Source: a virus
Strand: one strand, 5' to 3'
Length of the DNA stretch: 64,000 bases
IMG/VR virus record: IMGVR_UViG_3300003177_000020
Span: 1 to 64,000 of that record
Both the position numbers and the translations under genes were made by a program. Shown here in pieces: positions 1 to 64,000 of this stretch. Position 1 is the stretch's first letter; each line of letters starts with the position of its first letter. The notes under the pieces were generated by a model. It saw only the letters and a program-made list of their open reading frames with translations, had not been told where the DNA came from and ran no database searches.

Positions 1-10
1 TTCAGCACGC

Positions 11-1638
11 TTGGAAAAAAATGCTGATGGTGGTGTGAACTTAGAGCAAACAATGCTGAATGTTGTCACTGCGTTGAAAACGATCAAAGATCCTACCAAA
101 AGATTAAATGCGGGAATGAAGATTTTTGCTGTGCGTGGTGCTAAAGGTGCGCTTGCCTTTAATCGCTTGATGAAAGATGGCAAATTATTCACCAAGTTTT
201 ATGGGGATGGTACAGCAAAAGGCATGGCAAAAGTAAATGCTCAAATCAAGGGTACTGCTAAACGGATGGCAAAGATTCGGTTGGATTCCATTGCTGGCGA
301 CTTCACACTATTCAAGTCTGCGCTTGAGGGGGTATCTATTAATTTCTCAAAAGCTTTTGGTGGATCAATGCGTGGTGCTTTGCAGAAAGTTACAGCAGGG
401 TTATCGCAAGCATCGGCAGCGTTTCAATTTTTTGCTAAAAATCCTGAAGCTATCGGTAAGAAAGGAATCCCTGCGATCAAAGGTGTGAGCAAGGAAGCAG
501 CATCTTTTGTGAAGGGTGTGTTGCTTGGAATCGATGATTTGAAAAAAGGATTTACTAGCGTCAAAAATACGCTTGTGGGTGTGGCAAAAACATTTGGTTT
601 TTTCAGTGGCGACGGTACAGGCATGGCGAGGACAGCAACAAAGTTACAACCACTTTATTTGGCGGTATGGCGCGTGTGGGTCTCGGTGCTGCAAAAGGGC
701 TTATGGTTGCGTTTAAGCCTCTTGGATCTTTGTTTGTGAAGCTAGGTGGTGGGATTGCTAAGAAAATGCCGTTATTGGCAAAAGCTGGCGGTCGTGCGGG
801 TGGTTTTCTTGGTCGGATGTTCAAGGGATTAGGATCTCTGACGGCTCAACCTGTTACAGTTATGAACACGGCAGAGTTGGCACTTGCAACAAAAGCTTCA
901 AATCCCATTGGTGCAGGTGTTGGTGTTTTTGCTTCATTGCGATCTGGTTTAAATGCTGCTGCTTCGAAACTTCCTCTTTTTGGTACTGCGCTGGCAGGTT
1001 CAGTTGGAGGTCTTTTTTCACTGAAAGGAGGGCTTCTAAAAACTGCAGGGAAGCTAGGGCTTGCTGCTGCAGGGATTGCTGCTGTTGGTTTCGCGGGATA
1101 TAAAGCTGGACAATTTTTAGAGAAGAAATTTGGTGTTGGTTCGAAGCTTGGACTTGCTTTGAGTGGGTTTTTCAACCGCAGAAAAATAGCTGCTGGTGCT
1201 GCTGCTTCTAAAAAGAAATTTATTGGTGTTAGTGCTAAAGCAGAAGTCACGAATTTGTTATCTGTTTTGAAAGCTGGAAGAACAAAAAGTGTGCGGTTTT
1301 TAGGGGATAATCGTAGGCGTTTGATCACTCGTGAGTTGGCGAAAGAAAGAATCAGAAATAGGCTGGCAAAATCTGGTGTGACAGGGACGGCTGCAGATGC
1401 TCAGATAAAAGCTTTGAAACCATTACTGGATAAGCTTCCAACAAAGGATCAAGTTGTATTGTCCAAAAAAGAACTTGCTGATGAGATACGTCGCGGTTTG
1501 CAGGATAGTTTGAAAATCAATTTGCAGGTTGACGGGAAGGTTATCGCAACAACAGTGGGTGCGATCAAAAAAGAAAGTAAGGATCGTGGTATTGTGAACA
1601 ACAACAGACGTGCGATTGCTGCAGGTGCATCACAATAA
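11..1638 (+). CDS. Tail tape measure protein, C-terminal part (5' end outside window; split near 640 into ORFs 11..739 and 667..1638)
   Basis: AKRMAKIRLDSIAGDFTLFKSALEG matches the TP901-family TMP core; Ala/Gly-rich helical sequence; C-terminal LQVDGKVIA; lies directly upstream of the baseplate genes. Confidence 0.85.
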
Positions 1639-1650
1639 AGGGGAATCGGG

Positions 1651-2412
1651 ATGGCTTTAGGCGTCAAACAAGAAGTAAATTGGTTACTGCAGAGTGTGGA
1701 TACCAAAGAAATATTTAGACCTCAATTCCCTGTTGATGGTGATTTTCAAATCTCTACAGGAGCAGTTTTATCTGAGCAATCGCGTGTTGGGTTTCAGGAT
1801 TCGTTACTTGCATGGACAGCAGGTAGGGTCAAAACATTTACTTTTTCAATTCGTTTATTTTCCCGTTATATTGGGGAAGATATAAAATCACAAATAGAAC
1901 TTTTGCAGAAATTTGCAGATAAAGATGCTGGCTTTGGCAGACCTCACATTTTGGCTTTGAAATACGGGACATTAGTTTCTGTCCTTGTGATGATCGATTC
2001 TCTTGATCATGCCATACGTGATACGCACCGCAACGGTGATCCAAAAGATGTGCGCACGAATATTGTGTTGAAAAAGTATGTTCCGTTTTCCAAGCGCACA
2101 ATCAGTCCTACAAAAACAAAAAAAGAATCATTTTACTTTGTGGCAACGGAAGCTTTGAACTCTTATGAAGCAATTGCAAAGCGGTTTTATGGTGATGCTC
2201 TTGCAGGTGATCGGTTACGAAAACGCCACCCTGAAAAACCGATGAATCCCGATGTTGGGGATATTGTGCGAGTACCATCACGCGACTTGATCTTATCCGA
2301 AGTGGTACAGCCTGAATCTTTTATTTTGGATCGTGACGACATCGATGCTGTTGAAAATCAAGAGAAAATACAGGCTGCAAGAAATAAACGTAAATTGGTG
2401 GTTGTGCGATGA
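1651..2412 (+). CDS. Tail tube initiator (GpU/CIS-tube-like) with LysM-like domain
   Basis: Position after TMP; YEAIAKRFYGD...VGDIVRVP is LysM-like. Confidence 0.7.
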   Translation: MALGVKQEVNWLLQSVDTKEIFRPQFPVDGDFQISTGAVLSEQSRVGFQDSLLAWTAGRVKTFTFSIRLFSRYIGEDIKSQIELLQKFADKDAGFGRPHILALKYGTLVSVLVMIDSLDHAIRDTHRNGDPKDVRTNIVLKKYVPFSKRTISPTKTKKESFYFVATEALNSYEAIAKRFYGDALAGDRLRKRHPEKPMNPDVGDIVRVPSRDLILSEVVQPESFILDRDDIDAVENQEKIQAARNKRKLVVVR

Positions 2413-3761
2413 GTAAATTACCGTCACAGCAAACTGCACAAGTTTTTGGATCGGATGTCGCTCCGAACTTTTCATTGCGTATTACTGGGAAGGATGACGG
2501 TGTTTTTGATTACGTGAAGCCTCTTGTTTCGAGTGTGACGTTTGAAGAAGACGAGGAGATGAGTTCGAAGTTTGAATTGTTGGTTGTGAATCATCCACAT
2601 GATACGGCTGGATCGCCTATAGACTGGCGTGCGGTTATCGATGCAAAGCCATTTCAAGAAGGAAACTTTATTGATTTATGGGCTGGGTATGGGAACAGCA
2701 GAACATTTATTGATCGTGTTGAAATTGTAAAATGGCTCCCTGATTTTCCTAATGGTGGGGTGTCTACTTTCAAGATCACAGGGTATGATGGTCGGCATAA
2801 GATGCAGCATGAAAATAAACGTCGTGCAGGTAAAAAACAAAAGCATTTTTATCGTAATTTGCCTGATGAACAAATTGTAAAAGAGATTGCTAAAAAGTAT
2901 GGCTTTGATGCTGATGTAGATCCCACCGTGGTGTCTTCTAAAGAAACAGTGACTTTTTCTAAAGGGAAGACGATCAAGAAGCATGTAATCCCGACTCGAA
3001 TACAGACTGCTGATACCGATGATTGGACTTTTTTGCAGAAATTAGCACAGATAAATAGATTCGATTTGTGGGTTGATTTTGACCGCAGGAAGGATCGTTA
3101 TGTTGTCCATTTCAAACGTCGTCCAGATACTGCGCAGCCTATTTATACTTTTGGTTACAATCGCGGTGATGGTTCATTGCTGTCGGCAACACCAGATTTT
3201 AGCGTAAAAGATCAATCCACAGATGTTGAAGTTCTTTATTTTGATCGGCATACGCGATCCGTACAACTCACGGTTATTTCGGATAACAATAAATCCGAGG
3301 ATGTGAAGCTAGGTTCAAGTCGTTATGTTGGACAATTACAAGCACGACAGAAATTGGCAAAAGGTGCGCGGGTGCGATTCACAGCATTTGGGCAGACTAT
3401 CGATGCTTTTTCATCTAAGCCGTTTCGATCAAAAAAAGAAGCACAAAATTTTGTGCAAGTGTGGCTTGCGGAGCGTGAGCGTGATCTTGTTATTTTATCT
3501 GGGCAGGTGATAGGGTTACCTGATGTTCGTGTGCGACAAGTGCATGAGTTTGTAGGTATGAGTCGTCGCTTAGATGGTTTTTATCGGTTGACAAATGTCA
3601 AACATAAAGAAGTTGTGGGTTCGAGTTACATTTGTGAATTTACAGCACACAAAATTTTAAGTGATACGATTACGAAACTCCCTTCAACTCGATCAAAAGC
3701 AACAACAGGACAAGTCGTTACAAAGAATAATCGACGCAGCAAATTTGGGGCAGCCAGATGA
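2409..3761 (+). CDS. Baseplate hub (GpD / late control D-like)
   Basis: IAKKYG, QTADTDDWTFLQKLA and GFYRLTNVKH motifs; synteny. Confidence 0.8.
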   Translation: MSKLPSQQTAQVFGSDVAPNFSLRITGKDDGVFDYVKPLVSSVTFEEDEEMSSKFELLVVNHPHDTAGSPIDWRAVIDAKPFQEGNFIDLWAGYGNSRTFIDRVEIVKWLPDFPNGGVSTFKITGYDGRHKMQHENKRRAGKKQKHFYRNLPDEQIVKEIAKKYGFDADVDPTVVSSKETVTFSKGKTIKKHVIPTRIQTADTDDWTFLQKLAQINRFDLWVDFDRRKDRYVVHFKRRPDTAQPIYTFGYNRGDGSLLSATPDFSVKDQSTDVEVLYFDRHTRSVQLTVISDNNKSEDVKLGSSRYVGQLQARQKLAKGARVRFTAFGQTIDAFSSKPFRSKKEAQNFVQVWLAERERDLVILSGQVIGLPDVRVRQVHEFVGMSRRLDGFYRLTNVKHKEVVGSSYICEFTAHKILSDTITKLPSTRSKATTGQVVTKNNRRSKFGAAR

Positions 3762-4435
3762 ATTTTACTCGTGTATCAGGTCTTGTTTCAAATAATAATG
3801 ATCCCGCGAAAGCAGGACGGATCAAATGCACATTGCCTATTCTTGGTGGTTCCGAAGTGCCAGATTGGATTGCTCCCATTGCTGTGCCTAGTCTTTTTAT
3901 GATCCCACAGGTGGGAGATGAAGTTTTTTTGCTTATACCAGATGGTTTGAGTTTGGTGGAGTTTCCAGAAGAAATGCGGTGGATCGGTATTGGTTACGAT
4001 GCAGCACATGCTTTTCCATCAGCATTTACATCCGCATACGGCAAACAATATGGCATTCAAACACCAGCAGGTCATTTGTTACTTTTTGATGATAATTCAA
4101 AAGAAATTCATATTCGACATGCTGATGCCAAGGTGGATATCGCGGTTTTTGCGAATGGTAAGTTCAAGGTGAATGCTTCTAGTAGTGTTGTGCTTTCTAC
4201 TCCTCAGACGGAATTATCGGAACTTGCAACGGAACCGATCATCAAAGGCACTACGCAGTCGCAAGCATTCACGGCATATACGGCTGCTATTTCTGCTGCA
4301 GCAGCGACGTGGACATCCGCAGGTGCGCCAACACCCGCATCCAATGGTGCGTTCATAGCTTCGCTTATAGCTGCGACTTCTACGCTTGCTTCCACAATTG
4401 GTACGTGGACTAGCACAAAGGTCAAAACAGGCTAA
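3758..4435 (+). CDS. Baseplate spike (GpV / gp5 OB-fold)
   Basis: NNDPAKAGRIKC..P, IPQVGDEV and TPAGHLLLFDD motifs. Confidence 0.85.
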   Translation: MNFTRVSGLVSNNNDPAKAGRIKCTLPILGGSEVPDWIAPIAVPSLFMIPQVGDEVFLLIPDGLSLVEFPEEMRWIGIGYDAAHAFPSAFTSAYGKQYGIQTPAGHLLLFDDNSKEIHIRHADAKVDIAVFANGKFKVNASSSVVLSTPQTELSELATEPIIKGTTQSQAFTAYTAAISAAAATWTSAGAPTPASNGAFIASLIAATSTLASTIGTWTSTKVKTG

Positions 4436-4448
4436 AAAGGAGGCTACT

Positions 4449-4811
4449 GTGGCTCGTGGAGTACAATTACCAACTCAAGCAGTAAATGGACGCTGGAAGA
4501 TGCTTTCTGGTGACGCATACATTGAGCAGTTGGTGCGTGTGGCTTTGTTGGGATCTGAATCTGCAAATCCATTTCAGGATATTGGTCTAGATGCGGATGT
4601 TATTTTTGATATCAATGACGGCTTACTTGAAGGGCAGATTAGCACCAAATTAGAACGTGTGTTTTCAATTTTTGAACGAGATCAACTTGCACGTTTGGAT
4701 TCATATTCCTTGGATCATATTGATGGTGATGTTGTTTTGAACTTATCTTATATAAATCTGGAAACTGGCGCACGGGTCGAAGATGTGCAAATTCCAATAG
4801 GCAGAAATTGA
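4449..4811 (+). CDS. Baseplate wedge GpW/gp25-like
   Basis: GGAGG RBS then GTG at 4449; size, position and LNLSYINLETG C-terminus. Confidence 0.7.
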   Translation: MARGVQLPTQAVNGRWKMLSGDAYIEQLVRVALLGSESANPFQDIGLDADVIFDINDGLLEGQISTKLERVFSIFERDQLARLDSYSLDHIDGDVVLNLSYINLETGARVEDVQIPIGRN

Positions 4812-4812
4812 T

Positions 4813-7296
4813 ATGGCTACAAAAATAATTGAGCTTACAGAGGGTATTGAGTTTGCATCGTTTTATTATCCTGAATTGCTTGAAACGCTGCTTTCTTTTT
4901 TGCGTAACAACAGAGATCGTTTAGGTCTTACGGATGAGAATGATTTTGAGGTGCATGTCCAATTGTTGCGTGCCTTTGCGTTGATTGGTCATTTGAATAA
5001 CACGAAATTGGATACTGTTGCGACTGAACTATTTCCAGATTCCGCAAGGTTGCTTGAAAGTTTGAAGCAGTTATTTCGGTTGATGGGTGTTGAATTATCT
5101 TCTGCCTCTCCTGCAACAGCGACTCTTGTGGCAAGGCTTACGGAAAGCACATCTATTGATACTGTGGCGTTTATCCCAGCACTTGCGGAGTTTACAACGG
5201 AATCCATACCACCGTTAGTTTTTGAGGCATCGGATCAAGGTGAAGATTTGGATGCCACGATTAATTGGAAGCATGTTTTTGCTTTAGAAAATCAAGGCAC
5301 GAGTAACGCGGGATCTGTAGATTTCAATGCAAATGATATTTTTACAGATCTCACAGTGGTTTTTCCTGCGGATGTTGTGGGAGATTTAATATATATTCCC
5401 GCGACAGATACAAGCTTGAATGAGGGGCTGTTTCGTGTTGTTGAAAGGCTCACAGACACATCAGTGCGCGTGGTATTGGAACCTGATGGTGCTGGCGCAA
5501 ATTTCAGCACTGAAACAGGGATCACATGGTATCGTTTGCGCTATTCTTCTGATTTTGCAACGGTGGCTGTAAGCTCAAATCCTGCTGATAATTTCTCACC
5601 ATTTGCATCCGCACCCTATATTTACGATGCGTTGTATTTGTGCCATAGACATATCATGCCGACTGAGATTGATATGACATTTGCTACAAATGGAGATTCT
5701 TTTACGGGTGTGTGGGAGTACTATGATAATGAGAGGTCAGAGTTTACACCGATCACAGTTTCGTTTTCGAGTCCTGATTTGACCTTTGATTTGCAGTCCT
5801 TGTTGGGTTCAGATGATCGTTCTGGCGCACAAGTTACAATCAAGTATCTGAAAACAGGAAAAACACACACGGTAACAAGCACCTATTCTGGCGGTAAAAA
5901 TATCGCAAAAACAACGTCATTGTTTGGGCAGACAAATCCAAGCGTTGATCCAGAAGATTATTCAATTACAAGTTTGTGGGTGCCATTCGATAATTTGAAA
6001 GATAACACGGTTGCTGCGAATAATTCTTGGGGTCAAAATGGCACAGTGTCTTGGGATTTACCACAAACATTTGATCGCTCGTGGATCAAGTCAAAACTCA
6101 ATAATGCTTCTTTGGGATACTGGTTCAGGTTTAGGGTTGTCACTGCAAATTTGGTAGGCACAAATCCTGTGGTTGATACCATTCTTAATACAGGAGATTC
6201 CTATGTTGCATTTGATGTGTTGCAAGGTGAAACTGCAGGCGATTTGGTTTTCGGTTCTTCGAGTGGGCAGCCAAATCAGAAATTCAAACTGCCAGATACA
6301 CCGTTTATTGATAACAGTGAAACGATAAGTGTTGATGAAGGTGGTGTCGGTGGCTTTGTAGAATACACCCGTGTTTCTAGCTTTTTGGAGTCAAATGCAA
6401 CTTCCAAACATTATATTGTACGCACAACTGCTAAAGGGGAAGCTGAGATCATTTTTGGTGATGGGCAGCGTGGTAAAATCCCTCCCATTGGAGTATCAAA
6501 TCTGAAGGCAAAATATCGCATCGGTGGCGGTGAAAATGGCAATGTTGGAGTGGATCAAATTGTTGTGAATGCCGATGGTGTCGGTGGATTAGCAGATATT
6601 CACAACCCCAGAAGTGCAACAGGGTGGCGTATCAAGGAGGGTGGTGATGATCTTGACTTCAAACGGATCAAAATCGACAAACCTTTGGAGATCGCTATTC
6701 GTGGTGTTGTTGTTCGTCCTGCCGATGCTGAGTATTTGGCGGTGCATAAATTTGTGGACTCCAAAGGCATCAAACCTGTGTCGCGTGCGTTTGCTATTGA
6801 AGAAGGATTTGGAATCAAAACAATCAAGTTGCTGGTGGTTGGTGTTGGCGGATCATCTCTTACAGTCACACAATTGCAAGACTTGAATCTTTATTTGAAT
6901 GGGGATCGGAATGCTGTGCCTCCTGTTGTTGGGGTTGCTCCTGCGAATACAAAAATAATTCCTGTGAATTTTGAACCCACACCGATTTCAATTGAGACAA
7001 CTGTTGTGTGGCATAATGGAAGTGCTGATGCCATCCGAAATAAATTGATCGCGTTTTTGACTCCTGATGCGGTGTTATCGGATGGCAGTACGTTTGCGTG
7101 GAATTTTGGTGGGCAGATTAGTTATTCGCGCGTGCATTCATTGATCCATAATGTGTCACCGAATATCCGCGATGTTCAAATTTTGAAACTGGCAAAGGGA
7201 TCAAATACATTAGCAGCTGCAAGTGTAAGTTTGGGGCAGAATGAATTGCCGATTACAAACAGCACATTAATCACTGTTACAATTTTGGAGCCGTAA
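4813..7296 (+). CDS. Baseplate J-like wedge protein
   Basis: GSSSGQPNQKFKL, IIFGDGQRGKIPP and YRIGGGENGNVG motifs. Confidence 0.85.
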   Translation: MATKIIELTEGIEFASFYYPELLETLLSFLRNNRDRLGLTDENDFEVHVQLLRAFALIGHLNNTKLDTVATELFPDSARLLESLKQLFRLMGVELSSASPATATLVARLTESTSIDTVAFIPALAEFTTESIPPLVFEASDQGEDLDATINWKHVFALENQGTSNAGSVDFNANDIFTDLTVVFPADVVGDLIYIPATDTSLNEGLFRVVERLTDTSVRVVLEPDGAGANFSTETGITWYRLRYSSDFATVAVSSNPADNFSPFASAPYIYDALYLCHRHIMPTEIDMTFATNGDSFTGVWEYYDNERSEFTPITVSFSSPDLTFDLQSLLGSDDRSGAQVTIKYLKTGKTHTVTSTYSGGKNIAKTTSLFGQTNPSVDPEDYSITSLWVPFDNLKDNTVAANNSWGQNGTVSWDLPQTFDRSWIKSKLNNASLGYWFRFRVVTANLVGTNPVVDTILNTGDSYVAFDVLQGETAGDLVFGSSSGQPNQKFKLPDTPFIDNSETISVDEGGVGGFVEYTRVSSFLESNATSKHYIVRTTAKGEAEIIFGDGQRGKIPPIGVSNLKAKYRIGGGENGNVGVDQIVVNADGVGGLADIHNPRSATGWRIKEGGDDLDFKRIKIDKPLEIAIRGVVVRPADAEYLAVHKFVDSKGIKPVSRAFAIEEGFGIKTIKLLVVGVGGSSLTVTQLQDLNLYLNGDRNAVPPVVGVAPANTKIIPVNFEPTPISIETTVVWHNGSADAIRNKLIAFLTPDAVLSDGSTFAWNFGGQISYSRVHSLIHNVSPNIRDVQILKLAKGSNTLAAASVSLGQNELPITNSTLITVTILEP

Positions 7297-7297
7297 A

Positions 7298-9383
7298 ATG
7301 GGTGTTCCAGTTCTTACTCCGATCTCACCGTTGGATAATGCTACAAATGTCGATCCGAACACGAATATTATTCTGGAGATAACAGACGCAGAATTTGGGA
7401 TCGATGAGTTTTCTGTTGTGATTATTTTGTATTCTCCACCTAACGATCAAATTGTGTGGGAGTTGAATGCTGCCGTTCCACCTTTTGTAGTTGCAAAAAC
7501 AGCAATTCCTAATGGTTTCCGTTATGAGATTACTCCACCAATACCCTTGTCTATTTCTCCTGTTGAGGTTTTTGTTTCAGCTTCCGATGCTACAGATCCT
7601 CCTAATTTTTTGAATCAATCTTATTTTTTCCAACTTTCTGCAGGTGGAGGTACTGAAGATTTATCAATTACACCCATTTCACCTGTGGCTGGTGCTTTGG
7701 ATGTGGAACAAGATGCTCCCGTTATTTTCAAGCTCTTTAGCACGAATCAAGTGTTGTTGAACTCTACGGTAGTGAAAGTTCGTGATTTGGTGGTATATGC
7801 GGGATCTGCGATAGGATTTTCTTCAGGATGGCAGCAATCCAAAATTGAAACACCTGACAGCGACAGTTACGTTTTTTATTTGATCCCAGATTTAGCGTAT
7901 CAGTGGCAGCGCGGAGAGAATGTCAAAGTTCTAGTTTCGACTGCTGATAATTTTCCGTCGAATAAAAGTTTGGAGTGGTTTTTTGTTGCGGTGGGATCAC
8001 CGTTTCCGTTTCAAGTACATAAGTTCATTTTGGATTCTATGATTCAGATGGATAAAAGATCACCTAGCACATTGTCTTTGATTTCTTCGTTGCAAGGTGG
8101 TCTTACTGATACGTGGCGCGAAAAGATATCGGAGCGCATAGATGCCTTGCGTACATTGCGTGATCCAGCAGAAATACCAGATGCGTTGTTGCCGTATCTT
8201 GGCGGGTTGCTTGGTTTTCCTGCTACTGTGGATTTGCCTGTTACCGAACAAGAATTGCGTGTGGTATACACGAATGCCATCCGTTATTGGAATGCAAAAA
8301 ACTCGGAGCTTGGTTTGAGTTATGCCGTGCGTATGGCGACAGGTAATCGCTTTGTGATTCGTGATTTTTTTGATTTGCGTATGCTGGCGATTGATCCCGT
8401 TGAAACTCCTGATTTATATGAATCGACTTTTTTGTTTGAGTTGCGAGAGGATCAAGATCCTAATTTGTTGGATTTTCCTAGTGTAACACCTTCAGGTTCA
8501 AATTTTAGGTGGTTCCCTTTTGGTGGTAATTTTCCTGAAAGTCACACCTTTATTATTGGCGATCTGCCAGCAGAATATGTGGGAATACTTGCAGGTTGTA
8601 GATTTTCCTGATGACCATAGTTTTGAAGGTTTTTACAAAATTTATTCATTGAACGTAAATGGATCTCTTGGTGTTGTAGATCCTAACGGCATCGGTGGGA
8701 ATGGTGCGACTGGTACAGGAACGTGGAGATTGTGGCGTCGCAATAGCGAATACATCACAGAAATTCGTATTGCTGTGGATGCCAACATTCCTCTTAATAA
8801 ACCGTTGTTGCGTGCTTTGTTGGATATGGTTCGTCGTTCAGGTGAGCGGATTGATATTTATTACGTGGCGTTTATAGATCAATTTTTAGAGCCACGCGAT
8901 ACCGCACAGTGGGATGTTTTTGGTGACATGCTTGTTGCAGGAAACTTTGCCACATTGGTTGCAGGTACAATTGCAATACCGAGCGCGAGTTATACTTTTT
9001 CGTGGGGCAGTCGCACGGTTTATTCGCATGTGGTGTATTTGGATGGCGCAAATTCTTATTTTGTGGAAATTGATCCTGTTTCAAAAATTATTCGTGTGGT
9101 AAAACGTGCTGGTGGTGTGGACAATATTCTACTTTCTACTATTTCAGATTTTATTTATCCTGCGAAAAAAGATTCTTTTCGAGTGGATGTGTTATTTGTT
9201 GCAGGGAAGGCATACATTCAGTTGTATTTTGATGGTGATTCGGTTGCTGTTATTGAAGATGCAACACCACATATCACCCAAGGATCGATTGCGTGTGAAT
9301 CTGTAAATGCAGATGTCGAATTGTATTACATTGAAGTGTCTGAACCAGAAATAGAAAAAGATCGCGTTGGTGCGGTGGTTTAA
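7298..9383 (+). CDS. Tail protein I-like / baseplate protein with Ig-like repeats (split near 8580 into 7298..8611 and 8520..9383)
   Basis: Two PISP..A..V....I.F Ig-like starts; DPAEIPDALLPYLGGLLGF is P2 gpI-like; protein-like sequence continues in a second frame. Confidence 0.7.
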
Positions 9384-9398
9384 CCAGAGGTAAGCGAA

Positions 9399-11106
9399 AT
9401 GCCAACAGGAAAAAAGAAAGTCAATTTGTTCATAAATCGTTTGTTGTCTGCTACCGCAATGAAGCAGCACTTTCTGGATTACCTTGTCAGCTTGAATGAT
9501 GATGTGTTTGCATCTTTGATGCAGGGTAGTTCAGGCACATTAGATTCCGACAAAATTGGTCTTGGTAGCGGTGTAAACAACACCATCGGTTTGGATACTA
9601 CACTGGCAAATAAGGTGGTTGTGGCAGGTTGAAACAGCGGATGTGTCATTTGAAAATGCAAATGGGATCACGTATTACGTGGGTGTTCGATATGCCTCCG
9701 TTCCAGCAGATACGGCTTTGAACGCTAAAAGAGGCACGCCAGAGTACACCACGTTATTGGATACATTTGGGGATAAAGGAAATCCAGATTCCGTGACTGT
9801 ATCTGGTGCTGGTACAGGATCAAATTTACGTTTGGTGTTGGATTCATTACTCGAAAATGGTGTGAATCATTCGGGACGTATTATTCGCGTGTGGATGCGA
9901 GTTCCCGTCGTAGGTGTGGATGCCGTTGCAATAAAAGAATATACGTCGCAATATGACAGCGGTACAGGGAACAATTTTATTGATATCCCATACAGTGTGG
10001 CTGCTCCCCCATTAGGACAAGATGTTTCTTCGAATCCACCAAGTTCAATTGTTACGGATTATGAGTGCTTGGTGAAGGGCATATCGATTCGTAAGAATAC
10101 AGATCTGCGGTTGGATTCAAATTATGCATTTATTGGTACAGTCCAAGGCAATGACGCTGGTGGCGGTGCGATTCCTGTTACGTTTTCACTTACAGATCAA
10201 AAAGCAGTGTTTCTCATTACTTTGGATAAAGCGTATGACGGCATCGGGTCGGGAGCAGGAAATACAATTGATGTCGATGTGATCAATAAGCCTGTGACAC
10301 TGCGATCTTTTCCTGCTGATACAGTGTTGCGTCCAGATCAAAAGCACATTGAATCTTTTGTTGATCCTAGTGGTGTGGAGATCTTTCGCACAGAACAGTT
10401 CGGGCGTAAAGCATCTGTTCCGAGATTTGCTGATGATTTTATGTATTCGGATAACTGGGCTGGTGCTGCGACTGCTCCTGCGCGTTATTTTGCCTCGGAG
10501 ATTGGTGTGGGTAGTTTGGCGCGGATACATCCTCGTGCGGGGCACCCTGTTGGTGGTCATGGTGTTTTGGATCTCACTTGCGATGCTGCAAATGGGGATC
10601 AAGCTTCTATTGGATCTGCGATTTTTACAGTACATCAAAGATTGCCACGAATATATGCGCGTCTTGCAATTCGAACACCACATGCTAACTGGCGCGGAAA
10701 AGTTGCACTTGGAACCTCTCTTGCTGCTGGAATTGGAAAATCTATCGGATTTGAAGTGCGAAACAACAATCTTGTGGGTGTGATCAAAGATGGCGGTACG
10801 GAGGTGGTTTCTGCAACATTGAGGGCGTTTTCTTCCCCTGATATTTGGTACGATTGTTATATGGTTGTATTATCAAACACGACGGTTGCTTTTTGGGCTG
10901 GTAGGTCTGGGGATGCTATGACCACTCCTATAGTCGTGGATTTTTCTGCGTTATCTTGGGATTTTGGTTCGTTGACACTGGATGATCGATTTTTTGCCTT
11001 GGCAGCCCAAAGTATAAATGAACTTGGTGCTGGTGTGGGGAGTACATTACTTATTGATTTCTGGGAAACTTGGATCGGAACTGAGATTCGATCTTTCAAA
11101 CCATAG
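9399..11106 (+). CDS. Tail fibre / receptor-binding-type protein (split near 9630 into 9399..9632 and 9619..11106)
   Basis: Last gene of tail module; beta-rich Gly/Ser/Thr/Asp composition; RBS only before 9399. Confidence 0.55.
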
Positions 11107-11117
11107 AGGAGATTGCG

Positions 11118-11591
11118 ATGCGTAAATTCGTGTTATTGATGGTTCTTATGATCACGCTTTTGGTTTCATTGGTTGCGCAAGCTGCCGATCCTGCACAGGC
11201 AGCCCACCAACAAACATGGTGGCAAAGTTTTTTATCTACGTTGCTGGATTCTTTTTTGGTGATTGCAGTTCCTGTGATCGCAGCGTTTGTGACAGCGTTA
11301 TTGCGTAGGTGGGGAATTAAAGTGCAACAAGAACAAGTTGAAAAGTTGGCAGAGCAAGCAGCATCGTTTGCGGAACAAAAAGCTCGCGTAGCCTTGCGTG
11401 AAGGGAAGCCAAAAACATCTGGTGCTGAAAAGATGAGTATGGCTCTTGATGTTGGGAAGAAGCTGGCAAAACAATACAAGTTGTCTGATAAAGCCATTGA
11501 GGGGCTTGAGGCTTTGATTGAGGCAAAAATCGCACCTACACCTACAAGTGGTGCAAAGAGCGCAGAAAAAGGCGCAGAAGAGGCTAGTTAA
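11118..11591 (+). CDS. Holin-like membrane protein (LL-H-like)
   Basis: Two hydrophobic segments; AASFAEQ..SGAEKM..A and IEAKI pattern. Confidence 0.6.
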   Translation: MRKFVLLMVLMITLLVSLVAQAADPAQAAHQQTWWQSFLSTLLDSFLVIAVPVIAAFVTALLRRWGIKVQQEQVEKLAEQAASFAEQKARVALREGKPKTSGAEKMSMALDVGKKLAKQYKLSDKAIEGLEALIEAKIAPTPTSGAKSAEKGAEEAS

Positions 11592-11593
11592 TT

Positions 11594-11965
11594 ATGGTTT
11601 GGTGGGGATGGCTTTTGCTCGGCTTGGGTCTTGGGTTGGTGGTAGCCATAACGGTGTATCTGTGGTGGTCTCGTAAATACAACTCAAATTATTACGAGGA
11701 CATGTATCAGTCTCGGATGCGTGGGCTTTTGAAGCAGATTGATTTGGAACGTGCGTTGTACAAACAACTGGAAACGCAAAAGAAGAATCTTTCTGATAAA
11801 TTGGAAACACTAGAACAACGAATACAGGATCAAAAAAATGCGAAGTTGGCGGAAGTTGCTGAACAGGAGCGTGATCTTTTGTCTGATGATTCTTTGCTTG
11901 ATTCCAAGTTGGAGAGTCTACTCATCCCAGAGCCAGATGAAAAAGGCATTTCTAAAAAAGAATGA
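11594..11965 (+). CDS. i-spanin-like protein (N-terminal TM plus coiled coil)
   Basis: Single N-terminal TM helix, coiled coil, follows the holin-like gene. Confidence 0.45.
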   Translation: MVWWGWLLLGLGLGLVVAITVYLWWSRKYNSNYYEDMYQSRMRGLLKQIDLERALYKQLETQKKNLSDKLETLEQRIQDQKNAKLAEVAEQERDLLSDDSLLDSKLESLLIPEPDEKGISKKE

Positions 11966-12302
11966 CAAGGCACCATTTGCAGGTATTCTTTTGACACGAT
12001 CTGCGATGGTGCAGATCATAACGCGATACGAAAAAACAATCACAAAACTTCGAGTGGATCTTAAAGGGCTGCAAGATCGTTTTTCTTTGATGCGTGATAG
12101 TTGTCAAAAACGCAAACAGTTGTGGGCTGTTTACCAGAAGAAACAAAAGATTTTGCTTACGAAACAACGAGAAGAACAAAAACGTATTATAGCTAAGGCT
12201 TTGAAGCCTCCATTTTTCAAAACTCCTGCCTTCAATTTTACTGCTGGATGCCTTCTTTGCACAGGTGCCTGTGTTGGTGCGGTTGCGATTCTTCGCAAAT
12301 AA
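11886..12302 (+). CDS. Membrane/lysis-associated protein overlapping the previous gene
   Basis: KAPFAGILLT motif, coiled coil, C-terminal hydrophobic helix; start codon uncertain. Confidence 0.4.
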   Translation: MILCLIPSWRVYSSQSQMKKAFLKKNDKAPFAGILLTRSAMVQIITRYEKTITKLRVDLKGLQDRFSLMRDSCQKRKQLWAVYQKKQKILLTKQREEQKRIIAKALKPPFFKTPAFNFTAGCLLCTGACVGAVAILRK

Positions 12303-12380
12303 GATCTAACTTTTCCTTGAAAAATTTAGGATGTCCGTTTACACATCATATAGGTGGTGTGCATTACGGAGGATTGTATT

Positions 12381-13772
12381 ATGCCCTTAGAGGTTACGGT
12401 TGATCGATACGTGCATTTAAATTTGATCGGTCTAAATCAAGATTTGGTTTTTGATTTGCTTGATCTTGGTACGCATGAAAATCCTGTGTATTCCAAGGTG
12501 AAAAAATTAGGGTATGGGGCTTATAACGTGGATCGTTATTGCTATTCGTTCCAACGGGAAGTTTCAGAAAAAGAAGATCGCATTTATTTCTGGCGTGGAC
12601 TTCTTAAGCCTGTTTTGAAGCTGCTGAAAAAATACGGCATTGATTATGTGCTGCAAGATGATCGTCTATGGCTTGATCCTGTCGATCTTTCGAGTTGCAG
12701 TGTGCAGTTGAGAGGCTACCAGAAAAAGCCGTATAAGCAGATGATCAAGAAACAGCAAACATTGTTACAAGCTCCCGCAGGTTCAGGTAAAAGTGAGATG
12801 CTACTTGCACTTGCAGCATATTATGAACAGCCAACACTTGTTTTAGTGTGGCAACAATCTCAACAGAGAACTTGGGTGGATCGCATTGCTGCGCGGTTTG
12901 ATTTTGAGGCTGGCGGTATTGGCGGTGCGTTCAAAAAGCCGATCATCAAACCCATCACTGTTGGTATGGTGCAGTCGGTTTTTCGCAGACGTGATCATTA
13001 CGCGCAAATGTTCGGTTGCCTCTTGTGTGATGAGGTGCAGCGATTTGGTGCTAAGAGCTTGCACGAAACAGTTAATGCTTTTCCCGCTGCCATTCGTGTT
13101 GGTGCATCTGATGACGAACGCAGATCTGATGGTAAGGAATTTTTGATTTATTCGTTATTTGGGAAAGTAGGTGCGCTTGTTGAATTTGGGATCGGGCAAT
13201 GTGATGTTGCAATTCATATCGTACCCACAGAAACAAAATTTGCATTTGAAAGTTGGAGTGATGCTATTACTAGGTTGATCTCGGATAAGGCACGAAATGA
13301 TCAAATAATTGATCTTTGTATTTCAGAAGTGAAAAATGGTGAACGTGTCTTGATCTTTTCGGATCGTGTTGATCACTGTTTATATTTGTGTGGCAGACTT
13401 GAAGATAAAGGCATATCCGCAGGGTTGTTGATCGGTGGATCGGAATGGAAATCGGAGGCAGAAAGGACAGAACAAGGATTGCGTGATGGCACTGTATCCG
13501 TTGGTGTTGGGACTTCTGTTGCTGAACAGTCTGTGAATATCCCTCCGCTTTCTGTGGGGATTATGACTTGTGCAAGTGCTGATACAAAAATGCTTCGATT
13601 TAGGCAGATGCGCGGTCGTGTGGCGCGACCGTATGAGGGAAAGAAAGCCAAGATATATTATTTATGGGATCGTTATGTATATCCGTTAAAACGAAAGGTG
13701 CATAACATTCATGAGGTTTATGACGCGGATATTGTGCCGTATCAAACAAAGAAAGGTTTCAGAAGAAAATGA
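12381..13772 (+). CDS. SF2 (DEAD-like / UvsW-like) helicase
   Basis: Walker A APAGSGKS, DEVQ and QMRGRVAR motif VI. Confidence 0.9.
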   Translation: MPLEVTVDRYVHLNLIGLNQDLVFDLLDLGTHENPVYSKVKKLGYGAYNVDRYCYSFQREVSEKEDRIYFWRGLLKPVLKLLKKYGIDYVLQDDRLWLDPVDLSSCSVQLRGYQKKPYKQMIKKQQTLLQAPAGSGKSEMLLALAAYYEQPTLVLVWQQSQQRTWVDRIAARFDFEAGGIGGAFKKPIIKPITVGMVQSVFRRRDHYAQMFGCLLCDEVQRFGAKSLHETVNAFPAAIRVGASDDERRSDGKEFLIYSLFGKVGALVEFGIGQCDVAIHIVPTETKFAFESWSDAITRLISDKARNDQIIDLCISEVKNGERVLIFSDRVDHCLYLCGRLEDKGISAGLLIGGSEWKSEAERTEQGLRDGTVSVGVGTSVAEQSVNIPPLSVGIMTCASADTKMLRFRQMRGRVARPYEGKKAKIYYLWDRYVYPLKRKVHNIHEVYDADIVPYQTKKGFRRK

Positions 13773-14509
13773 CATCCAAATATTCAAACACACCATTTAC
13801 AAGAGAGATCACTTATGAACGACTGGTGCGAGGTGCGCGTTCTGTTGGGTTATCACTTCCAAGCCAAACAGCCAAGAAACCATTGATCGATGCTATACGT
13901 CGCAAAATTGCAGAAAGCCCTACGTTTGGGCGTGTTGCATGTGGCGGTTGTGGTTACGATGTCAACGCTGAAGTTTCTTTTTGTCCTTTTTGTTCTGCGC
14001 AATTTGATCCTTTGGTGCATCAGCTTGAAAAAGAGATCGAAGAAAACAAGCCAGATCCTTTTTGGATGGAGCCAAATCCTGCATTCAAAACTTTGCACGA
14101 GGATGGTTTTATGCCGTTGCCATCGTGGGAAGAAGCGCAAGAACAAAAAGAACCTGTGCAAGTTGAAACTGAAAAAAAAGCTGTTGAGATTGTTGCGAGT
14201 ATGAAACCGCAGTACAAGAGTCGTGCAGAGGTGGAACATAAGCAAGCAAAGAAGAAAGGAAAGCGTGGCAGACCAAAAGGTGCGAAAAATAAAAAACCTG
14301 CCAAGAGTGTGGATAAAAAACGCGAGCTTGAACTGAAGCGACAAGCGTTGATTGAGAGTTTGCCATTGTCTTTGGTTGAGCTTCAGAACTTGGCACGTCC
14401 CGCTCTTGTGATGTGTGCCAGTATTTTTGGAATTGAAAAGCCGATGCATAAAGGCGCAAAAGAGTTGATCCCAATGATCATCGAACGGCAAAATGAGAAG
14501 TTTTCTTAA
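13769..14509 (+). CDS. Zn-ribbon protein with basic AT-hook-like segment
   Basis: CGGC...CPFC; KRGRPKG. Confidence 0.55.
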   Translation: MTSKYSNTPFTREITYERLVRGARSVGLSLPSQTAKKPLIDAIRRKIAESPTFGRVACGGCGYDVNAEVSFCPFCSAQFDPLVHQLEKEIEENKPDPFWMEPNPAFKTLHEDGFMPLPSWEEAQEQKEPVQVETEKKAVEIVASMKPQYKSRAEVEHKQAKKKGKRGRPKGAKNKKPAKSVDKKRELELKRQALIESLPLSLVELQNLARPALVMCASIFGIEKPMHKGAKELIPMIIERQNEKFS

Positions 14510-14577
14510 TTTCTCGACAAAATGATTTTATTGGTTCAAATTGTAGCTTTGTGATACTTCAAGCAGGTGGTGGCAAC

Positions 14578-16308
14578 ATGCAAATATCCAAAGCCGTTAA
14601 AACGTATCTATCCCAGAAGAACTGGGAATATCGAAACAACAAAGACGGCAAAAATCTTGACATAAAAACATGTCCCTTTTGTACCAAATCAAAATGGAAA
14701 TTCTCGATCATTGCAGCATCAGGAACGTACAGGTGCTGGACTTGCAACGAAAGCGGATCGTTGTACAAGCTGAAAGAATCTCTGGGAGATTTGGATGCAT
14801 CTAGTGATGTACCTACGAATAAAAGAAACAATTCAAAAAAAGATATTGTACCAAGAACCAGAATTGATAAGTGGCACAATGCTTTGCTGCGTGATGAAGA
14901 TGCTCTGGATTACTTGTACGATAGAGGTATCACGCAGGAGGTAATTGAATATTTCCAACTTGGTAAACGGCTGCAAGGAGGGAAGGCGTGGCTTACTATC
15001 CCGCATATCAACGATGGGATTGTTTACAACGTGAAGCGTCGAACATTGCCTCCCGAAAAAAAGGATTTTAGACGTGTCGCAGATGCAGAAACCGTGCTTT
15101 TCAATGCAGATGTTATCGATCAATATGAAACGATCATTGTGGCTGAGGCAGAACTGGATGCTATTTCTTGGTGGTGTGCAGGTGTAAAAAATGTGGTGTC
15201 TTTGACTGCTGGTGCGGGATCATTTTTGCCTGAATGGTACGATCTGTTAAAAAACAAAAACGTGATCCTTGCGCTTGATGCGGATGAGCAAGGCAAGAAA
15301 GGTGCGAAAGATATCGCACGTCGTTTAGGGTTTGATAAGACCAAAACAATCGATATGCCATTGCATGACGCAAATGACGTGTTGATCAACTATGGCGGTG
15401 CTGCATTGGTGGATTTGATACCGACAGCACACCTTTTTGATGTTGATGGTGTGTATACGATACGGGAAGTATTATCGGAGTGTGTTGCTCGTAGTGATGA
15501 TGTCGCAGGAATTTTCACACCTTGGGAATCCGTAAACAGAAAGCTTGGTAAATTTGGGTTTCAGTTTGGCGATATGGTTGTGCTATCCGCGCCACCGAAA
15601 ACAGGAAAAACAACTCTCGCGCAGAACATCGCGGGTTGGAATGCTGAGGTTAAGCAGATCCCATCGTTGATTTTTTGTTTGGAAATGAAGACAACACGTC
15701 TGGGCAAAAAATACGCATCTGCTGTGAGGCGCAAAGCGGTGGATGACCTCACACCATTGGATTTGAAGCTGGTGCGATATAAGCTAAAAAACATGCCTCT
15801 TTGGATGGTTGATCCCAGTTGGGATAAAAAAGTGACGTTGGATAGCGTTGTCGAAAAAATACGGGAAACTGTGAAGCGTTACGGGATCAAATTGCTGGTG
15901 TTTGATCATTTGCATTTTCTTTGCCGATCTTTGCGCTATGTAACTATGGAAGTTGGGAACGTGACAAAGGCTTTCAAGTTGCTGGCAGAAGAATTGGATA
16001 TCGTGGTGATCTTGATTGCGCAACCAACAAAGATCAAAGATGGTCGCATGATGACTGCACAAGACTTGAAACATTCTTCTGATATTCATGCTGATGCTGA
16101 TTGGATCTTGTTGATGCATCGTGAGGCTGTACCTGCAGGGACAATTGCCAACAGTCGCAGTGAAGATGCGTCACAAGAGATACTCTCTCCAAAGACTTTA
16201 TTGCGTGTGGAAGCTGCACGTTTCGCTGGCGGTGGGGAAACATATCTTCACTATGCAGGTGCTGTTTCTTCTTTTTTCGATATGGACAACATCCCTTCTT
16301 GGTTGTGA
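14578..16308 (+). CDS. Primase-helicase (T7 gp4 / Twinkle-like)
   Basis: CPFC/CWTC Zn ribbon, TOPRIM (EAELDA, DAD), Walker A APPKTGKT, FDHLH. Confidence 0.92.
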   Translation: MQISKAVKTYLSQKNWEYRNNKDGKNLDIKTCPFCTKSKWKFSIIAASGTYRCWTCNESGSLYKLKESLGDLDASSDVPTNKRNNSKKDIVPRTRIDKWHNALLRDEDALDYLYDRGITQEVIEYFQLGKRLQGGKAWLTIPHINDGIVYNVKRRTLPPEKKDFRRVADAETVLFNADVIDQYETIIVAEAELDAISWWCAGVKNVVSLTAGAGSFLPEWYDLLKNKNVILALDADEQGKKGAKDIARRLGFDKTKTIDMPLHDANDVLINYGGAALVDLIPTAHLFDVDGVYTIREVLSECVARSDDVAGIFTPWESVNRKLGKFGFQFGDMVVLSAPPKTGKTTLAQNIAGWNAEVKQIPSLIFCLEMKTTRLGKKYASAVRRKAVDDLTPLDLKLVRYKLKNMPLWMVDPSWDKKVTLDSVVEKIRETVKRYGIKLLVFDHLHFLCRSLRYVTMEVGNVTKAFKLLAEELDIVVILIAQPTKIKDGRMMTAQDLKHSSDIHADADWILLMHREAVPAGTIANSRSEDASQEILSPKTLLRVEAARFAGGGETYLHYAGAVSSFFDMDNIPSWL

Positions 16309-16362
16309 TCACATCCTGAGATCACTTATTTCTAAAATAAAACAATACATAAAACATACACT

Positions 16363-16414
16363 TACTAACTTTTTATAAATAAATCTTGTAAAAGTGTCAG
16401 AGGACTACTATCGT
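16363..16414 (+). promoter_or_regulatory. Phage early-type sigma70 promoter
   Basis: CTAACTTTTTATAAATAAATC-TTGTAA-N17-TATCGT; same upstream block as the promoters at 38.7-46.8 kb. Confidence 0.65.
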
Positions 16415-16453
16415 CTTTTTAGTGGCAAATTCTTACAGTAAAGGGAATTTACA

Positions 16454-17641
16454 ATGTCTGAAAAAATTACACGAAAACGAAGGCGACGTGCGCCTTCAAA
16501 GCCTCAAGTTTCTCCTATTCAGAAACTCCGCAATGCCCTTCGTGGCATGTTGATCAATCGTGATCAAGAAATCGATGGACTTCTGACAGCATTATTGGCG
16601 CAAGAGCATGTGTTGTTGCTAGGAATGCACGGTACTGCAAAGTCAGCACTTACCGAAACAATGTGTCGATCTGTGGATGGGATGGCATACTTTTCATGGC
16701 TGATGTCAAAATTCACAGTGCCAGAAGAATTGTTTGGAGCATTTAGCCTCAAGGCATTACAAGATGATCGTTTCGAACGGGTAACACACGGCAAAATGCC
16801 TGAAGCTGAGATTGTCTTTTTGGATGAAATTTTCAAGGCGAACTCCAGCATACTCAACAATCTGCTGACGATTATCAATGAGCGAAAGTTTGCGAATGGC
16901 ACACACACGATCAAAGTACCATTACAGACTGTTGTTGGCGCATCAAATGAATTGCCTGAAGGTGCTGAACTGGCAGCGTTGTATGATCGATTCATGTTGC
17001 GATTTTGGGTAAAGCCATTATCGACCAGATCACACCGCAGAAAACTGCTTATGCTGGATTCAAAAAAAGTTGCTGCCATTTTCAATTCAGGGAAAATTAC
17101 AAAAGATGAATTGGAATTGGAACAAACAGCAGCAGCGCAAGTTGATATCTCAAACAGCATTGGGATTATTTTGGACGTTCAAGAAGCCTTGCAGCGTGAG
17201 GGGTATGTTGCAAGTGATCGTCGGTGGCGTAAGAGTCTGAGCATTTTGAAAGCCTATGCGCATTTACAAGGATCAAATAAAGTGCGAAACGAACACTTGA
17301 TCATACTTGCAGATGTGATGTGGGAAAAACCAGAAGATCGGGATGTGATTATTGAGTTGATTCGTAGGGTTGCAATTCCAGAACGTGCAAAAGTGGATGG
17401 AATTTTAAATGCAGCCAAAGAACAAATTGCAGAACTCCCCATTGGAAGTCGGGATATACCAGAAGAAAAGCGCAGCGCATATTTTGGACAGGCTACACGG
17501 ATCAACGCAGATCTTACAAAACAAATCGCAGAGCTTGCAAAACTCGAAGAAGATTATGCGCATGAAGCGATTCAAGAATTGGAAGATATGAAAATCACTG
17601 TTCGGGATTTTGCATCATTTGTTTCTGGATTTGCAATCTGA
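16454..17641 (+). CDS. MoxR/RavA-family AAA+ ATPase
   Basis: GMHGTAKS, FLDEIFKANSSILNNLL, GASNELP, ALYDRF and SDRRW. Confidence 0.9.
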   Translation: MSEKITRKRRRRAPSKPQVSPIQKLRNALRGMLINRDQEIDGLLTALLAQEHVLLLGMHGTAKSALTETMCRSVDGMAYFSWLMSKFTVPEELFGAFSLKALQDDRFERVTHGKMPEAEIVFLDEIFKANSSILNNLLTIINERKFANGTHTIKVPLQTVVGASNELPEGAELAALYDRFMLRFWVKPLSTRSHRRKLLMLDSKKVAAIFNSGKITKDELELEQTAAAQVDISNSIGIILDVQEALQREGYVASDRRWRKSLSILKAYAHLQGSNKVRNEHLIILADVMWEKPEDRDVIIELIRRVAIPERAKVDGILNAAKEQIAELPIGSRDIPEEKRSAYFGQATRINADLTKQIAELAKLEEDYAHEAIQELEDMKITVRDFASFVSGFAI

Positions 17642-17749
17642 AATTTACACACTTTGAATAAAGTTTCTAACTAATGCCTTGATGTGTAACACTTTTCTAG
17701 TAGTGTGCAGTTAGAAACTTTATTTATACTTTTTTACAAGGAGTCGATC

Positions 17750-18820
17750 ATGTCAGCAAAAAAATTGAATGCAAAATTGAATGCAGCACAACAAGGAAAG
17801 GAAATTCTGGGATCTGTTATTTATTGGGGTCTGCGTGATTGTAGAATTGAACGTGGCTTGTTGGCGCAGCTTTTTGATACTCACAACCTCGATCAAAAAT
17901 ACATGCCTCCAGAACGCGCACCACGCGCAGCTGCAAGTAGTGCGATCAAGCATATTTTCAGTTTTGCAGGACGTGATGGCTTTTTGGCAAGAAAGATCAC
18001 TTCCAAAGGATCGTGCACATTTTGGGGTGTGGTGCGTGAAAACAAAGACGTGAAAGATGTCTCGCTTGCATACCAGTGCAGTATCAAGATCAAATTTGAT
18101 CACGCACACCACACGCTTGAAATTGAAGGTGATCCTGATGCAGATCCGCAAGCATACGCAAAAGCAATTGCTGTGCTGGCAGAATACAAGGCATTGCTTA
18201 CGGAATACACAAATCTGGATATTCAGAGAATGATCATTTCTGCGGTGCGTGATCTTGGTGGTGTTTCACTCCGTAAGGGAGGTGGAAATTATTTTGTGGC
18301 TTACACGTACCATGATGTTTTGTGCGCGATACAGAATGTTGTTGAAAGCATCGGATCTTCTGAAGTTGGGATCTTGAATATCAGTGCAGGTGATGATCAA
18401 TCCATCCGATCACTGAAAAGAGATACAAGCCGATCCTTTGTAACGCAGGTGCAGGAATTGAAGCAGGAACTGCTCGCCTTTCAAAATTCAAAAAAACTGC
18501 GCAAGTCTGTGGTCAAAAATCGCACTGAAACACTCGCAAGACTCAAAGCAAATGTGGATATGTATTCCGAAATTCTCAGCATGAATGTTGAAGCTTTGCA
18601 GGAAGATTATCGTGTGTGCGAAGAACTGCTTTTGAACTTGGATGCTATTTCCAAAAAGCCACGAGTGCGTAAACCAAAAAAAGAGGTGGAGCCTGAACCT
18701 GCTACAGAAGAAAAGAAACACGATCCAGAAAAACAAGAAACTGAAGAATCACCAACATTGACGGTACAAGAAGAATTGCCTATGCAATTGAACATTGGTC
18801 GCAGAAGACGACGAAGATAA
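17750..18820 (+). CDS. Conserved helical protein (DUF6744-like) between AAA and VWA genes
   Basis: LGSVIYW and LRKGGGNYFV motifs recalled from that family; position. Confidence 0.5.
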   Translation: MSAKKLNAKLNAAQQGKEILGSVIYWGLRDCRIERGLLAQLFDTHNLDQKYMPPERAPRAAASSAIKHIFSFAGRDGFLARKITSKGSCTFWGVVRENKDVKDVSLAYQCSIKIKFDHAHHTLEIEGDPDADPQAYAKAIAVLAEYKALLTEYTNLDIQRMIISAVRDLGGVSLRKGGGNYFVAYTYHDVLCAIQNVVESIGSSEVGILNISAGDDQSIRSLKRDTSRSFVTQVQELKQELLAFQNSKKLRKSVVKNRTETLARLKANVDMYSEILSMNVEALQEDYRVCEELLLNLDAISKKPRVRKPKKEVEPEPATEEKKHDPEKQETEESPTLTVQEELPMQLNIGRRRRRR

Positions 18821-18830
18821 GGGATCGAAC

Positions 18831-20232
18831 ATGGAAAACCTAACTTTGAATGTGTCGCAATGGCAGCATTATCTTTACACGCAATCCCGCTTTGATTTTG
18901 ATGCTTTGAGAGCATTGGAAGACGCAGGGAAAAAGATTTATTCACAGTATGATTTATGGCAGCGTGAATTGTTCGCACGACTGTATGAACCGCAAACACC
19001 AAAATTAACAGAGATCCCAGATGAAGCATCGTGGGCATTGCAGATTCACGATTTGATAGGCGAACTTCCAGAGTTTCAGATGCTGCAAGAGCAAACAGCA
19101 GGAGATGCAGAATTTGCAGCCAAATCAACAGCAGTGTTGGCGCGTAGTTTTATGGCTATGGATCGCACCAAGAACAGCAAAGTACCTCGCGGGGATGTGG
19201 AAGCTGAGATTGCAGATTTGGATCACTATTTGAAAGCATTAGCCGAGATGCGAGATGCTGGAATCGATGTTGATTCTCAAATAAAAAAAGCGAATACAAA
19301 AAAAGCACATTTGCAGGATACATTGGATCGTATTTCGCAGCCTATTGATACCGTAAAATTGCGTGGTGCAATGCGCAAGGCTGCAACACAAGCCGTCAAA
19401 GATCAAAAAGATCATAATAAAATGATGAGTGCATTTTCTTTTGGTGGTAACGCGGGATCGCTACAGCAAAGTGGGAATATAAAATCCAAACGTATTTTTG
19501 CGAAGCACCTGAGTTCAAAGCGTAAACTACGTGAGATTGCATTGTGGGCTGGTCGTTTGAAACATGTGGCGATGAAAAAACAGCGATCAAAAAGCAAAGA
19601 AGCCAAGCATGAATTTGGCGATATTGAACAAGGTGCAGATTTGGCAAAATTGCTCCCATCTGAAATGCTGTCGTTGTGTGGTGATGAAATTTCAAGATTG
19701 TTGTTTTTCAAACGCTACACGGAGCGGCAAGTTTTGCAATACCAGTTGAAAGGAAAAGAATCTAAAGGACTCGGTGCGTTGGTGGTATGCGTCGATGAAT
19801 CTTCGAGTATGAGTGGTGATCGGGATGTGCTTGCTAAGGCTACAATGCTGGCTTTGATGCATGTTGCGATCAAACAAAAGCGTACTTTTGCAGTGATTCA
19901 TTTTTCTGGCGATGTTGGGCGTGTGGATGTTTTTGAACATGGTGCTATTGATCCTGATGCACTGGTAGCAACATTAGAAAATTTTGAAAAATTCTGATAT
20001 TTCAAAAGCGGACATTGTGTTTCTCACAGATGGCGAAAGTTATATCCACCAGAGATCTATTGATAGTGTTCAAAAATTGCGGAATATGATCGGGTTGGAA
20101 TTTTACACCATTCTTGTGGGTGGAGCGCGATCCAGCGAGGAGTTGGAAACATTATCTTCACATATTATGCATTTGCAGGATATTGTTTCTGCGGAAGAAT
20201 CGGAAGCAAAGGATGTTTTGTTCTCAATCTAG
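18831..20232 (+). CDS. VWA (ViaA/CoxE-like) protein (split near 19985)
   Basis: LLPSE, MIDAS VDESSSMSG; ADIVFLTDG lies in the second frame; the expected GGGT segment is absent. Confidence 0.85.
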
Positions 20233-20957
20233 TTTTGATCTTTTTCTGTAATTGATCCCACCATCCAAGGCACAAAAAACGCACCATTTATTTTTGTGAT
20301 TCGGATCATTGTTCTGTCAATATCCTGCCCAAACAAGCGCAAGCAATAATTCCCTCCTTCCATCAAAATTCTGCCTGTACCAACGCAAGGATCACATAGC
20401 GTTTGCCACTTGGTATTTTTCGCACCGTTGAACTGCGACTGGATCATCAAAGTGACGAGGGTGTGTGGTGTGGGATAAAAGGCGTGAGGATTCCAACCTG
20501 TGCCTCTCTGTGTGCAGATAAAGTCTCCAAGGTAGTCATATGGTGTTTGCAACCATAACCCAGCATCAAAAGCCTCATATAGCTTCCGTTGTGTTTGTGG
20601 TTCAAGATTGGATTGTTGTTCTTCGATTCCGATTGCATAACTCAGCCAGTCCAGAAATGCCGTGAAGTTTCCCCACCATCTGTATTTGTTTTCTGCGCCT
20701 ATGATCTCCATGCAGGTTTCAATATTTTTGATGGCAGCTTTACATGGCTGGCTGTATCGCACTTGTGGGATTGATCCTGTTGGGAGTCCAAGCTTGATCC
20801 GCGTCCAATATCCCCACCTGTCGGGAAATGCGCAGCGTGGATTCTCGTGTAGTTGTTGGATGTAATACAGCAGCCACCCTCTATACTTCCAAGGTTGATC
20901 TCCTGTTGTGATCATTGGGATTCGTTTTTCACGCTCTACAAATTCTGTGAATAGCAT
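20229..20957 (-). CDS. Short N6-adenine MTase-like SAM-binding protein
   Basis: FYPTP, DPCVGTGRIL and GQDID (HsdM-like motifs X, I, II); no NPPY/F motif. Confidence 0.7.
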   Translation of the reverse strand: MLFTEFVEREKRIPMITTGDQPWKYRGWLLYYIQQLHENPRCAFPDRWGYWTRIKLGLPTGSIPQVRYSQPCKAAIKNIETCMEIIGAENKYRWWGNFTAFLDWLSYAIGIEEQQSNLEPQTQRKLYEAFDAGLWLQTPYDYLGDFICTQRGTGWNPHAFYPTPHTLVTLMIQSQFNGAKNTKWQTLCDPCVGTGRILMEGGNYCLRLFGQDIDRTMIRITKINGAFFVPWMVGSITEKDQN

Positions 20958-21137
20958 TCTTTTTCCCTTTCTTTGCCATTGAAAAAAGCGTTCATTTCTC
21001 GTGGAGTATAGCACAATTATTTTATTATTTTTAGAAATATTAGAAATTTTGTGTTGTAAGTGTCAGAGAATAACGCTATGGTTTTTTCAGTTTTTGATCC
21101 GTTGAGGATCACTTTTTACAAACAAAAGGAGTTGAGA

Positions 21138-22364
21138 ATGACTGTTAAATTGGAATTGATCTTAGACAAAGCATTTGAAGCAATCGCAGCAGAACGAAAA
21201 ACCATGTTTGCAGCGTTTGAAAAATCAATGGATCAAATCAAAGAGATCACAGTGGAGGCAATACGCAGCCTCGGAAAACAAGAAGTGCAAACTTTGACAG
21301 CTGCTAGTATCCCATCTTTGAAGCCACAAAATGCCAAAGAAGAAACGCAACCCGCATCAACACCCGCACCTGTCGTAGAAGAAAAGAAACCTGCGCCAAA
21401 GAAAAAACCAAAGAAGAAAGAAGAGCCTGTTCCTGCGGTGCAAGCAGATGTCATACCAGAAGAAAAACCTGTTGTTGCTGAAAAACCGAAACCAAAAAAG
21501 ACCACAAAGAAAAAATCAAAGAAGAAGGAAGAACCGACAGTGCTGGTTCCTGAACTGGTGCATGTAGGATCTGATTACACGGCAGAAGATTTTACAAAGG
21601 CTGTGATTGCAGAAACTGAAAAAGAAGCCAAAGAAAAGGACAAGGAAGAAGAAGGTCTGGATGATACATTCAAAGATCTGAAAAAGAAAACAAAAAAGGC
21701 TCCCAAGAAAAAAACCAAGAAGAAAGAAGAACCTGCTCCTGAGCCTGAAAAAGAAACTGTTACAAAAACGGATGAGCCTGAAAACTTTGATCCTGTAGAT
21801 TTGGATCTTGGTGTTGAAGATATCCGCGACGATCTACCACCTGATAATCTGCCTAAAGGGTTTCACGCAGTATGGGCAAAAATGAGTCAGCTTGAACGTC
21901 GAAACCTTGTGAAGTCTTTTGCAAAAGAAGGCACAAACCCAAATGATCCACCGATTGAAGAAAGAATCAAAACAATCAAAAAACCAGTTGAAACACTGGC
22001 AGAGATTGAAGATGGAGATGAGCAAGAATATCTTTGTGAAGTACTCATGGCAACCATGATGCTGGATGCTCTCACAGAACAAGAACTTGCTGATACATGG
22101 GCTGTCATACAGCAAGGTGATAAAAAGAGTCCTAAACTATTCCTTAACATGATCGAACTTGCAGGAAAAGGCGAGTTGGTTGGAATGTTCAAAGGCATCA
22201 AAATCAAATTTGCAAAACAAGAAGATCAATACTGGGGATTTGCAGAAACTCAAACTGCGAAGACTGCAAAATTCATCCAAGAGTTGAATGACACATACAA
22301 CGAGTCTGGCTTTATTACAGAAGTGGATGATGCCATCAAAGAAGCACTTGGAGTCACAGAATAA
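21138..22364 (+). CDS. Lys/Glu/Pro-rich low-complexity protein
   Basis: AAGGAG RBS; repeated KKKEEP. Confidence 0.6.
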   Translation: MTVKLELILDKAFEAIAAERKTMFAAFEKSMDQIKEITVEAIRSLGKQEVQTLTAASIPSLKPQNAKEETQPASTPAPVVEEKKPAPKKKPKKKEEPVPAVQADVIPEEKPVVAEKPKPKKTTKKKSKKKEEPTVLVPELVHVGSDYTAEDFTKAVIAETEKEAKEKDKEEEGLDDTFKDLKKKTKKAPKKKTKKKEEPAPEPEKETVTKTDEPENFDPVDLDLGVEDIRDDLPPDNLPKGFHAVWAKMSQLERRNLVKSFAKEGTNPNDPPIEERIKTIKKPVETLAEIEDGDEQEYLCEVLMATMMLDALTEQELADTWAVIQQGDKKSPKLFLNMIELAGKGELVGMFKGIKIKFAKQEDQYWGFAETQTAKTAKFIQELNDTYNESGFITEVDDAIKEALGVTE

Positions 22365-22376
22365 AAAGGTGGAACC

Positions 22377-22646
22377 ATGTGCGAAGAAAAAAAGCGGAAA
22401 ATACCACCTGTGTTTTCCATGTTCAAACGCAATGATAAAGAAATTCTGGTATCCGTTCCTGCAAATAGTGTGGTTGAAGTTTTGAATGATGGCGCGGTGT
22501 TGGAGCTTATAAACGCGGGATTACTTGTCGAATATAACCGAAAAGAATCTGATGGTGCAGCAGCAGAAGTGGTTTTTATTCGTCAAGGTTTGAACTCGGA
22601 TGCTGTCAAATTTTTACAAGAAAGGGGATTATTTCACGATGCTTGA
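22377..22646 (+). CDS. Hypothetical protein
   Basis: RBS and operon position. Confidence 0.5.
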   Translation: MCEEKKRKIPPVFSMFKRNDKEILVSVPANSVVEVLNDGAVLELINAGLLVEYNRKESDGAAAEVVFIRQGLNSDAVKFLQERGLFHDA

Positions 22647-22775
22647 TTACATGTCTCAAATACAGTATTGTTTGATCTCCTCTGGTATGTGCTGCCACCA
22701 CTGCCAAATAAGTGGAGTTGATCGCTTTAGTTCCCTTTCTCGGTCAGCTTCACTTCCCCTTTGGGGGTTTTCGTT

Positions 22776-25350
22776 ATGAAACCGTCAAAGCCTGTATTCC
22801 TTGAGACAAGACCTCGTATTCCTGAACAGCATGATTGCTCTAAATGCCGACTGCACCGCAAAGTTGATGTGCCTTGCATGGATACATTATGGCGTGGTAA
22901 TGGTGCTATTTTGGCAGTCGGTGTGAATCCAGATCCTACAGATGATAAAGAGGGACTTCCGTTTTCTGGTGTGAAAGGAAAAAAGCTCGCATACTGCGCG
23001 GATCTGGCAGGTGTAGATGTTGAACAAATATCCCTTACAAATGTGGTGCGTTGTGCTATTGCAGGAAAAACCAAACCTAAAAAAGATCAATTGGTGGCTT
23101 GCGGTGGATACTTGCAATTTGAGATTTTTACAAAAAAACCAAAAGTGATCCTCGCTATGGGTGATCACGCTGCACAGCTTCTTTGTCCAGACTGGAATTA
23201 CACGGTGGATGTGTTGGGTAAGGATAAGCGTCAAAAAAAGAAACTCAAAGAATGGCGCGGATACCCTCAACGCTACACATACGAGGCTGCTGTAGATGGG
23301 AAGTATTACACACACACATGCTGGGTGATCCCGACATTCCATCCAAAATATTGTCTATCTAGTTGGGAACAAGATCCAATTTTAGCTTTCGATTTGAAAA
23401 CAGCATTTGATTATGTCAGTGGTGTTGAAAGCATTGTGAATCCAAATACAAAGATCACCGTGTATCGGGATCTTGCAAGCATTGAATCTTTGTTTTTGTA
23501 TCTGAAACAGAAGAAAACATATGTGCTGGATTTGGAAACAACAGGGTTGGATTTTAACAAAGACGAGATCATCAACATTTGTTTTTGCGCAGAAGAAGGC
23601 GATGCACATGTGATCCCATTGCTAAGTACATGCACTCCTGATATTCGGTATTCAAATTTTAATGAATGCGAGATCGAAGAACTGCGTAGCAAATTAGTGG
23701 ATCTATTTCTGCAAACGGAACTCATAGGTGCAAACATCAAATTTGACATCAAGTTTATGCGCACGTTTTTAGGTGGGTTCAACTCGTGGCGTATCTTTGC
23801 AGACACACAAATCATGCACCACATCGTACAGGAAAATCATCCTCACAATTTGAATTTTCTTACACAGTTTTATTTACGCTGGGAAAAATACGATGCTGAA
23901 ATTGATCATTTCAAAAAGCTGGATGAATTGAATTTATCCTATGCTCCCGAAGATTTGGTTTCCCGCTATGGTGGCACAGATGTCGATGGTACTTTGCGGG
24001 TGTATAATATTCTCAAAAAGATCATAGAAGATAAAAAACTCACTAAGGTCTTTCGTATTGAAATGGGGCTGTTGCTTCCTCTCGCAGATTTGGAGTGGGT
24101 GGGTGTTCATGCTTCAAGATCAACACTTTCAGATTTGGCTATTCGGTACAAAAAAGAAAAAGAAAAAAGTATCAAATACCTGAAGCGAAAGCATCGCGAG
24201 ATATTTGGAGTTGATGCATCTGAAACATTCAACCCTAACAGCAACGAAACAAAGAGTGGGCAGTATATGCTGGACAAGTTGGTGTTGAAAGATCTGGTTG
24301 TGAAAGGTGGCGTTCCTGCAACCATCGCAAAGCATGTGCAGCTGATCCGAAAATACACCAAATACATCTCAACCTATTTAGAGGGTAAGGATGGTGATGG
24401 TGGCATCCTAAAACGAATATCATCTGTAGATCGCATACATCCAGACTACAATATCACGGGTGCGCGGACTGGACGCCTTACAGAAAAGGTGATGGCCTGA
24501 CAATCCTGAAACAGATGTGTTTTTGAGTGTGGATTATTCCAAAATGGAATTACGGGTTATGGCTTGGCTTGCGAATGAAAAATTGATGCTTGACGAGTTG
24601 CAATCGGATATTGATTTGCATACCAAGATGGCGGTCACTGCGAGGCTTATGCGTAATCCTACGGACGAGGAATATTATGCGATCTCTCCTGACGTAACAT
24701 CAAATGAACGTGCGATTGCAAAAGGTGCAAATTTTGGCATTCCATACGGTCGCGGTGCAGGTTCCATTGTTGCTGAGAATCCTAATTCATTCCCTGCGAA
24801 AATGAAGCACTGGGATCGCATCAAACAGGTTGATCGGATCATTGATGCCTACTATGAAAAATATCCAAACATTTATTCATACATGGAAAAGCAAAAAAGG
24901 ATTGCACATAAACGCATGTGGTTGCGCTCATCACAGACAGGCAGAATAAGAAACCTGTATGGTATGCGTTGGTTCAAATCGGAATTTGCAGAAGACTTGG
25001 ATAAATTTGAGAAAAGATTGATGCAAGGAGATATTGAACACATTGAACGGGAAGCCCAAAATTATCAGATACAAGAAATCGCTTCATCTATTTTGGCAAC
25101 ACAAACACGCATTGTTTACGATGCAATCCAAACACGACAACTAGGCATTCGGAATTTCAGGATCGTGCTAAGTATTCACGATCAACTTTTATTCAACTGC
25201 CACCGTGAGGACATTCAAAAAGCAGAAGTATTCGCACGGCAGCATATGGAAATTGTTCTGCCGAAAACAAAAAAGCAGAAGTACGAAATACCGATAACAG
25301 TTGATTCCGTGGTGCAGCGGGTATGGGGAGAGAACGAATACAATGACTGA
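22776..25350 (+). CDS. polA: Family A DNA polymerase with N-terminal UDG-like domain and 3'-5' exonuclease (broken near 24497; probable in-frame gap near 24243)
   Basis: UDG4-like CxxCxL, TNVVRC, PTFHP; Exo I DLETTG; TGRL; motif A DYSKMELR, motif B RAIAKGANFGIPYG, motif C IHDQ. Confidence 0.92.
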
Positions 25351-25963
25351 TTACAATGAGCATCAAATGCTTGAAAGTCTAAAAATCGGATCGGATCTTG
25401 ATTTGGAATTTAGGACAACACCCGCATACCTAGCACGATGGGGGTTTCAAAAAGCATCTTACCACGCAGAAGTAAGACGGGCAGAGGAAGATTTGGATCT
25501 TGTTTGGGCTAGGTTGTACAGCGAATACAAGCAGGATAATCCAAACTCAAAAGAAAACGAAGTGAAAGCACATGTGATGCTCCATCCAGATCACAAATTA
25601 GCTCGCGGTGTATTGCGAAAAGCTGTGTATGATTTGGATATGTTACGCGCAGCAATTAAGGCTGCGGAAGCCAAAGTGTCGATGCTGCAACAACTAGGTG
25701 CAGCAAGCCGTGTGGAAAAAGGTGCATATCAAAATGCCTACGGTGCAGGTTCTTCAAGATCAAAAGATGATCGTGGCGGACGCAAGCTATCGCAAAGTAG
25801 GGATGCACATATGGTTGAAACTATTACGGAAAAGGCACAAACAGTTAGTGCAAAAATACGCAGAAGAAGGAGGGTTGATCCAGAAAAATTGAAGAAAGCA
25901 GAAGAAGAAAGACAACGCAAAATAAGACAAGCAAGCAAAAGAATTGAAAACAAATCAAAGTGA
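25343..25963 (+). CDS. UvsY-like recombination mediator
   Basis: Helical protein with ENEVKAHVMLHPDH; located between polymerase and SSB. Confidence 0.5.
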   Translation: MTDYNEHQMLESLKIGSDLDLEFRTTPAYLARWGFQKASYHAEVRRAEEDLDLVWARLYSEYKQDNPNSKENEVKAHVMLHPDHKLARGVLRKAVYDLDMLRAAIKAAEAKVSMLQQLGAASRVEKGAYQNAYGAGSSRSKDDRGGRKLSQSRDAHMVETITEKAQTVSAKIRRRRRVDPEKLKKAEEERQRKIRQASKRIENKSK

Positions 25964-25973
25964 GGATTCCGTT

Positions 25974-26775
25974 ATGGCTACACGCAGAAAATTTGATCGC
26001 AAGCACATCAAAAAGAAACAAGAAGAAATCCGCAACCGCAACGAATCGATTTATTTGGAACTTCAGAAAAACACATGGGAGCATGTTTTTGTACTTCCAC
26101 CTTGGAGTGATGAGGGGCAAATTTGGAAGGAAGTCGAAAAACATGGAATGCACGTTTGCCCGAAAAAACTGGGTGTTCGCGAGTGTGTGATCTGCAAAGA
26201 AATGAAAAAGCAAAGCAAAAAAGGGAATGTGGATTTTGTGAAAGAGATGCGTTTGCGTCCTGTTGCATTTCTCAATGTGATCCGAACAAAAGATGTGGAG
26301 TCCGAAAATCCAGAAGAGCGCATCAAAATCCTACGCTTATCTGCACGTCTGTTCGAACAGTTGGTGGATTATTTGGAAGATGAAGATGTGGATATTACAG
26401 AGTTGGAAGCTGCGATTCCTGTGGCGATCAAAAAGAAGCAAACAGGTGGCTGGCGCACGATTCGATATCAAGATTTGCGATTCGGAAAAACAGAAGACAT
26501 CAGCGAATACATCACAGATGAAGTGCTGGATGAAGGGCTACATGATCTGGATACCATCCGAGGTGCTTTGCCTTCTTCCGATAAAGAGATGCGCAAAACA
26601 ATCAAAGAATTACTTGGTGGCGGTTCAGGTTATGACGACGACGACGATGATGATCTGGATGATGACTTTGATGATGATGACGACAGTGGCTTCCCATCCA
26701 CAAAAGATGTGCAGCGCGGATCGAAAAAATCAGATGATCTGGACGACGATGACGATGATGATCTGGATGATGAAA
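25974..26775 (+). CDS. Single-stranded DNA-binding protein (gp32-like); native stop apparently missing
   Basis: VLPPW, CP...CVIC and a long Asp-rich tail that runs into intergenic-looking sequence. Confidence 0.7.
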
Positions 26776-26808
26776 CACAAACACTATTTGAAACAAAAAG
26801 GAACCAAC

Positions 26809-27645
26809 ATGCTTATTGTCGTGGATATCTCAGGAATTTTATTTGCATCTGCTTTCGCATCACGCAGAACAAAAAACGGTAGTGTGATCGATGGTACGCT
26901 TCAGGCTGTTGGTTCTTTGTTTCAAAATTATCAACCTGATGAAATGGTTATTTGTTGGGATGCAGGACATTCAGGTCGGCACTTTATCCTTCCAGAATAT
27001 AAAGGATCGCGCAGAACGGATACTGAGATCCGTGATCTGATAGTTGAAAAGGAAGATTTGATTTTTGAATGCTTGGATTGCTTACCCGTGAAAAACTTAC
27101 GTGTGCGTGGATTTGAAGCTGATGATTTGATAGGTGAAGTTGTATCCTACGAGCGCGATGATTTTGCGATCATCATTTCAAACGACCGAGATCTGTACCA
27201 ACTGGCAAACCACAACACCAAGCAGCACACGTTGTACAGCGATCCAGTTACAATGGGTATCAAACCAAAACAAGTCGTGATGTACAAATCAATTGTTGGT
27301 GATGTTTCGGATAACGTCAAAGGCATCACAGGTATTGGTGAGAAAAAAGTCAAAGGTGTGATCGCGCAACACAAAAGCATTACGAGATTGATCAAACACC
27401 TAAAAGAATCAAACGAACGTTTCGGTAGAATGGACGCGCAAGAAGCAATTGATCGATTACAGCGCAATCAAGACTTGATGACTTTGGATGGTCGACTGCT
27501 TCCGCAACACATCAAAGAGGAAATACGGAAACAATACACAGCACCGATACAATCTGATTTTCAAGAACTGCATCGGTTGTTTACAGAGAATAATTTGAAA
27601 AAGTTACTGCGCAGATTTGATCGTTTCGTGTCGCAGTTTGAATAA
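26809..27645 (+). CDS. 5'-3' exonuclease / flap endonuclease (T4 RNase H-like)
   Basis: IVVD, YKGSR, EADD, SNDRDLYQL and GDVSDNVKGITGIG; AAGGA RBS before ATG 26809. Confidence 0.92.
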   Translation: MLIVVDISGILFASAFASRRTKNGSVIDGTLQAVGSLFQNYQPDEMVICWDAGHSGRHFILPEYKGSRRTDTEIRDLIVEKEDLIFECLDCLPVKNLRVRGFEADDLIGEVVSYERDDFAIIISNDRDLYQLANHNTKQHTLYSDPVTMGIKPKQVVMYKSIVGDVSDNVKGITGIGEKKVKGVIAQHKSITRLIKHLKESNERFGRMDAQEAIDRLQRNQDLMTLDGRLLPQHIKEEIRKQYTAPIQSDFQELHRLFTENNLKKLLRRFDRFVSQFE

Positions 27646-27660
27646 GAAAGGCAGGAAAGA

Positions 27661-28590
27661 ATGGCAGCAAAAAAAGAAACTACCAGAAAGAGAAGAACCA
27701 AAAAGGAAGAAGCTCCCAAGAGTAACAGACTCGCAAAGTTGGCAGATCGTTTGAGTGAATCGTTAGGGAGTGAAAGCTTCCATCTTGGTGGTAGTGGTTT
27801 GTGTTCTCCACGAATATATATTCCTTCTTTGATCCCAGATTTGGATCAAGTGCTTGATCGTGAAGGTCGCGGATGGGCTGGTGGCAGAATTGTTGAATTG
27901 TACGGTGCGTCCGCAACATCCAAAACAGGTATTGGATATGCACTAGGTGCAAGCTGCCAACAACAAGGTGGTGACTTCATTTTGATACCTGCAGAGGGTA
28001 ACGTGGATGAGTGGTTGTTACGTCAATATGGTGTTGATCTTGATACGCTCTTGATTGTGGATAAAAACACTGTTGAGGAAATATTCTTTTTTGTGAAGAA
28101 AGTTCTGGAAGATACAGAAACTCCAACAGTGATCATGATCGATTCTTTGGCAGGGATGTGTACCAAAGAAGAATTTGAAAGCGATACGTTCGAACGGGAT
28201 CGTGCAGCACAACTCCGAGCATTTTTGACTTCAAAAGCACTTCGCAAAATATCCACAATCGTACCAAAAACAAACACGATTCTTTTTATGATCAATCAAG
28301 TTCGTGAGGGTGCAACAGTGGGAGTGCTGAAACAAAAAGACAAACCTACAGGTGGGCACGCCATTGGATTCTATTGTGATATCCGCATTCGCCTAGAAAA
28401 TATCGGAAGGATCAACAGAACAAAAGCAGGGAAGAAATACGTGGCTGGTTTCAAACTCCGTGCAACTGCTGAAAAGAATCGTCTTGCGGAACCATTCGCA
28501 ACCAGTGAGTTCATGCTGGACTTTGATAAAGGTATGTCTTCGATGCCTGAAAAGAAAACCAAGAAAAAAAGTGCAGGTGGTGAAACATGA
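27661..28590 (+). CDS. recA: RecA/UvsX recombinase
   Basis: GRIVELYG, IDSLA, INQVRE, GGHAIGFY and KNR. Confidence 0.9.
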   Translation: MAAKKETTRKRRTKKEEAPKSNRLAKLADRLSESLGSESFHLGGSGLCSPRIYIPSLIPDLDQVLDREGRGWAGGRIVELYGASATSKTGIGYALGASCQQQGGDFILIPAEGNVDEWLLRQYGVDLDTLLIVDKNTVEEIFFFVKKVLEDTETPTVIMIDSLAGMCTKEEFESDTFERDRAAQLRAFLTSKALRKISTIVPKTNTILFMINQVREGATVGVLKQKDKPTGGHAIGFYCDIRIRLENIGRINRTKAGKKYVAGFKLRATAEKNRLAEPFATSEFMLDFDKGMSSMPEKKTKKKSAGGET

Positions 28591-29726
28591 AAATCGCATT
28601 TATTGGCGACACACATCTTGGGAGATCTGTTCACGGGTATGATATGACACCGCATATCCAACAGCAGATGGACGCCTTCTTTGATTTTTGCGTGAAGCAT
28701 GAAGTTGATATGGCGATCCATTTGGGGGATTTATTTGATACTCCTAAACCAAAAGACACCCATCAAAGGATCGCAATTCAGTGGGCAAAAAAGTTTGATG
28801 CTGAAGAAATACAATTGTACTTGCTTGTTGGGAATCACGATTGCATTGCTCGCAAAGATTATCCCACAGCACTTGAATTGTTGAAAGCAATTGATTTTGA
28901 AAATGTGCGCGTTGTTGATCAAGCACGGATGGATCTCATTGGGCATTCAAATAAAGATTTGTATTTGCTTTCGTTGCCATTCCCATCGGCAGGTTTGATT
29001 GAAAACCACAAACAATGGCGGGATAGTATTTTTAAGTTACTACATAAAAAGCCACATGATGCACCGTTTATTTGTGTTTCGCATTTGAATGTAGGTGGCG
29101 CATCACTTGGAAATCAAAACTGGGTGTACAGGGGAAAAGATTTTGCTGTCCCTGATTTTGGTATTGAAGAAAAAAACCTGCAAATAATTGTGAATGGACA
29201 TATCCATAAGCACCAATTGTTACCTTCAACATTATGTCTTGGCGCAGCACTACCATTGACTTTCGGTGAGATAGAAAATCCAGCAGGGTTTTTGATATAT
29301 GATACGGTCGAAGAAGACTCACAATATTACACTGCTGATCCTGATGTTGCTCTTTACGATTTGAAGCTGGACGTCACCACTGCAACAAATGGTGAGCCTA
29401 TTGGCACACAGAACATTTTGTTTTTGATCGATATGCTAGATCTCAATGGTAAGCTGGTGAAGCTGCAGCCAGTTATTGATTTGGAATCTACAGTAGACTG
29501 GGATCGTGTTGTTGCGTACCTACAAGAAAAAGGTGCGACACATGTTATTGCTGAAATACCAAAATTTGATTCACCGCAACTGGCAGAAAAAATATCCTAC
29601 ATTGGGAACCAGCATGAGCTTGTGGATGAGTATCTTTCGTCTTTCGATCTTGGTGATAAAAAAGGTGTGATCACGCAAGCATTCCAAAAGGTACTCGGCA
29701 TTCATTCCAAAACAAAAAACAATTAA
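28587..29726 (+). CDS. sbcD: Mre11/SbcD nuclease
   Basis: DTHLG, GDLFD, GNHD and GHIHK. Confidence 0.92.
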   Translation: MKIAFIGDTHLGRSVHGYDMTPHIQQQMDAFFDFCVKHEVDMAIHLGDLFDTPKPKDTHQRIAIQWAKKFDAEEIQLYLLVGNHDCIARKDYPTALELLKAIDFENVRVVDQARMDLIGHSNKDLYLLSLPFPSAGLIENHKQWRDSIFKLLHKKPHDAPFICVSHLNVGGASLGNQNWVYRGKDFAVPDFGIEEKNLQIIVNGHIHKHQLLPSTLCLGAALPLTFGEIENPAGFLIYDTVEEDSQYYTADPDVALYDLKLDVTTATNGEPIGTQNILFLIDMLDLNGKLVKLQPVIDLESTVDWDRVVAYLQEKGATHVIAEIPKFDSPQLAEKISYIGNQHELVDEYLSSFDLGDKKGVITQAFQKVLGIHSKTKNN

Positions 29727-29744
29727 TTCTGCGAAAGGTAAGTC

Positions 29745-29963
29745 ATGAACGTGAAAATACCACCAACAGGGACGATACCTGTGCGGATGGATAAGATTAT
29801 CCGCGAAACAAAATCGTTGTATTTGCTGCGAGATAAGCAGAAACGCATTTTATGGGTGCCAAAAAATCAAGTGCTTTTAGACTCCAGTAGGCATTTGGTT
29901 TTTCATATCAACGTCGAATTTGCAGCACAAAACAGCATTGTATCAAACGTGGTGATCCGATGA
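29745..29963 (+). CDS. Hypothetical protein
   Basis: RBS; translationally coupled to sbcC. Confidence 0.5.
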   Translation: MNVKIPPTGTIPVRMDKIIRETKSLYLLRDKQKRILWVPKNQVLLDSSRHLVFHINVEFAAQNSIVSNVVIR

Positions 29964-31741
29964 TCATTCAAAAAATAATCTTGCACAACTTCATGGGCTA
30001 CAAGGGCACAACGAATATTGATTTTTCAGGGAAAAAGATCATTGCTATTTGTGGGAAAAACGAGAGTGGTAAAAGCTCAATACTACAAGCAATTTCTTAT
30101 GCTTTGTTCGGTAAAACACGCGCTAAAAAGGAAACACAACTCATACATGCTGACGCAGATGCTATGTTTGTGGAGTTGCATTTTGATCTGGATGGTGTGG
30201 TGTATTGGGTGCGTCGTGGTCGGGATAGCGATAACAAAGCCTCTATCCAGACTTCATTCACATCGGAAGTTGCCAAACCTTCGCAAGTGACCGCGCAGTT
30301 GAAAGATATTCTGCGGATTGAATATGACGATTTTCAAGCTCTGTTGTATTTCAAACAAGGTGATATTCATCAGTTCATGAGTGGCAATAAAAAAGCATTC
30401 TTCCAGCGGTGGGCATCAGGCTTACGGTTATGGGCAGAATACAAAGAGATCGCAAAGCATGAAGCAGCCAGTATTCAGTCAGATATTGAGACTCAAAAAT
30501 TGAAAATAGAGGCTGCACTCCAAATCCGAAATAGAGAGTCAAGTATCCTAACGTCTTTTTTGGAGTATGAACAACAAGCAAATGCAGCCTATGAGCTATT
30601 GCTTGAACTGCAGCAACAATACCACTCTGCAAAACAAGAAGCAGCGGATCTTGGCACACCTGCATCTATCGAAATGAAAATAGATGATTTGCAGGAATCC
30701 ATGCGATCCGTTGATAAGAAAATGCATTTCGCAAAAGACAAAGGATTGCGACTCAAATCACAAATTGAATCTAGCACCAAAGGTATGTGTCCTGTGATCC
30801 CGAATACCAAATGCGATCAATTGCGGAATCACAACGCAGAAATTGTTGAACGTATGGCAGATGATCTCAATTTTTACCGTGCAGAATACATTGAAAAGAA
30901 AGCAGAGTACACGAGACTGTTTGCGGAAGTCGAAAAGCTAAAGCAGGATTTGCAGCAGATTGAAGATCATCCTGTAATCAAACAACTCACGGTGGCACAT
31001 GCAGCATATAAAGAAGCAAAGAAAAAGCACAAAATAATGCAAACACAATTTGCATCGGTGCAGCAAGAAAAAGAACAGCTTTTGCAATCCAAAAAGAACA
31101 TAGCTGAAGCACGTAAAACAATCGCAAAACTAGAAAAGGATTTGTGGGTTTGGAATTTTGTGCAGATCATGTGTGGCGACTCTGGTATTCCATCAAAAAT
31201 AATGGAGATCGAGATCGCGCAAGTTGAACACAAATGCAACTGGGTTCTTGAAAAGTTGGGTTACAAAAAACGAATACAATTCAAGCCATACAAAGAACTT
31301 TCTGCCTACGAAAAGGTGTGTTCATGCGGGGCGTCTGGTTGGAAGAAACAGCAATGCACAACTTGCGGATCGAAGCGCAAAAGAAAACGCAAAAATGAAC
31401 CCACAGTGTCAATCGTGGACGGTGCTAGTATTCGACCGTTTGAACTGGAAAGTGGTGGTGCGCAGGTGATTCAATCTTTTGCGGTGCGCCTTGCTTGTTC
31501 CTTGTTTCTATCCAGTATGCTGCATGTGCGATACAAGTTTGTTTTGCTTGATGAAGTCTTCGCAATGTTGGATCGGGATAACAGGCAAACACTGATGGAG
31601 TTGATTCTTGATAAGCTGGGATCGGTTTTTGGACTGGAGCAGCAATTTGTGGTTTCGCACCACGAGGACATCGTAAATTCTGTGGAGCATATTCTCCTTG
31701 TAGAAAAAAAGAATGATGTTTCTAAAGTGCGGTGGTTGTAA
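29960..31741 (+). CDS. sbcC: Rad50/SbcC ATPase
   Basis: GKNESGKS, Q-loop, coiled coil with CP..C hook, ESGG, LDEVF..LD and SH. Confidence 0.92.
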   Translation: MIIQKIILHNFMGYKGTTNIDFSGKKIIAICGKNESGKSSILQAISYALFGKTRAKKETQLIHADADAMFVELHFDLDGVVYWVRRGRDSDNKASIQTSFTSEVAKPSQVTAQLKDILRIEYDDFQALLYFKQGDIHQFMSGNKKAFFQRWASGLRLWAEYKEIAKHEAASIQSDIETQKLKIEAALQIRNRESSILTSFLEYEQQANAAYELLLELQQQYHSAKQEAADLGTPASIEMKIDDLQESMRSVDKKMHFAKDKGLRLKSQIESSTKGMCPVIPNTKCDQLRNHNAEIVERMADDLNFYRAEYIEKKAEYTRLFAEVEKLKQDLQQIEDHPVIKQLTVAHAAYKEAKKKHKIMQTQFASVQQEKEQLLQSKKNIAEARKTIAKLEKDLWVWNFVQIMCGDSGIPSKIMEIEIAQVEHKCNWVLEKLGYKKRIQFKPYKELSAYEKVCSCGASGWKKQQCTTCGSKRKRKRKNEPTVSIVDGASIRPFELESGGAQVIQSFAVRLACSLFLSSMLHVRYKFVLLDEVFAMLDRDNRQTLMELILDKLGSVFGLEQQFVVSHHEDIVNSVEHILLVEKKNDVSKVRWL

Positions 31742-31755
31742 GGAGAAAATAAGAA

Positions 31756-33093
31756 ATGGGAACGGAAACAAAAAGCAAAAAGCTGTATTCTGATAACGCC
31801 AAAGTGATGGAACTAGATCCAAATGACATTTTGATTTCGTGGCGTGCCAGACGCGACTTCGGAGATATAAAAAGTCTGGCAGAAGATATTCAAACAAACG
31901 GGCAAATAGAACCGATTGCTGTTTCTCGTATGGATGGAGGGTGGTTGGTGGTTGCAGGTTTACGCAGAGCACAAGCGTGTGCATATGCAGGGATTTTGGT
32001 CAAGGCTATTGAAATCCACACTACAGATCATTCGCACCTGCTCCATGTTCAATTCAGTGAGAACTTTTCCCGTAAGAATTTCTCTTTGTTGGAAGTTGGC
32101 GAAGCGATCAAAAAGCTGCAAGCCACCTATAAAAAATCAAACCAAGAGGACAAATCATCCACCGCATTTATCAAGGCAGCCAGTGAGCAATTAGGGTGCA
32201 GCCCATCAACGATACGCGATATGCTGAAAATTGCAGAGATGCCACAGCTTGTAAAACAGAAGATCATATCTGCTGGATCAACAAAACAACAAAACAAAGT
32301 GGCTCGCAAAGAACTGGCAGCCAAAAGAAAGACTGACAAACGAAAGAAACAACAACAAAAGGTATCTGCCATCTTACAGCACCGCAAAACAAATGCAGAT
32401 CAATACAAATATTTTTTGTACAATGAAAGCTACAAAAAGATGCTGCGAAGACTTCCCAAAGAGTTTTTTGATCTTGTGCTTACAGATCCTCCATTCGAGT
32501 TGTGTTGGTCGGAGGTTTCGCACGATACCAGAAAAGATATCAATGAAAGTTTGTATTGGGATCAACTTGATCTTTCTTGGGTTGATGATGTGATCCCGTA
32601 TTTGCAGAAAGATTCTTCTGTGCTGGCATTTTGCAGCGCGGAGTTGATCGGATCATACAAGCAGAAATTTGAAAGTGCTGGCTTGAAATGGCGTGGGCAT
32701 ATCGCATGGCATAAAAGCAATCCATGCCCAGTACACCGCAATGTATACGCTTCAAGCATGGAATACATCGTGTGGGCTTCTAAGGGATCACCGTATTTCG
32801 AAGCGTGGGAAAATGCAGGTACTCTGGAATGCCACAACTTCAAACAGTATCCAACATGCAGCGGGAGTATTCGGAACCACCCGACACAGAAACCGATTGC
32901 ACTTTTGGAAGAATTGTTACTGCGCCATTCTTTTCCTAAAGCAAGAGTCCTTGATCCTTTCGGTGGATCATTTTCTACCGTGGCAGCGTGTCTAAAACAT
33001 GATCGTGAATGTCACAGTTCCGAGATTGATAACGACTATTTTGAAGATGGAAAACTACTTGTAGCCTCCGTGTTATCGGAGTTGATCGCATGA
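31756..33093 (+). CDS. ParB/Srx-domain fused beta-class amino DNA methyltransferase
   Basis: LAEDIQTNGQIEPI, VAGLRR, ENFSR and HTH, followed by DPPF, HPTQKP and LDPFGGS. Confidence 0.9.
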   Translation: MGTETKSKKLYSDNAKVMELDPNDILISWRARRDFGDIKSLAEDIQTNGQIEPIAVSRMDGGWLVVAGLRRAQACAYAGILVKAIEIHTTDHSHLLHVQFSENFSRKNFSLLEVGEAIKKLQATYKKSNQEDKSSTAFIKAASEQLGCSPSTIRDMLKIAEMPQLVKQKIISAGSTKQQNKVARKELAAKRKTDKRKKQQQKVSAILQHRKTNADQYKYFLYNESYKKMLRRLPKEFFDLVLTDPPFELCWSEVSHDTRKDINESLYWDQLDLSWVDDVIPYLQKDSSVLAFCSAELIGSYKQKFESAGLKWRGHIAWHKSNPCPVHRNVYASSMEYIVWASKGSPYFEAWENAGTLECHNFKQYPTCSGSIRNHPTQKPIALLEELLLRHSFPKARVLDPFGGSFSTVAACLKHDRECHSSEIDNDYFEDGKLLVASVLSELIA

Positions 33094-33791
33094 GTTCACC
33101 TACACCACAGCACTCGCCATTCTTGCATATAGGAATTGATCAATCTTTGAATGGATCTGGTATTGCTGCTGTGTTCCAAGGTGCAGTTGTATCTTTTGAA
33201 GCATTTACAACAGTGCAGAGGAATGCGAGAAACAGCCCTAATTTGCATTTTTTCAAGTCAATCGACCATTCTATGGCATCAAGGATAGAACGCGTCGAAT
33301 TTGTATCTAAATGGCTTTTACAGCGGATTGTATATCTTCGCCACAAATTTGGTGTTCCTGCCTATGTTGGAATTGAAGGTTACGCGATGAATAAAAAGTC
33401 TAATCGCTTTTCAGATCTTTGTGAGCTTGGTGGTGCTGTAAAACTGGGGTTGTTTCAAAATAACATCCCGTATCAAGTCTATGCTCCTCCGACTTTGAAA
33501 AAAGTATTCACAGGTAAAGGCAATGCCAAAAAGCCACAAATGATCGCAGCATGTGAATCACTTACAGGAATTGATCTTTCTGCGTATGGTAAGTCAGCAG
33601 AAGATTTAGCCGATGCGATCTTAATTGCGAAGATGTGTGAATATCATGTGCTTGCGCGGATGTTACCCGATGTCGAAATTCCGATGTCGATAAAAAAAGA
33701 ATTGCATACACCACAAAAAAACAACCTCCCAATATGCAAACGTGAATTTATCCTGCGAGGACAACACCCCAGATACAGACAGTTTGATTGA
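33090..33791 (+). CDS. ruvC: RuvC-like Holliday junction resolvase
   Basis: IGIDQSL, IEGYA, LKKVFTGKGNAKK and DLADA. Confidence 0.85.
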   Translation: MSSPTPQHSPFLHIGIDQSLNGSGIAAVFQGAVVSFEAFTTVQRNARNSPNLHFFKSIDHSMASRIERVEFVSKWLLQRIVYLRHKFGVPAYVGIEGYAMNKKSNRFSDLCELGGAVKLGLFQNNIPYQVYAPPTLKKVFTGKGNAKKPQMIAACESLTGIDLSAYGKSAEDLADAILIAKMCEYHVLARMLPDVEIPMSIKKELHTPQKNNLPICKREFILRGQHPRYRQFD

Positions 33792-33799
33792 GGCACGAT

Positions 33800-34099
33800 A
33801 TGGCACGTAAACTGAGTGATGCGAAAAAGCAAAAGATTTGTGGTTTGATTTCGTACATCCGATATCGATTGAAGATTGATAACCCGATGCCTGTCGAAGT
33901 ACGCTTGCACGGGTCAAATTTGGATGAGGAACAAATTATCACATATCGAAACTTTGATTGTCCCGCGTATGACAGCTGCGTATATATCGCGGGTATTTCG
34001 GGATGGCAATGGATGTCCTGCCGTGCGTGTGCAGAATTTACAGCGCAGCACCATACACCAATTTTTAGAAAAGAAAGGGTTACAGAAGATGATCACTAG
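33800..34099 (+). CDS. Small Cys-rich (putative Zn-binding) protein
   Basis: RNFDCPAYDSC...SCRAC. Confidence 0.5.
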   Translation: MARKLSDAKKQKICGLISYIRYRLKIDNPMPVEVRLHGSNLDEEQIITYRNFDCPAYDSCVYIAGISGWQWMSCRACAEFTAQHHTPIFRKERVTEDDH

Positions 34100-34553
34100 A
34101 CAACACAGAGTTGCAGCCAAGAAACAATTTCGAGTTTGGAAAAACAAGCTGAAGGCATTGATTGATCGCGAGTGCAAATACGAATTGGAAACAGATGGAA
34201 CACTCACACTCCTGATGCCTACGCAGATCACCAAAACAGTCTGGTCGATCACAATGCGTCAATTACAGAAAACAATTAAAACTGGAAACAAGAATGATCT
34301 GATTGAAGCCATGAATAAATTTGCGCGTGTGGCTTTTTCGCTTCCAGAAGAAGATACTCCAACTGCTTATGGTGCTTTTGTTCCTGTTGGTGATTTGCGT
34401 CGCGCGTTGTTTCTGCTGGAAGAGATGCAGGAGAGCGGTAAATTCGATCACTATGAAAAGATCACCACACAAGCACATGCCTCAATCCACAAAGCACTTA
34501 TTGAGATCCATTTGGAAACGGAAACACAAGGAGGGACAGATGCCGATCATTAA
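34089..34553 (+). CDS. Hypothetical protein
   Basis: Coupled ORF in operon. Confidence 0.5.
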   Translation: MITRQHRVAAKKQFRVWKNKLKALIDRECKYELETDGTLTLLMPTQITKTVWSITMRQLQKTIKTGNKNDLIEAMNKFARVAFSLPEEDTPTAYGAFVPVGDLRRALFLLEEMQESGKFDHYEKITTQAHASIHKALIEIHLETETQGGTDADH

Positions 34554-34968
34554 AATCAAATCAAGCAACATTCACAGCATCCAGTATTTCTATGATGATC
34601 ATAATCTGGAAGTGGGATTCAACAGTGGGAAGCTTTACATCTACCACCAAGTGCCAGAAGAACTGTTTGATCAATTTACAGCAGCAGAAAGCAAAGGCAC
34701 ATTTTTCAGAAAAAACATTCGTGGGAAGTTTTCGTACTTGTGTCTTGGAAACACTCTGGATATCTGGTGTGAGCGTATAGAAAGCAAAGCACGGCATGTA
34801 CCTCTGGATGATTGTCGTGCCTTGGATGAATATGACAACCAAGTGCTACAAGCAAGCGCAGCCAAGAAAGTGCATCTTCGATTTTCGGATGGCGAGGAGT
34901 TCGTCATTCCGTATGATTGCTATCTGGATCGTCTTGCGGACGTGGCATTTATTCCTGCTGAGATGTGA
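34540..34968 (+). CDS. KTSC-domain protein
   Basis: SSNIHSIQY, LEVGFNSG..Y.Y.QVP and AESKGTFF...IR. Confidence 0.85.
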   Translation: MPIIKIKSSNIHSIQYFYDDHNLEVGFNSGKLYIYHQVPEELFDQFTAAESKGTFFRKNIRGKFSYLCLGNTLDIWCERIESKARHVPLDDCRALDEYDNQVLQASAAKKVHLRFSDGEEFVIPYDCYLDRLADVAFIPAEM

Positions 34969-36729
34969 TCATGCCAAAGAAAAAACAAATACCAAACTTT
35001 GTGGCTGCCAAATGGATCAAGGAAATCAAAAAGCACCACGAGCTAAAATCTTCTGAACGTATTCAAGACTTAGTGCGCGATACTTTGTTTGAAAAATTGC
35101 CGACAGAAAAAGATCGATCAAACGGTGTATTGATTCTTGGATACAAAATTTACATTGTGTTTGTGCGAGCCATTCTTCGCATCGACTGGCAGCAAATAGA
35201 AGAATGCGAGTTCCACGATTGCCGAGTGATTGTTGATCCAGATTCACAATATCGCATCAGTCCGTTGCATGGCGATAACAGGGATGCACTCGCACACGCT
35301 CTTTACAACCTTGGTGATCGTTTATCACATGCGTTCACCAAAACTTTTGATGTGTAACACATCGCAGAAAGGGATTATTATGGCAAAAGAATTAGATGAT
35401 CGCGTGCTTGAAGTTTACAAACCACCTTTTTACTACGATCAACATTCAGGATACATTTGCGATTCCAACCACGAAGTTATTTCAGATAAATGGCGTCAAG
35501 GTGTAACGCGAGGTCGTGGATGGGGTCGTGCTTACAAAATGGAAAACTACAAGATTGTTCATGATGAAATCGGAAAGCATATTGCTGCAGCCTTGAATCA
35601 ATACTGGGAAGCCAAGAATACATCAGCACGTGATCCCGATAACGAAGATCCCAAACCTACAGGCAGAGTCAAACACCCCATGCAGCCCGTTGTTTGGTCT
35701 GAAAATAACATACTTCGTTTTCAACAAAATCGTGTTGTGGATTTGATGCTGAAGCAATTGGAAAAACGTGGGTACACACTGAATGATTTGTATCCCGATC
35801 TGCACCGTGAATATGATGATGAGCAAATTTTCGATGACATTGATCAATTCAACCAGCTGATTGGTTATTCGGTTTCAGGCATCCCATTGAATGACGAATC
35901 AATCCAAGATCGCGCTTATGAAGAAGCATACAAAAACGGACTGCTTGAAAGACCAGATACAGAACAGAAGTGATCGCCAACACGAAAGGGAAACACCATG
36001 CTCTATTACGTTGATGTTGATCCCATCGGATCTGATACACAATGGAACGACCTATCAACTGCCATTCAAGAACTTGTGAAACTGTGGCATCCAAAACTTT
36101 CTGTGTTTGTTGCGCATGAGATTATCACGCGATTCATATCTTACGACTACCGCAAAGATCCATATATCGCAGGTGTTCAAGTTGCACGATCATGGTGTTT
36201 CGGATTTGTAGAACAAGATTACAGCACGGATGATCACCACGCTTGCCAGATTATCCATGAAGGTCTAAAGGATCTCCAACCAGAAACAGATCAAAAGTTC
36301 GCAGCTCTGCACTTGTTACGCATGGTGTTTCAACCTGCACTCGAAACCAAAATCCAGAATTTGAAAGCAATCATTCGTCTGGCGCAGAACACGGGTGCAG
36401 TCACAGATAAATTGCTTCTTGGTATCTTCAACAAGGCACGATCTCTTTTCCACCAAAAATCAGTCCATATGTTTGATCTCTATTATCACGACCTGCTTCT
36501 TGCGTATTAGCACCGCAACAGAAAGGAATACAGCAGCATGAACAAGTTTGTTTTCTGGTTTATAATCTGCATCCCGTTGTTGATCGGGATTCCCACAGGG
36601 TTCTTTTTTCTGCTGAAACCACAAATAGGATTCATCAATATCAACCCGTCCATCGCCTATATTATTTTTGTGGCTTCCATCGCAGCATCTTTTCTAATCT
36701 TTTTGGGAAGCGAACTCACCAAGAAATAA
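34965..36729 (+). CDS. Four hypothetical genes (34965..35357, 35380..35973, 35998..36510, and 36538..36729, a 2-TM protein)
   Basis: Tandem ORFs with RBS-like purine tracts. Confidence 0.55.
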
Positions 36730-36837
36730 TCCCGCACACAATCCCACCTGCAAAACTCTCTTTATTTATTTTTTATATTAGTCACATTATTTTTTGTACT
36801 ATACAATTTTTAATCATTCTGCATAAAGGAATACACA

Positions 36838-37758
36838 ATGGCAAAAAGACGAAGCACCAAAAACAAACAAGAAACACAAACTCCAAAAAGCAACACTCAG
36901 GATGTCAAACCACTCTACAAAAAGAAACACAACATCGAAGACGTGCAGCCATTCAAAGACGTCACAGGCACATCCAGAAAGCTCACAAAAGAGATGGTCA
37001 TTGCCAGACGTATCCTCGTCCTGCAAGAGTTCGCCAGAGGCAAAGCACCTGAAGTTATCGCCTACGAAATCGGCACTTCAGAGGAAATTGTACAACGCGA
37101 ACTCGACATCGCTCTCGAAAAGATCGCAAACGAATACACGCACGCTTCACCTTCACAAATATTCGCCAAATACGCCACGTTCCAGTTCGGTGTCCTCAAT
37201 AAGATTCAAAAAGCTTATGAACGCTTTGCTGCCGATCCCTCCATGAAATCCGCATCCGCACAGATCTCCGCTCTCAAAACTCAATCCGATATCTATGACA
37301 AAATTATTCAAAAAGGCGTCGACTTCGGCATTATACAAAACAAACGTAAAAAGAAAGCACAAGACCTTCAATCACAAAATCCCGATCAACTCGCTGGCGT
37401 ACTTCAACAAGAAATTCAAGAAATGATTATCCTACTCAACGAAATCAACCCAAACGCTGCAAACAAAATTAAACAACAATTCAAACAAGAAAAACAAACA
37501 CAACCAAAAACACACACGAAACAAAACAACAATTCAAAACTTAAACAAATACCAAAACACAAAAAACAACAACTCGACAAATGGATGTTCAAAGGCAACG
37601 CTTCACCAGAAATTATCAAAGAACAAGAACTTCAAAAAGCTCTCGAAATTCAAGTCCAACTACACAAATCTAAAAAAGAAAACAATTCAAGCAATCAAGA
37701 CAACTCAACAGAACAAACTTCACAACAGACAAATACAAACACAGAAACAACAAAGTAA
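36838..37758 (+). CDS. Terminase small subunit-like HTH protein
   Basis: N-terminal HTH (GKAPEVIAYEIGTSEEIVQREL), helical middle, low-complexity tail; no other TerS candidate near TerL. Confidence 0.5.
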   Translation: MAKRRSTKNKQETQTPKSNTQDVKPLYKKKHNIEDVQPFKDVTGTSRKLTKEMVIARRILVLQEFARGKAPEVIAYEIGTSEEIVQRELDIALEKIANEYTHASPSQIFAKYATFQFGVLNKIQKAYERFAADPSMKSASAQISALKTQSDIYDKIIQKGVDFGIIQNKRKKKAQDLQSQNPDQLAGVLQQEIQEMIILLNEINPNAANKIKQQFKQEKQTQPKTHTKQNNNSKLKQIPKHKKQQLDKWMFKGNASPEIIKEQELQKALEIQVQLHKSKKENNSSNQDNSTEQTSQQTNTNTETTK

Positions 37759-37811
37759 AAATCAAATATAACAGTAGGACATATAAGAAAAGATCATTTC
37801 ACATTTATTAG

Positions 37812-37935
37812 AGATTCATACCAGCTTCATAGTGGTTTCATGGGGCAGTCATAGGTGGAGTCATCAGTGCTTTACCATAGTGGTATTAGGGGCATTCATA
37901 GGTGGCATCATTAGAGCTTTATGAGGGCTTCATGA
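37812..37935. repeat. Degenerate tandem repeat with 11-12 bp period (TCAT core) and a ~47 bp higher-order duplication
   Basis: TCAT at 37816, 37827, 37838, 37849, 37861, 37896, 37908 and 37930. Confidence 0.75.
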
Positions 37936-38314
37936 TTGTGGTTGGTCACAAAGCACAACCACCTGCACCTCCCTATAATTCCCGTGTCATCGGCATATAT
38001 GGGGTTGTAAGCTGCGACTATCTGCCCTTGATTCCTGTCTTCTTTTCCCACGCTGGAATCTTTCCAGACCTTTCTTGCTGCTAAAAAGTGTTCATTTTGG
38101 TGTTTGCTACGCGGTAATTGTTTTGTTGTTGTTGGCATAAAGCTGCGTTATCGTTTAGCTTTTGCTTGTTTTGGTTGTGGTGTAAAAGAAAAGTGTCACG
38201 CGGTGGATCATTCTTGATGGCAGAATGCTTGATTTTGAGTGAAATGTGTTGTTGGCAGCAAATTGGATTTTCCTTTTATGAATCAGTATCTTGCCCTTGT
38301 TTTGTGTTGTTTTT

Positions 38315-38426
38315 ATTTGTAAGAAAAAGTCTGATTGTCTAAAAAGTGAACTACCCGTGTCAATTTTGAAGTTCAAAAAATAGTGTAATGATTTTAGTTG
38401 TTTATCTTTGTAAGAATTTCCCTACA
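38315..38426. repeat. Dispersed ~112 bp element, copy 1
   Basis: Shares ATTTGTAAGAAAAAGTCTGAT, TGTAATGATTTTA and TGTARGAATTTCCCTACA with 39713-39827. Confidence 0.8.
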
Positions 38427-38737
38427 CGTGTTTATTGTGCTTTGTTGTGATCTGCTGTTGTTGAGGCTGTGCCGTGTTGAAGGTCTAAACAGGTGATTTG
38501 TTGTTATTGTAACAGAAAGGCTAGTTTTAGGCGTTTTATATGCTTGCTAGATAGATTGTATTGGTTGCGTTGAGTTTTTGCGTAATAGGGCTATTTCTGT
38601 GCTTCGATTTTAAGTGGGTTGTTTTTGTGATCTGGTATGGTGATCCTACGATGTGATCTGCTGTGTGTTGAATTTGTATGGTGTACGTGGTGTTTTCTTG
38701 TTGGTGTTGGTAGTAAAAGCGTAGAGTTATTAGTAAG

Positions 38738-38790
38738 ATGCTAACTTTTTTTATTTATTTCTTGTATCTGTCATAGGTTAGAGCTACTAT
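38738..38790 (+). promoter_or_regulatory. Early sigma70-type promoter
   Basis: UP-like block, TTGTAT-N17-TACTAT. Confidence 0.8.
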
Positions 38791-38833
38791 TTGAACATAA
38801 GGAAACGACAACAACTCAAAAGGAGTAAAGAAG

Positions 38834-38956
38834 ATGACAAACGCAGACTGGAAAGCCTACAAAGACGCAAGACGAAAAAGAATCATCAAAGAGAGCATCT
38901 GGATGGCAGCTGCGGTAGCCCTCAAGGCAGCCAGCTACTACGTGATTTTCTGCTAA
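38834..38956 (+). CDS. 40-aa early protein (below the ORF track cut-off)
   Basis: CTCAAAAGGAG RBS; MTNADWKAYKDARRKRIIKESIWMAAAVALKAASYYVIFC*. Confidence 0.6.
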   Translation: MTNADWKAYKDARRKRIIKESIWMAAAVALKAASYYVIFC

Positions 38957-39049
38957 GGAACCACGGCAGATACAGAGAACAAATATTTCTTGTAACATGA
39001 AAAGGTAGTAATACCGCTACCTTGTAACCACTCAAAAGGAGTGAAGAAG

Positions 39050-39307
39050 ATGGAAACAGTACGCATGATCACAGGTGCAGAGTTGGACGCAAAGCTGGCA
39101 AAGAACATGGAATTTGAAGCGTGGATGGACGATGTGGATGCCATGATTCAACGTCTAACAGGATTAGGATGTGATGATTTTGTTGACATCTGCTACAGAG
39201 ATCTTTTCGACGCAGGATGTCTTCCCGATGGCGCACTTGAAGAACTGGCAGCGCAAGACAGCGTTTTTGCTGAGTTTATGCGAGCAGAGGGCTACCACAT
39301 CGATTGA
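39050..39307 (+). CDS. Small acidic early protein
   Basis: CTCAAAAGGAG RBS. Confidence 0.7.
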   Translation: METVRMITGAELDAKLAKNMEFEAWMDDVDAMIQRLTGLGCDDFVDICYRDLFDAGCLPDGALEELAAQDSVFAEFMRAEGYHID

Positions 39308-39390
39308 TTGGATCGAAACAACAAACAACAACGCAGCACGCAATAAGGCAACGCTGCACAACAGCCTGATAGAAGGCAAAGGACACGGTT

Positions 39391-39615
39391 ATGAAAATGG
39401 CACACGTAGCGAGAATCATTGATAATTTTGACCAAAATGTCATTGTTGCAACACCAACCAAACGAGGCATTCGCATCGGAGATGAACATCATCGGTGTTG
39501 GTTGGACAAGAAACAGGCAACCAAAGCAGTCCGAAAACTGAAGAAATTGAAAGGACAAGTTGGCGATTCTTATGAGGATTTTTGGGCAGCCATTGATTTT
39601 GGATTGCAAAAGTGA
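39391..39615 (+). CDS. Small early protein
   Basis: AAGGA RBS. Confidence 0.6.
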   Translation: MKMAHVARIIDNFDQNVIVATPTKRGIRIGDEHHRCWLDKKQATKAVRKLKKLKGQVGDSYEDFWAAIDFGLQK

Positions 39616-39712
39616 CACGCGGTTGTTCTTTTCTACCAGCAGCCTTTCTTTTGAAATTCCTTTTATAGAATAGTATCTTACCATGCTTTTATGTGGTGTT
39701 GCTTATTTCTGC

Positions 39713-39827
39713 ATTTGTAAGAAAAAGTCTGATGGACAATTTTGGTGTGTCCCTCGTGCAGATTTTAAAATGCAAGACACAAATGTAATGATTTTACGGA
39801 CTTATCCTTTGTAGGAATTTCCCTACA
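39713..39827. repeat. Dispersed ~115 bp element, copy 2
   Basis: See copy 1; contains the palindrome TGTAGG-AATTTC-CCTACA. Confidence 0.8.
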
Positions 39828-39976
39828 AGCACTTTTATACAGGATGTGATCTTGGAAGGTGATCCGTATGATCTCCAAAAGTGATCTGTATTGGCAGATA
39901 ATTGGTGGTTCCACGGCAGTCCTGATGGGTAAGATTGTGTGTTTTTGAAAATAATTGTGTAGTGATAACGCCTACA

Positions 39977-40028
39977 TACTAACTTTTTTTATTTATTCCC
40001 TGTATTTTGCATCAAACATCTGTATACT
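39977..40028 (+). promoter_or_regulatory. Early sigma70-type promoter
   Basis: UP-like block, CTGTAT-N17-TATACT. Confidence 0.75.
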
Positions 40029-40096
40029 AAGGACATAACGAAGCAGCGCACAACGCAACGTTTCACAACAGCCCATAAGAGGCAAAGGAAAAGATC

Positions 40097-40303
40097 ATGA
40101 CAAAGAAACAAAGAGAAGAAAGCCAACTCGCAGAAACAAACTTCAACGTACAAAGACTCTGCGAAGAAGCCCAACAAAAGCTGGCAGAAATTGCAGAGGG
40201 TATCAACCGCAACCACAACCTTGAAACAGCCAGCGAAATTGAAGAAAGCCTCGCATACTTCGTAGATCAACTCAACGGATTACGCAAACAAATCAAAGCG
40301 TAA
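40097..40303 (+). CDS. Small helical early protein
   Basis: RBS, downstream of promoter. Confidence 0.65.
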   Translation: MTKKQREESQLAETNFNVQRLCEEAQQKLAEIAEGINRNHNLETASEIEESLAYFVDQLNGLRKQIKA

Positions 40304-40340
40304 GCCAAACAGCAACCCAAAAAGGGAAAGGACAACAATC

Positions 40341-40492
40341 ATGGACAGACTTGAAGAATTGGAATCAAACATCATCAACCTGACCTAGATCATTTTGATT
40401 TACCCTCGGAACACACCGCGATAGCAATGGCAACCGAACTGAAACAAGCGGTACTTATCCTCACCAAATACCGCAAGAAGCTCAAAGGCTAA
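40341..40492 (+). CDS. Small early protein broken near 40382
   Basis: AAGGA RBS; MDRLEELESNIINL continues as DLDHFDL...KKLKG* in another frame. Confidence 0.45.
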
Positions 40493-40763
40493 AAGGCTAA
40501 CACCCGCAACATCCTACCACGCAGCCCTTCCTGCACGCTTTCTTTTCAATTCCCTATAATTACCCCACAAACACAATCGCAGCCCTTGTGTCGGCTGTAT
40601 CGCGGTATCTGGTAGGTTGTACATTATGTTGCACTTGTGATCTGCAGCTGATGATCTTGGTAGGCGATCAAGCTTGTTTCCTATGGATTATGATCGGATC
40701 ACTTACAGAAAAAGATCATTCTGTCTAAATAGCAAACATAATTCTTTAGCAATAACGCCTAGA

Positions 40764-40815
40764 TGCTAACTTTTTATAAATAAAGCTTGTAAAGTGAAGT
40801 GATCCTAGCTACTAT
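40764..40815 (+). promoter_or_regulatory. Early sigma70-type promoter (GATC in spacer)
   Basis: TTGTAA(40787)-N17-TACTAT(40810). Confidence 0.8.
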
Positions 40816-40882
40816 CACAACATAACGAAGCGGGACGCAATAAAGCAAACCGCGCAACGCCTAAAAGGCAAAGGATAAGAAA

Positions 40883-41299
40883 ATGGAAAACATGACAAAA
40901 ACCGAACAGTTCAACCTTTTGGAAGGCATCACGCTCAAGACGATCAAAGGACGCGCTGAGATGCTCAAGCAGAAAGTTTTGAACGCCATCCAAGGGAACT
41001 GCGCAGCCTTTCGAATTGAGGAACTCTGCAAATCGGAAGCCTACACCGAACATCTGATGCGGTACGAGAGGCTGCGCAACCACAAAGATTTTGAAAACCG
41101 ACCATTTGACGCCTACTTGGAAGCCATGAAGCACCAAGAAAGAGTTCTTTTCTCACAGGCAGATGGCGAATTTTCAACCAGCGCAGCTTACCGCTGCAAC
41201 GCGCACTATAAAATACAAGTGGCGCGGGAACTGATGCAAGACCCTCTCTACCAAATGGCAAAAGACGCATCTGCCGAATACAAGGCAAACGAAGCGTAA
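40883..41299 (+). CDS. Early hypothetical protein
   Basis: RBS and own promoter. Confidence 0.7.
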   Translation: MENMTKTEQFNLLEGITLKTIKGRAEMLKQKVLNAIQGNCAAFRIEELCKSEAYTEHLMRYERLRNHKDFENRPFDAYLEAMKHQERVLFSQADGEFSTSAAYRCNAHYKIQVARELMQDPLYQMAKDASAEYKANEA

Positions 41300-41530
41300 C
41301 ACACGCCAAACAAAAGCCCACCCGATCAAACCTACCAGCAGCCTCCTAATTCCCCACAAAGCGCAACACAAACAAACCTCGCGCAAGTCCCTCCTTTGAT
41401 CTGCATACAAACAGGCAGGACTTGGGATAGGCGCAGCCTCCCTGCGTTGCCTTATGGTCGCGTAATTCAGATCACATTAGGATCACTTCTACAATTCGCA
41501 CTTTCAATTCTTTAGTCTTATCGCTTACTT

Positions 41531-41581
41531 GCTAACTATTTTTATTTATTCCTTGTAAGTTACACCGATCATCTCTACTAT
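41531..41581 (+). promoter_or_regulatory. Early sigma70-type promoter (GATC in spacer)
   Basis: TTGTAA(41553)-N17-TACTAT(41576). Confidence 0.8.
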
Positions 41582-41644
41582 AAGAATCAAGAAACGGGTA
41601 ACGCAATAAAGCACAGCCCAACAACAACTCTAAAGGAGTTCAAA

Positions 41645-41926
41645 ATGATTACATCAAACAAAGCCTACCACGAAGCAGCAAACAACAACGCAGCATTTGA
41701 AGCACTCGCAACACAACACGGACATGAAGCGGTAGCAGATGCGCTGGCAACCTACCACCAAGAACACGCAACATTCAATGATAACGGTGAGTTGGAAGTG
41801 CCTAACGAAGACTTCCCAACAGCAGATGACGGCTACACAGTTGACCAATGGGTTGCAGACGTACTCAACGGAAATGGCGACGATGGCGAAGATTTGATAC
41901 CAACAGAAGAAGACTTCATCATCTAA
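41645..41926 (+). CDS. Very acidic early protein
   Basis: AAGGAG RBS; 21 D/E versus 1 K and 0 R in 93 aa. Confidence 0.75.
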   Translation: MITSNKAYHEAANNNAAFEALATQHGHEAVADALATYHQEHATFNDNGELEVPNEDFPTADDGYTVDQWVADVLNGNGDDGEDLIPTEEDFII

Positions 41927-41957
41927 GAAAAACCAAAAGAAAACGCAAGCTTAGAAT

Positions 41958-41988
41958 GCTCTAGCAGAACATCGCTAGGGCTTTTTTT
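41958..41988 (+). terminator. Rho-independent terminator
   Basis: GCTCTAGC-loop-GCTAGGGC followed by T7. Confidence 0.7.
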
Positions 41989-42257
41989 GTAACCACACCA
42001 TGCCATCCTACAACCACCTACCAGAACATAGCAAGCGATACAGGCTACACAGCGCGATTACAACAGGCAACATAACCCAACGTACCAATAGCAGCCTAAA
42101 ACGCCACAAACGCAACATATAGCCTTCCTCGTACAAGTTAGAGGCTACCATGCACACCTTCATTCATAGGGGGGGGGATTAGGAGGGGTTACAAAACACA
42201 ACGGATGCGATCAATTTTGAAATAAGTTCACTTGCAGTAATGGCACTTGCAGTAAGT

Positions 42258-44629
42258 TCACTTTCCGAACACATATTTCTGGAAAGTTTCTTCATTGATG
42301 ATTCCAGAGTTGCGAAGTCTATCGATGACTCCGAACCATTTTTTATCAGCCAGCCATTCAAGTCCTTCATTTTCAAACAGAGCGATATCGTCTGGTGTTG
42401 CTTGTGGCAGACTTGAGTGGACTACTTTTTTGTGGATGAGACCACCTAGTTCATTGACTTGGTAACCTCCGAGTATAACTAGCGGTTCTTTTGTGTCTTT
42501 TGCGATCATTGGTTTATTTGGATTTCGTTTTTTCATTGTGCTGCTCACCTTGTTTCAATTTTTGAATGATCTCGCCATATTTTTTGAGTCGTGTTGCGTT
42601 GTCCACGTTCCAGACTTTGTTTTGTTCTGCGTGGTTCAATTTTGATTGAATTTCTGGGAGCAATTCTTCGTCGAATATGAACCCTGCTGGATCTTCTGTT
42701 TGATAGATATGGAGACCACTTGCGACGCCATCACCCAGATTGTATGCCAGAGCGAGTCCTTTTGGGTGCATCACACGACGGTTGATTTCGCCTAGCAACC
42801 CTGTATCTGCGAGAAACTGTGGTGTGTTTTCAACAGATGCTTTTATTTTTGCTTTGAAGGACATACTTTTTGCTTTTTGTTGAATTTTGTTTGTGATCTG
42901 TTCTGCGATGTATGCTGCCATTGGGATTGTGGGATCGACTTTGATCTTGGCATTTGCGATCACATATGCGAACATTCCCGCGTGCTGCAGCATCCTATGT
43001 TCGATTTGATCCAGAATGCCCACAACTATTTTTGAGTTTTTTGCAGTTCTCAATAGTGTGAGATTCGCAGTCATAATTTCGAGATAGCGATCATCTTTTG
43101 ATTCGAGTCCTTCTTTGAATATTCTGAATGTTACGCGATCATTTTGAATATCTTTTTGGACGAGCAGCACAGGTGCATTTCCAATGTACGCGAGGTGTCC
43201 TTTTTGTAGTTCCAAGCGTATAGCTTCCACCTGCTCATTTGACGCAGTCCAATCAACTTCATGTGCTGGTGGACGTGGTTCTTCTTCCATTGAATTGAAT
43301 TGTGGTTGATCCAAGCGATTGTTTCCCATTGTATGTATTTCCTTTTGATACAGGTTGTGTATGTTCTGGCTATCTGATGCCATTGTAGATGTATGGTGAT
43401 TTTTCTTTGACGGCATCAAATATTTTGCGACGGACAGCCTCTGTTTCAGGATCTTCATCCTCACACATGGGATTTTGCATCATGGCTGCAAGTATTTGTC
43501 TTTCTTCTGAATTGAGGGTTATTTTCAGTGTAATTTCCGTTTCAATATTCATTGCATTGTTCCTTTCGTGTTGTGTGCTAGGCACTTGCTAGTTTGATGA
43601 TTTGTTTGAGGGTGTCGTGTGTAAATCTTTGAACTACATGTGATTGATTCCAGATTGTAGTGGTGTATGTGTTTGTGATCTTTTCGTGTAACTGGAACCG
43701 ATAAAGTTGCTTGTACACATCATCCGCAACTGATTTAACAAGTCTGTCTCGCTCTAAAGCATTGATGGTCAGTATTTCCAAAATGCCGACAGCATACATT
43801 TTCAACCGTCCTTGCAGTGATTGCATCCCAAAATATACCTTGGATTGTAATACTTCCGCATACAATTGATGTTGTGTAATTTCAGTTTCAATGTTTGTTG
43901 TTGGAAGTCCAGCACGTTTCCAGATTTGATCTTCTGGTATATCTGTATTTTGACAGATAATGTATTCCGTTGTTCGTACTTTTGCAGCTGCGATCCGTTC
44001 CAGTTGAACTTTTATGCCGATGTTGTCACGGCTGTTGTTTTGTTTTTGGGACGCAACTAACTGCTCCAATTTTATGTACGTGTCGAATATTTCATTTTCC
44101 AGATCGGATAACATATAGGTTCCCTTTCTTATTGACGGTCGCATACAAATCTAGTGTTGGCATGAGTATTTGCATTGATACCGTGCTGGGTGTTCATGTT
44201 CAAGGTTGATACGGATCATGTGTTTTTTGTGTTTGTATTTTGCACAGATCACACATTGCTTGTACCGTTTACCTCGTGATCCCCTTTTTGATCTTTGTTG
44301 TGATGTGTTCAATTTACCCTCTAAAGGTGGCTGCTTGGTGGGAAGCATGGTGGAAAATCAGCATGGCGATCCTCTGGCTCTGCTTTCTTCACTTCAAAAA
44401 TATATTCTGCCATTTGATCCCAAACGCTATCCACCTCGGCATCTTCACCCCACTGCGCACGGTAGTCATCGATCATCTTGATAATTGAGGTGCGTACAAA
44501 ATCCTTTACAGATTCAATGCTTCCAGTGTAGCAGCCACAAAAAATATCGCTTGTGTTGCCGTTTATCGTGGAGACTTTGATCACATATTTTTCATTGTCG
44601 AATCGTCGTTTCATTACACAAACTCCCAA
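42258..44629 (-). CDS. Operon of hypothetical genes (42258..42548, 42514..43329, 43370..43585, 43578..44144, 44151..44348, 44321..44629)
   Basis: Tightly packed minus-strand ORFs with RBSs; starts approximate. Confidence 0.55.
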
Positions 44630-44991
44630 GAGCAGATTACCAAAGGAAGAAGCCCATTGTGACCGTCAATTGCTGTATGTTTGATATCCTGCACGCAGCA
44701 TCGGATGTGTTTTCCTTTTGTGTGCCATGTTCTCGGTCGTTTGAATTTTTTGCACAGGGAGTTCTTTGTTCGCCACCAACCGTTACCAGTGGAAACTCCT
44801 ATTTGTACGACTGCTTGCGGTGCAGACAAAAATGATCCTTCCGCAGTTGAACACGGTACAATTTGATCTTGGGAAAAATAAACTCCCAAACCTTCCGCAT
44901 TTTGCTGCCCACAATGGAGAGTGAATGTCTCTCCAACTTTTGCTTGTGCTGCCTCTTTCCAGTTTGTAATATGAAAAAGCTTGTGTTCCAT
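44614..44991 (-). CDS. Small protein with ADP-ribosyltransferase-like motifs
   Basis: LFHIT...GLGVYFS; AAGGAG RBS; first gene after its promoter. Confidence 0.35.
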   Translation of the reverse strand: MEHKLFHITNWKEAAQAKVGETFTLHCGQQNAEGLGVYFSQDQIVPCSTAEGSFLSAPQAVVQIGVSTGNGWWRTKNSLCKKFKRPRTWHTKGKHIRCCVQDIKHTAIDGHNGLLPLVICSWEFV

Positions 44992-45038
44992 TCTTGTGAT
45001 CTCCTTCGTGCCTTATGCACTGTATTTGTTACTTTTTC

Positions 45039-45092
45039 AGCTTACGATTGATCACGTACACTTACAAGATTTATTTATAAAAAGTTAGTAAC
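45039..45092 (-). promoter_or_regulatory. Early sigma70-type promoter (GATC in spacer)
   Basis: On the minus strand: CTAACTTTTTATAAATAAATC-TTGTAA-N17-TAAGCT. Confidence 0.75.
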
Positions 45093-45111
45093 TATACGAA
45101 AGGCAAAGACA

Positions 45112-45399
45112 ATGACACACAGAATGTTACGATTTGAAGAAATGATCTCCGAGATCGCATCCACAACGGGAGCCACAAAAAAGGAAGCTGCCAAAGTGAT
45201 CAACGCTTACATTGATCTTATAGATCGGGAACTGCAAGAAGGAAATGATGTCCGCTTGAAAGGGATCGGCAGATTTTGTGTTCGCACTTCCAAATCCAAG
45301 AAAGTGATCAACAAATATTTTGGTGTGAATCGCACCATACCACCGAAGAAATACATACATTTTCAATGCAGTGAAAAAATGCTGCGAAGAATCAACTAG
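45112..45399 (+). CDS. HU/IHF-family DNA-binding protein
   Basis: IASTTGATKKEA, GNDVRLKGIGRF and IPPKK.IHF..SE.M. Confidence 0.85.
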   Translation: MTHRMLRFEEMISEIASTTGATKKEAAKVINAYIDLIDRELQEGNDVRLKGIGRFCVRTSKSKKVINKYFGVNRTIPPKKYIHFQCSEKMLRRIN

Positions 45400-45409
45400 G
45401 TATTAGATC

Positions 45410-46283
45410 TTAGGAGATTCCTCGGTCGACAATTGGTGTCGATTCTTCGCAGCCGATCTTTGTTGGTGGCAGCCAGTATAGCACACTTTCTTTTCTTCCT
45501 TTTCCTATGCGGTAGGTGTGCCAGTGTGCGCGTCTCCAATGTGCTGCCTTTTGACTTCCGTTGCTGTTGCTATGTTGCGCAGTTCCTGTGGTGTTTTTGA
45601 TATCGCTACCACGTCTATACCCAACATCGAAGCTGACGACTGCGCTTCATCCTGTGTTTGATATCTGCATTTTTGCAGCAAATATAAAGAAGCAAGTTGA
45701 TCCCAATGTTTGCGATCTTGAAGATCGGTTCAAACACAGATCCATCGTAATTTACACCACCATCACGAATGCCTGTGATGATTGCCTCTTTGATTCCCAT
45801 ACCAGAAATAAATGGAATGAATAGTGGCAAAGGAACTCCCGTTTCAAAAAAGACTGTGATACGCAATTCCTCTTTATAATTCAATGTGTTCATGTGATCA
45901 TCAAACCAGTCAATCGAACACAAGAATCCTTCAATGTTTTGTTTCCCATATGGTATGAAGATTGCCCATTCTGGCATCTTGTACAGCAGTTCAAATGGGA
46001 GTGGTTTATTCCCCAGTTCAGTAGGCACAATCTTACCGATCAAATCTTCCTTGATCGTGTAAATGCCCTTTGTATACCACCAATTGAGATATGTGGAATA
46101 TTCCCATGCGTCTCGTAATTTCTGATTGTAAGCTTTCGCATATTCCACACCAAAACTGATGGGGAATAAAACATGTTCGGGTATGTTATCGAATTGGTTG
46201 TCGCGCACGGCTTGCATTGCCAGTGCTGCAAAGTGCTTGTTGTTATCAATATGGGTTCGAACTGTGGAGAGAAATTTACGCAT
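45410..46283 (-). CDS. acrVA2: AcrVA2-family (FinQ-related) anti-CRISPR protein; frame break near 45643
   Basis: W.YTKGIY, MPEWAIFI, IEGF and LLYICCKNADI; second frame FDVGYRRGSDI...HWRRAHWHTY...YWLPP ending at TAA 45410. Confidence 0.8.
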
Positions 46284-46332
46284 GAATCACTCCTTTTGAG
46301 TGTTGGTGATGGTTGCCTGTATGATCTTTTTG

Positions 46333-46668
46333 TTACACAAGATCCGTGATATCTACATCACAGTCAAAGAAGTTTTCTTCCAAAAATGCCAGTCTGTTTC
46401 GCACTTGCTGGCGTCGCTCTTCTTGTTCTTCTTTGAGTAAAATCTTGTTGTATGTTTTGTCGGAGCAGATTGCCTCGACTTCATTTTGAAGTATTTGTTT
46501 GTGGTTCATGTAGTAAGATGTGCGCTCCCATGCGCTTGCGCTTTCTGCCTCACGCTTCAATTCTTCTGCTCGTATTTTCAAGCTTGGAACTTCCCTGATG
46601 GCGAGGTTGTAGATCCATTCAAAGTTTGTTTTTGCTTTTTCTTCTTTGTAGTTTTTGTAGCTGTTCAT
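46333..46668 (-). CDS. Small helical protein upstream of acrVA2
   Basis: AAGGAG RBS; first gene after the 46.7 kb promoter. Confidence 0.65.
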   Translation of the reverse strand: MNSYKNYKEEKAKTNFEWIYNLAIREVPSLKIRAEELKREAESASAWERTSYYMNHKQILQNEVEAICSDKTYNKILLKEEQEERRQQVRNRLAFLEENFFDCDVDITDLV

Positions 46669-46713
46669 CTCTGTTCTCCTTGGTGCGTTTCGCACTGTGT
46701 TTGTTATGTTTAT

Positions 46714-46766
46714 ATAGTAGAGATGATCACTTCATTTTACAAGAAATAAATAAAAATAGTTAGCAT
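46714..46766 (-). promoter_or_regulatory. Early sigma70-type promoter (GATC in spacer)
   Basis: On the minus strand: TTGTAA-N17-TACTAT with UP-like block. Confidence 0.8.
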
Positions 46767-46816
46767 CTATCCGACATCTCTACATTTTTTATGCGTGAAA
46801 ATACACAGAATGATCT

Positions 46817-49364
46817 TTATTTCAAAATTGCACGGCATAATTTGATCCGATCATCGGCATTCATAACACTTTTGTTTTGTATCAAGTGTGAACATCTTCT
46901 AATTTCTGCATCCATATTATTGCGACGCAGATGCTCACCAACCATAATCAAAACAGCAAATGCCATAGCGAAAAAGAATAAACCAATTGTAAATACAATC
47001 TTGAAGTCCTCATTTACAAACGGCATTGTATCCTCCTTGTGTTCCAACAAACAACGATTCAAACACAACTTTTTCAACCACAACGAACATGCCGTTGCCA
47101 GATATAATGTAATGATCTGGAAGCACAGACTTCACACCGACCAGTTTTGATTTTATTTTAACAGTGTACGCACGGTGTATTTCCAAACCCCAAGAAACAC
47201 GAGTTTCACTCCGTTCAGCATAAATCCCATGCCTCCCCAAAAATTTAATTGTGTAGTACAAAGATTCATTTGTGTTTTCAAAAAGTACCACTTCAACATT
47301 TTCTCGTGTACAAATCATATTCAATCACTCAACTCTGTGATCATTCCAATTTTTGCGTAATACAAAATTCTGTTTCTCAGTGTTTCAAATTCTTCTGTGG
47401 TCTTCAGTGAAATAGCCGTCTTGACATCATCTAGGCTGTACCATTCTGCCAGAGTAACCTCCACGAGCAGCCCTTCAACACGTTTGTGCTTCACATATTG
47501 CGCAATCATGTGGCGTTTTTGTTGTAGCTCTTCTTTGATCTGCCACCCTGTATCTTTCCATTTATAATCAAAGATTTTTTTGCCATTCCTTTCAATTTCT
47601 GGATCTGATGGTGTGCAGAAATTTGGATCTTCGCCATAGCCAGCGACTAGAACACGCGCAGCATCCATGAAACTTCGTGCTAGGTATCCACCTTCTTCTG
47701 CATCGTCTCCATCCAGTTTCATCACCTGCTCTTCACTGTCGAATGCCCACTTGTAACCGTCTTTATCCGTGAACTTGATTTTCATTGATCCACTCCTTGA
47801 TGGTGCTGCTGTTGAAATTGAAATTCTTCCCAAAAATAGTGATTCCGTGCTTGTTGAATGTCGCCATGATCGCGATCACTTTTGCAGTTTGGTTGAACAA
47901 TTTTGCAATTGTACCTTTCTTTGTTTTTCCCGTGTGATCGCCATACATCATGAGATCGGATCGACTGGCAATATCTTTGATCAATTCTTCTTTGTTGTTT
48001 TCCAGCCAATCCCAGTGCTTGTCGAGTTCTTCTTTCGATTTGCACGCCATCAATTCCATGCCGTTCATTTGGACTGCCATTTCGATTGACATGATAAACA
48101 GTTTTGATCTGGTATCCAGATGTGAACTAAACTCTCGTGCTGCTTCTTGAAGTTGCGCTTGCGTGTGCTTTCTTTTGAATCTTCTCTTTGCCATTTTGAC
48201 ACCTATTTTATGTTGTGTTTGTACTCGTGCTGATCCATACGATATCGGATAATTGGTATCCCATAATTATTCATTTTGTGAGCTGACAACAATCCTGCGT
48301 CACCATAAGTTTGAAGTAAAAAGTCATTCAGAGATATACCGTCTGGACATTTGAGATCATCATTAAATTTGCACACGTCGAATCCATATTGAATTGAAAA
48401 GTAATCTTTCAACTTCAGATCAAATATGTTTTCAAATTCTTTTTTTTCTTTTTCTGTTGGAAAATAACGCTTAGGCGTCTCTTGTATTTGTTTATTTGGG
48501 GAATCATCCGCTTGCATTCTCCTGAATCTTCTCTTTGCCATTGCAGCATCCCTTCAAGATTCTTTTTTATCCGCAAATGTACACAGGTATTCAGTGCGGA
48601 ATAATGGCAGTTCTTTCATTTCATGCGTTGCAACAAATCTGTTCTGTTCAACTGAAAAATGAAAGTGTATTGGTTTGATATTATTCTCTTTGAAACAACG
48701 ATCACACACATGGATGTGTCCGTTGATCTTATCATCAATAACACCTGTCACATGTTTCGTTTCCATTGTTGCTGGAACTGTAGCACCGCAAAGATCACAT
48801 TTCATCATGCCAAACTCCTATGGCTTCAAACGTCAAACTCTCCATCCAGCAGGTGCGGGAATAACCCACGCAGACTTGACTCACATCTTCTGTTCATGGT
48901 GTCCAAAATATTTTTTGCACTGCTATCCGACACATCAACTTCATTTTCTGATATTTCCTTGAAACGGTCTATTACACACACAGCATATTCTCTGAGTGCA
49001 TCGTATAGCTTGCTTGTGGTATTTGCCTGTTGTGAATAAATCAGCATCGCAGCAGCAAGTTCTCTGGATGTTTTTTTCTTTAAATCTTCTTCAAAAAACC
49101 CAAGAACATCTTTGACCAAGTTGATCCGATACGTCGTTCATTTTGAGTCTTGATTTTTGTTTCAATGGCATACATTCGTGTGCGTAATTTTGATGTGTAA
49201 GTTCCGATCTCCTTTGATGAAAAATAAAAACCGACAATACCTTTTTTGAATGCTAACTGTTCGAGATCGCTGATAACAGATTCAAGTTGACCAAATGGCA
49301 CAAACTCTTTCAGTAATATGTATAGCATCGCTGTTACTGGATCTTTTGTGTGCTTGTCTTCCAT
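46817..49364 (-). CDS. Operon of small hypothetical genes (46817..47026, 47010..47324, 47321..47785, 47763..48194, 48203..48541, 48554..48808, 48826..49119, 49080..49364)
   Basis: Overlapping or coupled minus-strand ORFs; starts approximate. Confidence 0.55.
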
Positions 49365-49959
49365 CAGAAACGCTTCCCATGTTTTGCGCTGCGGTTTGCG
49401 TTGTATTCGATCTTTGCAGCTACAGCACTGTCCAAATCGATATTGAAACGTCCACAGTAATCCAACAATCGAATTTGCAGATCTGCGAGTTCCTCATCCT
49501 CTGCAGAAAAACCATCGATCTTGCTTGACTGCTGCACACCACCATACATTGTTCTGGCTCGTAGCCCTTCCAACACTTCTGAAATTTCAGAGTGCATCAA
49601 TGCCAGTGCGCGTGATTTTTCATTCAGGATGTAATTATCCAAGCCAAATAATGTGTTGAACATTTTGTAATTCTCTGACAACTGTTACATTCCACAAATT
49701 CTTGTTCAATCACCCACGCTCTTTGTTTTTCATCTGGAATAAACCTTTCCAGTTCTCGGAAACTGTTCTCACCATATTTTTCGTGCAGAACACAGATCAT
49801 CTTTGCAGCAAAGAACTCTTCCTGAGAAATTGTATCCCAGAAACCTTTTTCTTTTGATATTCCGTGAAATACTTCTGCAAGACCAGTGAGAGGTCTTTCT
49901 TCACGCAAGTAATCCACCATGTCACCAACAAACGTTTGCATTTTATCACTAAGTTTCAT
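49364..49959 (-). CDS. MazG-like NTP pyrophosphohydrolase (split near 49684)
   Basis: LAEVFHGISKEKGFWD in 49624..49959; LALMHSEISEVLE...EELADLQIRLLD..KIEYNANR in 49364..49681. Confidence 0.75.
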
Positions 49960-50171
49960 CCTTCACCTTCTTTCATGTCGCAGCATCGATCCAACAATGC
50001 CATTGCGTTTTCATTTGTTTCTTCTTTGTGCTTTTTTAGGCGTTCAAGCACAGCCGATATAAATTGCGACGGCTTAAGCTCAAACCCTAGTGTTTTTCTT
50101 TCTGCTTGTGTTTGTTCATCGATGAAGTTGACAAGATCCTCATCGATATAAAATGATTTTTTTACTTTCAT
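49956..50171 (-). CDS. Ribbon-helix-helix DNA-binding protein
   Basis: KKSFYIDEDLVNFID...SQFISAVL. Confidence 0.6.
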   Translation of the reverse strand: MKVKKSFYIDEDLVNFIDEQTQAERKTLGFELKPSQFISAVLERLKKHKEETNENAMALLDRCCDMKEGEG

Positions 50172-50183
50172 GGTTCCTCACTT

Positions 50184-51476
50184 TTAGAATGGGATAGCAT
50201 CAAACAATTCTGTGTGTGCATCCAAAAATTCATGTGGTTCATATGGTGCAGTTCTTTGGAATGCCATAGTTACTCCTGCGTATTCCACCCCTTTGTTTTC
50301 CGCGTAAATTGTGCATGGTTTCAACTCATCATAAAATACGATCTCTACACCTTGAAACCCTGTGACGTGTTCCAGAAATATGAGAAGTTGATCTATGCTG
50401 TATGTGTTTTCGATAACATCTGCTACTTGTAATTTTTCAAGATTCAAAAACTCTTTGTAGGCATAAAATTCTGCAATATCACTTTCGGATTCATCAGCAA
50501 TAAATGGTATCGAAATGTCAATACCAGTCTCAGCAGTTTTGATCCACACAATTGGAACTGCTTCTTTCTTTTTAAGCTGCATCTTTTTGTATTGTGCGGA
50601 AGCTTCACGCAGGATTGTTTTGAACTGTTCCAGTTGTATGGGATCAATCAAATATGAGTGTGATATTTCTTTCGGTATGACTGCTTCAACGTGATATTCT
50701 TGGTAGTAATAGAGTCCATCTTTCATGGCAACTGTAAGATTTTCAAATTTGATTTGCGCCTCATCATCTATGTGGCAAAGCTCCACGGGACTCTTGTTTG
50801 TTTTATTTGACGCTCCATTTTTGTAGATTGTGTGCATCACTTTTGATGGTATTGCTACTCGTAATTTTTGGCTTTGACCAGTGTACTTCTGTTTGGTTCG
50901 AATAGCGTATTGCGCGACTGGAACGGCTGTGGATTGGATAATCAATTCATTGTTTGAAACTTCAAATGCCACACCATCGCTGTCTCTATAATGCAATGTT
51001 CGCACTTGCAACGCTGGTTTCATGAGTTCGTATGTTTGGCAGAATGTTTCATTATCAATGCTTAAAACATTTGTTGTATCCGAACAAAATAATGATCTGC
51101 AATCTTCCCCATCAAAGAAATTTGTTTTGAACAATGCGATATCGTGCGGAAACATTTCCACATCAATTACACAGGTATTTGCGACAACCGTGAATGCATT
51201 TTGCTGTACTGGTGTGAAGAAGATATCGCTTTTTGAATCACACGCAGAAATTATTTGTGCTGTATGACTGCGATTCAAAATATACAAACCCGTTGAAAGC
51301 ACACGGCATGTAATTTCAACTTCTACTGCGATGCCTTGTGGGAATGCGAGACCAAATATGCGAACACCAACACCCTCTGTTGCGGATAAAAAATATCGTG
51401 TTGGTTTGTACAATTTATGAAAGCATCCATCTATTTTCTTTATGGATTTTGATAGCACCTTGTTATTTATAATCAT
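50184..51476 (-). CDS. Divergent beta sliding-clamp-like protein
   Basis: VAIPSK, VEAVIPKE, YSIDQLL.FL, EIVFYDELKPCTI and YAGVTMA resemble DnaN domain 2/3 motifs. Confidence 0.5.
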   Translation of the reverse strand: MIINNKVLSKSIKKIDGCFHKLYKPTRYFLSATEGVGVRIFGLAFPQGIAVEVEITCRVLSTGLYILNRSHTAQIISACDSKSDIFFTPVQQNAFTVVANTCVIDVEMFPHDIALFKTNFFDGEDCRSLFCSDTTNVLSIDNETFCQTYELMKPALQVRTLHYRDSDGVAFEVSNNELIIQSTAVPVAQYAIRTKQKYTGQSQKLRVAIPSKVMHTIYKNGASNKTNKSPVELCHIDDEAQIKFENLTVAMKDGLYYYQEYHVEAVIPKEISHSYLIDPIQLEQFKTILREASAQYKKMQLKKKEAVPIVWIKTAETGIDISIPFIADESESDIAEFYAYKEFLNLEKLQVADVIENTYSIDQLLIFLEHVTGFQGVEIVFYDELKPCTIYAENKGVEYAGVTMAFQRTAPYEPHEFLDAHTELFDAIPF

Positions 51477-51501
51477 GTTCTTGTCCGATCTCTGGTGGGT
51501 G

Positions 51502-52248
51502 CTAGAATGGGATCACTTCGACTCTTTTTGGTTCTTTTCGTGTGTGATCTGCATTCCAGTCACGAAGAACAAAGTAGCAAGGGACACTGTTGTTTTTCAT
51601 CGCAACCCAAAGATTCATTGCTGTTTCAATCGGCACATTGTAAAAACATGCTGCCGATCCACTTTTGCGCAGAATACTTGCAACTTCTGCTGCATAGGAT
51701 CGAACTTCTTTTTCAGCTTGAAAATTCTCCATTCTGAAATGCGGGTCTGCGACTGTTACCCATTCAGTGCAATCCATCCGTGCTTTCTTTTCAATTGTTT
51801 CTTTGTACAGATCTGGGCTGTACCGCGAGAATATGATCATTTTGCTTGTTTCGTAATATGCAGGTCTTTCGACTGCAAATCGGATCGGCATTACCCAACG
51901 CACACCTGTTGGTGTGAATGGATATTCTCCTGTTCTTTTGTTTTTTGGTGATGGGATTGTAACAGGAACAAACACGTTGATCCGAGACATCATGCACTGT
52001 TTTGCGATTCCAATGCAGTAATTTGTCTCACCAGAAACCATAATTCCTGCAACATGGTTTCCATTTTGATGTTCGTTATCGATCACACGCAGGACACGTT
52101 TCCACGCAGCCATTGATTGCTTTTTGATTCCACGATTATCTGCATATGGATGCACCGCAGACTCGCCATCAAGTGCAAATTGCACATCGCACTTTTGCCA
52201 GATAGAATTATCCATCCTTCTACCTGTCGCATTGACAATGTATTTCAT
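51502..52248 (-). CDS. Two-domain protein resembling tandem Csx20-like domains
   Basis: VHPYAD, IMVSGE, INVFVPVT and F.P.GVRW; the second unit starts KMIIFSR. Confidence 0.4.
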   Translation of the reverse strand: MKYIVNATGRRMDNSIWQKCDVQFALDGESAVHPYADNRGIKKQSMAAWKRVLRVIDNEHQNGNHVAGIMVSGETNYCIGIAKQCMMSRINVFVPVTIPSPKNKRTGEYPFTPTGVRWVMPIRFAVERPAYYETSKMIIFSRYSPDLYKETIEKKARMDCTEWVTVADPHFRMENFQAEKEVRSYAAEVASILRKSGSAACFYNVPIETAMNLWVAMKNNSVPCYFVLRDWNADHTRKEPKRVEVIPF

Positions 52249-52265
52249 TTTTTTTGAACTCCTGT

Positions 52266-53580
52266 TTATTTTTTCTTTTCATTGAAAATTTTCAATCCGT
52301 CTTCAAAAGAAAGAAGTTTTTCAGATGTACCCCATGCCGAGTGTCCATTGCTCGCGATCCACGATTTTTCCAGTATCCACGCTTTTATTCCCTTGCTGTA
52401 TGCGGGATACAGTCGGCAGAGATCATAACCGCGATATCCTTTCGGATCGTAAATTGGATCGACTTTTCCCACTTCTTCAAATGTGATGGCTGGAAATTTT
52501 GAGATAAGCAGTTGACCGACTGTGATTGATTCTTCGCCTTCGTTACGTCCACGCTGTAAGAGTTCTGTTTTGTGCTTGTATTTGAAATCTTGAAAATTGA
52601 TCATAGCTTCACTCCATTTGAGTTGCATGTTGTGTTTTGGCATCCTCATCAGCATATAGTTGCCAGCGCTGGGATCAATCGTCTGTATTTTCAGCTTCTT
52701 GTTTGGCTTCGTACCAGTCAAATGCTTCTTGTTTGATCTGCATTGGATTGTGGTATGGCGCGTCGATTGTTTCATAAAGTGTGCATTCTTCGCTTTCAAA
52801 GTCTTGATCGTATACCAACACACCTTCAGGCTTGTATTCATCCCAATACCATCGGAGCTTCCCTGTGGTGATGAATAATGTTTCTGGTTCAGGATGGATG
52901 TCATCTGCTTCCCACGCTTTCAATCCTTCCCCTGCAACATAGTTTCGATGATCGACATACACTGTGGCTATCCACTTGCCATCAGGCATCTTTGTGTTTT
53001 GGACTTTGAGACCGAGATCTTTCCCATCGATGTATTTTGGTTTGATCCCTGCGCGACGGTTTTTAGCACGCTGCTCAATTCCAGATGGTTTGAATATGTG
53101 GAATCTTTCTTTGTTGAAATCGCTTGTGATGTTGGCATGGAATGTCATATTCAGGTTGTCATCGAACTGCGGTAGGCAGAATGAATCTCCACCTTCAGCT
53201 GCAAGTCGAATCAAATTGCGGTCAATCCCATCTTCAACATCAATGTATTTGCCTTCGACTTCCCGATATAACACAGACATTGCGCGGTGTAATTTGTATG
53301 CAAATTCAAACGGTACGACGATATTGATGCTGCCTTTGTCGTCCCACGCTACGATTGATTTGAGGTTGCTTCCATATCCGCGTGCAACCGCTTTGACAAA
53401 CTTTCGTGCTGCATCTCTCCACTTCCGACTGCTTTCTGGATACTCCAACCGAAAGCCTCCGAATACATGTATGGATTCATTTGGCATTTTGAATGCCGCT
53501 AGGACATGAGGCTGCTGAAGAGTTGCTGCAAAGATTTTAGAACCTGTGGTTGGTGTGTAGATAAAATGACGCTTGATCAT
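52266..53580 (-). CDS. Two hypothetical genes (52266..52604, 52675..53580)
   Basis: RBSs present; CTCAAAAGGAG before 53580. Confidence 0.6.
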
Positions 53581-53700
53581 GATTGACTCCTTTTGAGTTT
53601 GTATTTACTGCACCATTGCAGTTTTCGGCTTGAGCGCGTACCTTTCGGAACCCTAGCACCGCTCGCATTTACGGCTGCGAATCACCGTTGATTGTGCGAT

Positions 53701-54156
53701 TTATTCCCAAGAACTTAATTCTTTTATGAGTTCTTCGATTTCTTCGTCATCGTATCCTGCACCGCTGCATGGATCTGTTTGCGTGATACGATCTCCATCT
53801 TCGTTTTCCCATGTGTATTCGATGTTGATGTTTGTCGGGTCATACTGCCAAAAAACAATCTCTGGTTTTCTTGTCTCATCTTCCTGTGTTTCATCCCAGA
53901 GAAATATTCGAATGTCTGAGTCTGCGTTTTCGTATTTGAATGTTCCTTCGTGTTCCTGAGTCAAGAACAGATTCACAAAATGCTTCTTGTCTTCTTCGAA
54001 TAATTCCAGTTCATCGCTTTGATCATTTTTTGTGAAGTATTCGAACTCTCCATCTGCGGTATCAAATTCGATGCGTGAAATTTCTTTGTAGTCGATTCCA
54101 ATTCTTGCAAGTGCTTTTCTTTGTGCTGCGTTGAAATTTGAAAATACCTTTTTCAT
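53701..54156 (-). CDS. Acidic early protein
   Basis: CTCAAAAGGAG RBS; about 40 D/E in 151 aa. Confidence 0.7.
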   Translation of the reverse strand: MKKVFSNFNAAQRKALARIGIDYKEISRIEFDTADGEFEYFTKNDQSDELELFEEDKKHFVNLFLTQEHEGTFKYENADSDIRIFLWDETQEDETRKPEIVFWQYDPTNINIEYTWENEDGDRITQTDPCSGAGYDDEEIEELIKELSSWE

Positions 54157-54223
54157 TGCCTTACTCCTTTTGAGTCGTTGTTTTTGTTTGCGATCTTTTG
54201 TGATCGCGTCGTCTACGTTCACG

Positions 54224-54252
54224 AATATAGTCGAGATCACTTTTAGGGTCAA
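54224..54252 (-). promoter_or_regulatory. sigma70-type promoter (GATC in spacer)
   Basis: On the minus strand: TTGACC-N17-TATATT. Confidence 0.7.
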
Positions 54253-54380
54253 CTATTTTCTGCAAAAAAGATGAAAATAGTTCTAACAACTATGAAACTA
54301 GCGCAAGCCGTATCCTTTAACATACAATGGCTTTGTTTTTGGAATGTATTTATTTTGTGTAAAACACACGGAGGATCAAA

Positions 54381-55330
54381 ATGGACAAACTTTCGAAGAT
54401 CAAAAAAAGATTGAATCAAAAACCAAGCAAATCTGGATTCAACAAACTGCTTGATGAACTGCTTGATATGATCGATTCCACTCAATTCAACGAGGCTTTT
54501 GATCTCGTTTCTTCCCGAATACACGAAGGCACAGATGCAGATCGCACTCTGATTGTTTCCAGTTGGAATGATCTGGATCGGTACAAACCTGTGTTGATGT
54601 TTGCTCGCAGAATTGAACTGCAATAAACCCGCGTAGGAGGCACACATGTTGTCGAATTTGGCAGCCACACTCAGTATGGGATTGATCGCTACCATATGGG
54701 GTTCTTTCTTCGGTGCTGTCGCTGTTATTTGGTCTGTATGGGGCTTGTTGAAGCGATGGCTGGAGGGGAAAGGAATCATCGAAACCACAGATGGGAAGAT
54801 CGACAAAATCCTGCAAAAATTGGATCAATTGGTATCTGCCATCGACGCAGACTTTGGAGAAGAAAACCAAATCAAAGATCTGCTGATGAACATCAAATCT
54901 ATCGTCGATCACCACGATCAACTGCATCGACCTGTTGAGTTTGGCACTGCTCCGAAAGCGTGGTGCAAGAATGATCAAATTGAGCAGAAGATCTGCGAGT
55001 TGGAACACATCACACAAGAGCGATACACCGACCTGCATAGGCAAACAAACGAAATCCTGCAGCTGGTATCGCGCATTGTAATTTTGCTTGAACAGACAAG
55101 GTAGGAGGCACGATATGATTGACACTGAAATCTTAGAACTGCCTTTCGATTTTGATCTGAAAAAGAAGGCATCAACCCCAACAGAAAGATTGAATCAATT
55201 ATTGCTGCGAAAGTTTGGAGTCAATTATGTTTTCACTCTGGATGATGGATCACAAGTCTCAATTCAAAAAGTGCTGCGCAATCCCGTCTTGGTATCTCGT
55301 ATCGCGCAGCAACTTATAAAAAATAAATAA
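54381..55330 (+). CDS. Three genes: 54381..54626, 54646..55104 (TM plus coiled coil, holin-like) and 55115..55330
   Basis: GGAGG RBS before each. Confidence 0.6.
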
Positions 55331-55681
55331 AACTACAAACTACACAACAGCCCACCAATACCACACACCAACACAACTGCACGTTACAAATTTTATTTAT
55401 TTCTGCTAATACACAAAATTGTGGTTGAAAACTTGTCAAATTCTAAAATCATGTCAAGTGTTTTCTTTCACGCTTTATTTATTTTTTGTAAATAATTATT
55501 TAGACAAATTATACACTTACAAGAAAAGTTGCCTCTTTTTCAAAAAAAGTTGTTGACGCACTTCAAATTTTTCTGTAGGCATTTGATTAATACCTTTTCT
55601 CGTGCACTGTACAGTGCGCGTATGGCTGCTTTATGTTGCTAATTGTAATCCGTCCATGCGACTTGCTTAATACTAAACAAG

Positions 55682-55932
55682 ACAAGTGGGTGGGTAAAGT
55701 AATCATCAACAACACTTACTACTACTAAATAACAAAACAAGTGGGTGGGTAAAGTTAGTCATACAATTCATTATTCATTATAAATAAAACATATATTCTG
55801 GGTGGGTAAAGTAATCATTACTAATCATCACTTTGTATTTGTAATTAAAACTTACAAGTGGTGGGTCAAGCAGATATCAACAATATTTACTCCTTAATCA
55901 ATTATGACTGGTGGGGGTAAAGTAATCCATTC
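55682..55932. repeat. Five-unit non-coding array with core (ACAAG)TGGGTGGGTAAAGTAATCAT, period 52-59 bp
   Basis: Cores at 55690, 55745, 55802, 55861 and 55913, separated by G-poor AT-rich spacers. Confidence 0.85.
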
Positions 55933-56067
55933 TAATCATCTTCACTTAAAACAAATTCATAAAGACAAGCCTTTAGAAATTGGATACAATTGGATCATAA
56001 TGTGATCTTTTGAGATCATTTCTGCAGAAAGAATTTGTAATTAACTTTTGTAAAAGGAACAAGTGAT

Positions 56068-57003
56068 ATGAATGATCGAATGGGATCACCTTTATGTTTT
56101 CCAGAATTGTTGATCAAAAAAGTAAAAGGAATCATCCGATTATTTGAGACTGGCAGATTAGAAAGCAATTATGATCTTCTTGTGGTGCTGCCAGATGGTG
56201 CAGGGATCACATTTGGGGTTGAGCAGACAACAGAAAACAGCGGTGGTTTGTATCGATTGCTGCAAGTCTATTGTAATCTTGGTGGCAAGTTTGCAGATTT
56301 ATTTGAACCTTACATGCGATTACTTTATGGCAGCCCAAAAGGGAAGAAGTGGGCATTGACCAACAATGATGAGTTTAAGGGTCTGCTGACAAGAGCGGTT
56401 CATTATGATTCGATCATGATAGCTGCACAGGATTTGTATTTTGAAAAAGAATACATGCTGCCAGCCAGTATTATCAGTGGACAGTATGCTCTCACAATGC
56501 CTTTGTCTTTTGCGGTTATTTATGATTCGTGTATCCATTCTGGTGTTGGGGATTACTTGTCAGAAGAACCACCAAAAAAAGGCACTCCTTGGCATTTGTG
56601 GCGATTTGAAGACAAATTGGATGCTGAATGCGAAGAACATGAAGAAATGGCTTCTATCGGCTCGTGTGAAGTTTTGGCTGGTGATGATTCCGAACTTCCA
56701 GATTTTAAATGGGATGATGACGAAGAAGAAAAAGCATTCATTTCTGGGTACGTGCAGTACAGATTGAATTGGTTGAAAAATCACAACAGGGAAGCTATCC
56801 GAGCGACAGCCTATCGCATGTTTGCTTTTCTCAGAATGATTGAAGCAGATAACTGGGATTTGGAATCTCCTGTTGAAGTTCATATGGCGAGGAATGGTGG
56901 ATTTTTGAAGAACCCACCTTTGATTACAGATGGCAGTGTTGCAGGTATTCAAGTTGTGCTTGATGAGCTTATGTGTTCCGATGACGATTATGGTGTGGCG
57001 TGA
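56068..57003 (+). CDS. Chitosanase (GH46)/lysozyme-fold endolysin
   Basis: IIRLFETG, DGAGITFG..QTT..SG.L, AAQD..F...Y..PA and AVIYDS.IHSG. Confidence 0.75.
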   Translation: MNDRMGSPLCFPELLIKKVKGIIRLFETGRLESNYDLLVVLPDGAGITFGVEQTTENSGGLYRLLQVYCNLGGKFADLFEPYMRLLYGSPKGKKWALTNNDEFKGLLTRAVHYDSIMIAAQDLYFEKEYMLPASIISGQYALTMPLSFAVIYDSCIHSGVGDYLSEEPPKKGTPWHLWRFEDKLDAECEEHEEMASIGSCEVLAGDDSELPDFKWDDDEEEKAFISGYVQYRLNWLKNHNREAIRATAYRMFAFLRMIEADNWDLESPVEVHMARNGGFLKNPPLITDGSVAGIQVVLDELMCSDDDYGVA

Positions 57004-57172
57004 TTGATTCCTGAGTAACAAACAGGTGCAGCGATGAATGATGATCACTGGAAACTGAGCAGAAAGTTTGATGCGATGCTTGCTCTTTTTGATTCTCATG
57101 AGCCAAACAAAAAGCAAAATCCGATACAGGTTGTTCGAACAGATCCTATCTATGGTGCGCATTTGCGGATTG

Positions 57173-58072
57173 CTAAAGAAACAATTGAAGAATTGAGAAA
57201 TGCGGTGATTGGAGAAATGATCTCCATTCGTTTTCTGTCATGTTGTGTGGTTTAGTTGTTTGTTTGATTTCTTCTTTGTGTCTCGTCAGTATTTTCCTTA
57301 AAAACTGCAATTCCATCTTTGAAAACTTTTCAGCTTCTTTGGAATAATCAATCCATGCCTCGTAGGATAATGGCATCCATGCGTTAGCGATTATCGCGAT
57401 AGCTTCAGCAATATCTCTTATTTCTTTTTGTGCGTGTTGTGATGTACGCAGTTTCAAAAAGTGAAACATGTTCCTTGCTTTCATCGCCACAACAATGTCT
57501 GTGTAATTTGCGAGTGGTAGATCAATTCTGGCTTGTTCTCTTGCAACTCCGAGTTCTAATCTTTCTGTGTAAATAGCATCAATTTCTTTGTGCAGACTTT
57601 CTTGTTGCCGTGTGAGTTCTTCGCCTATTTCTTGGTCGATGAAACCATCCGATCCTTGTTTTGAATCTTCGCTTTGCATTCTCCATTCATGCGGTTGGAT
57701 CACTTTTTTTAGGTCGATGGCAGGTCTGTATCGTGTGGAGTATTCATTCAGAGAAAATGTTCTGTGCCTTACGAATTGACGCATGATATCCATTGGTAGT
57801 CTGATTTGCAGCATGATTGTTGGCATCTCAAATGGAGTGCCATGTTCTTCACGCATCAGCCTCCTAATGAGTCTGCGATCTTGTGTTCTTGTTCTGTTTT
57901 CAGTGCTGCGATGTCCAACAAAACAATTTCTGGCAGCACGGACAACATGTTCATCTCCACCCATCCAGTCCACAACTTTGACGTATCCATGATCTCCGAT
58001 TGCTATGGCGTGTTCTTCCAGAGTTTTGAGTTGTTTGATGTTTGCATATTTAGGATATTTGTTCATTTTCAT
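57173..58072 (-). CDS. thyX: Flavin-dependent thymidylate synthase
   Basis: HGTPFE, RQFVRHRTFSLNEYSTRY, REQAR and HAQKEIR. Confidence 0.95.
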   Translation of the reverse strand: MKMNKYPKYANIKQLKTLEEHAIAIGDHGYVKVVDWMGGDEHVVRAARNCFVGHRSTENRTRTQDRRLIRRLMREEHGTPFEMPTIMLQIRLPMDIMRQFVRHRTFSLNEYSTRYRPAIDLKKVIQPHEWRMQSEDSKQGSDGFIDQEIGEELTRQQESLHKEIDAIYTERLELGVAREQARIDLPLANYTDIVVAMKARNMFHFLKLRTSQHAQKEIRDIAEAIAIIANAWMPLSYEAWIDYSKEAEKFSKMELQFLRKILTRHKEEIKQTTKPHNMTENEWRSFLQSPHFSILQLFL

Positions 58073-58367
58073 CCCTTTCTAGTTTTGCAAGACATGCATC
58101 TATCAGCCATGTCGTGCGTGTTGTGGTTTGTGTTCTGGTATCAATTTGATACAGAAGATCGTGCGAAACCCAGAATGATACTTTTTGTCGGTTTGCCATA
58201 AGTTCATGCGCGGATGTTTTATATTTTGAGTTTGCATTTTGTTTGAATTTTTCGAAGATCGCAGAAATTATCCATTCGCCTAGATGCTGATGTTTTGAAA
58301 ATGCATCTTTTAGCATTCGCTGTTTGAGTTCTTTTCCGACTCGAAATTGGATATTAAATTCACGCAT
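58050..58367 (-). CDS. Tandem RHH-like regulator
   Basis: Two beta-alpha-alpha units (IQFRVGKELK and VSFWVSHDLL). Confidence 0.5.
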   Translation of the reverse strand: MREFNIQFRVGKELKQRMLKDAFSKHQHLGEWIISAIFEKFKQNANSKYKTSAHELMANRQKVSFWVSHDLLYQIDTRTQTTTRTTWLIDACLAKLERDENEQIS

Positions 58368-58446
58368 TGATTTTCCTTTTTGACTGTGATTATATTTTGT
58401 CCTACGATTATGCAGACTTATTTTTATGCGTCAAATGGAGTTGCGT

Positions 58447-58665
58447 ATGGTACAAAATTCAGATGTTGATCATCCCAAACATTACAATACGGGAACCATA
58501 GAAACTATCGAATACTTGGAGTCTTTGGGTATTGCTGAAGATTTTTGTGTTGGGAATGCGATCAAGTATTTGTCCAGATACAAGCATAAAGGAACCCCAG
58601 TGCAGGATTTGAAGAAAGCGCAGTGGTATATTGAGCGTGCGATCCAATTACAGGGTGAGGGTTGA
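58447..58665 (+). CDS. DUF3310 (T7 gp1.7-like nucleotide kinase / SaV-like)
   Basis: VDHPKHY, GNAIKYLSR and DLKKAQWYI. Confidence 0.9.
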   Translation: MVQNSDVDHPKHYNTGTIETIEYLESLGIAEDFCVGNAIKYLSRYKHKGTPVQDLKKAQWYIERAIQLQGEG

Positions 58666-59023
58666 GATTTTGAAGTTTGAGCATTTTGAAGTTTTATCAC
58701 TGGATAGCGAGGAGAAAATACACAAGTTTATTCAATTCTTGGAAGCCCAAGTTTCAATGGCTCCGAGCAGTGTTTCTTTTTCGTTATCGATAAAAATGAC
58801 TCGTGATGTTGATTTTACATTTGCAGATGTTGTACCGCATCCGTGCGTAGTGTTGCATGATTTGGCTGCGAATATATCGGAAGAAAAGGTTGTACAATCA
58901 CAAGAAAAAGTTGAAAATAAAGTTACAGACAACATTGTGGCGAAGAAAGAAGATGTTGTCAGTGATCGCAAAATTGAGATCAAAAAAAGAAGACGAAGAA
59001 GGCGTTATGCTATTGATGCCTGA
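58631..59023 (+). CDS. Hypothetical protein with Arg-rich tail
   Basis: ORF in operon; start uncertain. Confidence 0.45.
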   Translation: MSVRSNYRVRVEILKFEHFEVLSLDSEEKIHKFIQFLEAQVSMAPSSVSFSLSIKMTRDVDFTFADVVPHPCVVLHDLAANISEEKVVQSQEKVENKVTDNIVAKKEDVVSDRKIEIKKRRRRRRYAIDA

Positions 59024-59904
59024 TCAAAGTTGAGTTCTATGGTGAGTCCATTGAAGCTATCGAAAAGGATGGTCGGATTTGGGTAAGCCTCAAGAAGATG
59101 TGTCAGAACATGGGGGTCAAAGACTCACAGAGGCAAATTGAAAAAGTGCAGCAAGATCCAACATTTGATGGTGGTTACGGGCTTATGCCTGTGACGTACA
59201 AGCAAGGTGGTACGAAAGAAACATTCATGCTTGATTTAGAGTTTCTGCCATTCTGGCTGGGTTCTATTCAGATCAACCGAGTTCGCAATGGAGAAGTGAA
59301 AAAGAAACTTGTTTTGTACAAAAGAGAGTGTGTGCGTGTGTTGCGAGATCACTTTTTCGGATCACATCAGGAAGATCAAAAACAAGAGATTGGATCGGGT
59401 TTGGATGCGATGGCTCTCCAGAACAATTTGCTGATGCAAAGTATGCAAGCGATGGTGCAGCAGGGGCAGATGCTCGGCACTGTGATCACTGAGTTGAAGG
59501 CGACGCAGCGTGAAGCCTATGAAGCCAAACAAAGAGCCGTTGTTGCTAAAACCAAGGCAGAACAAGCCATCGGTATCGCAAAGCAAGCAAACGAAAAACA
59601 AGAAGCATTTGTTGAAGGATTCCGACGCGCACTCCCAACACCTACAGCGAATGTTTCAAACCGCACAGAAAGATCATACCTTGTTGAACGTATGCAGATG
59701 ATCGGTCACGTAACAGGTGATTATCGCGGGTGCTGGCGGGAGTTGTACAAAGAGTTCAAACACCGTGAGCAGATTGATCTTAAACGACGATCCAAAAATT
59801 CCCAAGGAAAGAGCAAATTGGATATTGCAGAAGATCTTGGAGTGATCGGCAAATTGTATGCTTTATCTTTTGTTCTTTGGGATAATATTCAAGGTGAAAA
59901 GTAA
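59020..59904 (+). CDS. Antirepressor (P22 Ant N-terminal domain); true start missing or frameshifted
   Basis: IKVEFYGE.I....DGRIWVSLKKMC in frame upstream of 59098; LPFWLGSI, KLVLYKREC..VLRDHF. Confidence 0.8.
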   Translation: MIKVEFYGESIEAIEKDGRIWVSLKKMCQNMGVKDSQRQIEKVQQDPTFDGGYGLMPVTYKQGGTKETFMLDLEFLPFWLGSIQINRVRNGEVKKKLVLYKRECVRVLRDHFFGSHQEDQKQEIGSGLDAMALQNNLLMQSMQAMVQQGQMLGTVITELKATQREAYEAKQRAVVAKTKAEQAIGIAKQANEKQEAFVEGFRRALPTPTANVSNRTERSYLVERMQMIGHVTGDYRGCWRELYKEFKHREQIDLKRRSKNSQGKSKLDIAEDLGVIGKLYALSFVLWDNIQGEK

Positions 59905-59906
59905 CC

Positions 59907-61388
59907 ATGTCTGAACCGCAAGAATTTACAATTGATCCTGTGAGTATCGTTGCTGCTGGTGACATTGGACATATCCGATCTATACGCAGAAAGATTAAAG
60001 AAAAAAAAGGTTATCTTGCCAGCCGTGTGATGGATGTTCAGCAGCGGAACAATGCTGTGATTAAGCAGCTAGTCTTGGAAGAAGACAGGATCGATATTCT
60101 TGCGCAGCATGTATTAGGTTATGACCCGCAAGACATACATCATGAGATGATGGAGTTTCAAAAAACCCATAAGGAAGGGATGATCCTTGCGTGGCGCGGT
60201 GCTGCAAAAACAACTTTTTGTACGATCACATTTGCTATTTTCAATATCATAAAAAACCCAGATATTCGGATACTTCTTGCTTCATCTGCGATTGATCAAG
60301 CGCGTGTGTTCTTGAAGTCGATCAAGTTGCATTTTGAGACAAACGAACGATTGATCGAGATCTTTGGTGATTTTTTCACAGGAGCGAGATCGTGGACTGA
60401 AACGGATATCATTGTTCCGCAGCGCAGATCGTTTGCAGGTGAATCCACACTTTTGGCTACAGGTATCGGGACTGCGTTACCATCACGTCACTTTGATTTG
60501 ATCATTGCAGATGACCTTGTTATTCGAAAAAATGCCCAAACTGAGCATCTTAGAAAAAAAGTTCATCAGTATTTTTACGAGACTCTGTATCCCACACTAG
60601 AATCACCTGATGGCAGACTTTATGTGTTGGGTACGCGGTGGCATGAAGAAGATCTGTACAAGTGGTTTGCCGATAATGATTACAAAAACGATCATTTGAT
60701 TATCAGTGTTTTTGATGAGGATGGTGAGTCACGGTGGGCAGAAAAATATCCTAAAGAAAGAATGCAAAAGATCCAACGTGCAAATCCAGATGCTTTTGAT
60801 CTCCAATACATGTGTCAAACTGGCGCGACGCAGGGTACAATTTTTACTGAGCATCATTTCCAATATTACGAGGAGTTACCAGCGGGTGTTAGGATTTGGC
60901 AGGGTTTGGATTTGGCTATCGGTACAGCTGCACACAATGATTTCTTTGCGCACGTTACGATTGCTGTTTGTCCTGAAACAAAAGGTGTGTATTTGGTGTC
61001 GTTTCGTTTGAAAAAGTTACAATTCCCACAGCAAGTAAATTTTATTCGATCACGGTTTCAAGACTATCCTGATACTCAAAAAGTGGTTCTTGAAACCAAT
61101 TCATATCAAAGGGCAATGTTTCAGCAGTTACGTCATCAATTCCCTGATATTCCTGTTCTTGGAATACAGACAACAAAGGATAAAATTGCTCGCGCACAAA
61201 AGCTGGCTTGGAATGCTACATCCAATCCGATATATGTGTTGGAGCGTCATTATAAATTCGTGAAGTTGTTTCTAGGATTCCCACATATTAAGGGATCAAA
61301 AGATTTGTTTGATGCATTTGATATTGTCTATACACAAGCCACCAAAAAAAGCCGTAGAAGGCGTCGCAGCACACCGTCTTTGATCTAA
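59907..61388 (+). CDS. terL: Terminase large subunit
   Basis: AWRGAAKTT, IIADD, GTRWHEED, GLDLA and C-terminal DLFDA. Confidence 0.92.
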   Translation: MSEPQEFTIDPVSIVAAGDIGHIRSIRRKIKEKKGYLASRVMDVQQRNNAVIKQLVLEEDRIDILAQHVLGYDPQDIHHEMMEFQKTHKEGMILAWRGAAKTTFCTITFAIFNIIKNPDIRILLASSAIDQARVFLKSIKLHFETNERLIEIFGDFFTGARSWTETDIIVPQRRSFAGESTLLATGIGTALPSRHFDLIIADDLVIRKNAQTEHLRKKVHQYFYETLYPTLESPDGRLYVLGTRWHEEDLYKWFADNDYKNDHLIISVFDEDGESRWAEKYPKERMQKIQRANPDAFDLQYMCQTGATQGTIFTEHHFQYYEELPAGVRIWQGLDLAIGTAAHNDFFAHVTIAVCPETKGVYLVSFRLKKLQFPQQVNFIRSRFQDYPDTQKVVLETNSYQRAMFQQLRHQFPDIPVLGIQTTKDKIARAQKLAWNATSNPIYVLERHYKFVKLFLGFPHIKGSKDLFDAFDIVYTQATKKSRRRRRSTPSLI

Positions 61389-61463
61389 TCCTTTTTTTGG
61401 TGTTATTATGCAGATCGAATTTGGATACTTGTGTGTTTTATTCACTCTTAGAGGTAAAGAAAA

Positions 61464-62073
61464 ATGTCCAGTACAGTCGGATCATCTTCGTTTTTCACAA
61501 AAGCAAAAGCCACAAATGCAAATCTTGATATTCGCACAGTTGGCTTCACTCCCAGCAAAGTTGTTGTCAGAAATGCAACTTCAGGTGCCATGCTTGAATG
61601 GCAAGAGCATGTCGTTGATGGCGGTGGCTTCAAGACCGTTGCAGCAGGTACACGATCTTTCGTGACCAGTAATGGTATTTCCTTGTTGGCAGCATCGGGA
61701 AGTACTCCTGCTGGTATTCGGATCGGAAACCTTGCAGATATCAATGATACTGCTGGTGAAGATTTGTACATTGAGTGTTGGAGCTAGTCGGTTCCCGTTT
61801 TATGTGCTGTTCCCAAAAATGATCAATTTATAAGGTGTGGTTATGCCAGAAATAAAAAAAGATTTTGGTGAAGGTGGAGCAAATTTGATCCCAAATGATC
61901 AATCAGGGTCGCCAAGCCTTGCAGATGTGTTGCGCGGATCTGTGGATGATGATGCTACACTTCGCACTGCGTTTATTTCGTTGTTGCAAAAATTGGATGC
62001 CGATGTGGGTGTTACGGATACCGACTATGAAGCATCTTTGACGCCAGCAGCTCAAGTTAACACCAAAGGATAA
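61464..62073 (+). CDS. Two small probable virion proteins (61464..61787, 61843..62073)
   Basis: Between terL and portal; GFTPSKVVVRN beta-rich motif. Confidence 0.5.
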
Positions 62074-62081
62074 ATCATCGG

Positions 62082-63755
62082 ATGTCGGAGCCTATATCGC
62101 TACAAGGCGTTGATTCCAATGGCGTGCCTGTAAAACTCCGCGCTCGATTGGTGGAGGTAAAACAGCCAATAACAAAAGCTGTTGGTGAGCCAAATCCTGA
62201 CGCTGCCAGTTCCAATGCTTTAGGTGAGGAAGAATTATTTTCTCAGCTTGAAGGGCTTAATCGAACGGTTGAGCCACCGTACAACTTGCAGGGTTTGGCT
62301 CGCTATCCTCACCGATCCACAATATTGCTTCAGAATATCAATGCGATGGTTGTGAATACTGTTGGTTTCGGGTGGCAGTTGCGTGAAGTAAAAATGCCTG
62401 AAGAAGTGAGGGCAGCGCATAAAACTGAAATTGAAACTGAGAAATTCAAACTTGAACACTTTTTGAAGCATTGCAATTTTTTCAATTCGTTGACGCATAT
62501 TCGGAAGCAAGAGCATTTTGACAAATACACAACTGGGAACGGTTATGTTGAGATTGTTCGCAGTCCTACAGGCAAAATTGTCAATTTAAATCATGTTCTT
62601 GGTCATGCAATCCGTATGACTTACCGAGAAGATGACGCGGTTGAAGTTGCCGTGAAGGTCGCACTCCCCCATGAAAACTTCAAAATGCGCACCATATCTT
62701 CTTATGTGCGATTCCGACGATATGTCATGTTTAGAGGATCAACACCTGTGTTTTTCAAGCAAGCGGGTGATCCTCGTATTTTGGACAAACGCACAGGTGA
62801 ATACACAACTGAAAATTTGCCTATTCGCTATCGTGCAACAGAATTGATACACAATCGCATTTACGATCCCACAACGCCTTATGGTGTGCCTTATTATATC
62901 GGCACTGTTTTAGGTATCGATGGTTCCAGAAAATCGGAAGAAATAAATCACAATACTATGAACTCAAATGCGATTCCATCCGCAATGGTGATTGTTGAGA
63001 ATGGGCAGCTTACTGAAGATTCAATAAAACGACTTCAAGAGTTCATTCAGTCGCAAGTTCAGAGTGATACAAATTATTCAAAGTTTTTGTTGATCGAAGG
63101 TGAGTCATTGGAAGAAGGATCGATGGCTCCGATGAATTTGCGTATTCGTATTGAGCCTATGAAAAGGTTGCAACAAACGGATGAAATGTTCCAAGACTAC
63201 GATCAAAACAACCGCGAAAAAACACGACAATCTTTCAGGCTTCCACCTTTGTTTTCTGGCAACGCAAATGATTACAAGCGCGATAATGTTTCGATTCTTC
63301 GGGACATTGCGGATGAACAAGTGTTTGCTCCTGAGCGCGATCATACCGATGATTTGATCAACCGATACGTGCTGAATCCTTTAGGTGTAAAATATCATCG
63401 GTTTCGATCTCTGAATCCAAACGTGACTGATGACACTGAATTGATACGCTTGATGGGCATGGCAGAGCGTTCAGGTGCGATGACTCCGCGACGTGCAGAT
63501 CGGATTATTCGGGATGTGTTTGGTGATGATATCGGACAGCAACCGCAAGGTATCGATCTGGATATTCCGTTTACAATTCAGTTTGCGAATGCCCAAAATG
63601 GTGCGCTTACAAATTTGAATAGCAGCGCGACATCGACATCTGATAATCTGCTTGGTGACTTGATGAAATTGAATAAAAGCGTTGACGGATCGGTTATGCT
63701 GCCTTTTACGTCGCAGGATGAATTGTTGGAAATTTGGAAATCTTGGGAGTCCTAG
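62082..63755 (+). CDS. Portal protein
   Basis: TGNGYVEIVR, ELIH, YGVPYY and FRLPPLF.G. Confidence 0.9.
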   Translation: MSEPISLQGVDSNGVPVKLRARLVEVKQPITKAVGEPNPDAASSNALGEEELFSQLEGLNRTVEPPYNLQGLARYPHRSTILLQNINAMVVNTVGFGWQLREVKMPEEVRAAHKTEIETEKFKLEHFLKHCNFFNSLTHIRKQEHFDKYTTGNGYVEIVRSPTGKIVNLNHVLGHAIRMTYREDDAVEVAVKVALPHENFKMRTISSYVRFRRYVMFRGSTPVFFKQAGDPRILDKRTGEYTTENLPIRYRATELIHNRIYDPTTPYGVPYYIGTVLGIDGSRKSEEINHNTMNSNAIPSAMVIVENGQLTEDSIKRLQEFIQSQVQSDTNYSKFLLIEGESLEEGSMAPMNLRIRIEPMKRLQQTDEMFQDYDQNNREKTRQSFRLPPLFSGNANDYKRDNVSILRDIADEQVFAPERDHTDDLINRYVLNPLGVKYHRFRSLNPNVTDDTELIRLMGMAERSGAMTPRRADRIIRDVFGDDIGQQPQGIDLDIPFTIQFANAQNGALTNLNSSATSTSDNLLGDLMKLNKSVDGSVMLPFTSQDELLEIWKSWES

Positions 63756-64000
63756 ATGCGAAAAGAAAAAGTGCAAATACAGAAGTTTGAGTTGCCAAAA
63801 AATATGGAGATGCTCGATTTTGCGGGACTTGTAATGTCTGCAGTTTCGGAAGTTTCAAGGCGTGAGAATAAAGATCTTGGATTAATCGGTATTTTTTCAG
63901 ATCACATCGTAGTGCAGGATTGGTCAACTGGTGAAAATTTCAAACTAGATCTGACTGTTTCTGGTTCTAATGTTACTTTGGGTGACAAACTTGTGCCAGT
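63756..64000 (+). CDS. Head-module gene, truncated by window end
   Basis: ATG immediately after the portal stop; frame open to the window end. Confidence 0.5.
   Translation, partial: MRKEKVQIQKFELPKNMEMLDFAGLVMSAVSEVSRRENKDLGLIGIFSDHIVVQDWSTGENFKLDLTVSGSNVTLGDKLVP

Follow-up and report, generated by a model that had tools for sequence, protein, structure and literature searches.

The locus between positions 45410 and 46766 of an uncultured viral genome raises two questions: whether the phage carries a broken gene of the AcrVA2 anti-CRISPR family whose second half is hidden in another reading frame, and whether that gene belongs to an anti-CRISPR operon, as an earlier note on this DNA had proposed. 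The stretch of DNA that we analysed (64,000 nucleotides, hereafter the window) is the opening 64 kb of a linear virus record in IMG/VR that runs to 80,032 nt and is estimated to be 84% complete; its source is an uncultured tailed phage of about 80 kb. The window encodes baseplate proteins, a helicase, a primase-helicase, a family-A DNA polymerase, an SbcC-like protein, a ParB-methyltransferase fusion, the large terminase, the portal, and ThyX, the flavin-dependent thymidylate synthase (57176-58072, minus strand). The large terminase is at most 25% identical to any terminase from deposited or cultured phages, which places this phage remote from known phages. A blastn search of the locus against deposited phages returned zero matches, and scans of viral contigs and metagenome contigs found no near relative.

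We first describe the locus as it stands in the record. A minus-strand ORF of 222 aa (P0001; 46283..45615) ends, in translation, with ...KHRMKRSRQLRCWV and a stop codon, frame 1 of this strand terminating as ...KNADIKHRMKRSRQLRCWV at 45615. Shifted by one base, the next frame stays open between 45646 and a stop at 45410-45412 and reads SAVVSFDVGYRRGSDI...AAHWRRAHWHTY...YWLPP...GIS, and the two frames share 31 nt (45615-45646). The translation thus shows both the early end and the continuation to 45410 that the earlier note had described, including the residues quoted there. The N-terminal part of the gene occupies 45641..46283 on the minus strand (214 codons and the first base of codon 215), with the false stop of its frame at 45615-45617, and the C-terminal part occupies 45410..45640 on the same strand (76 codons and the stop), out of frame in the record. 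When compared with phrog_6160, a profile of 322 positions, the N-terminal part matched positions 27-237 (E 2.6e-15) and the C-terminal part positions 254-318 (E 3.5e-12), and these collinear matches were reproduced by a DNA-level search. Because both pieces match one PHROG collinearly, the out-of-frame continuation is not a product of chance, and on the evidence of these alignments these pieces together make up a single gene. The split copy is the only copy of the family in the whole phage. An HxRxxH motif (HWRRAHWH; 45518-45541, minus strand) lies 3' of the break and was aligned to HIRRGHWH of the AcrVA2 structure 7ci1_A. The gene call of the record is the 222-aa N-terminal part without HxRxxH, so that automated annotation does miss the half that the earlier note had called catalytic, as had been anticipated there.

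The nature of the break was then assessed by comparison with intact relatives. Compared with P0002, an intact 304-aa homologue that is 66% identical, the window is without a basic linker of 15 residues between KHRxKR and VVxFxVGY; the missing linker amounts to 44 nt, since one base is retained at the junction. The stretch was present in the runs of one sample only (X1/X2), and the Logan contigs from these runs (80,803 nt, depth of about 31), which were independently built, contained 44 extra letters exactly between 45640 and 45641 and were otherwise identical to the window over 45300-46800. It was noted that the 44-nt difference falls exactly at the junction predicted from P0002, in a comparison made between assembled contigs, which drop minority variants. 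A 305-aa protein, P0153, was found in the same 90%-identity cluster as P0001, with JGI/IMG and Logan sources and a longest contig of 80,852 nt. Its residues 1-214 and 230-305 are 100% identical to the two halves in the window, with KPRSKANKAVRPSKN, the 15 codons absent from the record at 45640..45641, inserted at the junction. The read-through translation of the window (P0152) shows the same 15-residue gap against P0153, and P0002 carries a 15-residue linker at the same place. Since P0153 matches both halves plus the linker, the gene is intact in other assemblies of the phage, and its HxRxxH motif, which the 80,032-nt record separates from the reading frame of the N-terminal part, is in frame in P0153. 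The suggestion that the gene itself is frameshifted and hidden was therefore not borne out: the Logan contigs hold 44 more bases, and an intact 305-aa protein exists.

A second broken gene in the same record bears on how this gap should be read. The DNA polymerase (22776-25347, plus strand), a family A enzyme with an N-terminal UDG-like domain, is represented by two fragments, one of 574 aa (P0172; 22776-24497, plus strand) that matches a polymerase PHROG and one of 268 aa (P0173; 24544-25347, plus strand) that matches the following part of it. The 80,032-nt contig is the sole source of both fragments; the other contigs carry P0174, an intact polymerase of 887 aa from the same cluster. Measured against P0174, the window has two gaps here: one of 48 nt, at the junction codon 24246-24248, preserves the frame, and one of 41 nt, located between 24494 and 24502 and shortly ahead of catalytic motif A, disrupts it. 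A genome with such a polymerase lesion would not replicate. As an essential polymerase is broken here and intact in the other assembly, the record is defective; moreover, the other contigs exceed it in length by 771-820 nt. The non-viable polymerase lesion, together with this shortfall, which would fit many such omissions, led us to regard the 44-nt gap as very probably a defect of the 80,032-nt record. The shortfall further makes other omissions, and false pseudogenes, likely elsewhere in it. That several omissions of 41-48 nt create false pseudogenes is a warning to annotators of this IMG/VR record.

Two other explanations of the split gene were weighed against a defect of the record. The 44-bp loss could be a genuine deletion allele, a natural knock-out circulating alongside the intact allele in a sub-population or another sample. 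De Bruijn assemblers seldom invent deletions, the junction has no flanking direct repeat that would explain a collapse by the assembler, and the truncated P0001 and the intact P0153 both have JGI/IMG sources, all of which speak for such an allele. However, the 48- and 41-nt omissions also break the essential polymerase that is intact in the other assembly, and the shorter length of the record fits many such losses. Both halves are moreover 100% identical to the intact allele, so the truncated form shows no decay, and we consider a circulating deletion allele unlikely. A programmed +1 ribosomal frameshift, by which the split gene would be expressed and functional, is made geometrically possible by the 31-nt overlap of the two frames (45615-45646). 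The homology, however, changes frame exactly at 45640/45641, where the 15 linker residues are gone, and not near the stop codon; a slippery or stop-adjacent shift site is absent from the sequence, and the family typically has 300-360 aa in one frame. Because the frame switch of the homology coincides with the gap and single-frame intact alleles exist, programmed frameshifting was excluded, with a probability that we regard as negligible. We therefore favor the reading that the phage of about 80 kb has one intact 305-aa AcrVA2/FinQ-family gene and that the apparent frameshift reflects 44 bases missing from the record, with a probability of about 0.8.

We sought to place the intact protein among known families. 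The C-terminal part alone matched residues 255-314 of AcrVA2 7ci1_A in a phmmer search of PDB (E 0.008), and the same search with the N-terminal part alone gave no match. Residues 64-289 of the homologue P0002 aligned with residues 76-314 of 7ci1_A (E 1.6e-9). An exhaustive search with P0002 recovered 2,549 cluster representatives (50% identity) at E <=1e-3, typically of 300-360 aa, and 231 family loci were counted in species-representative genomes. Within this family, P0153 groups closely with P0002, and the two are less than 40% identical to all other members. A profile built from 53 cluster sequences plus the read-through of the window matched 7ci1_A in PDB with an E-value of 1.7e-43, positions 16-318 of 332 aligning with 10-319 of 323. 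The motifs that the earlier note had listed for AcrVA2 (W..GIY, LPDW, GF, LLWLC, IGxRLG, HIRRGHWH and WxP) follow one another in that order in the alignments that HMMER made to 7ci1_A. An AlphaFold2 model of intact P0153 (pLDDT 88, pTM 0.88) had AcrVA2 7ci2_A as its best Foldseek match in PDB (E 2.6e-14, TM 0.66), and the matches at E <=0.001 were 7ci2_A, 7ci1_A and 7ci1_B only (TM 0.63-0.67). A tblastn search of plasmids with P0153 found genes annotated as "finQ: protein FinQ" in E. coli and Salmonella, carried by conjugative plasmids, with 28% identity over residues 65-300 and E-values of 2e-12 to 5e-13.

Conservation of individual residues was also examined. H263, R265 and H268, the equivalents of AcrVA2 H286, R288 and H291, are invariant or nearly so in alignments of 53 and 69 sequences, and W68, the equivalent of AcrVA2 W79, is invariant across the family alignments. 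The position of AcrVA2 D89 is occupied by K78, followed by E79-D80, and the relative P0002 retains D. In AcrVA2, H286, R288 and H291 are required for the translation-dependent loss of cas12a mRNA, and function is moderately impaired by mutation of W79 or D89 (bioRxiv 10.1101/2022.11.29.518452). Identity to AcrVA2 and FinQ is approximately 20-28%. Since sequence, motif and predicted fold agree, the assignment of the gene as a distant member of the AcrVA2/FinQ family is well supported. The distant homology to AcrVA2 and the relationship to FinQ that the earlier note had put forward are thus upheld by the phrog_6160 collinearity, the 7ci1_A profile match, the shared fold and the plasmid finQ matches (E of about 1e-12), and the C-terminal half on its own already finds 7ci1_A. 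Searches of local Pfam and NCBIfam libraries assigned neither the two halves nor the intact relatives to a family, and the precomputed label PF26125 was mentioned in none of the papers searched.

Comparison with the known members shows both likeness and divergence. AcrVA2, a prophage protein of Moraxella bovoculi with the structures PDB 7CI1 and 7CI2, shares the predicted whole-length fold of P0153 (three domains in the crystal structure) in addition to the near full-length profile match, the motif order and the equivalent tryptophan and HxRxxH residues. The two proteins are of similar size (305 aa here, 322 aa in AcrVA2), and both are carried by phages. Identity is nevertheless only about 20%, the equivalent of D89 is a lysine, and the setting differs: a Moraxella prophage in one case and an uncultured phage of about 80 kb with its own replication module in the other, in which no acrVA1-like gene adjoins the family gene. 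FinQ is a fertility inhibition protein of IncI/F-like plasmids in E. coli and Salmonella, whereas P0153 is phage-borne; FinQ targets the F tra operon, which has no relevance for a phage, and the N-terminal residues of P0153 (approximately 60) are unaligned with FinQ. The third comparison is with PHROG 6160, a group of phage proteins without a functional name, which both halves match collinearly, while the P0153/P0002 pair is less than 40% identical to everything else. The gene, previously unnamed, is a divergent addition to a family that is known and very large. Since the wide distribution of this family on phages and plasmids, for the most part where Cas12a is absent, had already been established, membership as such adds little new biology. 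There are, however, 31 deposited phage genomes that carry phrog_6160 members, every one annotated "hypothetical protein", and these can now be recognized as still unlabelled members of the AcrVA2/FinQ family.

Upstream of the gene, the locus has the appearance of a small transcription unit. The leftward order is a promoter-like repeat, the orphan gene ORF111, and the family gene in second place. The promoter-like repeat (46700..46782, minus strand) comprises an invariant CTAACT, an A/T-rich tract, a -35 box TTGTAA (46737-46742), a 17-nt spacer with GATC in it and a -10 box TACTAT (46714-46719); in the other copies, too, the spacer usually contains GATC. The CTAACT 5' of the -35 box could be a regulator site. 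The element, of approximately 60-80 nt, recurs at 38.7k, 39.9k, 40.7k and 41.5k on the plus strand and at 45.0k on the minus strand. Its degenerate core was found in seven copies in the window, compared to 0 expected from shuffles (16365, 38741, 39979, 40766 and 41532 on the plus strand; 45063 and 46738 on the minus strand), each upstream of a gene in matching orientation; across the seven elements the -35 box reads TTGTA(A/T). One of these copies precedes an ATPase gene at 16454, and the copy at 45063-45088 (minus strand) lies just downstream of the two-gene unit. The promoter call is based on this recurrence and not on a generic promoter scan, in which the TTGTAA-N17-TACTAT site was not listed. 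Because the element recurs and is oriented upstream of genes, it is plausible that the two-gene unit has its own promoter. Of the early promoter that had been claimed for the unit, the recurrent promoter-like element stands, while the word "early" is an inference.

ORF111 and the family gene both have strong ribosome-binding sites of the AGGAG type, and the family gene is preceded by a recurrent CTCAAAAGGAGT ribosome-binding context (repeat families D12/D7). A search for a terminator after the family gene gave none that was convincing, the T tails of the candidates being weak. A short G+C-rich hairpin at 46681-46697 (CAGTGCGAAACGCACCA, minus strand) was noted in the predicted 5' leader directly before the ribosome-binding site of ORF111, and may be a leader structure.

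The first gene of the unit, ORF111 (46333..46668, minus strand), encodes a helical, highly charged protein of 111 aa, with the ribosome-binding site AAGGAG (46676-46681) 7 nt 5' of its ATG. Among 5.8 billion proteins, it matched itself and one other 111-aa protein at 72% identity. As this homologue has the same length, ORF111 is a real gene, otherwise an orphan. Searches of Pfam, PHROG and NCBIfam found no domain and no HTH in it, and a structure atlas search returned generic helical look-alikes only. With a crude ORF-based script, neither a homologue of ORF111 nor any conserved operon partner was detected beside 94 related family loci. ORF111 had been put forward as an anti-CRISPR candidate by association, a proposal that our results do not support: it comes down to adjacency, and none of the related loci repeats the pairing.

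Judged by homology, the intact protein would bind one particular polypeptide, probably during the emergence of that polypeptide from the ribosome, and would then bring about the loss of the corresponding mRNA by way of its conserved C-terminal HxRxxH region. This scheme is modelled on published accounts of AcrVA2 acting on Cas12a, where it has been described, and of FinQ acting on F transfer genes, where it has been suggested; FinQ, regarded as homologous to AcrVA2, reduces the mRNA of F transfer genes (bioRxiv 10.1101/2022.11.29.518452). The target need not be Cas12a. It is possible but unlikely that it is, since FinQ is at least as near a relative of the protein as AcrVA2 is, no host was obtained from the terminase, tRNAs or family matches in genomes, and members of the family occur in many different phyla. 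Genome matches to the family were at most 30% identical, and no tRNA genes were found in the window.

That the intact protein is a true anti-CRISPR which eliminates host cas12a mRNA, with ORF111 as a second one, would agree with the AcrVA2 homology including the essential HxRxxH motif, and with the position of the gene among small genes without assigned function behind a promoter of host type. Approximately 1,800 AcrVA2 orthologues on mobile elements are known, however, mostly without Cas12a, and AcrVA2 and FinQ diverge towards the N-terminus (bioRxiv 10.1101/2022.11.29.518452), with P0153 no further from FinQ than from AcrVA2. No Aca-type helix-turn-helix regulator was found adjoining the family gene, the only nearby DNA-binding gene being a convergent HU-like gene (45112-45399, plus strand), and a homologue of ORF111 stands beside 0 of the 94 related loci. 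We consider this reading quite unlikely, and the designation of the locus as an anti-CRISPR operon is unproven, with no Cas12a in evidence. Tentatively, and with less than even confidence, we suggest that the intact 305-aa protein may be a host-takeover or anti-defence factor that would use AcrVA2-type recognition of a nascent polypeptide and mRNA destruction against a target other than Cas12a. If this proves true, the poorly understood AcrVA2-type mechanism would gain a second specificity through the divergent N-terminal part of the protein. Together with its one relative, this phage marks out a divergent sub-branch of the family, and this sub-branch, preceded by a well-defined putative promoter, could serve for target discovery.

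The family gene sits within a block of small minus-strand genes without assigned function, from approximately 42 to 55 kb. The HU/IHF-like DNA-binding gene (Pfam Bac_DNA_binding, E 7e-19) is the sole plus-strand gene in this block and is convergent with the AcrVA2-like gene, their stops lying 10 nt apart. Further along, a glycoside hydrolase family 46-like protein, probably a lysin, was noted at 56068-57000 on the plus strand. Two small neighbours at 47766-48194 and 48206-48541, both on the minus strand, begin with MAKRRF(K/R)R, and a 30-nt repeat (family D3) spans the starts of both; these genes may be paralogues with an arginine-rich N-terminus.
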